64,000 nt of DNA from Salpingoeca rosetta (taxonomy: Eukaryota; Protista; Choanoflagellata), in the NCBI GenBank assembly GCA_033442325.1, contig JAWQFM010000023.1, positions 235,558 to 299,557 of the forward strand. The letters are read 5' to 3'. Numbering within the stretch: the first letter of the stretch is position 1; every line of letters starts with the position of its first letter. Both the position numbers and the translations under genes were made by a program. Below the pieces are notes generated by a model. It saw only the letters and a list, made by a program, of their open reading frames with translations. It did not search any database and was not told the DNA's origin. Shown piece after piece: positions 1-64,000 of this stretch.

Positions 1-3000
1 CGCACATCAACAACGACTTCCACAACCACAACCACGGCCACAACCACAACCACGACATCTTCATTCTCTGGCTTTGCGTCGACAACGCGCATGACCACCT
101 CGACAACAACAACCACAACCACAGCGTCGACAACCACGACCACAACCACTTCCACAACGTCCTCATTCTCTGGCTTTGCGTCGACAACGCGCATGACCAC
201 CTCGACAACAACAACCACAACCACAGCGTCGACAACCACGACCACAACCACTTCCACAACGTCCTCGTTCTCTGGCTTTGAGTCGACAACGCGCACGACA
301 ACCTCGACAACAACAACCACAACTACAAGCACAACCACAACCACTTCCACAATCACGACCACAACCACGACCACCACGACCACGACATCTTCATTCTCTG
401 GCTTTGAGTCGACAACGCGCACAACCTCGACAACAACAATCACAACCACAACGTCGACAACCACAAGCGCAACGACTTCGTTCTCTGGCTTTGAGTCGAC
501 AACGCGCACAACAACCTCGACGACGACAACAACAACAACAACCACAACAACCACAACAACCACAACAACAACGTCGGCAACCACAACCACAACGACTTCG
601 ACAACGACAGGCTCTGGGTTTGAGTCAACAACGAGGCCAGCCACCACCACAACCACCACAACCACCACGTCCACAACATCGTCCTTTTCCGGCCTCGAGT
701 CAACAACGCGCCTAACGACCAGTACCACTGGCTCTGGCTCTGGCTTTGATACGACGACTCGCCCTGTGACCACGACGATGACAACTACGACGACGACGAC
801 CGCCACCACCACCACCACCACCACCACAACTACGTCTGCAACCACAACGACTACGACTACGACCACAACGACTACCACATCCACGTCATCCTCGTCATCG
901 TCGTTCTCTGGCTTTGACTCAACCACTCGACCATCCACAACCACAGCCACCTCGACGGGGTCTGGCGTTGAGTCGACCACCCGTACCACCACAACCACGA
1001 CAACGCCACTGACAACAGTGACCACCACAACCTCCACGACGTCGTCGTCCTTCTCTGGCTCTGAGTCAACAACACGTACCACCACAACAACTAGCACGAC
1101 GACTGGCTCCGGGTTTGAGTCAACCACTCGCACAACAACAACAACAACAACAACGACGACGACGACGACGACGACGACCACAACCACAACCACAACCACA
1201 ACCACAACCACAACCACAACCACAACCACAACAACAACCACAACCACAACCACAACAACAACCACAACCACTGCTGGTTCCGGCGTCAACACCACGACGA
1301 CTTCTACGTCGTCATCCTCCTCAGGGTTTGAATCAACAACGCGCCCGTCAACGTCCACAACATCAACGTTTTCAACTGGATCCGGCTTTGAGAGCACGAC
1401 ACGATCCACCACCTCAACTCTGACGCCAACGTCAACCTCAAGCTCCACAACGTCAACGTCGTCGTCGTTCTCTGGCGTGGAGTCCACGACACGCACCACT
1501 ACCACGACGTCCACGACGACAGTGACAATGACGACGACCACAACTTCAACAACCCCAACAAGCTCGGGGTCTGGCTTTGAGTCTACAACGCGCACGACGA
1601 CCACAACTACCACAACAACTACCACGACAAGCACTTCGGCAGGCTCTGGCCTCGAGTCGACCACGCGATCCACGACAACCACGACGACGACAACGACGAC
1701 AACAACAACCACGACCACGACCACCCCACCCCAACAACGACGACTACAACTACAACTACAACTACAACCAGCACAAGCAGCGGGTCTGGATTTGAGTCCA
1801 CCACTCGCACCTCCACTTCCACAACTACATCTTCATTCTCTGGCTTTGAGTCAACGACCATGACCACGACCACGACAACCACAACCACAACCACAACCGC
1901 CACCACCACCACCAGTACCTCGACTGGTTCCGGCTTTGAGTCGACGACGCGCACATCAACAACAACCGCAACTACAACCACGACCACAACCACCTCGTCT
2001 TCGTTCTCTGGCTTTGAGTCCACCACGCGCACAACCACAACAACTGCAACCACAACCACCACCACCACTACAACCACAACCACCACCACCACTACAACCA
2101 CAACATCTTCATTCTCTGGATTTGAATCAACGACACGCTCGTCCACGTCGACATCGACTTCGACGTCGTCATCTACGTCTTCATTCTCTGGCTTTGAGTC
2201 CACCACGCGCACAACCACAACAACTGCAACCACCACCACCACCACCACCACCACCACCACTACAACCACAACATCTTCATTCTCTGGATTTGAATCAACG
2301 ACACGCTTGTCCACGTCGACATCGACATCGCCAACTACAACAACTTCAACGACAACAACTTCTACTACCACTATCACTACCACTACCACAACTACTACCA
2401 CAACTACTACCACAACAACAACAACTACCACCACCACAACAACTACCACCACTACCACAAGTACAACCACAACAACAACTACCACCACTACCACAAGTAC
2501 AACCACAACCACAACTACCACCACCACAACTACCACCACTACCACAAGTACAACCACAACCACAACTACCACCACCACAACTACTACTACTACCACCACC
2601 ACTACCACCACGACCACCACCACGTCAACGACCACGTCGACCACAAGCAGCTCTGCAGATGCTGCCTTTGTGTACAGCGTGTTTGTGGACGTGCCATATT
2701 CGTCTATTGCGGACATTGCGGCCTTTGAGACCGACCTTGCTGCCTTGATTGACGCTGCTCTGGGCAACAGTACTGCCGTCACCACATCAACGCAGTCGCC
2801 GCTTGTGAACAACCGCCGCCGTCGGTCCCTCCTCCAAGCGAGCGCTGGTGGCGACGCAGCAGCAGCAGCAGCGTCGCCGTACAAGACGACGGTGCTGTCC
2901 ACGACAGAGCACAACTTTGGCGGTGTGGAGTGCATGGCCATTACGCGGCGTGATGGTGCGCCGGTGCCTCCAGAGGACGTATCGGCGGTGCTTGCGACCG

Positions 3001-5399
3001 TGAGTGCGGGCACCTCCACCAACGCTGTTGGCGGCGAGCTGCTGCTCGTGCCGCGGTCCAGCAGCAGCAGTTCCGGCGCCCAGCGCGGCCTCATCGCAGG
3101 CGTGACCATCGGCGTGCTTGTGTGCGTTGCTTTGGCAGCAGCGGCCATTAATGTCCTGCACAACTCGCGGCAGCGCAAGAACGCAAAGAAGGAGCACTTT
3201 CGCCAGCACAAGCTGCAGCGGCAGTTTTCCAAGCCAGACGACCTGCTGGGGCCGGGTGCAGGCTACATTCAGTCGACAGTGGGGGATGCAGACACCAGCC
3301 ATGTGCCCATGTACAACGAGCAGGACAACGACTACGACTACGACGAGTACCTTGCGGTGCACCATCCGCAGGTGTTTTCGCACCCTGCCGTGCGCGGCGT
3401 GTATGCCGTCAACGCCCCCTCGTACGACTGGGGCCGCACCTCCGTGGTCGACCTTGACGAGCTTGACGCGCAGCACCAGTACGGCTTTGCCCCTGGCCTC
3501 TACACGCCACAGGGCCTCTCAGACGGCACCCCAGATACAGAGCTCTCCTCCGCAGGAAGCAGCCCCGGCACGCCGCGCGCGTGGGCAGACAACCGTGGCC
3601 ACCGCCATGCACGTCGTGCAAGCCAGCCTACGCACGTTGCCGTTGACTCGCCATCACGCTTCTCCAGCAGCGAGCCCGAACTTCACCGCGGGTTTGATGT
3701 GCGGCCAACGGCGTTTTCGCTCTCGCGGGAGGCGCCCGAACCAACCCCGGTCACGCCGCAGCGCGTGCGTGTGGACTCGGAAACACTCGTCATGCCCTCG
3801 GGCCTGGACCAGGATGATGGCGCCGATGTGTTTGGTGCCGCCACACCACAGCAGCAGCAGCAGCAGCAGCAGTCTGCTGGTGGCCGTCGTCGCAGCAGTG
3901 GCAATGGCATTCGCTTCTCGCCTCGGCTCACGCGACGCAACGTCGTCGGGCCGTCCATCTCGGAGGAGCCCGAGGAACCCGCTGCAGCAACAAGCACGCC
4001 GCAGCACCAGGCTGGTGGCAATGTGCCCCGCCGTGAGAGCACGCTCGCATGGACACCCTCCACTGCACGCGATCAGCAGCAACAACATCAGCAGCCAAGC
4101 ACACCGCGTGGCAAGGCGATGGTAGTTGTTGGAGAAGCGGAACAGGTGTCGTCCCCCGCGCCATCGTCGCGTGCTGAGTCCCGCGCTGCGATGGAGGGCC
4201 CCTCTGTGTATGCAGCGGCAGCCAGCAGCGCTATGCAGCCGCGTGGCCCACCAACGGATGGTGTCGTGTACTCTGCAACGCTCACACTGGAGGGCGGCGC
4301 CGATGTTCCTGCGGACACCGACAATGACGAGCAGCAGCAGCAGCAACAGCAGCAGCGTGACCGCCCCTCTGTGCAGGCGTGGACAGCAGCGAGCACGGTG
4401 GAAGGCGAGGCCGAGCAGGCGTCACCCGAGCAGCAGCTACAGCGGGCACGCAGCGAACTGAGGCCCGCAGCGCAGCGCAGGGCCAGTGAGCCTGCGACGG
4501 ATGCACAGCAACAGCACCACCAGCAGCTGCGCGCCGCGTTTTACGACCGGGGCCTCACCACGCCACGCACGTCTGTGTATGACAGCTACTTGTCGATTGA
4601 GCCGCACCCCGACCCGTCTGTGTTTGCGCAGCGCCACGCGCTTCGTCCAACCGGCGCCGATCTCACGCGCGATCACCTTCCAACTCGCGAGGATGGCGTT
4701 GTGGTTGGCGACGACGATGACGAAGGCGATGACACGGTGCCGCCGCTGTCGCGGAGTGCGCGCCACCCGATGCTGCGACGCGAGAACGTTGGTCCCCGAC
4801 GTCGCATCCAGTCTGACACCTCTGTGCCCTCTGCCAACTCGACCATCACCACTCCGCCGCTTGGCCGCTTGCCGCTGACACCGGGGGCGTGGTCGCGCAA
4901 CGGGTCGTTCCTGGACCGCTCCAACAACAACAACGCTGCACTCAACAGCAGCGGCGGGTCCGCGACCTTTGGCCGCCGCCCGAGCGAGGTGTTCCCGGGC
5001 TGCGTTGCGCGCTCGCACCCAATGGTGGTGATGGACGCGCAGGGCCGTGTTGGTGTGACGCAGAACATTGAGGGCGATGACCGCCAGTGCAACTTTGTGA
5101 GCAGCCAGTGGAGCCAGGTGGCGTCGCCAATGCAGCAGCAGCAGCAGCAGCAGCCGATGGTGGGCGTTCCTGGTCAAGTGGCCACAACACCACCAGGTGT
5201 AGCGACAATGACGCCACCTTCCACGCAGCCTCAACAACAGCAACAACGGCAGTCGTCGTCGTCGTCGTCGTCAGTGTTTCGGTCTGAGGGTGCGCCGCGT
5301 CTTCGTGACAGCATTCGTGTCGCCCGTGAGCGCCAGCGCGCACTGGAACGTGTGCGTGCGCAGCGACTGAACTACCACCCCGAGGACTCCACGGCTTGA
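1..5399 (+). CDS. Large Thr/Ser-rich mucin-like type I membrane protein (5' end outside window; apparent frameshift near 1722-1735)
   Basis: About 25 copies of the (S/G)-[F]-SG-F-E-S-T-T-R module separated by poly-Thr runs. The module reads in frame 1 up to ~1720 and in frame 3 from ~1735. It is followed by a short globular segment containing RRRRSLLQ, a TM helix (GLIAGVTIGVLVCVALAAAAINVL, ~3086-3157) and a long low-complexity tail with Tyr clusters. Stop TGA at 5397-5399. Confidence 0.8.
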
Positions 5400-6487
5400 C
5401 GATGGTGTCGATGTGGTCGATGTGGTGATGGTGACTTCGATGATGTTTGTGGTTTTGTGAGTGAGTGACCGGCGCACAGACACCTCGTTACACGTCTGTG
5501 CGATCGGATGTCCGTGAGGACTCGAAAGGTTGCGAGAACGCCTCATTTCGTTTTGTTCATGTTGCGCTAGCTTGTCTCCATTGTTGTGGGTGGGTGTTGT
5601 GGGTGGGTGCAGACAGTGAGTGAGTGAGTGAGTGAGTGACAGAGAGAACTTGTGTGTGCGTGTAAGTTGGGGCTGACATTTTCACCCTTTCGCTGTCTGT
5701 TATTTTTTTCCCCCTTTGTGTGTGCCTTCATCTATTTGTGTGTATGTGCGGGGAGACCTTGACATTGACATATTTAAGTCAACCCTACACTTGTCCTCTG
5801 CCGCAACTGCACAGCGCGCGCGTCGGTGTCTGTGTTGACGGGCTGCTTTCTTGTTGTCTTTGGCATCCCTCGACACGACGCGGGTGTGTGCGCAGGCGCG
5901 TGGGAGCATATGCTTTGCGTGCGTGCATTGCGAATCTGTCTGTGCCTGTTTGAATGTCTTTCTCTGTTTGCGGGCGTGCTGTGCCGTTCGTTTGCGCTTC
6001 ACGTAGTTCGTATGCATGTGCATGGTTCGCCTCTTACTTGCACCAGCTTGCCACGGGCATCTTGATTCCTGTTTCTTTGATTCGTTTTGCAAGTAAATGA
6101 TGACATCTTTCATGTGCTGAAGCAGACAAGTTAGCGAGCAAGACGATTATGTGTGTGTGTGTGTGTGTGCGTGTGTGTACTTCGGTGTGCCGCTCCACGC
6201 GTTGCATTCGTTCGTATTGAAAGCTGGTGCCTGGCAGATCACTTCGACATGTTGTAAAAAGAAGAAAGAACGAGCGAAGCGCAAAGGGCGTGCAGAAGAG
6301 AAACAGAAAAATACATGACAGCGAGGCAACAAGCACGCCAGCTAAAACACGTAACAAGGGTCCGAAACAACAAATCGACAAACAACACGAAGACGCGGGA
6401 CGACAAGCGAGCAAGCTAGTCCAATGAATGGTGAGTGAGAGAGAGAGCGTGCGGTCGTGTCTTGTTTGTGCATCTATGTGAACGTGG

Positions 6488-6550
<63 letters not shown>

Positions 6551-6595
6551 GTCATTGTGCAGGAGCTAGCGGAGCAGCTGTGTTGGGAGGAACGG

Positions 6596-10720
<4,125 letters not shown>

Positions 10721-10971
10721 CTTGGCAGGTCAATTTCGGCAGCATAAAATGAGGTTGAGGAATATTCATTGAAGATATGACTCCTTTTGCTTCTCAAGCT
10801 AACTTCCTAGTTTCAGGGATGAAAAAGAGCTGCCGCCTCCAACACGATAAGAAGCCGCTCATTCACCCCCTTCTTCTGGAGCGAGCAGACAAACAGCAGC
10901 AGCAGATACAGACCACCCACACGCACCTCCATCCATCCATCCATCCATCAACACAGAGAACCACAGCAACC

Positions 10972-12035
10972 ATGTCTGGAGTTCAGTCTGCCGGCGTTCA
11001 GAGGCTTGTGGAGGCGGAGAAGGCGGCCGCATCCAAGATCAAGCAGGCCAGGAACGGTACGGTAGACACGCCATCCACGCCTGTTGTTCTTCTTGGCGTG
11101 CTGTGTGGTGCTGTGTGGTGTGGTTGATGGTTGTCCTTTGTGGCTGCGTCGTGGTCACTTGTTGCTGTCTTGACTGTGCTTGTGGTTGTTTCTTGTTCGC
11201 GTGTGACTGCTGTAGTGATGGGTTGCGTTTTGATCGTGTGCGTGTTGCTTTTCTTTCCTTTGTGGGCTGTCCTGTTACGGTTGCGTTGTTCTTTGTGGAC
11301 TGGTTTGCATTTGGTTTGTGAGGTGAGAGAGACGGAGAACACTGCCGTTGTATCGTTCGCTAACATGACGTGGCATTCTCCTCTTGATTGTCTTCCCCCA
11401 CCGCTTCGCGGTTGACCTTTTGTTCCTTGCAGAGAAGGCACAGATGATGAAGCAAGCAAGGACAGAGGCACAGAAGCGCATTGAGGTCATTCGCAGTGAA
11501 CAGGAGAAGGCATATCAAGAGAAGGTGCATGCACGGGAAGGCAGCGGCAACGTGGACACAGCCTCCATCAACAAGAACACGGAAGAAAAGCTGGCAACCC
11601 TCAAGTCCAACGTCGAGCAGAACAGAGGCGACGTAAGTCCATGGTCGTCGTCGTCGTCGTCGTCGTTGTTGTTGTTGTTGTTGTTGCAGTGTCCGTCTGT
11701 CTGTCTGTTTGTGTGAGTGAGTTCAACCTTGAAGGGTTTTCTCCTTCCCTAACCACCAGGAATCCCATTGCTCGTGTGCTCAACAAGACCCCCTTCACAC
11801 ACACACACACACACACACACAAACGCGCACACACGCCTTTGGTCTGCTTGCGTGCCTCAATCCCCTTTCCTCCCCCCCCCCCACACACACACACACCTTC
11901 CCCTTGCTTCTCCTCACCACGGCACTCGCACAACCATTGTGGTTTTTTTTTTCCTTGCGACAGGTGATTGAGATGCTGCTGGATGCCGTGTGCAAGGTTG
12001 AGGCCCGCGTGCACGAGAACTTCAACCCCAAGTAG
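10972..12035 (+). CDS. ATP6V1G: V-type proton ATPase subunit G (exons 10972-11056, 11433-11632, 11964-12035)
   Basis: Translation MSGVQSAGVQRLVEAEKAAASKIKQARNEKAQMMKQARTEAQKRIE...VIEMLLDAVCKVEARVHENF matches the V-ATPase G pattern, and the GT-AG junctions stay in frame. Confidence 0.92.
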
Positions 12036-12457
12036 ACGGCACATGCATCCATTCTTTCATCCATTCTTTCATTCATGTGTGCGCGTGAGTGCGCGTGTGC
12101 ATGAAGCCGTCCCTCCCAGGTCCTTGTGGGATGCAACACATGTGTTTGTTCACCTGTACCGCCCCCTCCCACCTGCGCTTGGTTTTGTCGCATCATCAGT
12201 GCACCGCGTTCGTGTGTGCGCTGTGCCCCACCCCAACCTCCTTTTAGGCTGTCTTTTGTCGTGGTGACAGTTGTTGTTGCTGTTGTTGTTGCTGTTGTTG
12301 TTGCCGGAGTTCCGTGTTGTGATTTTACTTCGTCCTTGTTCACTTGCGCTTGTATTTGTGTGTGTGTGTGTGTGTGGTTTACATGTGTGTGTGTACATGT
12401 GTTGTTGACTCAGCTTCACTTTCGTTTACTCAAACCAGTTTTGTCACGTGACCTTCG

Positions 12458-12493
<36 letters not shown>

Positions 12494-12776
12494 ACAATGA
12501 ACAATTCTCCACCAGGTTGTCATCACACGCGAATGAGCACATAAACAAAGTGCAGCACCCACTGCCACAACTCCCACAACAGTGGTTACCATGAAACGCA
12601 ACACATGCAACAGGCAACGTGAGGTCATCAAGTTATGAGACGACAAAAACACACACACACACGGAAAGAACAGATCAAGGCACACACACACACACACACA
12701 CACGGAAAGAACAGATCAAGGCACACACACACACACACACATACACACCAAATGACAAAGTATTTGTTCTCCTTGC

Positions 12777-13488
12777 TCACAAGAGCTCAAATGTCAGCCG
12801 CTTGCTGGTTGTTGACGATGACGGCTGCGCTGTTGCTGTCGCTGCTGTTGTCGTGGGTGTCACTGTGGATACACCATGCACATTGCTGCTGCTGCCGTGC
12901 GTGTGCTTAGCGTGGCCTGGGGTGCGTGCACGGTGTCTTGTTGCAGCAGCATTCGGCGTGTGGTTGTCGTGGTTGTCGTGGTTGGTGCTGTCGTTGGTGA
13001 CACTGGTGCCAATCGTGTTGCGGTGGTGTTGCTCGCCCGTCGCACCGTCATCACTCCTGGACGTGTTGTGATCATGGCCGCTGCTGCTGCTGCTGCTGCC
13101 ACTCACAGTGCACGCGCTCGTGTCTGTACTTGTGTCTGTACTTGTGTCCGCGCTTGTGTCCGCGCTTGTGCTGCTGTCAACAGCAGTGCCACCACCATTG
13201 CTGGTGCGTGTGCTGCTGCTGATGGTGATGGTATCAGAAGCCAACATCCTCCCTGTCGCTCTCCCAGCACCGCCGCGTGTCGTGCCGGTGGCACCCTTCA
13301 CAGCTCGGGTGTCTTCATCAAAGTGCTTCAGTGCACTCATGATCATCGACAGGCCCGCCCCAGGATTGCTTGCAGGCACAGCAGCGTCCGCGCGCCGCTG
13401 CGCTTGTGCACAACCGCCTCCTGCTTGCCCCTTCTTTGCGCGCTTGCGAGGTACTGCGGCTTCTGTTGCTGCTGTCGCTGATGATGAA

Positions 13489-13550
<62 letters not shown>

Positions 13551-13824
13551 TGATGATGATGACGATGACGGGAATGATGACAATCGCTTCTTGCCATCCG
13601 CACGCTTGGAAGCACCACCGGTGCGTCGCCTCATAATGTTTGTTCCGTTGGACTTCGGCGTGGTGGCTGCTTGGTCCGTCTTTCCATCAGTGTCACCGGG
13701 TGCCATTGGGGCTGCAGTTGTCGTGGCCAGGGATGGCGTGATGGTCCTGACAGGCACGCGAGATGTAGCTGTTGCTACCCACCCTTGTGCACACACTGCC
13801 GGTGACACCACCATGTGGTGCTGT

Positions 13825-13855
<31 letters not shown>

Positions 13856-13864
13856 CAGGTTGTC

Positions 13865-13895
<31 letters not shown>

Positions 13896-15631
13896 TGCAA
13901 GGGTGTTGGTGTACAGATGAGATGGCAGTACATACCCTCCGCCAAGATCACCGCCATAGCTGCCGCCGTGCAGCGTTTTCGCCAGCGGCTGATGTGTGCT
14001 GGTGGTGACTGGCAGCTGCTGTGCGCACATGTGCACGCCACCAGCGGTTGATGCTGCTGCTGCGGTCGTTGCTGCTGTTGGTGGTGGAGGTGCCGAGACG
14101 GGGAACAACAAATGCGTTGCTGCCCCACGCCTTCCAGCGCTCGCTGCTGGTGCCAACTGCAGCGCAATGCTGCCGCCACCGCGTGTGGGCATCTCAAACA
14201 CAAAGCCGCCACCGCCACCGCATCCGACCGTGGATGATGCCGATGCTGACGACGATGGGGGTGCTGGTGCTGGTGCTGGTGCTGGTGCTGGTGCTGGTGC
14301 TGGTGGCTCATGGGATGGTGTCGACAGCACATGTGGGGTCCGGGGCGTGCCCTTCTGCTGCTGCTGCTGCTGTTGGTGCTGCTGCTGCTGCTGGTGCTGC
14401 TGTTGTTGCTGCTGTTGTTGCTCCTGTTGTTGCTGTTGCTGCTGCGGTGCCGGCCCTTGCAGCACCTCTTTCTCATTGTCACCCTCGTCATCATGCTCAT
14501 GTCCATCTCCACCCTCGTCCTCCTCCGCCTCGTCCGCCTCCACGTGGTGCTGCTGCCGGCCATTCACGCGATCCTTGAGTGGAGGGGCGTTGTGGGCTGA
14601 CAGTGTGGATGACGAGGATGACAGGTGGGCGCGCATGTCCTGCTGCGGCCACGCACCCGTGGGTGTTGCTGTGGACGTTGGAGCTGGCGTGGATGGCCCT
14701 GTGTTGGACTCAAGCATTGCGGTGACGCTGCTGCAGCGGCTGCGGCGAAGGCGAGGGCGTGGTGTCACCACGCCAGAGAGTTCCTCGTAGGAGATCAGCA
14801 GCTCGTGCTGGGCGCGCAGCGTGTGCTGTAGCTGCTGGATGTACGCGGTAGTGTACTGCAGCACCATCCCCTGTCAAAACAAACCAACAAATCACGCGTT
14901 GGCACCGACATGAGACATGGCATGGCAGCTTGCAGGAGAGGACGTTTTCAGCAGCAAATTGCACATGCATACGCACAAACGCACGCGTACACTGGCATAC
15001 ACAAACACAAAACACAAACACAAACACACATGCACGCAAGTTGCACATGCATGCGCACGCATACACACAAACGCACGCGTACGCACTGGCAAGCGCAGAG
15101 ACACACACGAACACACACAAACACATACAAACACACACAAACACACACACACACACACACGGACACACACGAACAGACCACCTTGGAGATGCGCTCCTCT
15201 GTGCGACACATGGGAACAAGCTGGCGCAAGGTCTTGAAGCCTGCGTTGATGAACTGCATGCGCTTGCGCTCGTTGCCGTTCGCCGCCAGCCGCCTCCGCG
15301 ACGACGGTTGCGGCGCACTGCCGTCGATTGGCCCATCCCCAAGCCCAGCGGCCTCATACTGTGGCTCTGCAGCATCACATCTCTGTGCCCTGCTGCGTTA
15401 TTGAGACAGAGCAAGCGACAGTGAGGGGGCGAGACAGACCGTGAGAGTGAGAGCGAGTGGGTGAGACAGAGTCAAAGGGAAATCGCGCGCAAAACTTGGT
15501 GGCAGTGGTGCATGCATGCGTTGTTGAGTATGTGTGCACGTGTTGTGCTTGATGTGACCAGCAAGCGTGACCGTGCATGTATCTGTGTGCCGACGCAAAC
15601 AGCCCAGCCCATTCGCACCTGTGACTTGCAT
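12777..15631 (-). CDS. bHLH transcription factor, AP-4 (TFAP4)-like basic region, long poly-Q/poly-S C-terminus
   Basis: Exon 15182-15366 spliced to exon 12777-14870 gives RRRLAANGNERKRMQFINAGFKTLRQLVPMCRTEERISK|GMVLQYTTAYIQQLQHTL. The start exon (MQVT, ATG at 15631) is phase-compatible but less certain. Confidence 0.85.
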
Positions 15632-15984
15632 CGCCCTGAGCGCTGTCTGCCATCGTCACTGTCAAAGGGAGTGGAATTGCAGGTGGGGGAGGGGGGGAGA
15701 GGTCAGCCACACGGCCTTGTATGTCTTCTTCTATGCCTTCTTGCTTGCTTGTAGGTGTGGTGACACTTGTTTGATTGCTTGCAGTGTTCGGCTGCGCACA
15801 CTGCGCTGCACTCGCTTGCTTGGCGCCAAAATGCTTTGGCGGCAAGTCCAGGAAATATGGTGGAAGACGTCACGAATTCGTGCACAGACATGTTTGGTGG
15901 ATGATTTCTGTGAATTTTCTGCACACACGTGTTGTTGAGGCGAGCAAGGACACCCACCAAGACGACGACGACATCCACACGCAT

Positions 15985-16100
<116 letters not shown>

Positions 16101-16165
16101 GCATCCACACACGCACGCATCCACACATCCACGCATCCAAACGCATCCCCCAACAACAGAGCACC

Positions 16166-17753
16166 ATGGGCAAGGGTAGGCAGCAGAAGAAGCTGCAATC
16201 GCAGCAGCAAGAGCCGCAACAGCCACAACAGCAGCAGCAGAAGAAGAACAAGAAGAACAAGAAGGGCAAGGGGCTGAAGGTGCCTGACGTGGAGAAGTTT
16301 TTGGAGAAGGAGAGGGAGGCTGAGCTCAAGAAACAACAAGAGCAGCAAGAAGACAAGGCGCAGCACACGGACAAAGGCAAGGCAGAAGCCGGAGCGAAGA
16401 AAGGCAAGAAGAGCAAGAAGAGCAAAGGTGATGACAAGGCCAATCAGGGGAAGAAGAAGCAGCAGCAGGCAGCAAAGGGCAAGCAGGATGACGGCAAGCG
16501 CAGGGCTGGCGATGCCGATGACGCTGATACGACCAATGGCGACAACACCACGAAGAAGGCCAAGAAGGCCGAGAACGGGAAAGGTGGCAATGATGACGAG
16601 TCGGTCAAGCAGGCCATTGAGGATGCCGTGTCTTCCGCGCGACAGCTGCAGCCATATGAGGGCGGCGATGAGGCTCTCTTCACAAACCTCGCCGACAAGG
16701 TCTCCGAGCCAACCATGAAGGCAATTGAGGTATGGTGTGTGGGGGATGGGGTGTGCATGTGTGTGCATCTGTATGCGTCTGTCTGTGTGTCTGTGTTATG
16801 TGTCTGCGCTGTTCGCTGTGCCACCTCGAGACTGAGCCGTTCTGTCAGCTTGTTCTTCTTCGGCTCTTTGCCAGAGCACTCACAAAAGCAAACAAATACT
16901 CAACGCACACGCACAAGTACACACACACACACATATGTCGTTGCGGCTCTGTTGCACCCATTCATACTTCATGTCTTGTGTTCTCTTGCGTCTTTGTGAC
17001 CAGGGCTTTGGGTTCACCCACATGACGGAGATCCAGTACAAGACCATCCCCTTCCTGCTGACGGGCCGGGACCTGCTTGGTGCCGCCAAGACGGGCTCGG
17101 GCAAGACGCTTGCCTTCCTCATCCCCGCCGTGGAGCGCCTGCGACAACTCAAGTTCACGCCAAAGAACGGCACCGGGTGCATCATCCTCACGCCAACCCG
17201 CGAGCTGGCACAGCAGATTTACGGCGTGCTCATCAGCCTGCTGGAGCACCACCACCAGACTCACGGCATCTCCATCGGCGGATCAGACAAGAAGGTTCTG
17301 CACATGCATGTTGGGTGTACGGGGGAGGTGTGGGTCGGTGTGTGTGTCTGTGTGTGTCTGTGTGTCTGTCTGTCTGTCTGTGTGTGTGTGTGTGTGATGT
17401 GTTTTGTGGAACTTGTGCGTGGTTTGATGTGAGTGCGTCAACCAACACAACGACGGTGGGGACAATCTACCCTTGTCGTGGCTTGAACCGCACTCCTTCG
17501 CCTGCATCACTCACACACACACAAACACACACACACACACATGCACACACACACACACATACACACACACCCTAGGCGGAGGCGCGTCGCCTGGGCAATG
17601 GTGTCAACATCCTGGTGTGCACCCCCGGGCGGCTGCTTGATCATCTCCAGAACACGAACTTCAAGTTTGATCGCCTCCAAATGCTCATCATCGACGAGGC
17701 AGACCGCATTCTCCAGGTGTCCACCCTGTTTGTTGTGGTCGTGGCCGTGATCG

Positions 17754-17811
<58 letters not shown>

Positions 17812-18362
17812 TTCACGTCTCCCCCCTGTGCGCATGCTGCATGTTGTCGCCCACCTCACCGCCCTCGTGCGTGCGTGTGTCGACCGACGTGTGCTGCTGA
17901 CAGATTGGTTTCGAGGACACCATGCGCGCCATCGTCCGTCTCATCCCTCGTACGCGTACACACACGCACATGTTTGTATACATATGCACAGCTGCTTGCA
18001 CGCAATGAATTGCCCACGTGCCCACTCATCTTTGCACACGTGCACTCACTCCCTCCCTCACTCTCTCTCACTAAAACACTCACACACACTCTCTCTCTCA
18101 CTGAAACACACACTTACATACACACACACTCTCACTGAAACACACACACTCTCTCTCTCTCTCTCACGTGATGAGCAGAGAAGCGGCAAACGGTCCTGTT
18201 CTCGGCGACACAGACGCGCAAGGTGGAGGATCTTGCCCGCATTTCGCTGCGGGGCGAGCCGCTGTACATTGGCGTCGACGACAAGGCCGACATTGCCACT
18301 GCAGACGGCATTGAGCAGGGATACGTTGTACGTACCCCATACAGCCACCCATCCAACCATCT

Positions 18363-18435
<73 letters not shown>

Positions 18436-18807
18436 GGTCGTCACAGCGACTGGTGGTGCTGCTGGTGCTGTATCCGAGTCTATGGTGGTTCGAGTACTCC
18501 AGTGCGGTACCTTACCTGACCCTCCGTAACACCATCATGTACGTGCGTGTGTGTCACAGATTTGCCCGTCGGACCAGCGGTTCCGGCTGCTGTACACATT
18601 CCTCAAGAAGAACCTGAAACGGAAGCTGATGGTGTTCTTCTCCTCGTGCGATTCCGTCGAGTTTCACCTGCAGTTCTTCAACTACGTCTCCCTCCCCGTC
18701 CTCGGCATCCATGTACGCCTTCCTTCCTCCCGTTCTCTCTTGTTGCGCCTCTGTCTGTCAGTGTGGGTGTGGGTGTGGGGGTGGTTGTGTCTGTCAGTGT
18801 GTGTGTG

Positions 18808-18838
<31 letters not shown>

Positions 18839-19040
18839 GTGCCTGTGTGCCTGTGTGCCTGTCAGTGATATGTGCCGTTCCCTACCTGACACCAACAAAC
18901 AAATTCATGCACGTACACCACATCCATTCCCTTTGTATCGGTGCGCCAACAGGGCCGCCAGAAGCAAGCCAAGCGCTCCCGCACATTCTTTGAGTTTTGC
19001 AACGCAGAGCAAGGCATCCTCCTCTGCACAGACGGTACGC

Positions 19041-19138
<98 letters not shown>

Positions 19139-19886
19139 GTGTGTGTGTGTGTGTCTGGTCTCGTCGTGGATTCATCGTGCATACATTGTGCTGTGTGTTC
19201 CCGAATACTCACATCGTTGCTGTGCGCCCTTCCTGTGCGTGTGCAGTTGCCGCTCGTGGTCTCGACATTCCCGAGGTCGATTGGATCATCCAGTACGACG
19301 CCCCAGACGATCCGAAGGTCAGTGCAGAGAGAGAGAGACACACACACACACATATGTACACACGCACGCACACGCACGCACGCACACATATGTACACGCA
19401 CACACAGCACGCACACACACGCACACACAAAACACCGCCTTGCCTTACTCCTTCTCGGCCACTGCTGACCACCCTCATCTCGTTGTCTGTGTGTGTGTGT
19501 GTGTGTATGTGTGTGTATGTGTGTGTGTGTGTGTGTATGTGTGTGTGCAGGAGTACATCCATCGCGTTGGACGAACGGCCCGCGGGGCCGGGCGGAAAGG
19601 CCGCGCGCTCCTCTTCCTCCTCCCGACGGAGGTCGAGTTTCTCAAGTACCTCATGGAGAACAAGGTAATGTCTTCATGGCTATCTTCATCGCTGCTACCG
19701 GCCGTCGTTGTCGTCGTGGTCGTCGTTGTTGTGTGCACATGACACCAGCTCATGTGTTGCTGTTGTGCCACCGCCACTTGTCTTGTTCAGGTTCCTCTCA
19801 ACGAATACGAGTTTCCCAAGGACAAAATCGCAAACGTGCAGTCAAAGGTGTGTGTTTGTGTGCGTGTATGTTTGTTTGTGGTTTGC

Positions 19887-19921
<35 letters not shown>

Positions 19922-20019
19922 TTGTTTATGCATGCGTGTGTGCATTTGTCCACTTGCGGTTGTGCCTTGCCCCAGTCATGCCTTGCCTTGGTATCTGCTG
20001 CTGATTCCGTCACATCACC

Positions 20020-20050
<31 letters not shown>

Positions 20051-20886
20051 CTCTCAGTACTACCAAATTATGGAGAAGAGCTACTTCTTCCGCAAGCTTG
20101 CCATCAGCGGTTTCCGCTCGTATGTGCACGCGTATGCAGCACACTCCCTCAAGGCCGTACGTTGCATGCACACACTGACGCTCACACAGCATGTATTTGC
20201 ACACCCACGCACATGTGTGCACTCACACGTTCCACACTCTACATCACACACAACAAATCAACATGCCGGGCTGTTTGTCGTCCTGTGCTTCCCAACTGCT
20301 CGCGACACTCTGCTCACAACCCCACCATACTCATTCACCACATCCCACCCACCACCACGCTACCGCCAGGTGTTCAACGTGAACGAGCTGGACCTGAACG
20401 CCGTTGCCCAGAGCTTTGGGCTGCGGGAGGCGCCCAATGTGCAGCTGAAGATTGCAAGCAGCAAGAAGCTCACACGCAATGCGCCGCCAAAGACCGCAGG
20501 TGCGAGGTGTGGGCGGTGGTGGTGAGGCCATGGATGCTTATCTGCTGCTGTGCGTGTGATGACGTGAGCTTGCTTTCGCTGGCGCCGGCGCTGACTTACG
20601 TCACTGCATCTTACATGCACACACACACACACTAACAAACACACACACACACATACACACAAACACACACAAACACACACATACACATACACACAAACAC
20701 ACACACACACACATACACATACACACAAACACACACACACACACTCTCTCTCTCTCTCTCTCAAACACTCAAACACGCACACGCACACGCACTCTCTTTC
20801 ACACTTTCACACACACAAACCACATTGAAACAGCTCAACGGCGGGCGAAGATGTACAAGAAGAAGAACTTCAAGCGGCATCATTAA
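16166..20886 (+). CDS. DDX18: DEAD-box RNA helicase DDX18/HAS1 (multi-exon)
   Basis: Lys-rich N-terminus, followed across GT-AG-joined exons by [44 protein letters not shown] (~17693), [33 protein letters not shown] and the DDX18-type C-terminal [26 protein letters not shown]. Confidence 0.93.
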
Positions 20887-21463
20887 TCGTATCTCTGGTG
20901 TGCTCGCTATGGTGAATGTGTTGCTGTGTGTGCTGTGGGTGTGAATTCCCCCCCCCCCCCCTCTTCCTCCCCTCCTCGTTCTGTTTCTTGTGGCTTGTTG
21001 CTGTGTGGTTGTGCCAAATCAATAACTACCCGCACATATACTGTTGGGTTCATCTGGGCAAGATAGACAAAGGGAGAACACTTTGCACACGCGCCATTTC
21101 CACATACACATGCTGGTGTTACCTTGCCCTAGCTGTGGATTGTATTGAGACAAAGGACCACGTCATCGCCCTCGCTCACTTACTCACGCACGCACTTACT
21201 CACTCATTTACTCACGCACACATGAAGGACTCCGCATCATCATCCGCACAACGCACAACTTGTTGGGTTGTTTACTCGTGTGAAACGACTCACAGATCTG
21301 TAGAAACTACTAAACTTCAGAGGGGCAGCGCAACACTTTGGGAGTCGCACACATACACAAACACACGCATACACGAACATACAAACACACATACAAACAC
21401 AAACAAACAAACACAAAAACACACATACATACACACATACACGGAATGAAGCGAAGCACGATC

Positions 21464-22366
21464 CTACTTGCCTCGCGCGCTCAGGAACTTGTCAATGCCG
21501 GTGCGTTTGGATGCCGGGGTGGAATACCCCAGAAAGTGCACGACATACGGCTTCTTGCACTTTTGCGGCAACGCGCGGCAGTCCGGGGCGTACTGGAAGA
21601 GCCGCAGCGGGAGCTCCACAATGTCGGGGAACTTGGTGTTTGTCTGGACGATAGCCTCGTTCAGGGCTCGCTGGTCGTACGGAGGCGACTTGTACCGCCA
21701 AATCTCTTTGCTGAGCGACTTCCATTTGCGCATCACCTCCTGTGTCTGTGGAGTTGGCTTGGCGTAGATGAACCCGGAGTTGAAGTTTGGCTCATCAATG
21801 TCGTTACCATAGGGCATGCCGATCGACACCACGTGTGACTCCAAGTACTTGAGCGGGTTGTGGAGGAAGATCACATCAATATCGCTGTAGAGGGCCGTCT
21901 GGTTGCGAGCAATCACGTGCCAGACGTACCGCGCCTTGTTTTCCACAGCTTCCTTCCACGCCTTGTTGCCGTACGCGGACTTCTTCCCCGCCGTGCCCGA
22001 TGCCGTCGTGCCCTTGTCCTCGTTGTAGCCGATGCGCACGCGACCGGGCGCCAGCTCCTCCGCGGCTGCAAGCGTCTCCTTGTCCTGCGCCACAATGACA
22101 AAGTCCTCGATCCCCACCGCCTTGATGCGGCGCACCCACGGCTGCAAGAGCCCAATGTAGTCCTTGGACGCCATCGTCACCACAACCGTGGATGCAGACG
22201 ACACGTCCTCCGAGGGCGGCAGTGCCACGGCGTCGAGCGGCGTCTCTTCTGCCACACAGGCCCTCGGTACAGTGCCCAGGAGTAGCAGCAGTACAGCGCA
22301 TTGCATTGTGATGGACGGTCTTCGCCGTGCTGTGGTCGCTGGCCGAACAGAGTGGTGCTCACGCAT
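21464..22366 (-). CDS. Nucleotide-diphospho-sugar transferase (GT77-like glycosyltransferase), intronless
   Basis: N-terminal hydrophobic signal or anchor ([11 protein letters not shown]), then [13 protein letters not shown] (DxD motif), NFNSGF and DQRALN. The start may be 22366 or 22306. Confidence 0.8.
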
Positions 22367-22754
22367 CGCTGCAGATGTTCGTGTGTGCGTTTGAGTGTGC
22401 CTTTGAGTGTGTGCGTATGTCTGTGTGTGCGTATGTCTGTGTGTGTGTCTGTGCGTGTGTGCGTATGTGTGTGTGTTTGTGTGTGCGTCTGTGCGTATGT
22501 GCGTCTGTGCGTATGTGTGCGTCTGTGCGTATGTGCGTCTGTGCGTCTGTGTCTGTGTCTGTGCGTATGTGTGCGTCTGTGCGTCGTCTTTGTGGTTCTG
22601 TCTTTGTAGGTTTCGATCGCGATAAGCTCCTGCTGCTTGGCTGGAGGGGCAAAATGCATCACCAGCCGGCAAAGGCCAATGTCCTATTTATATGACACAT
22701 TTCCAGTTTGCATCGATATCACCCACACGCTTCCCTCAACACCAAGCAACAACC

Positions 22755-23625
22755 ATGCTCGGTGTGTGCTTGTGTGTGCTTGTGTGCATGTGCTTGTGTG
22801 TGCTTGTCTGTGTGTGCTTGTCTGTGTGTGTCTCCGTATGCTTTCTTCTACGTCTCTGCATCTGTATCACTGTGTGTGTCTGTGTCTGTCTCCGTATGCC
22901 TTTGCTTCTGCGCCTATCTACATCACTGCGCCCTTGTGTCATTGTGTGTGCGCGTTTGTTCCATCGCCCCTCTTGCCCCTGCTTCCGTGTCCTTATTGCC
23001 CCAGCCCCTCGCTCCTGCTTGAAGAACTCACGCTTCCTCCACCCACATGCCGTGTTGCTTGTGCGTAGCTCAACTTAAGTACGCTGTCGGACAAAGCAAG
23101 CGCTGGTGAGCTCCTTCGCGCGCAGCACGTGCTTTTGCTTCCCAATGCCTTAATGCCACACACACACACACACGCGCATACACACACGCGCGCACACTCA
23201 CACATGCCCACACGCATGCTTCTACTCCTGCTTTTTTTTTTTTTTGTTTTGCCCGTTCTCCCTTGGCTGTGTGTTCGCGCTCACCCCCACTGTCTTGGCC
23301 ACTGTGTTGCACCTCATGACTTGCGCCCAGGGCCCCTTCCCTTGCTGCTTACGGTGCCGTCACCTCCATGGCGATTGTGTACATGACGGACAAGTGGATT
23401 GGCCGCCCCGTCCTCGCGTAAGTGCTCCTGTGTCTGTGTCTGTGTGTGTGTCTGTGTCTGTGCCTGTCTGTCTGTGTGTCTGTCTGTCCGTGTGCGTGTC
23501 TGTGAGTGAATGGGTGTGCTTGTACGTGCTTGTGCGTGTGTGCGCACGCGCTTTCATCTCTCTGTGCTTGCAGTTGTGCTGATGTTCACTTGTCGTGCTG
23601 TAGCACTTTGCCTGTATTCCTTTAA
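22755..23625 (+). CDS. Cytochrome bc1 complex small subunit QCR10/UQCR11-like, 50 aa, 4 exons (22755-22761, 23069-23105, 23331-23417, 23604-23625)
   Basis: Phase-consistent splicing gives MLAQLKYAVGQSKRWAPSLAAYGAVTSMAIVYMTDKWIGRPVLATLPVFL*, which fits the W-x-P-x-x-x-x-(W/Y)-G-A-V...TD-W..L..P pattern of QCR10/UQCR11. Not in the ORF track. Confidence 0.72.
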
Positions 23626-24190
23626 CATCCTTTCGACCTTGGATGATGTCCTCACCGAGTCACATGCACATATGCACGCACATACACATATGCACACGCA
23701 CACACACACACACACGCATATACAGTCGTGTGCCTTGGATCGGCGACCGGTACCAGCTGCCCAAGGAAGAGAACTGAAGGCTCCTTCTTGTGTGAAGTTG
23801 TTGTTGCCATGTATCTGTGTTTGAGTTGGTTGCATTGACTTCTGTGCGTGTCGCGCTCAGTTCGTGCTGGTTGTTGTTGTTGCTGTTGTTGTGGCTGTCA
23901 TCGCCCCTCTGCCGCTGGCGTTGCACTCTTGCAGCGACTATCCACCAACCCCTGATCCCCTTCCCTTCGCTTCCCTGTCCCACTGGCCCCTCCTTCAACA
24001 TCGCAGATGCGCAATGGGTTGTGATGGGTTGTGATTTGTGGTCTATTGGGCAACAAATGGCAGTATAAGCATCCACGCACACGTACTGTGCACACATATC
24101 GCAACTGGCTGCAGACAGCGTGATGCTTGTTGTCGTTAAGACAGACAGACAGACAGACAGAGGGAGACAGACAGAAGGACACCGCGTTCG

Positions 24191-24337
<147 letters not shown>

Positions 24338-24348
24338 CATGCACAATA

Positions 24349-25014
24349 TCAGTTGCTCTTCTTGTTGGAGGACGGTGAAGCCTCAATGGACGGGGTGGGT
24401 TGGTTGAGATGATGGCGGTGATGAGAGGTGGCGCCGTCGCCTGGCTGCTGCGTCTTGTTCTGTTGCCCGTCGTCGGCACCGACCAGTTCCGCCATGAAGA
24501 ACCAATCACCCATGTCTGGACCGGCCTTGCCCATGCCTCGAGTCGCCTGCTGCACCTCCTGCCGCAGCTTAGCCGCATCCACAGACTCGCGCACAAACTC
24601 AAACACAAAGCCAGGGTCAAACGTGCGGTACAGCTTGCGCTCTTTGCCCTCCTGGCCCTCGGCCGCCATCTCCTTCGTGTCGAGCTGCAGCCGGTACACG
24701 AGGATCTCCCGCATGGCGCTGGCCAGCTCCTTGAACAGCTCAGCGTCCCCGCCGCCGCGCACATCCGGGTGGTGCACCCGAGCCAGGTCGAGGTAGGTAG
24801 ACTTGATCACGTCCAGGTGGTCTTCGCTTGACACGCCAAGGATGCTGTATGGGTCCTGCTTGCCAGAAGATGACAGGCTCCTTCGCCCTCCAACCGCGAG
24901 ACCTCCTCGCAGGTAGTGGTGCCTTTGGCGAACACGCAGTGCCGTCGTTGGCGTTGCGGCCGTGAGCTGTGCTCGAACCGGCCGCAGCAGCAGCCTCAAC
25001 CTCAGTGCCATCAT
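24349..25014 (-). CDS. J-domain (DnaJ/Hsp40 class C) protein with probable mitochondrial presequence
   Basis: Arg/Leu-rich N-terminus with no acidic residues (MMALRLRLLLRPVRAQ...RRSLSS), then DPYSILGV...YLDLARVHHPDVRGGGDAELFKEL (HPD motif). Confidence 0.82.
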   Translation of the reverse strand: MMALRLRLLLRPVRAQLTAATPTTALRVRQRHHYLRGGLAVGGRRSLSSSGKQDPYSILGVSSEDHLDVIKSTYLDLARVHHPDVRGGGDAELFKELASAMREILVYRLQLDTKEMAAEGQEGKERKLYRTFDPGFVFEFVRESVDAAKLRQEVQQATRGMGKAGPDMGDWFFMAELVGADDGQQNKTQQPGDGATSHHRHHLNQPTPSIEASPSSNKKSN

Positions 25015-25792
25015 AATGCTTGTGGTGCGCTTGAGCTCAAAGAAATGATTGGGCATCATCACCCGCTCTCCTCTCACCCACATCAATCAATCGCGCCTGA
25101 TGTTGCAACCATGATCACAGTCAGCGTTTCTTGTGCAGCAGTGACATGATGTGATGTGTGATTCGTTCACCACGCCGTCTGTTTCTCCTGCACATCACCC
25201 ACGCCTTACTTTCTATGATGTGTGGCCACGCAACTGTCTACTAATGGCACTCATAGCCACACGTACAGACACACCCCAACCAGCACACACGAGGCACGCG
25301 ACCAAATAGTGACTGACAACAGCACGCACAACAACGAGACAGGACACAGTCAAACCACGCAACCAACCACCTTGAATAGCGTGGACAAGCAAAGGCAAGA
25401 CAGAGGGAGGGGGACGGGCGGTTGCAAACACACTCGCACAGGACAACCCCCGCTTACACATGTGCAACGAGGTCATGTAATTGACCATAGTCACACATAC
25501 ACAACAAGGAAAATGAAACAGCACAAACACAACACACACGGGAGACTGGCGACAACAACAAAAGGAGTCAACGAACAGCGAGCAAGACGTGCCAACACAG
25601 GCAAGCAGACAAGAGGATAAGGGGCATGCATGACACGCGCCAGACGCGGGAAGGACAACAACGCACACACAACCAATGCGACACTACTCAACCAAGACAA
25701 GGCTGAGGGGCGCCAGCTTGATCACGCGGCCGCTGCCTGGTCCACACGCACATAGCACGTCCATGGCACACGCAATGCAACCCTTGTCTTGT

Positions 25793-26535
25793 TTACTTGG
25801 CGAGGTAAGACTTGACAAACTCGTCGCAGACCTTGTTCAGCTTCTCCTCTGTTGCCTGGGTCAGCTCACCCTTCTGGGCAATGTCGGTGAGGATCTCCTT
25901 GTGGTTGTTCTGCACGTGAGGCAGGAATTTCTGTGTGCACACACAGCAGTCCAAAATGGCACAAGGGTGTAAGGGGGAGGGATGGATGGATGGTGAGCAC
26001 TGATACGCAACACGCCAAGCAACGCGCACCTACCACCAACAAAACACAAGCAGGACAACAAGACATGTATGCGGCACACATACAGCCACGACGCACATAA
26101 CAGCGCCGAAACGACAATGGCTAAACCCTCTCCATCCAACAGCACCTACACGCAATAAAGGCAGCGCCAGGGTAACGCACCTGCTCAAAGTCGGTGATCT
26201 TGGATGGGTCAATCTCGTCGAGGTAGCCGCGGACACCGCTGAAGAGGACGACAACCTGGTCCTCAAAGGACATGGGCACGTACTGGCCCTGCTTGAGGAG
26301 CTCGGTCAGGCGGATACCACGGTTGAGGAGGCGCTGTGTGGCGGCATCGAGGTCGGAACCAAACTGGGCAAAGGCGGCGACCTCACGGTACTGGGCAAGC
26401 TCGAGCTTCATCTTACCGGCGACCTGCTTCATGGCCTTGGTCTGGGCAGCGGAACCGACACGGGACACGGAGAGACCGACGTTGATGGCGGGGCGGATAC
26501 CCTTGTAGAAGAGCTCAGTCTCGAGGAAGATCTGG

Positions 26536-26573
<38 letters not shown>

Positions 26574-27232
26574 GGACACATCACCGGCCTGGGTCTCGAT
26601 GATGGGGAGGGCAGTGAGGGAACCGGCGCCGGCCTCGTTGCTCATCTTGGCGGCACGCTCAAGGAGGCGGGAGTGGAGGTAGAAGACATCACCGGGGTAG
26701 GCCTCGCGACCAGGGGGGCGGCGGAGCAGCAGAGACATCTGGCGGTAGGCAACGGCCTGCTTGGAAAGATCGTCAAAGATGAGCAGGGCGTGCTTCTTGT
26801 TGTCGCGGAAGTACTCGCCCATGGTGGCGCCAGTGTATGGGGCAAGGTACTGCAGGGGAGCGGCATCGGAGGCGGTGGCGGAGATGATGATGGAGTACTT
26901 GAGGGCATCGGCGCCGCGAAGGCGCTCAACAAGCTGGGCGACGGTGGAACGCTTCTGGCCAACGGCAACGTAGATGCAGTACAGCTTCTTCGACTCGTCG
27001 GTGCCGTCGTTGAAGCGCTTCTGGTTGATGATGGAGTCAATGGCGACGGCGGTCTTACCCGTCTGACGATCGCCAATGATCAACTCACGCTGACCACGGC
27101 CGACAGGCACGAGCGAGTCGACGGCCTTGATACCCGTCTGCATGGGCTCGCACACAGACTGGCGGGGGATGATACCGGGGGCCTTGATGCCGACACGGGA
27201 GCGCGCCATGTCGGAGGGAAGTGGGCCCTGCA

Positions 27233-27273
<41 letters not shown>

Positions 27274-28907
27274 GAACAAGAAAAAGAATATGGTGGATGG
27301 ATGGATGGATGGATGGATTGGTTGATGTGTCGTGAGTGGGCGACGTTGAGGGGGATTTGGGGGGGGGGTTGCGAGTGGAGGAGCAGCAGTCGTGACAGGC
27401 AAAACGGAGCGTGTACTATCAGGTGAGGAAGACAAGAACACATTCAACACACACAAACATCTACACAACGAAACAAGCACTCGTGTGCACCCAGCACAAA
27501 AAGAGAGAGAGAGAGACCAGTCAGCAATTTGATCAAGCACACAAAACGAAAAGAGACAGCGGCATCTCACCTGGCCATCGATGGGGTTGCCGAGAGCATC
27601 AACGACGCGGCCGAGAAGGGCCTCGCCAATGGGGACGTCGACAATGGCGCCGGTACGCTTCACGACGTCGCCCTCGCGGATGAGCTTGTCGTTACCGAAG
27701 ACGACAACACCAACGTTGTCGGGCTCAAGGTTAAGAGCCATACCCTGTTGAAAAGCACAAGCGAGTTGATAAAGAGTGAGAAAAAGGGAATGGTGCACCG
27801 CAGAGAGAGCGCGCGCGTGTGTGAATGTGGTGTGTGTGTGTGTGTGTGTGTTTGAGGAGGGAGCCGTGGCATGTGCTCGGGAGAAGTGCTGTGCTCACCT
27901 GGAGGCCAGAGCTGAACTCGACCATTTCTTCGGCCTGGACGTTCTTGAGACCGTAGACACGGGCGATACCATCACCGATGGAAAGCACACGACCGGTCTC
28001 CTCGAGCTCAGGCTGGCTGGACTCGTTGAGGATGCGCTCCTCCAGGATGCTGGACACCTCAGCAGTGGCTGTGACAAGTGTGTGCAATGTTCAGGTCATG
28101 CGCAGTACCCAAAATGAGTGGAGTGAACCAGCGAGCGGAGAGTTGCAACGAGAAACATTGACGGCAGCATGAATAGAGACACAACGAGGGAGAGACAGTG
28201 TGTGTATGTGTGTGGGTGTGTGTGTGTGGGTGTGTGTGCGCATGTGTGCCTTAATGTTGTGCCTTAATGTTGTTCAGTGTCACGCAGGAAAGACAGGCAC
28301 ATGTGCATCAGACGCAACAATGCAAGCATGAGAACAACCAACGGCACTCACAGGCGCTGGCGCGGACGGCGGCGGCGGTGTGGATGCCGCGGGCCGTGAC
28401 GGCAGAAGCCTGCACAAGCAACAAACACATCAAGGAAATAAGAAGCAGAAGCCAGTGAACCCACGCGCGAAGCCGACAGTCGAGGTGGTGGTTGGATGAA
28501 CCCAATGGTGCTGATAATTGTTCGGGCACTGCTGCTGCTGCTGCAACTGCTGTTAGTGGTTGCTTGGCCACTGCCAACCCCTCCATGCACTGTTGCGCCG
28601 CTCCCCTTCCCCCCTCCGCTTCGGTAGACAGCTCACGCAAGCCATCTTGGACGGCCACCACCGTCGTCACTCTTGTGCGGTGTTGCTGGGGTTGGTCGCA
28701 AGAGGTGGCCAGCAACGGCGTGCAACCAACCACCCGCCAGCGCGACTTTTTAGCCTGACGCTGCAGTTGGTACTGTTGCTGTTGCTGCTGCCGCCACAAC
28801 AAACGCACCACCCTGTCCTCCCCGCGTCACCCACGCCCTTCCCCCCAAAGACTGCCCGACCCGCACACGGTAACACTTGTACGTACCCTTGCAAGCCGGG
28901 AAAGCAT
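25793..28907 (-). CDS. ATP5F1A: Mitochondrial F1 ATP synthase alpha subunit (nuclear-encoded, multi-exon)
   Basis: Presequence MLSRLAR|[11 protein letters not shown], then [28 protein letters not shown], Walker [31 protein letters not shown] and [20 protein letters not shown]. Confidence 0.97.
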
Positions 28908-29285
28908 GGCTGGTGGTTGGTGGGTTGTATCGGTGGCGGTCGAGACAGCAGCACACACACAAGACACGCTGATGAAGGTGAGAGTGGATGGGAAGAAAGG
29001 CAGACGCACAGCCACAGACAACACTGAAATCGGGCAGGCAAGGGGAAACTCATCCGAAATCTTCTGCAAGTGCTCGACAGCCGATAATTTTTTCTGTGAT
29101 ATTCACCTTTATTTTAACAACACCCTGAATCTGGGATGGCCCAAAGTCAATTCTGCATACCCACAACGTCAAAATTGCCGAGCAGAAAACAGCGCCAAAC
29201 GACAGTCCGCTTGATGGGTGTGTTGATGTGAGATAGATTGGGAAGAAGGAGACAACACACACAAGAGGGGGGAGCGGGCAGAAGG

Positions 29286-30202
29286 ATGGAGGACCCACTG
29301 GGCAAGCTGATGCCGAGCGAGGTGGAGTTTATTGCAGAGGATGCGCCAATCACCATCACCCCAAACTTCCAAGCTGGCGTCTTCTTGTTCCTCAAGGTGT
29401 GTGTGAATGGGGGGGGAGGCTTGCGTTTGTTTGTGTGTGTGTGTGTGTGTGTGGTCATGTGTGTGTGTGTGTGGTCATGTGTGTGTGTGTGTGGTCATGT
29501 GTGTGTGTGTGGTCATGTGTGTGTGTGTGTGTGTGTGGTCATGTGTGTGTGTGTGTGTGTATTTGGCTACCGGCTGTCCTTTCCTGCATCGCCCTCCGCC
29601 CCTACCCCGGCCAGTCGTCGCTCGTGTTATGAACGAACAAACACGACAACCATGCCATGTAACGCTGTGCAGGAGCGGGTTGGCCCATTCAAGCCTCAAC
29701 GGCCCATGGAAGTGCCCATGTGGCTGGCCGTATCTCTCAGACGGCGTGACAAATGTGTCATCCATGTCCCAGAATGGCTTTCCGTCGGTCAGTGGCCGTG
29801 TGTGTATGTACGTGTGCGTGTGTGTCTGTTTTTGTTTGTGTGTGTCAGTGACTTGCGTTGCTTCTGTGTTGCTGATTGACAGATTGCACGGTTGTATGTG
29901 AGCGACGATGGTCTGCTCGTTGCGGTGTTGAGCACTTCCCGACTCCACTCATCGCAAGCGCAACCACACGCAACCACACACGCAAACCAAATGCAGATGC
30001 CCTCACCACCAAGCTAGAGGAGGAGAAAATGCAGCAGAAACAGTTTGTACACATGCCAGCCCACTTTCAAGAAATAAGCAGCATCCTCTTTGATGTGTAA
30101 GCTCTGTCTGTGCGCGCGCGCGTGTGTGTGTGTGCGTGTGTGCGTGTGTGTGTGTGTGTGCGCGCGCGCGTGTGTGTGTGTGCGTGTGTGCGTGTGTGTG
30201 TG

Positions 30203-30266
<64 letters not shown>

Positions 30267-30804
30267 CTGGCTTTCTCTTCTCTGCAATCTCTGACTTGGA
30301 GTTTGTCTTGTTGTGCCATCCCGCATCGAGTGTGCACCCTTGCTGCTGAACTTGCGTGTGTCCTTTGAACCTGATATGCATCCACATTCAACCCGCACAC
30401 TCTCGTACTTTCCCCAAACGCAAACACAACCACAAAACCACACACACACACTCTCTCTCTCTCTCACACACACACACAACCACGCACTCACACACACACA
30501 CGCACACATCCACACAACAACAACATCCTCACAACGCACATACACACGACCAACCAACCAACCACCCGTCGGACCAAACACTGGCGGCAGTGCGTCGCAA
30601 GACGTGCCCAACAGCGAGGAGTGTCGGCAGTTGATCCAGGCGATTGTGGATGTGCGCACGGCCAAGATACGGCAGGGCGGGCTGGACGACATGAAGGATT
30701 CCCTGGCCATTCAGCTCAACAACGTCACGCAGATGGAGATCACCTCCATCCGGCAATTTGCATGCCACGCCATGGACGCCTTTAACAGACTCAGCAGCGT
30801 TTAG
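29286..30804 (+). CDS. GINS2: DNA replication complex GINS subunit PSF2 (4 exons)
   Basis: [59 protein letters not shown] and [13 protein letters not shown], all in GT-AG-joined exons. Confidence 0.93.
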
Positions 30805-31391
30805 TATAGTGTGTGTCTCGCGCATGATTTTTTTCTTTGTGTGTGTGTGTGATCAAGTGCTGACTTGTGCGCTGACATGTTGCGATGCCAGCTAACTTGT
30901 GTCTGTTACTTCCACTAATGTTAGTCGCCCTGCCTTCCTCCTGTATCTCTCTAATAAACAAACAACACACAACAGACCAAGCGCGGAGCACACACGCTCT
31001 CTCACTCTCTCTCTCTCTCGATCACTCCCTCACTGCCTCGCATGCACACACACTGCTTGTTTGCGATTCACGAGTATTTTCCATAAATTTTCGACAGCGG
31101 TTACGCTGGTGCACACCCACCACCCGTAACCACAGCCCAGCAAGCACAAACACTCACACACACACATGCACACATGCACGACAACATGAACACCCGTCCC
31201 CTTCAACTCACCCACGAAAGCGGTGATGACCTGGACCACGGCTGATGCATTTATCTCAAAAGCTTTGCCTTGGTTGAAGGAAGCGCTTATCCACGCACGC
31301 ACACACACACACACGCCCACACACGCGCCCACAACCAGCTGCGCCAAGTTTCATTTCGGTTCGTGTGCAGGACACCTCGGTCTAACAAGTC

Positions 31392-32949
31392 ATGGTTGCT
31401 TCCCTGGAGCCCCCTGGCCCTGCGCTGTGCGCAAGTGTTAGCGCAGAGGCAGACGCAGACGCGTTTCCGACCTCACGCTCCGCCAGCATGACGGTGTTTC
31501 CTGGTGAGATTGACGTCGAGGAGGAGGAGGCGGCCGTGCTGAGCGCGGACCAAACACTCATTCACCGCGAGCTGAGCGCGGGGCCCATCCTCGACCACGA
31601 CGAGCTGAAGAGCCAGTGCTCTGCAGAGCCGCCAGCCTGGTTCATGGACGTTTGGGACAACAATGGGTGGAGCTCCGCAACATCTGCCGCCAGCGAGCCC
31701 TCCAGCGATGACGAGAATGACAGTGACGACGGCCGTGTGATGGCACTTACTGCCAGCAACACCCTTCGCCTCAACATGATGTGCATCGAGGATGTCGAGG
31801 TGGACGAGATCGGCTCCCTGGGTGATGACACCCCGCAGCACGCAAATGCTGCCGACGGCACCCCTGTCTCACCTCAGCGCAGCATTGAAGAGGAGGATCA
31901 CCGCGGAGAGCAAGCAGAAGCGGAAGCGGCGGCCCCTACACGAGTGAAGAGAAAGACAAAGGTGTTGTTGGATGATGACCTGCATGGCTTTCCCGGGCGT
32001 GGCAGAAGCAATGCTTCATATCGCAGTGAACAGCTTGTGGCTGCCACTGCCATTGATGTACACGACGAGGATAATGATGGTGATGATGACGATGGTGATT
32101 ATGGTGTTTGTGTTGAGATGAGCGTTTGTGATGTGCATAGTTTGAACTGCGACGATGATGATGACGACGAAGACGAAGTGATCATCGATAGCGCGTCTTG
32201 GAACCTGGCCGAGGACCTAATTGATAGCTGTACCGACTTTGGCTGGGTGCGTCTTTGATGCCCGTTGTTCCTGCAGTTGCATGCACGAACACACAGTGCA
32301 CACATACAATGTGGTTTTCTCCCTCTCCCTTTCCTCCCATGCACACGCGCACGCACACACACACACTCTCTCTCTCTCTCACATTCACACACACACACTC
32401 TCTCTCTCTCACATTCACACATACACACATGCATCTGCTCTGCAATTTATGTCTATCCCATCTCACCCCACCCCTCTTTCCTCCAACGTGCAGACAATGG
32501 CCAAGTCGCGTGGTGCCCGCAACTACAAGAACAAGCAACGGGGCCGCAATAAGCCATACCGGTACAAGAACAAGGAGCAGTGGCGTGAGAGCGGCACCAA
32601 GCGCAGACAGGTCAAGAAGTGGCTCGCAGAGGAGCATGACAGCCGGGACGAGCACCAAGACCTCCGCACGCACATGCACGCTGCGGACTACGACCGCGTG
32701 TACGCTGGCGACACGGATGGTGTTGATGCGTACAAGCTGATCACCCACCCGTGCACGGCATGTGGTGCTCGCTTCGTTGCATCCACAGCTCTCCGTCGAG
32801 AATGCCATCGTCAGGCCGGCGGCGTTGATGGTGGTGGCAAGACCACCAAGAGCGACAACACTAGTCGTCATGGCAGTGGTGACAACAACCCTGCAAGTGC
32901 TGCTTCCCAACAACAACAACAACAACAGCAACAACAACAACAACAACAA

Positions 32950-33010
<61 letters not shown>

Positions 33011-33822
33011 GTGCCCGAGCCCGTGTGCGCCGCATTCCAACGCCCAAGACGCGTGGCATGTGTCCCGCGTGCAGTGCACACGTGCGCGTGGAAACGCGGG
33101 CGGAGAACAGGCGCCTTCGCCTGCAGGCACTTGGGGCGGAAGACGGTTACACCGACAGTAGCAACGACTTTGATCACAAGGGCAAGAACCGCAAGCAACG
33201 CAAGGATGACCAAGCATGGCCCACTGGCAAGGTGCTGGAGACAGCACGACAGGCACTGCTTGACTTGGAGGAGCAGGTGGTGGCGGCGGGTGCACCGTAC
33301 ATTCGCTGGCCCGTGCAGCGCGCACCTGTGCACGACGATGTACTGCGGGCGTTCCTGTCCACCCTGAGCCGAGTGATGAAGCGAGAGAGGATGAGGGGGC
33401 GGCGACCAATCAAGCAGAGAGGACGCACAAGAGGGAGCCGTGCACGCGCTGTGCAGGTGACGCAGACAAGTGCAAATGCCACCGCTGGCTGCACCCAGAT
33501 CCCAAACACACGGACACAGCTGCGCGTGACCTTCCATGGAACACCGACATACAACCACGACTCCATCTGTAGGCACGGCCTACTGGTTCCCGGCATGAGG
33601 GGGATCAAGGTTGCCAATGGCAGGGTGCACGGTGATGGCATCTACTCTGCAGCGAACGCAACCGTCTCGCGCTTCTACGCGCGCGGCAGCAACACCATCT
33701 TTGCCTGCGCCCTCATTGACGACTCGCAGGCACCCACGCCTGTTGTTCGCCGCTGTGGTGATATCTTCGTGTGCAGCAACCCTAACTTCATCTGCCCGCT
33801 CTGGATTGTCACTTACAAGTGA
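31392..33822 (+). CDS. PARP-type (ARTD) ADP-ribosyltransferase-domain protein with acidic N-terminus and poly-Q (probable exons ~31392-32246 and 32494-33822)
   Basis: C-terminal TFHGT...ICRHGL...HGDGIYSA...SRFYA...IFACALI...GDIFVC..ICPLWIV. A phase-0 GT (32247) to AG (32493) intron joins the acidic ORF to the catalytic ORF. The start is uncertain. Confidence 0.72.
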
Positions 33823-33843
33823 ATGGGCAGTCATGCAGAGAGC

Positions 33844-33883
<40 letters not shown>

Positions 33884-34227
33884 GGGTGTGTGTGTGTGTG
33901 TGTGTATGTGTGTGCACCTTTTGCTGTACGAGCTTGTGCTCTCGCTTCCAATAAGAATGGATTCAACCACGCATGCAGTTGTCATTTATTGCGAGAGGCA
34001 CGATGATTGGTGATACCGGCAGTAGTGGGAACGAACACACGCACACGAAACAGCGGTGCAACACGCATTGTCACTCAAACACATCCTCACGCCCAGCCAG
34101 ACATTCCCTCTGCACTACAATGTACACACAGTGACACACACACACTCTCTCTCTCTTGTCCTCCTTTGCACACGACACACACACACATACACACACGACC
34201 ACGCTGGTCCATTTCTTACTGGCACGA

Positions 34228-37800
<3,573 letters not shown>

Positions 37801-37993
37801 GTTGGTTACAGTGAACGACGGCAACAGTGGACATGTGCACTGCGCAACAAGGCTGAGTCGACCGGCAAAGAGAAAGGACGTGCGGAAGGCAAACGTCTCC
37901 GTACACCCGGCACACACACACACACACACACACACATGCACACATGCACACACATACACACACATACACACATACACACACATACAATCTGGG

Positions 37994-38124
37994 CTACAGC
38001 CTCTTCTTGAGGTCCTGGCATTTGCGCTTGAGCCGCTCGTAACGCCATCTTCGGAAGCTGCCGACGGCTTCGCGCAGCTCAAAGCCGGCCACTGCACAAT
38101 AAACAGCGACAATGCGCGCCAACA

Positions 38125-38187
<63 letters not shown>

Positions 38188-38494
38188 GAGACCCCATGTA
38201 TTTGAGAGTGAATGAGCGTGACAGAAAGAGCGAGCGCGCACATGATCATGTGTGTGTGTGTGTGTGTGGACACAGCAGCACGCAAGGTCAAACACAAACG
38301 ACGGGCGCGAAAGAGCAAAGCGATGACACGGACAAGTCCAAGAACAACCACATTATGTCAAAAGCAAGTCGGAAGGATGCAACTGCACGCACTCTGGCGA
38401 GCGTGTATGCACACAAGAGCAGACACTCTGCCTGCGCACCTGTGCCGAGCAGGAATGCGACGACAGCCACCGTGATGACCCCACGCGATTCCAT
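37994..38494 (-). CDS. Mitoregulin (MTLN)-like 50-aa single-pass microprotein, exons 38440-38494 and 37994-38091
   Basis: ATG in a CAAAATGG context and a phase-1 GT-AG intron at 38092-38439. The product is MESRGVITVAVVAFLLGTVAGFELREAVGSFRRWRYERLKRKCQDLKKRL*, a TM helix followed by a basic amphipathic helix. It aligns without gaps to human mitoregulin as recalled from memory. Confidence 0.7.
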
Positions 38495-38581
38495 TTTGTG
38501 CGTTGTTGTTGTTGTTGTTGTTTGCTGGTGCTGACGAGCGGGTAGCGGGGTGAGCAGTGTTGCTGTGTAGGCAGAGTGCAG

Positions 38582-38716
38582 CACACAGAGGGTGGAAAAA
38601 AAATGAATGCGATACTGGGGACAGGGTTGCCGTGCAGGCAGGAGGCACAGTGATGCAGAGGAGCACACACGAAGCAGCACACACAGAGCGTGGAGAAAAA
38701 AAATGAATGCGATACT
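38582..38716. repeat. Direct repeat (22 nt exact, ~35 nt imperfect, 100-nt offset) duplicating the tRNA trailer and oligo-T terminator
   Basis: GAAAAAAAATGAATGCGATACT occurs at 38595-38616 and 38695-38716, each preceded by CACACAGAG(G/C)GTGG. Confidence 0.9.
38696..38703 (-). terminator. RNA polymerase III oligo-T terminator (T8)
   Basis: T8 run 9 nt after the end of the tRNA 5' half on the minus strand. A second T8 lies at 38596-38603. Confidence 0.75.
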
Positions 38717-38798
38717 AGACCGGCGCTATAACCAACTAAGCCACGAGCCCCAATCAAAGGTGAGGGCCCGGTGAGATTCGAACTCACGGCCTCCGGTT
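38713..38798 (-). tRNA. tRNA-Thr(AGT), circularly permuted: 3' half 38798-38763, 12-nt spacer, 5' half 38750-38713
   Basis: Joining GGGCTCGTGGCTTAGTTGGTTATAGCGCCGGTCTAGTA to AACCGGAGGCCGTGAGTTCGAATCTCACCGGGCCCT gives a full cloverleaf. Acceptor stem GGGCTCG/CGGGCCC, D arm, anticodon stem CCGGT/ACCGG, loop CT-AGT-AA, T arm GTGAG-TTCGAAT-CTCAC, discriminator U. Confidence 0.88.
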
Positions 38799-38819
38799 GT
38801 CTGTATCCCTTCCCGTTAA

Positions 38820-38830
38820 CCATTCGGCCA
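38820..38830 (-). promoter_or_regulatory. Pol III A box in the leader of the permuted tRNA
   Basis: TGGCCGAATGG matches the TRGCNNARYGG consensus and starts 47 nt before the B box GTTCGAATC (38783-38775). Confidence 0.65.
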
Positions 38831-39868
38831 ATGGAAATTGTTGTAGATAGCGGAGGAATTTGGATTTTTGAATTGTGTACTGCGTATGTGTGTGTGTGTT
38901 TGTCTGTGTGTGTCTGTGTATGTCTGTGTGTGTCTGTGTATGTCTGTGTGTGTCTGTGTGTCTGTGTCTGTGTGTGTGTGTGTGTCTGTGTATGTCTGTG
39001 TGTGTCTATCTCTGCGTTGTGTCCACCTCTGCGTACTGTGTTACACATCTGTGCGCTTGTTCTCGCTGGTTGACCCTGTCTGCCTGTCTGTCATCGCGAC
39101 GCGACCCCTTTGCAACAGTTCAACGTGTCCAACAGATAGATACCCCGGCACTCCACCAGACCACATGCTCGACCGTCCCATCCCCAGTCTCGGTCTGGCT
39201 CTCTGGCAGGACAATCGAAGAATCGAGTTCGCGTGGGGAGATGACATGCGCGCGCGGGTGCAGCAGAGCAGTGTATTGAGAGCAGGGCAGCAAGGTGAAC
39301 TGCGCGACCTCACAAGAACCACCCTCAACAAGCACTTCCCACGACACAGAAAGCCCAAGCAGTTCTCGGGGCAATCACAGACGCACACATACACATACAC
39401 ACGCACACACACACACACATACACGCGCGCACAAGCACACATACACACGCACACGCGCACACAGATACACGCGCGCACAAGCACACATACACACGCACAC
39501 ACACACAAGCACACACACACACATACACGCACAAATACACATACATAGGACACACTGGAATCGACACGCGTGCGCATCACAGGCATGCACACATCCACGC
39601 AGGTGTACATGTGCACACCATCGACACACATGAACGCAAAAAGGAGCAGTGTTCTGAAAGGCACAAGCCTACCCGCATCGAGTCCCAAGTGAATGTCGCG
39701 CGTGTCCCATAGGCCGAAAAATACATCCACACTCAAACACACGCTGATACACACACATACACACGCGCACACACAGACACACACACATACACGCGCGCAA
39801 ACACACATACATGCACACATACACACATACATGCACACATACACACGCGCGCGCACATGCACACGTGC

Positions 39869-40972
39869 TCATGCACGGCGGAGACGGTTGAAGAAGTCTT
39901 GCACGTCCTCCGTCTTGCCGTGTGTACTGGCGTCCTTCTCGGCATCCCGGCGGGCCGCTTCATTGGTGCGTGCCACCAGGCGCGCGCTTCGCTGGATATC
40001 GTCGTCCACCGCCGCCCAAAACCGCTGCTTCATCAGATCGTACAGGATGCAGTCGGACCAGAACACCTTGCAGAACAGGTCGCGCGTTGCCTGCGACACA
40101 ACGACGGGAGCCTTTCCAACCTTCTTCAGGTGTGGATATATCGTATCTTTGTACGTCATGTTGAGGTTGCGCTTGAGCAGTGCCATCGACAAGTCCCACT
40201 CCTCGTTGAGCAACACAAAATCCAGGGAATTGACCAAGTCCTGTGCTTGTCCACGGAAGCCTGGTTTCTCGTCAACCTCATAGTCGCTGGCCAAGCCGAA
40301 GTCAAACGCGTACCCAATAAAGTGCAACTGCCGGGCGTAGCGCGACAGCTGGCCCCGCACGTCAGAGCGAGAGATGCGCTGTACCGCCTCCTGCAACCAG
40401 GCCTCGTTGATGCTGTTGCGGTCGAAGTGCAGCGCCTGCTGCAGCCTGCTGTTGCCGTAGTAACCCAGCGCCGAGATAAAACGCGTTATGGGATCGCGCA
40501 CGATTGTGAAGAGCTTGGGCTGGCCTGGACCCATAAGGCCCAGCAACGTCGCGCGGGACCGTGGCGTCCAGCGAATGTGGGAGATGGCCGCATGAAAGTT
40601 GAGGGGGTCGCGCCCGCACAGCGTGCGCTTGGGATCGACAAAGTCATCCGGGTAGCCCAAGTGATCGCGGCATGGCACCGCAGGCCTGAGGCCGCGGTGC
40701 TCGAGAGCATGCGCAAGCATGACAGTCACGCTCGACGACCCCGTCTTGTGCGTCTTGATGAATACAAACTCGGGAACATCGTTCGCACCAGAGTCCGCCG
40801 CCCTCGCAACATCTCGTCTTGCTGCCGCGCATGTTGCAGTCAAACTTGTGGCCAGTGTCACAGCCAGCACAAGCACCAACGAGAGCCCTGCTGCCGCCGT
40901 TGGCAGTCGGTGTGACACTCTCACCGCAGGCGAGTGCTCGTGCCCACAGTCGTCGACAACTACTACCGGCAT
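39869..40972 (-). CDS. Galactose-3-O-sulfotransferase-like Golgi sulfotransferase, intronless
   Basis: Type II anchor (LSLVLVLAVTLA), 5'-PSB FIKTHKTGSSS, 3'-PB IVRDPITRFIS, and FVLLNEEWDLSMALL. The start could be further upstream (41044). Confidence 0.85.
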   Translation of the reverse strand: MPVVVVDDCGHEHSPAVRVSHRLPTAAAGLSLVLVLAVTLATSLTATCAAARRDVARAADSGANDVPEFVFIKTHKTGSSSVTVMLAHALEHRGLRPAVPCRDHLGYPDDFVDPKRTLCGRDPLNFHAAISHIRWTPRSRATLLGLMGPGQPKLFTIVRDPITRFISALGYYGNSRLQQALHFDRNSINEAWLQEAVQRISRSDVRGQLSRYARQLHFIGYAFDFGLASDYEVDEKPGFRGQAQDLVNSLDFVLLNEEWDLSMALLKRNLNMTYKDTIYPHLKKVGKAPVVVSQATRDLFCKVFWSDCILYDLMKQRFWAAVDDDIQRSARLVARTNEAARRDAEKDASTHGKTEDVQDFFNRLRRA

Positions 40973-41166
40973 GATGGATGTTGTGTGCTGCTTAAAGAAA
41001 GAAGAAGGGAGGTAAGCTGAGGGCATGATTGCTGCTTCATGCATAACTTCAGGCGATTTTCGGTAAGACGTGTGTGTGAGTGTGAGTGTGAGTGTGTGTG
41101 AGTGGGCCCGTGTGAGTGTGTGTGTGTGCATGCGTGTGCGTGTGTGTGTGTGTTTGTGCGTGCGTG

Positions 41167-41226
<60 letters not shown>

Positions 41227-41408
41227 TGTATATGCACTTGTACGTGCGTGTGTGTGTTTGTGTGTGCGTGAGTGTTGTCATTTTGCTTTGTCTGCAAGCC
41301 TACTGCCTTGTTGTTCCACCTGGACACGCCGCCACGCTGCGTGCTCCTTGATCCTATGCGTCACACCACCACCACCACTCCCCGCACACCGCTGGCATGC
41401 CGTTGCAG

Positions 41409-41716
41409 CTGCTGTTGGACAAGACATCCGATTTCCTGCGGACACTGGAAGGGACTGATAACCCCTTCTTCATCATGGTTGGCACTCCGTCATGCCACGA
41501 CCCAACAGAGCCTGCACCAGAATATGCGCACCTCCTGCCAAACGCAACTGCCCCGCGCCCGCCAAACTACGGTCAGCGGCTGCTGTGCCTTTGTGTCTCT
41601 GTGTATGTGTGTATGTATGTGTGTGTTTGTGTGTGTGTTTGTGTATGCGTGTATGCGTGTATGCGTGTTTCTGTGCATATGTGTGTATTTGTGTGTGTGT
41701 GTGTGTTTCTGTTTTT

Positions 41717-41768
<52 letters not shown>

Positions 41769-41893
41769 CGTCCGTGTGCTCCGTTGAAACGGCTGTCTCG
41801 CTCTGCGCCCCCTGTTGCTGCTCGCAGGCAAGGCGTTTCGAGACAAGCACTGGTTTGTTGCAAAGCAAGGAGAGGTCGCAGGTTTTGGATCAG
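41409..41893 (+). CDS. Fragment (2 exons) of an N-acetylglucosamine-6-sulfatase (GNS)-like sulfatase
   Basis: LLDKTSDFL..DNPFFIMVGTPSCHDPTEPAPEYAHLLPNATAPRPPNY|GKAFRDKHWFV resembles the middle of GNS/Sulf-type sulfatases. No N-terminal CxPxR exon is visible, and the sequence runs into a gap. Confidence 0.6.
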
Positions 41894-41978
41894 GTAGACA
41901 GACATGGCACATGCAATTGCGTTTATTGCCAGACACACGCACTCACACGTGCCACACGTTCACTCACACGCACTCACT

Positions 41979-42308
41979 NNNNNNNNNNNNNNNNNNNNNN
42001 NNNNNNNNNNNNNNNNNNNNNNNNNNNNNNNNNNNNNNNNNNNNNNNNNNNNNNNNNNNNNNNNNNNNNNNNNNNNNNNNNNNNNNNNNNNNNNNNNNNN
42101 NNNNNNNNNNNNNNNNNNNNNNNNNNNNNNNNNNNNNNNNNNNNNNNNNNNNNNNNNNNNNNNNNNNNNNNNNNNNNNNNNNNNNNNNNNNNNNNNNNNN
42201 NNNNNNNNNNNNNNNNNNNNNNNNNNNNNNNNNNNNNNNNNNNNNNNNNNNNNNNNNNNNNNNNNNNNNNNNNNNNNNNNNNNNNNNNNNNNNNNNNNNN
42301 NNNNNNNN
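41979..42308. other. Assembly gap (330 N)
   Basis: Run of N. Confidence 1.
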
Positions 42309-42713
42309 GAGGTGCACGCGATAACGCGACAGTCGAGTACAGTACCGTATGTTTTCACACACCACACTTACGCACGCACGCTCCCCCCACACACTCTCTG
42401 CTTGACTCTGTCGATGCCTCTCTCGTCCCCCTCTTTCCCCTCCCTCTTCCTTTGCCTCTCTGCATCTCTGTCCCTCCGTCCCTCCCTCCCTCACACACAC
42501 ACACACTCTCTCAGTCACTCACACACACACCCACACACACACTCACACACACACTCTCTCTTTCTCTCACTCACTCACACACACACTCTCTCTTTCTCTC
42601 TCACTCTCACACACACTCACACACACACACTCTCTCACTCACTCCCTCACTCACTCTCGCCGCCTCTTGTCCGTTTCTCATCAACGGTTGCGTGTTTGTG
42701 CCGGCCTGAGCAG

Positions 42714-43234
42714 CGCCTGGGACGGCGCCGCGCGGACTCGTGCAGACGGCAGTGGTTCTTGTTCGCAATGAAGGGTTCCGCGCACTCTACCGTGGCCTCA
42801 CCGCCTCCCTGGGCAGGCAGGGCACATACTCCACCACCCGCTTTGCAGGTGTGGCATCCAAATGCGCCCGTCTGTGCGTGTACACATGTGTGCATGTGTG
42901 TGCGCTTGTATGTGTTTCTGTGTGTTCCTGTGTGTCATCCGTGTGCGTGTGTGCGTGTGTGTGTGCGTATTTCTGTGTGCATGTGTGCCTGTGCGTGCGT
43001 GTGTGTGTTTTTCTCGACAGGAGCGTGTGTTTGCGTGTGTTGCAGCGTGACTTGCACACCTGTTCTATCAACTGTCCTTCACAGCACGACACCAACCATT
43101 CAACACCCCCTTTCCCCTGATTGCCTGCTGCTCTGTCTCTGTGGTGCCTGTCTGCGTCCATACTCGTGGCTCACCGACCGCCATTCCTGTACCCTCTCTC
43201 CGCACGCGCGCACACACACACGCACACACACATA

Positions 43235-43302
<68 letters not shown>

Positions 43303-43954
43303 GTACGACTTTCTCAAGGCTGAATTCAGTGCCCGCAAGGCTGACGGGCAGCTGACGACTGCCGAGCGCTTTGCAACAGCCATGACCGCGGGCGGGTGCG
43401 GTGGCATTGTGGGCACACCCATGGACGTGTGCAACGTGCGCATGCAGGATGATGGCCGGCTGCCGGCTGCCGAGCGCCGCAACTACAAGCACGTCGGCAA
43501 CGCCCTTGTTCGCATCATCAGGGAGGAAGGCATTGGCAAGTTGTACTCTGGGCTCGGGCCCAACGTGATTCGCGCCATGCTCATGACGGCGGGGCAGCTC
43601 GCCTCATATGACACGTTCAAGCAGCAGCTGCTGACAACAACTGGCGGCCTGCTCAAGGACAACCTCGTCACCCACTTCACGGCGTCGACGCTTGCCGGTG
43701 GCGTTGCCACGCTGCTGACACAGCCGGTCGACGTGGTGAAGACGCGCGTGATGGCAGCGACCCCAGGCACATACAGCAGCGCGCTGCAGTGTGCGGGCAT
43801 GACGCTCAAGCAGGAAGGACCGCTCGCCTTCTTCAGGGGGGCGGTGCCTGCGTTTACTCGTCTGGGCCCACAAACGATCCTCACGTTTGTGTTTCTGGAG
43901 CAGTTGCGGCGATTGCACTACTACCTCACGCATGGCGAGGACAAGCCCGTCTGA
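42714..43954 (+). CDS. SLC25A10: Mitochondrial dicarboxylate carrier (SLC25A10-like), 5' exon(s) lost in gap; exons 42714-42848, 43302-43954
   Basis: EGFRALYRGLTASLGRQGTYSTTRFA, carrier signatures PMDVCNVRMQ and PVDVVKTR, ERRNYKH, and GPQTILTFVFLEQLR. Confidence 0.85.
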
Positions 43955-44812
43955 TGGAGGCAAGGGGGGTTTGATTGGCGTGGTGATGTGTGTGCATGTG
44001 TGTGTGTGTGTGCATGTGTCGTGCGCGTCGTTGCTTGTTGGTTGTGTTTGCAATGAAGAGGAGTTGCTGTTGCGCTGGGCTGTGGCCCACTGTTGTGCTG
44101 CGTCGTGCGCACGTGACGTGGCCTTGCCTTCCTTCCTGTTGGGACGCTGCTCTCTCAGGGGGACGTCACTCTCTGCCATATGCCCGTTTGCTCTGTTTGA
44201 TGTCACATCACAACATTACTTCGTGCATCTGACAGCATGATGGGAGTAAAAGTGGTCATGGATTAGTTGCGGATGACAGCAGCAACAGCGCCGAGTGTGG
44301 GGGGAAGGGAGGGCTACACATACACACACACAGAGGGACACGAAGGAGATATACACACACGCACACACACACCGAGACACTTGGTTTCTATCGATCTTGT
44401 TGGTTTCTGTCTATCAACGCTTGAGGCCCTTGGGCCGCTCACATAGCATTCAAGCATTCAGTAGCAGACATTTACTCCCTCACATCACCCAGTCACCCAC
44501 TCGTGCAAGCGCCTGTCTGAAATGAGCACACTTTCAGTTTTGATTGCTTCCCTCATCTCTGAGCACTGGGAATGGTGGAAGATTTCAACAAATTTTCCCC
44601 AATGACGAGAAGTTGCAAAAGATTCGAGGGTGATTTAATGATCCCGCCGCGAAATTCAATTTCGCTGTTGACCAGTACAACCAACACGAGCCAACCGACC
44701 AACTGCACGAAGACCACGAAGGATGGCAAGCACGAGAGGCAGCTTCGATTCGGCGTCAGGCGGGCTGTGGCGCATCGACGAAGAGGTTGTTGTCTGTGCT
44801 CTGTGCTCTGTG

Positions 44813-44865
<53 letters not shown>

Positions 44866-45748
44866 TGTGTGTGTGTGTGTGCAGAGCTGTCCTGTGTCAC
44901 TCAGTCTCTGTCTCTTTCATTATCTATCCCCGGTCTTCCCCTTCCGTCTCCCTGTCTCTCTCTCTCTCTGTCTGTTTCTGTTCCTCTTTCTGTTTCGCGC
45001 GCTCTCTCTTTCGCGCGAGCTCTCCTCCTCGCTCGCGCTCTATCTTGCTCTCTCGCTCATTCGATCATCCCTTGGAGTGATTGAGCACACATTTGTGTCT
45101 TGTGTCGTCTGTGCCCGTGTGTCGACCCTGACGTTGGTTGTTGTCGTCGATTCCCGCCTTCCTCACTTTCTTTCCACACCGTCTGTGTTACTGTGTTTCC
45201 CACTCTTTGCATCCTGTACGGAAGAACAGAGAGAGTATGTGTGTGTGTTGATGCGTGTATGTGTATGTGCATATCTCTGTGTGGTGCATCTTCACTTCAC
45301 ACACAACCTCAGTGTGGCTCACGTTCCTGTTTACCTGTGCCTTTGTGCCCGCCTTTGTCTTGGCCTAGTCCTGTTCTGACACCAAGTCGGGCAGCATGAG
45401 CTCTGCGACATTCAACGCAGTACGTACAAAGAAATGCGACCATGCTGCTGTGTTGCACGTTCACTTGGCCACAGCACACATACGCACACACACTCCCCTG
45501 CCCCTGTTTTTTGTATTTTAAATAAAAAAAAAAAAAACATTTCCTTGGTCCTTGCTTTGTGTCTGCTCTGTGCGTGTCGTTCCTTGAATTGTGTGCTGTT
45601 GCACATAAGCAGGCCTCCTCAAGGGTAAGCGGAAACAGCAGGTGTTCATGGTCTGTCGAGTACAAGCTGGATTGCATGATACACGTGTTCGTCCTGCCAG
45701 CAGAAGCAGACCAGCATCACTATCGACGCCGCCACAGTGCAGCCACCA

Positions 45749-46425
45749 CCACAGCGCCGTTATCATTGCTCCTCTGCAACACAGCTGCTTGTGTGTGTGT
45801 ATGTGTGTGTGATGTTTGCATTCACCCTCTGTGCTCACCCACACCATCTGCCCAACCCCTTTCAACCACCACAACGCCGTTCTGTCGACACCAGCTGGCT
45901 TCACGCAACAGCGTGGTACGTCAACCACCAACCACAGTCACCACAGACAGCAACAACCACCGCAGCCACCGACCACCATCACAGTGCCGTTATCATTGCT
46001 CCGCTGCTACACAGCTGCTTGTGTGTGTGTGTGATGTTTGCATTCACCCTCTGTGCTCACCCACACCATCTGACCAACCTCTTTCAACCACCACAATGCC
46101 GTTCTGTCGACACCAGCTGGCTTCACGCAACAGCGCGGTACGGCAACCACCGACCACAGTCACCACAGACAGCAACAACCACCGCAACAAATGCAGCCAC
46201 CACCACCACAGTGCCGTTATCATTTCTCCTCTGCAACACAGCTGCTTGTGTGCGCTTGTGTGTGTAGTGTTTGCATTCACCCTCTGTGCTCACCCACACT
46301 CTCTGCCCAACCCGTTTCAACCACCACAACGCCGTTCTGTCGACACCAGCTGGCTTCACGCCGCAGCGTGGTACGTCAACCACCGACCACAGTCACCACA
46401 GACAGCAACAACCACCGCAGCCACC
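45749..46425. repeat. Three tandem copies of a ~230-bp complex unit
   Basis: The unit CACAG(C/T)GCCGTTATCATT...TTTGCATTCACCCTCTGTGCTCACCCACAC...GTCGACACCAGCTGGCTTCACGC...CACAGTCACCACAGACAGCAACAACCACCGCA starts at ~45749, ~45980 and ~46207. Confidence 0.9.
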
Positions 46426-46879
46426 AACCATCACCATCGTCGCAACCACCACCACTACCACCACCACGGTGCAATCACCACAACACGTGCTGTGATTTCG
46501 GCTTCCGCCACGATGTTGCTCATACCCGCACCCACCTCATGTTCTCGTGCATAACACCCACCCCCCCGTCTTTTCTTTTCAGAGAGACTTGAAGCGAACT
46601 GAAACCCGCGTGGCTTCCAAGGTTCTGCAATTGCGCATGCACTAGCACACATTGACACAGCACTGCCTTGCGATGCAGCAACCGAATCCCCCACCCCCTC
46701 ACACCCCCCCCCCCCACCACAGACTGGTATCACCTCTTACCCCACCGTCACAACACCACCGTCATGCACAGGCGTCCATCATAACGGAGGCAGTCACGCA
46801 GTTTGCGACCATTACGCAGTTGCAAGTATGCGCGCAGCAGCAAGGCAGCAGCAGCAGCAGCAGCGGCAGCAGCAGCAGG

Positions 46880-50901
<4,022 letters not shown>

Positions 50902-51736
50902 GCTCGACGTGACCGCGCGCTTGGGAGACAGGGAGCCATGTGCTCGTGTGTGTGTGTGTGTGTGCTCGTGTGTGTGTGTGTGTGCATGTGTGTGCATGTA
51001 CGTGATTCATTGTAATTGCGCGGGGAGTGCATGTCTACACGTGTAAGGGAGGGGGAGAGAGAGGGGGGGGGGGAAAGACGTGTGGAGGACAGTGTGTTTG
51101 CTTTGCGTGCATGCGCATGTGCACACGATGCTGTTCTTTGCTTGCTTTGCTTTGCTTTGCTTTGCTTTGCTTTCTTACACGTCCATATGTGTCTGCAATA
51201 CACTGCATAAGCTACAGTGATGTATGTGATCACGAATAGCGCTTTGCGGTGAACAGAGCACAGAAATGGAATGTGCGTGTGTGGATGTGAGGGATGTGTG
51301 TGCGTGTGCGTGCGTGCATGTTTGGAAGACTGTTATATTGACTGTGAGTCTGCCGTTCTGCGTTGTCGCGTTAGCGCGTTGTTGTTGTTGTTGATGATGG
51401 GAGGAGAAGTGAACAACCGCTCGACCACGCTGATGTTCGGCGTCACTTGTGTCTGACAAGGGAATGGTCGTGAGGGTCCTAGGGTCGTCGGTGGGCGATT
51501 GAGGGGTTGGTTGTGTTTGTGGGAGGTGGGAAGGTGTATGTGCTGTGTGTGTGTGTGTCGCGTGTCATGCTGAGAGGAGTCACGGCAACATTGCAGACAC
51601 TGAGAACACTGCAACAGGGCGACAACGAGGAGCAGCTTTTCTGGTCTGGTTTTTCACAAGTTTTCCAACAAACGCCTTGCACTTTGCTTCGTATGTGAAT
51701 CACGTCACATCTCACATCAAATCACGACGAAGAACG

Positions 51737-52678
51737 ATGTGGTCGGCAACTGCGACAACCAGGACGAGGGCCAGTGGTGATGGTGGACCGGCGAGGTTGT
51801 TATTAGTTGGTGTGGTCATGGTCGTGGGCGCGATCAGTCTAAGCGCCAGCGGTGTGGGCGTTGCTGCAGGCAAGCCCAAGACGCCTGCCGAGATTTGTGC
51901 CCCCATGACGACTCACCCAGAGCGCGTTAACCAAACCCAGCGTGCGCTTCGACCGTTTTGGCTTCATGTGCCAAAGTGCGGCACCACCTTCTCCGTCACC
52001 ATGGGCCAGGTGCACTGTCCCGAGGCGCGAATCACGGAGCCCGTCATCAGCACCAACAAAATCCTGAAGACCCCCGCGTGCAAGAACAGGTTCGCTCGCC
52101 TAACGGACCCGCATGACGGCCTCGTGCTGTCGGAAACCAAGCGCATGGTGGTCATGCTGCGTGACCCGCTGGACCGCGTCATCTCGGGCTACCTGCACAA
52201 GTTCCACGACTGCAAGTCAATGCAACTCAAGTACTGTGGTGCAGCATACTGGGACAGGTGCAACACTCCACCGCCACAGGTTTTGAACAGCAACCCCGAC
52301 ACGGTATTACAATACGCCAAGTGCGTCCAGGGCTTGGCCACGCACATGCTGAATGGGCACCACTCCCGCGACCGCAACTTCCAGGCGCCGACGCCACACG
52401 AAGTCCTGGCTGCTGCGAAGCGGTTGCAGGAGGCAGCGTTTGTTGGCATCCAGGAAGAGTGGAACAAGAGCGTGTGTCTGTACCGCGCCATGTTTGGGGA
52501 AGGGGGAATGACAGACGTTTCCTTTGGCGTTGCCCGGCCGTCCAAGTATCCTGAGAACAAGAACAAGGTGCGCAAGCTGCTGAAGGACGCCGACTGGTTT
52601 GATACTGCCGACAACCTCGTGTACCATGCCGCCTTGGAACGGTTCAAGAACGACTCCTTGCACTTCCTCGGCGAATGA
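51737..52678 (+). CDS. Golgi-type (carbohydrate) sulfotransferase, intronless
   Basis: Signal or anchor LLLVGVVMVVGAISL, 5'-PSB WLHVPKCGTTF, 3'-PB VMLRDPLDRVISGY, and AFVGIQEEWNKSVCL. Confidence 0.85.
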   Translation: MWSATATTRTRASGDGGPARLLLVGVVMVVGAISLSASGVGVAAGKPKTPAEICAPMTTHPERVNQTQRALRPFWLHVPKCGTTFSVTMGQVHCPEARITEPVISTNKILKTPACKNRFARLTDPHDGLVLSETKRMVVMLRDPLDRVISGYLHKFHDCKSMQLKYCGAAYWDRCNTPPPQVLNSNPDTVLQYAKCVQGLATHMLNGHHSRDRNFQAPTPHEVLAAAKRLQEAAFVGIQEEWNKSVCLYRAMFGEGGMTDVSFGVARPSKYPENKNKVRKLLKDADWFDTADNLVYHAALERFKNDSLHFLGE

Positions 52679-52806
52679 GCGTGATGTGTGCATGTGTGCG
52701 TGTAAGTGTGATGAGTGCATGTGCGTATATAAGCGTGTGCGTGTGATGCGAGTGTGTGTTTGGGCGTGATGTGTGCGTGTGATGTGTGTGTGTGTGGATG
52801 TGTGTG

Positions 52807-52846
<40 letters not shown>

Positions 52847-53206
52847 ATGTGTTGTGCATACGTGCGTGTGTAGCTTCCAGATCGCCTTGTCCTCCCTTTT
52901 CTCTCGTCACATCGCCATCACCTTGCCCCATTGCCCCATTGTGTCGTTTCCCATGTTCGCGTGTTCTTGTCTTGTATTTCGAATAAACAACAGACAAGCC
53001 TCAACGACCACCACTGCCACTCGCAACAAGCAACCGTGGGGCCCACCAAGCAAGCAGAAGCCCCTTTGCTCACAGTCAACAGACGCACAAACAACAAAGC
53101 AAGCAAGCAAGCAAGAGAGGAAGCCTTCCGCAGGTTGGTTGCTTGCAGGCAAAACACCCTTCTGCCTCTGATGATTCGATGGTCATTTACAACGCAATTG
53201 TCAGGC

Positions 53207-58863
<5,657 letters not shown>

Positions 58864-58983
58864 GAAATAGAAGCAGAAGACACCACCACCGTTTACCACC
58901 ACCAGCAGCGTGGAGCACGTGCGCCTCGCTGTTGCTCCTTCCTCGTTAGAAGTTGTTGGTTACATGGATTGTTGTGTCGGTAT

Positions 58984-59072
<89 letters not shown>

Positions 59073-59954
59073 CATTTGCTGTGAACCACGTTGAAATGAA
59101 GCAAGGAATTACATCACAACGACACCGTTGAAGTGGATTGCACACTACACGACCACGACCAGTGGAAGAGAGGAGGACCGTCCGCCTGTGTCGATTCGTG
59201 TCATGGTGACATGTGATGTGACTCACACAGACCTGTGGTGGTGGTTGCCTCGTTGCTCGTGTTGATCCACCAGCAACAAGCACACTAACACGTGGCATGG
59301 CGAGCAATGGTTGGTTGTGTCCGCGAACACAGTGCAGGATGTGCGTGAATTTCACAACAGCGCACAGAAACACTGCTGAGTCTTTTCTCTCTTTGTTTGC
59401 AATGGGAGACATGACATGACACACCCAATTGTTCAGTGACACACAATTACCTTCCTTCCTTCGCCAAGCAGGCAAGCCCCCCCCCCTCTCTCTTTGGTGC
59501 CACTGGCACTGAGGAACTAATGTGAGATGAAGTTGTTCGACAAGTTCATTTTCCTCCAGTCGTCGATTCCAACAAGTCCAAGGGCCCCGAGCAGACAAGA
59601 CGCAGAGACTCAGAGACGCAAGAAGCAAGCAGCAAGGACAAAGACAAGCAAGCAAGCAAGGCCAAACAAGGACAAAGAAGGCAAAACACGCACTCCCCCC
59701 ACCCCCTTCTCTCTCTCAGGCCACTGCCAAGTGACTCCTTGAGGACTGCCGCCAAGTGCCCTAGTGCCAGCCGCCCCAACCCCAACAACAGCGAATCAGC
59801 AGTTTAACGCACCAAGCACACCCGAAAAGACACCGACTCTCAACTGGACACCATCTGAGGACTGGTTCTCAAGCCCACTTGTCAGCTTGTCAGGACAGCC
59901 TCCCCTTCCTTCCTTCCTGTGAGCATTGCGCGGAGCAGCGTCACAGGCAAAGCC

Positions 59955-60060
59955 TACGACAACAAGACCAACACGACAACAAGACCAACACGACAACAAG
60001 CCAACAAGACCAACACGACAACAAGCCAACAGGACCAACAAGACAAGAAGACAGCAAGAC
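59955..60060. repeat. Short tandem repeat (ACGACAACAAG/ACCAAC units) directly upstream of the vWA start codon
   Basis: Repeated acgacaacaagaccaac units. Confidence 0.8.
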
Positions 60061-60063
60061 AAA

Positions 60064-62182
60064 ATGTCTGGTTCAGACACCTACTACACGGCGACGTGCA
60101 ACATGGTTGCCATGGAGGGCGACCGCATCATGTTCCAGCCCACCGTCACCTGCCAGCGCATGGAGGATTACCACCCCGAGCGCCGCCAGGCCAGGATGCA
60201 CGTGCTCTTCGTCGCAGACAACTCCGGCTCCATGTGCTACCACATGCAGAGTGTCAACACCGGGCTGGCAAACGCCATCACTGCCTGCATGCAACACGGT
60301 GTTCACCCCAATCTCTGCAACTTCAATGAAGTTATTGACGAGCACCACCTCCCCTACAACCAAGGCGCTGCTGCTGTTGCCAGCACCATCCAGAACCTTG
60401 AATCCACGGGTGGAACGGACTTTGACATCGTTGTGGATCGTCTCGTTGCGGAGATGAACATGCTCCTGGGTGTTGCCCGCGCCCAGCAAGACCGGCAGCA
60501 TCGCGTATTCCTCGTCGTGATGACGGACGGCCAAGCGTCGATGCCCAGCGAGGACAAGTTCGCGCACCTGCAGCGTCTCATCGAGGAGTTTACCGCCCTG
60601 TCTGTCCACTCCAACGAGGTCAACGTGCTTGCTCTCGGCGTTGGCGGCGACCACCAGGGCGAGTTTCTTGACCGCCTCTCAAAGGTGAGTAGATGTGTGT
60701 TCATGTGCGTGTGTTCATGTGCGTGTGTGCATCTGTGCGTGTGTTCATGTGCGTGTGTGCATCTGTGCGTGTGCATCTGTGTGTTGCGCACAGACCCGCC
60801 TGCCCGGCTTGATCGACTTGTCCGACTTGCCTCCCTTGCGCACGCCTGTGCCTGCACCGGCCAGCATCTGTACGTTTATTACTTCTTTTCTTCTGTTGCT
60901 TCTGTGTTATGACACACCCTTCTTCCACCCCTTCGTACGTGCAAGCGTATCCTTACACTCCGCCGCAAACAACACCTGCCGGCTTTCCTGCCACTACCAT
61001 CCCTTCACCTTCCAATCTCTTCTCTCACTCTCTCATTCGCACCTCCCCCCTCCACAGGTTGTGCCCAACAGCAACCGCTTCTTCCAGTGCGCTGCTGGTG
61101 AGACGACGGACGAGCTCACCAACAGCATCACGGACGCGATGGGCCACCTCACCACCAGCCTTGCTGCCTCCGCCACCACCTCCAGCCTGCGCGTGTGCAT
61201 CCAGCCTGCCGGCACGTCCACGCCTGTCGCCCATGTCCAGCTGCGCGAAACGGAAAGCGAGTCTGTTGGCACTGCCGTCGCCGTCACGTACCAGGCGGAT
61301 TGCGTGCAGGCATTGCCAGACAACGTGGCAGCCGCCGTCTTTGCTGCCTTGCGACAAGACCCCTCCCGCAGCGGCATGTTCCTTGGCAGCACCACCGCCA
61401 CGCCGCTGCCGTGCACGTTCACCTTTGTGGACCTCGAGGACCTCGAAGGTGTGGACCGGTACGAGGCCGAGTCCGGGCTGGCGCGCGAGCAAACCAGCAC
61501 ATTCGCCGACAACCTGCCGTCGCAGATTGACGTGCGCCGGGACCGCGAGGTGGTGGAGACAGGCCAAACGCTGCTGGGCATCATTTCAGAGCTGATCCAG
61601 CAGGCGCGCTCCTTCACGGACCTGCCCGATGACGACCAGGAGTTTGTGGGCAAGACACAGCAGCAGCAGGAGCAGTGCCACTCGCTGCTCAACGAGATTG
61701 TGAACACGGGCCGCTCTGGTCCCGATGTCATCACGCAGCTGCGCACCCACACCAACCCGCTGGTCGCGCCCATTCGCCGACGCCGCGTGCAGGGTGAGCG
61801 CATGTGTGTGTGTGTGCGTGTTTGCGTGTGATTGTGTATGTGTGTGCGCGTGTGTGTATGTCTACGTGTATATGTGTGTGTGTGTGTGTTGTGTGTGTGA
61901 ATCAACGCGGGTCAATGTACAAATGATGTGACTGCTTGGTTGCAGTGGGACGCTGTTGCTGCCCCCTTGCTATCTGCGCTTGCATGGTGGGTTGCCCAGC
62001 ACTCTGCCAACCAACTCACACGCAACCCTGTCACCCGTGTTCTTCCTTGTCACTGTATGCGTGCAGGCAAGGCAACGGGGGAGGTGCTGATGCTGCGCGC
62101 CACGTGCCAGCAGCTGCAGGTTGCGTTGATGCTCGCCCTTTGCCTCAACATCTTCTTTGGCATCTCTCTCGTCTTCAAGTGA
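60064..62182 (+). CDS. von Willebrand factor A domain protein with C-terminal hydrophobic tail (exons 60064-60684, 61058-61793, 62067-62182)
   Basis: MIDAS motifs VADNSGSM, GGTDF and VVMTDGQ, then VLALGVG, and a C-terminal LQVALMLALCLNIFFGISLVFK*. Confidence 0.8.
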
Positions 62183-62248
62183 TGCCGTTCACCCACGTTA
62201 TGATAATGCTTCAGTAGTCAGCTTCGTTGTTCTGTTGTTGCCGACAGG

Positions 62249-62283
<35 letters not shown>

Positions 62284-62914
62284 CTCCCTCTCCTCTCTCC
62301 ATACGTTCTTCAGCCTTCATCTGTATTCTGAGCTTCATTCCGTCTTGTTGACGAACACCCTTCACGACGTTGTGCATCCCTTTATTTCGAACTCAAGTGC
62401 ACCTGTGTACACTTCTATATTGACAAGTCGACATACACAATCAATCAAGCAAAAGAACTGTTCGCAACAGTCAAGCAAATGCGAACGTGAACATAAGTAA
62501 GTTGTCGAGGCACGCTGAAGCAGAGATAGGGCACATGTGCAGGCACTGCACGCATTGATGGGTAGCGTGATGGGGATGGCTATTCGGTACATAAACGGAG
62601 AAGCCCGCAAGGATGATGACATGTAATACAGCAAACCAACAAAAAAGCACAGAACGCAGTGCGCCCGCAAAAACAACAACAAACGTGAGAACGTGAACAG
62701 CATGTCATGTCATAAATGAAATGTGCCGTTAGCCAACACGTCTTGCAACACCACGAGCCAAGAACTCAAGCCACAAGTCAAGAAAGAAAGAAAGAAAGTC
62801 AACAACCAATCAACCAATCAACCAATCAACCAATCAACCAAGTAAGTAAGCAAGCAAGCAACCAAGCGAGCAGAGCCATACGGTGAAACGACAGTCGTCA
62901 TATATTAAAGTGTG

Positions 62915-64000
62915 TCAGGCAGTACGTTTAGTGGCGCGGTCTTGGAACCACTGGTGAACATATAAACAGTGTGTTGCGTCTTCAACGCCAAACCCGCGCA
63001 GCCCGGCATGGGGTGTGTGCAGGTGCTCCTCCCTTGTGCCTGCCAACGACGTCCATGTGTCTGTCTTTGCATAGAAGCGGAGGCGGGCGCCATCCACAGT
63101 GGCACGCAGCTCCTCGCGTGACTCCATCTCCGAGCCGTGCGTCAGGCCCTTGCCGTAGATGCCAGTGTGGAAAACGTGTTCGCGCAGCGGACACAGGTAT
63201 CTCGTCGGGCCATCCAGCTGCACAAATGCCTGCTTCATCGTCAGGTCCCTAGAAAGAGCGCACAAAGAGCGAGCGGAGCATGACAACCAAGAACGGGTGT
63301 GAACATGCAAGGAGATGGCGGCTTGAGCTGAGGTGTAAGCGCATGTGGGTGTGCAAAATGCATTCACATCCACAGAGGTGCGGGCAATGTGTCCCAGGCA
63401 CGCCAGAGGTCATGCAGCCGAGGCAGACCGCGGCAGACAACAGCCACAACACACACACACACACACACACACAACACACACACAACAAACACACACACAC
63501 ACACGCACAACAACCACACACAGCGCGTCTCTCACCAGTTGTACTCGTCAAAAGTACAGAAGAACTGCGCGCGTTGCAGGAGTGCATCCCACGCTGCCCG
63601 TTTCATGAGCCCGCTGACAGTCCACAGGTTGTCTCGGCACTGGGACATTGCACCAAACACGTCGTCCCTGGCATCTGCCTCCTTCATGAGCGCAGGCAAG
63701 ATGGAGCCAATGTGCTTGCTGACGAGGAAATCCTCTTCGAGGTAGTACAGCCAGCGTGCCCCGCGAAAGTAGTGCCAGACGCGGTGCATGGCCCAGAACC
63801 AGTGGTGCTTGGCGCACGTGTACTGCCAGTACTGGCGCACGCGGCCAAACTGGCTGTACTTGGGGAACCCATGCCGTTCCTCTGCAGTGCGGCAGGCAAA
63901 TGGGTGAAAGATCTGGGATACCCTGAAGCGGCGTCGCAGCCTGCGCGCCGTGCGCTCCATCCGGGAGTCATGCCCGTCATGGGAGACCACAATGTGCGTG
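62915..64000 (-). CDS. GlcNAc-transferase II (MGAT2, GT16)-like, 5' part outside window
   Basis: VSHD, QIFHPF, KHHWFW, LEED and FCTFDEYNW|DLTM..VFHTG match MGAT2 family motifs. Confidence 0.8.

What the first reader, a model, noticed from the sequence alone, without database searches (positions are those of the whole stretch)
37994..38494. Hidden mitoregulin-like microprotein outside animals
A two-exon sORF, of which the ORF track shows only unspliced pieces, encodes MESRGVITVAVVAFLLGTVAGFELREAVGSFRRWRYERLKRKCQDLKKRL. I compared it with human mitoregulin recalled from memory (..VAFASGVLLGWQANRLRRRYLDWRKRRLQDKLAATQKKL..). It aligns without gaps, with 12 of 39 identities (VAFxxGxxxG, WRxxRLxxK, KxL) and conservative W/F, Q/E and Y/F swaps. 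Mitoregulin (MOXI/LEMP, encoded by LINC00116) is described mainly as a vertebrate mitochondrial microprotein. A copy in a unicellular holozoan would make it older than animals.
Basis: partly seen in the sequence, partly recalled or inferred. Interest (0 to 1): 0.78.

Follow-up and report, generated by a model that had tools for sequence, protein, structure and literature searches.

The report
Choanoflagellate mitoregulin-family microprotein gene
The choanoflagellate Salpingoeca rosetta has a two-exon gene for a 50-residue membrane protein that passes the curated profile test for mitoregulin, a mitochondrial microprotein that the literature describes as vertebrate-only, so the family is probably older than animals.

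Summary

The interpretation also holds. Exon 2 alone gave Pfam MTLN (PF22002) as its only hit, at 19.2 bits. The whole peptide scores 35.3 bits (E 1.1e-8; curated cut-off 27) over profile positions 6-53 of 56. I searched it by reference, as residues 25-74 of a public protein. Both nearest ESM Atlas clusters are mitoregulin clusters, one with mollusc members. A bacterial TM-plus-basic tail that shares 8 identical residues does not hit MTLN.

"Hidden" is only partly right. The exons and this splice already belong to the annotated S. rosetta gene PTSG_09894, a 149-aa hypothetical protein with published RNA-seq counts in eight libraries. That model adds a first exon inside a tRNA gene and skips the TAG stop through a weak donor. 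I judge both extensions to be probable artefacts, at about 65-70%.

So I did not see the junction or the true stop directly.

Verdict: a new, non-animal member of a known family. It was not found before in this scan.

The parts
38440..38494 (-). Coding exon 1 (55 nt): start codon plus most of the transmembrane helix (18 codons and the first base of the junction codon).
   Evidence: Kozak-like CACAAAATGG, donor CAG|GTGCGC. Adding it raises the MTLN score from 19.2 to 35.3 bits.
38092..38439 (-). Intron, 348 nt, GT..AG, with (CA)n microsatellites.
   Evidence: The same intron is in public model PTSG_09894. Not confirmed by reads here.
37994..38091 (-). Coding exon 2 (98 nt): end of the TM helix, the basic C-terminal helix and the TAG stop (37996-37994).
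   Evidence: Alone it hits PF22002 at 19.2 bits as its only Pfam hit. It is the top six-frame MTLN hit of the genome.
38495..38600 (-). Probable 5' leader of the microprotein mRNA. It holds an (ACA)n run and a partial copy of the upstream tRNA's 3' end with a T-run. Its upstream limit is unknown.
   Evidence: No ATG in 200 nt, GC3 0.33 for the annotated N-terminal extension. The 0.38 word share fits transcripts that reach at least 38600. This is an inference.
38788..38823 (-). Annotated first exon of PTSG_09894 (12 codons). Probably an annotation artefact.
   Evidence: Mapped. It lies inside the permuted tRNA-Thr gene, and its donor GCC|GTGAGT is the tRNA T arm.
37688..37852 (-). Annotated exon 4 of PTSG_09894, reached by skipping the TAG through donor GCT|GTAGCC at 37998/37997. 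A doubtful C-terminal extension.
   Evidence: Weak donors, GC3 0.62, no Pfam family.
37314..37377 (-). Annotated exon 5 of PTSG_09894 (a low-complexity PR/Q tail and stop). Doubtful.
   Evidence: It follows the weak donor CCT|GTTACC. No family match.

Best explanation
This is the Salpingoeca rosetta member of the mitoregulin (MTLN, Pfam PF22002) family. It is a two-exon gene whose most likely product is a 50-residue single-pass membrane microprotein. Residues about 6-22 form a hydrophobic anchor helix. Residues 24-50 form a strongly basic helix with 11 K/R against 3 D/E. By homology I infer that it inserts into a mitochondrial membrane through the N-terminal helix, and that its exposed basic helix binds acidic lipid (cardiolipin) and/or membrane enzymes, tuning mitochondrial lipid and respiratory function as reported for vertebrate Mtln. 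Shown here: the gene structure, family membership by profile, and gene-level expression from a published table. Inferred: the 50-aa reading rather than the 149-aa annotated one, the mitochondrial location and the mechanism.
For: The ORF and splice signals are present. Pfam MTLN scores 35.3 bits, E 1.1e-8, above the cut-off of 27, with residues 3-50 on profile 6-53/56. The public 149-aa protein scores 33.4 bits with residues 25-74 on profile 4-53. Exon 2 alone scores 19.2 bits, its only Pfam hit, and is the best six-frame hit in the whole genome, where the other hits contain stops or sit at 14-15 bits. Exon 1 adds about 16 bits. Choosing among 171 possible in-phase first exons allows only about 7.4 bits, and the junction was fixed by an annotation published in 2013, before the 2018 mitoregulin papers. 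The two nearest of 7.7 million Atlas clusters are both 100% PF22002 (0.82 with 172 shared features; 0.81), one of them with mollusc members. Negative control: a bacterial LPXTG-type tail that shares VAVVAFLL plus a basic end does not hit MTLN at E<=10. No prokaryotic relative was found. Expression: PTSG_09894 has 31-104 reads in each of 8 RNA-seq libraries. Six runs from four studies hold 0.38 of the sampled words, equal to the 233/611 expected for RNA that lacks only this intron and keeps sequence past the TAG (my arithmetic). The fold is one helix, residues 4-49, with a confidence dip at 21-30. For the 50-aa reading: Met and stop coincide with profile positions 4 and 53 of 56, and related Atlas clusters are 59-60 aa. 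The annotated extensions have no family, weak donors, a tRNA overlap and low GC3.
Against: No read was laid, so the splice junction, the transcript ends and use of the TAG were not observed. The word-share argument does not tell which words were held, and shares of 0.23-0.33 in other runs fit other isoforms or partial cover. There is no translation or proteomic evidence. No second non-animal homologue was found, and the word-based and pattern searches could not have found one at about 30% identity. The family is short and compositionally simple, so HMMER statistics may be optimistic. Atlas scores under 0.9 are leads only. The annotation was refined with RNA-seq, so the longer model might reflect a real isoform. 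Vertebrate MTLN is coded in one exon, so no shared intron supports homology.
Confidence: 0.72

Rival explanations
1. The real product is the annotated 149-aa PTSG_09894 protein, or another longer isoform, in which the mitoregulin-like segment is only residues 25-74. It would then not be a free-standing microprotein.
For: The public model exists and the annotation pipeline used PASA/Inchworm RNA-seq refinement. Some runs hold only 0.23-0.33 of the words, near what models with more introns predict. The acceptor of the third intron is reasonable.
Against: The first exon lies inside a tRNA gene with its donor in the T arm. The donors of introns 3 and 4 (GCT|GTAGCC, CCT|GTTACC) match the usual MAG|GTRAGT pattern at 3-4 of 9 positions, against 7 of 9 for the central intron (my count). 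The extensions have no Pfam family and are low-complexity. GC3 is 0.33 for the 5' extension and 0.62 for exon 4, against 0.72-0.81 for the core. The homology spans Met25 to the residue before the TAG. The 0.38 plateau fits retention of sequence past the TAG.
Confidence: 0.2
2. The resemblance is chance or convergence: a generic transmembrane helix followed by a basic helix, with no common ancestry with mitoregulin.
For: Both proteins are tiny and compositionally simple. Exon 2 alone (20 bits) sits only 1 bit above the genome's best noise hit. Atlas scores of 0.8 arise for shuffled proteins a third of the time. The literature reports no invertebrate gene. No other non-animal relative was found here.
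Against: The full peptide is 8 bits above the curated cut-off, with E 1.1e-8 over 24,736 models, and MTLN is the only family apart from one E 4.7 line. Coverage is end to end and gap-free in register across the splice. Both top Atlas clusters are MTLN, and the first shares 172 features. The TM-basic control with an identical 8-mer does not hit. Mollusc members in the Atlas cluster show the family is already wider than vertebrates.
Confidence: 0.08
3. The ORF is transcribed but not translated. It would be a non-coding or decaying locus next to a tRNA gene.
For: No ribosome-profiling or peptide evidence was available. Read counts are modest. tRNA-derived sequence lies in the leader.
Against: The frame is intact across a splice, the start context is strong, there are no upstream ATGs, GC3 is high, and the profile match exceeds the cut-off.
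Confidence: 0.04

Closest known systems
Vertebrate mitoregulin (MTLN / MOXI / MPM / LEMP / SMIM37; LINC00116 product; Pfam PF22002)
   Same: It scores above the family's curated threshold over profile positions 6-53 of 56. The size is similar (50 aa against 56 aa). The architecture is the same: an N-terminal hydrophobic transmembrane segment and a positively charged C-terminus. It is encoded by a small gene that standard annotation handled poorly.
   Different: The host is a unicellular choanoflagellate, whereas the literature gives vertebrates only. The coding region is split by a 348-nt intron, whereas the vertebrate ORF lies within one exon. It is about 6 residues shorter. Localisation, cardiolipin binding and partners (CYB5R3, HADHA/B, CPT1B) are untested.
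Mitoregulin-family cluster with mollusc members in the ESM Atlas (59 aa, 100% PF22002)
   Same: It is the nearest cluster by language-model features (0.82, 172 of 256 features) and the second nearest by predicted structure (TM 0.83/0.73). It shows that non-vertebrate members exist.
   Different: No sequences or alignment were obtainable, so the relationship is a lead and not a test. The members are animal, not protist.
Other ancient mitochondrial microproteins found in choanoflagellates (UQCC5/SMIM4, UQCC6/BRAWNIN, the STMP1/STREMI type)
   Same: They are the same class: proteins under 100 aa, membrane-embedded and mitochondrial, and conserved beyond animals (earlier notes of this scan, which I did not check; PMC9681215).
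   Different: They are unrelated families. None of them matched this peptide in Pfam.

Membership tests
Mitoregulin, Pfam PF22002 (MTLN) | Profile-HMM score at or above the curated gathering cut-off (27 bits) | tested here: met
   P0001:25-74 scores 35.3 bits, E 1.1e-8. Whole P0001 scores 33.4 bits. Exon 2 alone scores 19.2 bits.
Mitoregulin, Pfam PF22002 (MTLN) | Near full-length, collinear cover of the 56-position profile by a protein of about that size | tested here: met
   Residues 3-50 of 50 lie on profile 6-53/56 as a single stretch. Atlas relatives are 59-60 aa. This holds only if the 50-aa reading of the gene is right.
Mitoregulin, Pfam PF22002 (MTLN) | N-terminal single transmembrane helix followed by a positively charged C-terminal segment (review PMC11920140) | tested here: met
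   The most hydrophobic 17-mer is residues 6-22, mean KD 2.46. Residues 24-50 have 11 K/R against 3 D/E. One helix spans residues 4-49.
Mitoregulin, Pfam PF22002 (MTLN) | The small ORF is transcribed and translated | tested here: inconclusive
   The gene has 31-104 reads in each of 8 published libraries and RNA-like runs hold the exons. No junction reads were seen and no translation data were available.
Mitoregulin, Pfam PF22002 (MTLN) | Localisation to a mitochondrial membrane | not testable with these tools
   Needs tagging or fractionation in S. rosetta.
Mitoregulin, Pfam PF22002 (MTLN) | Binding of cardiolipin and/or partners such as CYB5R3 and HADHA/B; effect on respiration and lipid metabolism | not tested
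   This is biochemical. I sent no complex prediction, because partner claims in vertebrates are themselves disputed.

The most novel reading that the evidence does not exclude
Mitoregulin is not a vertebrate invention. It is a mitochondrial membrane microprotein that was already present in the common ancestor of choanoflagellates and animals. S. rosetta makes a true 50-residue orthologue from its own small spliced mRNA. That gives a genetically tractable single-celled system in which to settle what mitoregulin does and which mitochondrial membrane it sits in.
Probability: 0.55. Interest if true: 0.7.

Novelty: new member of a known kind. Interest (0 to 1): 0.6.

Why it matters
Reviews state that mitoregulin is conserved among vertebrates and that invertebrates are believed to lack it (PMC11920140). 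Its location (inner or outer membrane) and its partners remain disputed. A choanoflagellate member moves the family's origin to before animals. It marks the positions shared across that distance as the functionally essential core. It also offers a simple, CRISPR-tractable organism for localisation and knockout tests. A second lesson is about annotation: PTSG_09894 is a microprotein gene that appears to have been inflated by gene prediction. Because that protein is in UniProt and passes Pfam's threshold, domain databases may already list the match. The novelty therefore lies in recognising and interpreting it, not in new sequence.

Tried and rejected
So there is no read evidence. L001 contains them and was not used in any search.

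(2) Word-based protein searches found nothing. These used the unspliced 67-aa ORF (region 28-67) and P0001:25-74. They need shared 5-mers, so they say nothing about distant kin.

(3) The exhaustive representative search with exon 2 gave P0001 (the gene itself), P0002 and P0003. P0002 is a 420-aa tandem-repeat protein whose score sums six weak repeats, which I take as spurious. P0003 has no aligned stretch.

(4) The metagenome scan gave only L005, a bacterial secreted hydrolase whose LPXTG-type anchor shares an 8-mer. I rejected it as a relative and reused it as a negative control.

(5) The prokaryotic genome scan found nothing.

(6) The PDB sequence search found nothing meaningful.

(7) The 20-21-aa exon 1 pieces alone gave no Pfam hit, being too short.

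(8) ARAGORN found no tRNA in the window, although a permuted tRNA is reported upstream.

(9) A bacterial-type promoter and terminator scan was uninformative for a eukaryote.

(10) The paper search for PTSG_09894 in main texts gave nothing, and two further papers had no usable supplements.

(11) An empirical null over many prokaryotic genomes could not be run, because no genome handle was available.

(12) I did not send a self-joined exon model to any search tool. The joined peptide was searched only by reference to the public protein that contains it.

Full report
**Observation**

Reading the minus strand shows an ATG at 38494 in the context CACAAAATGG. It is followed by 55 nt ending CAG, then GTGCGC. 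A 348-nt stretch rich in (CA)n follows and ends TTTATTGTGCAG at 38092. Then come 98 nt that end in TAG at 37996-37994.

A script that read the window file confirmed four points:
- The CDS is 153 nt.
- The junction codon G+TG reads Val.
- There is no internal stop.
- The product is 50 residues.

The mechanical ORF list shows only the unspliced pieces, of 130 aa and 67 aa. There is no other ATG in the 200 nt upstream, and the first in-frame stop upstream is at 38728. GC at third codon positions is 0.72 for exon 1 and 0.81 for exon 2, against 0.52 overall for the intron.

**How I handled the spliced model**

In my own scripts the exons were joined only to check the frame, composition and hydropathy.

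The exhaustive protein search with exon 2 (31 aa) returned a public protein, P0001, that is 100% identical over all 31 residues. From then on I used the stored reference P0001:25-74.

**Read evidence**

No reads were laid. The locus L001 fetched contains them, and I did not use it in any search.

**Identity of the locus**

P0001 is EGD79163.1 / XP_004989248.1 / F2UNF8, "hypothetical protein PTSG_09894 [Salpingoeca rosetta]". It is 149 aa, a cluster of one, and sits on a 789-kb contig. The window's genome has 55.4 Mb in 68 contigs, which matches the published 55-Mb S. rosetta genome.

Mapping P0001 on the window gives five annotated exons on the minus strand:

| Exon | Coordinates |
|---|---|
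| E1 | 38823-38788 |
| E2 | 38530-38440 |
| E3 | 38091-37999 |
| E4 | 37852-37688 |
| E5 | 37377-37314 |

The gene is therefore not wholly hidden. It was annotated in 2013 with no domain.

**Family test**

- Exon 2 alone gave a single Pfam hit among 24,736 models: PF22002 MTLN (mitoregulin), 19.2 bits, E 0.0011, profile positions 25-53.
- A six-frame search of the whole genome with PF22002 put this exon first, at 20 bits and E 0.04 per genome. The next hits were 19.1 bits with two stop codons inside, then 14-15 bits. Exon 2 alone is therefore only at the noise ceiling.
- The whole peptide, P0001:25-74, scores 35.3 bits, E 1.1e-8, with residues 3-50 on profile 6-53 of 56. That is 8 bits above the curated cut-off of 27.
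- The full annotated protein scores 33.4 bits, with residues 25-74 on profile 4-53. Its residues 75-149 match nothing.

Exon 1 thus adds about 16 bits in the correct register across the splice. I counted 171 possible ATG-to-GT first exons in the right phase within 1.5 kb, which allows about 7.4 bits for choice. In any case the junction was fixed by an annotation published in 2013, before the 2018 papers that named mitoregulin.

Independent lead: the two nearest of 7.7 million ESM Atlas clusters are both 100% PF22002. The first scores 0.82, shares 172 of 256 features, is 59 aa and has mollusc members. The second scores 0.81, is 60 aa and is chordate. The mollusc cluster is also second by predicted structure. 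Scores under 0.9 are leads only, but the family agrees with Pfam.

Negative control: the only metagenome "relative" (L005) is the LPXTG-type membrane anchor of a bacterial 663-aa hydrolase. It shares eight consecutive identical residues plus a basic tail, yet it does not hit MTLN at E<=10. No prokaryotic genome encodes a relative. I conclude that the peptide is a member of the mitoregulin family by the family's own criterion. I leave about 8% for convergence of a short, simple sequence.

**What the product is**

Several points argue for the 50-aa reading:
- Met25 and the residue before the TAG align to profile positions 4 and 53 of 56.
- Related clusters are 59-60 aa.
- E1 lies inside the permuted tRNA-Thr gene reported upstream (its T arm GTGAGTTCGAATCTCAC is visible). 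The E1 donor is that T arm.
- The 12 residues added in E2 come from an (ACA)n run with GC3 0.33.
- The TAG is skipped only by using the GT inside CTG-TAG (GCT|GTAGCC), and the next donor is CCT|GTTACC. Both are poor matches to the usual MAG|GTRAGT pattern, while the central intron has CAG|GTGCGC (my count).
- The extension has no family.

The word shares add an indirect argument. Six runs from four studies hold exactly 0.38 of the sampled 31-mers of 37960-38600. An RNA that lacks only intron 38092-38439, but covers the rest, predicts (132-30+161-30)/611 = 0.38. The fully annotated splicing predicts 0.21. This is arithmetic on a summary number and not a view of the reads, and other runs at 0.23-0.33 fit partial cover or other isoforms.

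The annotation was refined with RNA-seq, so a longer isoform cannot be excluded. I put it at about 20%.

**Expression**

Additional file 8 of Fairclough et al. 2013 lists PTSG_09894 with counts of 104, 35, 45, 31, 96, 88, 71 and 70. The eight libraries cover thecate, swimmer, rosette and chain cells. I found no translation evidence.

**Mechanism (inferred)**

Residues 6-22 are the most hydrophobic 17-mer, with mean KD 2.46. Residues 24-50 carry 11 K/R against 3 D/E, and the net charge is +7. AlphaFold2 gives one helix, residues 4-49, with lower confidence at 21-30, which I read as a hinge between the anchor and the basic helix.

This is the architecture the review describes for Mtln: a conserved hydrophobic N-terminal transmembrane segment and a positively charged C-terminus exposed for interactions. 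Mtln is bound to a mitochondrial membrane, inner or outer being disputed. Its reported partners are cardiolipin, CYB5R3, HADHA/B, CPT1B and others.

I therefore expect a mitochondrial membrane-anchored microprotein whose basic helix engages acidic lipid and/or membrane enzymes. None of this was testable here.

**Comparison and novelty**

[quoted passage not shown] No paper in the library links mitoregulin with a choanoflagellate homologue or mentions PTSG_09894 in its main text. The vertebrate ORF lies in one exon, whereas here it is split.

The mollusc-containing Atlas cluster shows that databases already hold non-vertebrate members. Because F2UNF8 passes Pfam's cut-off, domain databases may already flag it. 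I could not check that.

This is a new, non-animal member of a known family. It is of moderate to good interest because it moves the family's origin to before animals and offers a tractable unicellular model.

Noticed in passing
window 38696-38830 (minus strand), with the annotated exon at 38788-38823: The permuted tRNA-Thr gene noted earlier in this scan lies about 200 nt upstream of the microprotein ATG on the same strand. The first exon of public model PTSG_09894 sits inside it and uses the T arm (GTGAGTTCGAATCTCAC) as splice donor, so it is probably an annotation artefact. ARAGORN reports no tRNA in the whole window.
   Followed up: partly
window about 38590-38620 and 38690-38716 (minus strand): The motif CCAGTATCGCATTCA followed by a run of 8 or more T occurs twice. 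The first copy is at the end of the tRNA gene and the second is about 100 nt further on, inside the likely 5' leader of the microprotein mRNA. This looks like a partial duplication of the tRNA 3' end with its Pol III terminator.
   Followed up: no
window 39872-41281 (minus strand): A 470-codon ORF matches Pfam Gal-3-O-sulfotransferase (PF06990, 74 bits). Its N-terminal part reads through a (CA)n microsatellite as an HT repeat, so the true start is probably further in.
   Followed up: no
window 32224-33819 (plus strand): The ORF has a borderline PARP catalytic-domain match (26.3 bits against a cut-off of 26.7).
   Followed up: no
L005:96-2087 (metagenome contig ERZ773050 NODE-316): A bacterial secreted hydrolase has an LPXTG-like anchor (LAHTG, a TM segment, a basic tail) that shares the 8-mer VAVVAFLL with the choanoflagellate peptide by chance. 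It was useful as a negative control for TM-plus-basic look-alikes.
   Followed up: yes
P0002 (420 aa): A tandem-repeat protein of unknown origin reached E 6.9e-9 against exon 2 by summing six weak repeat matches (43% over 23 residues each). I take it as a repeat artefact and not a relative.
   Followed up: partly

Follow-up and report, generated by a model that had tools for sequence, protein, structure and literature searches.

The window analysed here, a 64,000-nt stretch of contig 23 of the Salpingoeca rosetta assembly, carries on its minus strand a tRNA-Thr(AGT) gene in circularly permuted order. Read 5′ to 3′ on that strand, the 3′ half comes first, followed by a spacer, the 5′ half, a trailer and a T8 run, an order established by script and checked against the sequence (Table 1). 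The strings and coordinates of both halves, the spacer, the trailer and the T8 run given in a preliminary description of the locus were reproduced base for base. As also stated there, the halves neither overlap nor lack a base, and they break exactly at the canonical intron site, 37/38. The T8 run begins 9 nt past A37, and the spacer is free of any T run. The locus lies between long (CACAGACA)n and (CA)n microsatellites, at 38880-39000 and 38120-38300.

Table 1 Features of the permuted tRNA-Thr(AGT) gene, its further copies and the intron-containing tRNA-Gly(GCC) genes; positions are those of the window unless a contig or sequence is named.
Feature	Position	Strand	Remark
CAACAA upstream motif, candidate pol III start-site element	38838..38843	-	Putative function
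Leader hairpin	38810..38837	-	Predicted in both diverged leader versions
A-box-like motif TGGCCGAATGG	38830-38820	-	In the 5′ strand of the leader hairpin
Intron-like leader end GGGATACAGAC	38799..38809	-	Proposed removal at the 3′ cut site
3′ half, nt 38-73, 36 nt	38763..38798	-	Carries the B box GTTCGAATC; same in all three copies
12-nt spacer CACCTTTGATTG between discriminator T73 and G1	38751..38762	-	Proposed removal by tRNase Z/RNase P
5′ half, 38 nt (nt 1-37 plus 20a)	38713..38750	-	True A box and anticodon AGT; same in three copies
Intron-like trailer TCGCATTCA, 9 nt	38704..38712	-	Same in all copies; proposed removal at the 5′ cut site
T8 run, pol III terminator	38696..38703	-	Similar T runs close ordinary tRNA genes here
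Second copy of AGTA, trailer and T8	38596..38616	-	End of a ~97-nt tandem unit; seen in the sequence
ATG of downstream protein gene	38494-38492	-	
Permuted copy 1, contig 2	1,298,494-1,298,642	-	
Permuted copy 2, contig 2	1,311,276-1,311,424	+	
tRNA-Gly(GCC) genes, 108 nt	L032 1126-1233, 1326-1433; L034 1644-1751, 1843-1950		36-37-nt introns at 37/38

Joining the 5′ half to the 3′ half in silico yielded a 74-nt molecule that ARAGORN calls as tRNA-Thr(agt). Its four stems are intact, with a 7-bp acceptor stem (including one U5·G68), a 5-bp anticodon stem and a 5-bp T stem, which bears out the earlier statement that the halves pair fully in the acceptor and anticodon stems. The joined tRNA has nucleotides T8, A14, G18G19, T33 and A37 and a GTTCGAAT T-loop, and it presents the anticodon AGT within a 7-nt loop. 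The A37|A38 junction thus created, ...GGTCTAGTA|AACCGGAGG, is non-genomic. With the halves in native order, the whole window drew no call from ARAGORN and no match to 4227 Rfam models at gathering score. The prediction that standard scans would miss the gene therefore held for both tools, and AGT is likewise missing from the published tRNAscan-SE list.

The genome (68-contig, 55.4-Mb assembly) contains three copies of the permuted unit, one in the window and two on contig 2. The contig-2 copies form the outward-facing arms of an inverted duplication, ~12.6 kb apart and 98.2% identical over 1.9 kb. Since this pair is a recent inverted duplication, the three copies represent two independent lineages. 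The two halves of the window copy match those of the contig-2 copies at 74/74 positions, whereas the leaders agree at 40/60 positions, with gaps. The spacer measures 10 nt in both contig-2 copies, which lack a TT, versus 12 nt in the window. All three copies retain the T8 run, and the trailer, T8 and following 18 nt show a single difference between the loci. By blastn, similarity between the loci ends outside roughly 150-250 nt, microsatellites and the downstream repeat aside. Perfect halves within diverged flanks point to selection, or to selection plus conversion, on both halves. Gene conversion could account for part of the identity of the halves, an effect that active tRNA gene families also typically show. 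As the unit is found three times with identical halves, the permuted arrangement is not a product of chance. In the contig-2 copies, a (TG)n run directly follows the terminator.

Downstream of each permuted gene lies a tandem array, with 2 units in the window (38596-38712, minus strand) and about 6 on contig 2 (sequence L002, 1610-2240, units of about 95 nt). Array units end in the last 4-6 nt of the 5′ half followed by the trailer and T7-T8; each contig-2 unit ends CTAGTA-TCGCAT(T/A)CA-T(7-8). The remainder of the array unit shows no tRNA similarity. The units could serve as back-up terminators or could be mere slippage. They also attest to local duplication activity, and tandem duplication is the standard model for the origin of permuted genes (PMC3978253). 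Both points would suit a permuted unit that is itself dead, a remnant of tandem duplication or rearrangement, with ACC and ACU codons being read by a tRNA whose gene is unassembled, highly aberrant or otherwise disrupted. Against this stand the perfect conservation of the halves despite the diverged leader, and the T8 run and splice-site geometry kept in all copies.

A conventional gene for the same tRNA was sought across the genome. The A37-A38 junction sequence had no genome match, and with 2 mismatches allowed there were six, namely Thr(TGT) and five non-tRNAs. The pattern CTAGTR-N14-18-GTTCRANNC gave 0 genome-wide matches versus 19 for the reversed control, and a pattern of the same type with TGT recovered the known Thr(TGT) gene as a positive control. 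Genome-wide, an intron-tolerant pattern matched only the D-loops of other tRNAs or non-tRNAs and no Thr tRNA, a T32 pattern gave two matches, both non-tRNA, and a GGT pattern gave 24 matches with 0 tRNAs. One candidate on contig 8, TGTCTAGTAAACAGG, resembles the anticodon arm of a normal Thr(AGT) but turned out not to be a tRNA. A linear Thr(AGT) gene elsewhere, which the preliminary description had named as evidence against function, did not appear in these pattern searches, which do recover Thr(TGT).

Published gene lists agree. In the tRNAscan-SE 2.0 lists of Southworth et al. (2018; PMC6188563), no AGT anticodon is given for an older S. rosetta assembly or for Monosiga brevicollis; the first AGT anticodon in these tables stands in the section on Capsaspora, which has normal Thr(AGT) genes. 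The same study singles out threonine in both choanoflagellates as departing from the usual agreement of major tRNA and optimal codon, and its tables give ACC as the preferred Thr codon (PMC6188563). The two assemblies can be related through gene spacing: in ours, the distance between two Thr(CGT) genes is 11,145 nt and a trio of Lys(CTT) genes is spaced at 758 and 7,302 nt. Identical spacings in the published S. rosetta table (ACSY01; PMC6188563) mark the genome as that of S. rosetta or a strain nearly identical to it, and so as that of a choanoflagellate, as the preliminary description had thought probable. In five long window ORFs, ACC and ACT together make up 306 of the 708 Thr codons. Eukaryotic ACC and ACU codons are read by tRNA-Thr(IGU), which is made from AGU. 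With no other gene found, the permuted genes are thus the only visible source of an essential tRNA. Also against a dead remnant, no other Thr(AGT/GGT) gene was found in the 68-contig assembly or is listed for the older one, and M. brevicollis has the same gap (PMC6188563).

The preliminary description also proposed looking for further permuted tRNAs. We searched the genome for a B box followed by an A box within 25-45 nt, a design that covers breaks within the A-to-B interval, regular T-loops and short spacers. With GTTCGA as the B-box core, 24 matches were obtained versus 58 for the control, and acceptor complementarity was confined to the three Thr copies; with GTTCAA, there were 19 matches versus 34 for the control, none of them tRNA-like by eye. 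Only the three Thr(AGU) copies emerged within this box-to-box search space. Metagenomes yielded 15 matches to a B box, 25-55 nt and a Thr D-arm; the nine contigs examined by ARAGORN, most of them labelled human-gut, proved to be bacterial or phage tandem tRNA arrays (for example, Gly-Arg-His-Gln) and were rejected. Among the other tRNA genes of S. rosetta, one with the Leu anticodon TAA (L012 1501-1572) has the acceptor and D-arm start of an alanine tRNA (GGGCCCT-TAGCTCAGTGGTAGA versus GGGCCCA-...) and no T run within 25 nt downstream. The accessible part of the S. rosetta table S4b lists four tRNA-Phe(GAA) genes, all flagged as putative pseudogenes, and two Thr(TGT) genes 96 nt long (PMC6188563).

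For the geometry of the splice sites, both leader versions were folded with the cloverleaf enforced. In both constrained folds, the anticodon stem is followed by a 3-nt bulge of A(-2), C or A(-1), and A38, which contains the 3′ cut site and is closed by C32:G(-3) and then T33:A(-4). In the same folds, A34 has no partner and faces 0 nt (window copy) or 2 nt (contig-2 copies), and G35-T36-A37-T(+1)-C(+2) forms five pairs with leader GATAC in both versions. This GATAC/GTATC helix is retained in the unconstrained MFE and centroid structures. The three elements noted earlier for the window copy are therefore predicted in both leader versions: C32 paired with G(-3), a bulge of 3 nt and a helix across the 5′ cut site. 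The 5′ cut site is predicted to lie inside the 5-bp helix and not in a bulge, so that the motif is relaxed and not a canonical bulge-helix-bulge.

A pyrimidine-32:purine(-3) pair with a 3-nt bulge is reported, by Baldi et al. in 1992 and Di Nicola Negri et al. in 1997, to be required for 3′ cleavage by the eukaryotic splicing endonuclease in the mode in which the mature domain serves as its ruler. Such a pair beside a 3-nt bulge, as substrates of this mode need, is predicted in both leader versions. With its acceptor stem closed by the spacer, the mature domain would be intact. Genes for the enzymes are present: two tRNA_int_endo catalytic domains (Sen2- and Sen34-like) are encoded, as is a single multi-exon RtcB gene.

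Ordinary introns of S. rosetta offer a direct comparison. The permuted leaders end CAGAC|A and CAGAA|A and the tRNA-Gly(GCC) introns end CAGTG|C, with CAG at -5 to -3 in common. The tRNA-Gly(GCC) genes also share with the permuted genes the break at 37/38 and the pyrimidine-32:purine(-3) pair closing a 3-nt bulge, and the same enzymes would be expected to process both. In the permuted gene, the 'intron' consists of the two transcript ends, so that ligation would close a circle whose acceptor ends are opened afterwards, unlike in tRNA-Gly(GCC). The tRNA-Gly(GCC) genes stand in tandem pairs beside tRNA-Asn genes; the two intron sequences in L032 differ, yet both end CAGTG|C.

The leader holds candidate transcription signals. 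In the window copy, the A-box-like motif begins 32 nt upstream of the 3′ half and matches T-R-G-Y-N-N-A-R-Y-G-G, the pattern of real A boxes here, such as TGGCGCAATGG of tRNA-Arg; this pattern has 6 occurrences in 128 kb (the window, both strands), or 4.7e-5 per position. The distance from the first T of the motif to G53 is 47 nt in the window leader versus 46 nt in the joined tRNA. The contig-2 leaders contain only the weaker TAGCCGCAAGG, 49 nt from G53, and the motif is thus strong only in the window copy. At both loci, (A)CAACAA lies a few nt 5′ of the A-box-like element. AACAA is found within 20 nt upstream of 8 of the 24 distinct ordinary tRNA genes of the genome. Many ordinary tRNA genes (L012-L071) have (A)CAACAA or AACAAG ending some 6-8 nt upstream of +1, and these motifs recall the CAA start-site motif of plant tRNA genes. 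No TATA-like element was found in the region upstream of the permuted gene.

The leader hairpin has z = -2.35 and -2.57 in the two leader versions. Its inner stem differs between them by one T-A to G-C change and one G·U to A-U change; the outer stem is built from non-homologous bases in the two versions and was left uncounted. It is moderately supported that the leader supplies the A-then-B order for TFIIIC, which would possibly be a new feature. We also considered the leader as a decayed Thr 5′ half, but local alignment was no better than shuffles (1232 and 2196 of 5000 score as well). As the leader taken as a whole shows no significant similarity to the true 5′ half, its derivation from a decayed upstream tRNA copy lacks sequence support; only the A-box/D-loop-like stretch of the leader resembles a tRNA.

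RNA reads were taken from three stranded 2026 runs (X21, X22 and X23), as raw, ordinary 101-nt pairs, a library type that rarely captures tRNAs. First mates lie on the plus strand in all three runs, which for the usual library type indicates minus-strand RNA, that is, the strand of the gene. Collinear reads cover the 3′ half, spacer and 5′ half at a depth of 5-20. The reads of X21 and X22 have the 12-nt spacer, whereas in X23 the 10-nt version found on contig 2 is present in 10 of 19 reads; with both spacers present in RNA, both loci are transcribed. In addition, an 860-nt contig from an unrelated 2022 run spans the unit in its contig-2 version (10-nt spacer). The possibility of misassembly, raised in the preliminary description, could thus be checked directly: collinear raw reads of three runs and a contig from an independent run span the junctions. 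With both spacer versions recovered, the chance of an assembly artefact is negligible.

Read coverage drops to zero between 38790 (X21) and ~38830 (X23), just downstream of the CAACAA motif, and this loss suggests that transcripts start near the leader. At the other end, some reads extend beyond T8 into downstream sequence, where a protein gene on the same strand begins ~200 nt past the tRNA terminator; its ATG is followed by the signal-peptide-like MESRGVITVAVVAFLLGT and then by a GT donor. Because some reads pass T8 and an mRNA gene adjoins, the collinear reads are not assignable to pol III, and part of the collinear RNA may represent pol II transcription, for example from upstream starts of the neighbouring mRNA. 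Depth climbs to ~200 in the presumed 5′ UTR of this gene, which overlaps the repeat units, a value that also counts reads from roughly ten similar contig-2 repeat units.

Pol II-like read-through RNA and a depth that rises towards the mRNA start would be expected if the locus were not a tRNA gene at all but part of a 5′ UTR or promoter region belonging to protein genes nearby, or if it gave rise to small RNAs resembling tRNA halves. We consider this highly improbable, as it leaves unexplained both the missing essential tRNA and the presence, at three loci with unrelated flanks, of conserved complementary halves with full invariants. Reads across A37-A38, circles or CCA ends were not reported in the three ordinary RNA-seq libraries, which are uninformative for 76-nt modified RNAs; because such libraries do not capture these RNAs, the mature tRNA is unobserved rather than disproved. 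The lack of an observed mature RNA, in ordinary RNA-seq only, would also fit a dead remnant, which the conservation and the missing alternative gene described above render very unlikely.

Conservation, the absence of another Thr(AGT) gene, the splice-site geometry and the reads all support the proposal of a functional permuted tRNA in a close relative of animals. We conclude that the locus is very probably a functional circularly permuted tRNA-Thr(AGU) gene, one of three in S. rosetta. With the halves written back to front, a working tRNA requires cutting, re-joining and trimming of the RNA, and by analogy with known permuted genes we infer a pathway through a circle. Pol III would start near CAACAA, transcribe the leader, 3′ half, spacer and 5′ half, and stop at T8; the B box in the 3′ half, together with the A-box-like element of the leader at normal spacing, may give TFIIIC its A-then-B order. 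The halves would then fold into a cloverleaf whose acceptor stem is capped by a 10-12-nt loop, the spacer, and leader and trailer would pair like an intron, placing the 3′ cut site in the 3-nt bulge closed by C32:G(-3). Cleavage by the tRNA-splicing endonuclease after A37 and before A38 would free the trailer and the leader, and RtcB would ligate A37 to A38, so that tRNA and spacer form one circular RNA. The spacer would be excised by RNase P and tRNase Z, CCA would be added, and deamination of A34 to inosine would allow the tRNA to read ACC and ACU.

A functional tRNA could also arise with no circle, if RNase P and tRNase Z cut out the spacer first and the paired pieces were then joined in trans, much as in split tRNAs. 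In fungi, end-processing usually precedes splicing, and once the spacer is removed, pairing in the acceptor (7 bp) and anticodon (5 bp) stems could keep the two halves in contact. We nevertheless consider this order of events unlikely, as a two-piece intermediate would be more fragile and the permuted pre-tRNAs of Cyanidioschyzon merolae, where examined, mature via a circular intermediate (PMC3978253). Beyond S. rosetta, we tentatively suggest, as a possibility short of a firm expectation, that the permutation is old and choanoflagellate-wide, that the leader mimics a 5′ half for TFIIIC and pol III, and that TSEN and RtcB routinely make an essential tRNA via a circle; the reason for extending the permutation to choanoflagellates is that M. 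brevicollis is without a scanner-visible Thr(AGT) gene.

Permuted tRNA genes with a 37/38 junction are known from C. merolae, prasinophytes, the Bigelowiella natans nucleomorph and Thermofilum pendens (PMC3978253, PMC3218864, PMC13578239). The S. rosetta gene resembles those of C. merolae in having the 3′ half before the 5′ half on one strand and a T-stretch past the 5′ half (PMC3978253), as well as an intron-mimicking leader and trailer, a junction at the canonical site and a tRNA that is not supplied by another gene. The intervening sequence at the acceptor end measures 7-74 nt in C. merolae (PMC3978253) versus 10-12 nt in S. rosetta. C. merolae has many permuted tRNA species, whereas the box-to-box search gave one in S. 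rosetta, an opisthokont. Upstream of the S. rosetta gene there is no TATA-like element; it has CAACAA and, at normal distance from the B box, an A-box-like motif, whereas transcription in C. merolae is presumed to do without TFIIIC (PMC3978253). It further differs in that its 5′ cut site is placed in a helix, and in being known from the gene and collinear reads.

The genes of Ostreococcus, Micromonas and the B. natans nucleomorph, as far as they are described in sources citing Maruyama et al. (2010), have the same architecture and a presumed pathway of the same kind; by those accounts, they belong to photosynthetic lineages and have AT-rich upstream regions. In T. pendens, as in S. rosetta, the permuted tRNAs have unique anticodons and are missed by standard scanners (Chan, Cozen and Lowe 2011; PMC3218864). 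Being the sole carriers of their anticodons, the genes of both organisms must be expressed. T. pendens differs in its archaeal promoter and in an archaeal endonuclease that requires a strict bulge-helix-bulge.

A 2014 review noted that most eukaryotes are without permuted tRNAs, though the 37/38 type would be plausible there (PMC3978253), and a 2026 review of permuted tRNAs covers algae and archaea only. Our full-text literature search returned no paper linking permuted tRNAs with choanoflagellates; the papers that mention both permuted tRNAs and opisthokonts concern other subjects according to their titles and abstracts. The search likewise gave no opisthokont report of a permuted tRNA, in keeping with the preliminary description, and within reach of the literature searched this is the first such gene found in an opisthokont.

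Permuted genes, until now believed to be limited to one archaeon, a nucleomorph and a small number of algae, thus extend to the sister group of animals, where a splicing endonuclease and an RtcB ligase of the animal type very probably accept a permuted substrate. The permuted genes would also account for an anomaly in published data, namely that two choanoflagellates seem to lack their major threonine tRNA (PMC6188563). For S. rosetta, tRNA gene counts, codon-adaptation indices and the codon optimisation of transgenes are based on a tRNA set that is incomplete. As a genetically tractable organism, S. rosetta lends itself to work on the transcription and maturation of permuted genes. A hidden tRNA-Thr isoacceptor is also relevant to choanoflagellate work on the tRNA-Thr proofreading factor ATD (PMC7302879); the permuted tRNA-Thr(AGT) has C4-G69 and U5·G68, not G4·U69.

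Follow-up and report, generated by a model that had tools for sequence, protein, structure and literature searches.

Circularly permuted tRNA genes, with the 3′ half ahead of the 5′ half, have been described in Cyanidioschyzon merolae and in prasinophyte green algae (Soma et al. 2007; Maruyama et al. 2010; PMC3978253). Their transcription has been ascribed to upstream TATA-like elements, an origin by duplication has been proposed as a scenario, and C. merolae is without detectable TFC1 and TFC3 (PMC3978253). Such genes have been supposed to persist only in organisms whose Pol III transcription depends on upstream elements instead of TFIIIC, as in the red and green algae. In the type 2 Pol III promoter the A box (positions 8-19) precedes the B box (52-62), the TFIIIC parts concerned being tauA and tauB. 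In yeast, A-box mutants lost both TFIIIB placement and transcription in vitro (PMC11724288), so some A-box-like site might be needed by an organism that has TFIIIC. The locus considered here poses the question of TFIIIC dependence directly because its host, a probable choanoflagellate, encodes a homologue of tau95 (Tfc1/GTF3C5). The homologue is represented by a Tau95_N triple-barrel exon (36 and 38.4 bits) on the minus strand at C2:1351572-1351742 (L064:1501-1671), ~40 kb from permuted tRNA copies on that contig. The Pfam models PF09734 and PF04182, for the Tau95 C-terminal and tau138 B-block domains, gave no match in a six-frame search, which for an intron-rich genome is not evidence of absence. 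A literature search found no paper joining permuted tRNAs with choanoflagellates.

The window, by which is meant the whole stretch of 64,000 nt analysed (C23:235558-299557 of a 55.4-Mb genome), encodes on its minus strand a circularly permuted tRNA-Thr(AGU), with the 3′ half before the 5′ half, as direct reading of the sequence makes plain; the parts of the locus given below are all on that strand. The 3′ half (positions 38-73) runs from 38798 (A38) to 38763 (T73), with the B box (positions 52-62) inside it at 38784-38774. A 12-nt spacer (38762-38751) separates the 3′ from the 5′ acceptor strand and is followed by the 5′ half (positions 1-37), from 38750 (G1) to 38713 (A37), which holds the gene's own A box (38743-38732; 13.5 bits) and the anticodon AGT (38716-38714). 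The permutation is of type II with its junction at 37/38, and together the halves give a full cloverleaf in which the acceptor strands pair 7/7 (5′ half against 38770-38764). Trailer and T run occupy 38712-38696, the 8 Ts at 38703-38696 being a signal of Pol III terminator type, and in the minimum-energy fold of the precursor the trailer sequence GUAUC (G35 to +2) pairs with a leader strand GAUAC (38807-38803) that is found in both the window copy and those on contig C2. ARAGORN did not detect the gene and Rfam at gathering thresholds returned nothing, the misses by ARAGORN and the Rfam tRNA model being expected because the gene is permuted. The Rfam tRNA and YrlA models match the T arm of the 3′ half, and the YrlA model, in which the tRNA-like module is likewise permuted, covers the gene from end to end (28.7 bits).

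Some features of the neighbourhood and of the anticodon can be recorded in their own right. About 100 nt downstream the trailer unit (AGTATCGCATTCA with its T run) recurs at 38616-38596; the unit comprises the end of the anticodon loop, the trailer, the T run and ~70 nt, and after the C2 gene it makes up a 94-nt tandem array, 5 copies long (L002:1741-2207). At window position 38716 the sole Logan contig from run X1 has C on the plus strand, so the wobble base A34 is replaced by G. This would be an inosine-34 signature if X1 is RNA; if X1 is DNA, the strains would differ, with GGT as the anticodon in this one. Three raw RNA runs have A only at this position. Window positions 41979-42308 and 47352-47473 read as N, the letters being masked or withheld.

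Two further permuted tRNA-Thr(AGU) copies form an inverted duplication on contig C2. Compared with the window copy their 3′ and 5′ halves are 100% identical, their trailer 95% and their leader ~61%, and their spacer is 10 nt, a 2-nt indel relative to the window's 12. That deletion, specific to C2, is present in 10 of the 19 RNA reads over the spacer in run X22, and the C2 copies are therefore transcribed. A pattern scan of the genome for other permuted tRNA families gave 53 matches, against 117 in the reversed control, and only the three Thr copies qualify.

Related sequence came from a metagenome scan for a B box closely followed by a Thr D arm, which returned 38 loci where an earlier pattern had given none. 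Thirty-seven of these were rejected as tandem tRNA genes of the ordinary kind, in which 3-5 of the 7 acceptor pairs form; many of them are on contigs of gut or marine bacterial type. The other, L100 (MDTD01042756.1), carries two tandem permuted tRNA-Thr(AGU) genes (L100:1-330) with 7/7 acceptor pairs and with positions 8-37 identical to those of the window. The rest of L100 is collinear, over seven exon-like blocks at 78-85% identity, with C2:1312785-1314606, an acyl-CoA dehydrogenase gene 1.4 kb from a C2 copy, and so derives from a related organism in which the permuted gene occupies the syntenic position; the presence of syntenic permuted genes in at least two species in turn means that the permutation predates their split. 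The permuted genes stand beside the same acyl-CoA dehydrogenase gene in L100:1-330 and in C2:1311276-1314606. A search with the acyl-CoA dehydrogenase fragment for longer contigs of the related species reached at most 1854 nt in the best cluster, short of the tRNA genes. The two L100 copies have identical mature halves and spacers that agree at 5 of 12 positions, and as the mature halves are identical within the C2 and within the L100 copies, they are under selection or gene conversion.

What lies upstream of the gene is familiar from the rest of the genome. Its ordinary tRNA genes (loci L006-L063) have a common upstream motif, consensus CAAAATTTCTCC, for which a position model was made from 50 non-redundant upstream regions. 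The motif scores at least 9 bits in 13 of the 50 (background 1.6e-4 per nt), a count that is somewhat circular as the model was trained on the same genes, and it ends 15-24 nt before +1, a positional clustering free of that circularity. The permuted gene has the motif as CCAAATTCCTCC at 38863-38852, scoring 11.0 bits against a background rate of 3.9e-5 per nt. Between the end of this site and B-box position 52 there are 67 nt, compared with 72 nt in C2 and 66-75 nt in ordinary genes. An initiator-like CAACAA at 38843-38838 marks the predicted start region, the start itself being our deduction; CAA[CG][AC]A occurs at -18 to -3 in 13 of the 50 ordinary genes versus 2 of 50 in a control window. 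As judged from sequence, the outer layout of the permuted gene is that of an ordinary tRNA gene: upstream motif, putative CAACAA start region, leader of ~40 nt and B box. A reading of the window made from its sequence only had seen here a departure from reliance on upstream elements; with the usual motif and CAACAA both at ordinary distances, that claimed difference is unsupported. Neither the upstream motif nor the CAACAA-like element is mentioned in the permuted-tRNA review or in the Pol III literature examined.

The U6 gene (L136:1501-1690; C9:815095 onward) has a plain TATA box (TTTATAAAGG) at -32 to -23 instead, so the upstream motif is tRNA-specific, and the idea that it is a general Pol III element was discarded. 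U6 also has, after GCGCAA, an insertion of ~68 nt holding a perfect B-box consensus GGTTCGATGCC (L136:1591-1601), which recalls the B box in the intron of fission-yeast U6.

Between the start region and the 3′ half the leader contains an A-box-like 11-mer, TGGCCGAATGG, at 38830-38820, precisely where the sequence-only reading had put a consensus A box. For reference 58 ordinary tRNA genes were collected from the same genome, and T8, R9, G10, Y11, A14, R15, G18 and G19 are present in every one. The 11-mer of the window copy fits the consensus T8 R9 G10 Y11 N N A14 R15 N(1-3) G18 G19, and with a position model built from the genome's own A boxes it scores 11.8 bits, genuine A boxes scoring 9.2-14.9. 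The spacing had been described as close to ordinary, and it is: from the first T of the 11-mer there are 46 nt to B-box position 52 (38784), or 47 to G53, compared with T8-to-52 distances in the 58 genes of 43-46 nt for class I, 53-55 for class II and 75-79 with an intron. From the upstream motif to the 11-mer there are 21 nt, and 24 to its counterpart in C2, the distance to T8 in ordinary genes being 22-29 nt. A start predicted from CAACAA would place the 11-mer at about +9 to +13, against an ordinary expectation of 12-20 nt downstream.

Might an unrelated sequence simply happen to match the A-box consensus? The full consensus is found at one locus only, which is how an accident would look. 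The background rate of an 11.8-bit score is, however, 6e-5 per position, giving P = 0.0003 for a 5-nt band and 0.0013-0.0025 for a 20-40-nt band, and even a regular expression covering every genuine A box has a chance P of 0.004-0.008. Since a score within the genuine range is so rare in the background, the 11-mer is hardly coincidental; with C2 and L100 copy 1 each having a weaker match at that offset, pure coincidence is highly improbable, whichever band and motif definition is chosen.

The 11-mer is most likely a fossil, what is left of the D arm in a tRNA 5′ half that once lay upstream, still at the old A-box site. In three of the four known leaders (window, C2 and L100 copy 1) the best A-box-like match is 45-48 nt before the B box, an offset that fits the origin by duplication which the sequence-only reading had put forward. 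The same reading had the duplicated tRNA containing an intron, a part of the scenario that lacks support, as the 32 nt between the T8-like base and the junction equal the length of positions 8-37 without an intron. Outside its D-loop-like part the leader has no similarity to Thr or Ser 5′ halves (shuffle P 0.5-0.97), in agreement with the earlier remark that the flanks are unable to form acceptor or anticodon stems. Two descriptions of the leader were tried and rejected. A recognisable decayed Thr 5′ half was one, nothing being similar except the conserved A-box positions. Derivation from a tRNA-Ser or tRNA-Leu 5′ half was the other: the D-arm-like part fits the Ser/Leu D arm better than that of Thr (12 versus 1), but there is no similarity past the D loop (P 0.52) and the C2 leader has no Ser preference.

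In three stranded RNA-seq runs the tRNA body is covered 10-20 deep on the minus strand, and coverage fades to zero at ~38829, with few reads in the leader and none at 38830-38849. This profile is compatible with a start between ~38830 and 38845 and excludes one confined downstream of 38820; a start downstream of 38820 was what the sequence-only reading had named as telling against its A box. Across the 3′ half, spacer and 5′ half the reads are linear only, no circular joints being reported. Because reads continue past the T run and merge with a downstream transcript of far greater depth, those at the tRNA locus may not be Pol III products. The downstream transcript is abundant, on the minus strand just past the tRNA terminator (38540-38700), with 5′ ends piled up at 38678 and a depth of 100-200 as against 10-20 over the tRNA.

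Does the leader supply a substitute A box? On such a scheme tauA would dock on the 11-mer 46 nt upstream of a tauB-bound B box, so restoring the A-then-B order; TFIIIB would be placed over the upstream motif and the start site set, and degraded versions would work since tauA would read mainly DNA shape. The in-range score and natural spacing, the distances from the upstream motif, the encoded tau95 homologue, the recurrence of the best A-like site at 45-48 nt and the extension of reads to ~38829 all favour it, as does the stretch from T8 to CGGG being the best conserved block of the leader (15 of 19 bases between window and C2). The finding in yeast that tauA contacts mainly the DNA backbone (PMC11724288) can be counted on the same side. 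Comparison of the copies points the other way. The C2 leaders have TAGCCGCAAGG 48 nt before position 52, with A14 changed to C and a score of 5.6 bits, lower than that of every genuine A box. L100 copy 1 has TAGTAGGGTGG 45 nt before position 52, with A14 replaced by G and a score of 4.0 bits. The leader of L100 copy 2 has no A-box-like site (best score -4.0), the segment aligned to the 11-mer of copy 1 being unrelated to it and the neighbouring leader positions being common to both. What has been lost in C2 and in L100 copy 1 is thus a base invariant in the 58 ordinary genes and one of the four (T, G, A and G at positions 1, 3, 7 and 11) that are conserved in yeast A boxes (PMC11724288), and L100 copy 2 dispenses with the site and yet has perfect mature halves. 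A yeast pseudo-A box that matches T, G, A, G was unable to substitute for the real A box (PMC11724288), and the failure of the six-frame search to detect the tau138 B-block and Tau95 C-terminal domains is a further, if soft, adverse point in so intron-rich a genome. We regard a substitute A box as possible but doubtful, and a putative role as helper A box for the 11-mer of the window copy as doubtful to a like degree.

A consensus A box would seem not to be required for a working gene, and selection does not appear to be holding the A-box consensus in the copies. Absence of the motif from orthologous leaders had been named in advance as what would refute the promoter claim, and the other copies show just that, the scores being 5.6 bits in C2 and 4.0 in L100 copy 1, with nothing in L100 copy 2. 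The sequence-only reading had taken the leader to be a decayed 5′ half kept only as a promoter. A non-random D-arm- or A-box-like element at natural spacing survives from that proposal; ‘only as a promoter’ is left unsupported, given that A14 or the whole motif is lost elsewhere.

What the window and C2 copies do hold in common is a fold. A leader hairpin of 28 nt and 11 bp (38837-38810) is predicted whether the full precursor or just the leader is folded, with a lower stem UUUCC/GGGAA, an upper stem UUGGCC/GGUUAA and a loop GAAU, the 11-mer providing the loop and, in the upper stem, the 5′ strand. The D-arm-like CCG/CGG hairpin noticed earlier exists but is only part of this larger structure. 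In C2 the lower stem is AACCC/GGGUU, the upper stem GUAGCC/GGUUAC and the loop GCAA (-14.1 kcal/mol; shuffle P 0.002-0.006). Between the two, 11 of 11 pairs are kept, with three doubly compensated and two one-sided changes, and none of the three differences within the 11-mer disturbs the hairpin, since the pair is kept when G9 becomes A, and A14 and T16 lie in the loop; the differences obey hairpin rules, not A-box rules, which is a further mark against the substitute A box. In a neutral simulation at the observed divergence the probability of retaining at least 11 pairs was 0.003, and that of all pairs staying standard after 8 random changes at paired bases was 3.5e-4, both figures being for one pair of diverged paralogues in a structure-guided alignment.

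That compensation counts against regarding the 11-mer and hairpin as functionless, the un-erased D arm of a lost upstream half in which TGGCC and GGTTA pair with each other and so provide a hairpin for free. Much about the leader would suit such neutrality: it is only ~61% identical between paralogues, the motif decays in other copies, the L100 leaders of the related species have no hairpin above shuffles and no consensus box, and the genome's Ser and Leu D arms show the same TGGCC...GGTTA self-complementarity. Two of the three doubly compensated pairs, however, are in the lower stem, outside the tRNA-like sequence, and the full consensus in the window would have to be a lucky exception with the rest of the 5′ half erased. 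We judge a neutral fossil distinctly unlikely. The feature conserved between the window and C2 copies would then be the RNA hairpin and not the A-box consensus, a view that shares the slightly less than even credence we give to the explanation of which it is part. The sequence conservation of the upper stem, the T8-to-CGGG block, would also fit a sequence-specific DNA element, which counts against a hairpin-only reading; nor is the hairpin universal, the L100 leaders having none.

The explanation that we prefer, with confidence a little short of even, is accordingly a composite: the 11-mer would be a fossil D arm, the hairpin would be under selection and Pol III would be recruited mainly via the B box (TFIIIC tauB) and the upstream motif (TFIIIB). 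The yeast findings that the B box governs TFIIIC residence and that tauA contacts mainly the DNA backbone (PMC11724288) speak for it; the effect of A-box mutation in yeast speaks against it. Once made, the leader hairpin would fold on itself, so that the fossil stretch did not pair wrongly with either tRNA half and the GAUAC segment stayed available to the trailer for the pairing that precedes endonuclease cutting. Docking of tauA may be helped as well by the consensus where it is intact, as in the window copy. The function proposed for the hairpin is one that we infer.

Rather unlikely, in our estimation, is that the fossil D arm does double duty, as a DNA-level stand-in A box and as an RNA-level leader hairpin, and so keeps the permuted gene transcribable. 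Were it so, it would be a natural promoter prosthesis explaining how permutation survives in a TFIIIC-dependent close relative of animals. The locus offers a clean test, with three copies that have identical products, graded A-like sites (11.8, 5.6 and 5.6 bits), a common upstream motif and a covarying hairpin. Irrespective of how the 11-mer may be used now, a D-arm-like fossil at natural spacing would lend sequence-level support to a duplication origin of permuted tRNA genes.

In its order of upstream motif, start region, A-like box and B box the locus resembles the type 2 Pol III promoter, and its spacings of 21-24 nt and then 46-48 nt copy those of the genome's ordinary tRNA genes. It differs in that the A-like box is outside the mature tRNA and is not conserved among functional copies, and in that the real A box is downstream of the B box. 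Promoter boxes in a transcribed 5′ leader that is later cut off are known from yeast RPR1 and SNR52, where A and B boxes are both in the leader and both required. Unlike those genes, the one considered here has only an A-like box in its leader, the B box being in the mature part. The yeast pseudo-A box described in 2024 is likewise an A-box look-alike outside the mature tRNA, and TFIIIC alone can protect it; it adjoins a real A box, for which it could not substitute (PMC11724288), whereas here the look-alike would be the only correctly placed candidate. The closest counterparts remain the permuted tRNAs of C. merolae and the prasinophytes (Soma et al. 2007; Maruyama et al. 2010; PMC3978253), which have the same 3′-before-5′ order and type II 37/38 junction, the same short spacer between acceptor ends, leader-trailer pairing, a run of Ts following the 5′ half and an upstream promoter-like element in common with the unpermuted tRNA genes of the genome; a permuted Thr(AGT) is among those of C. 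merolae. The 2014 review of the algal genes includes neither a covarying hairpin at the 5′ end of the leader nor an A-box-like fossil at the natural distance, both of which are present here. The host here is a probable choanoflagellate and not an alga and, in contrast to C. merolae, its genome encodes a homologue of tau95.
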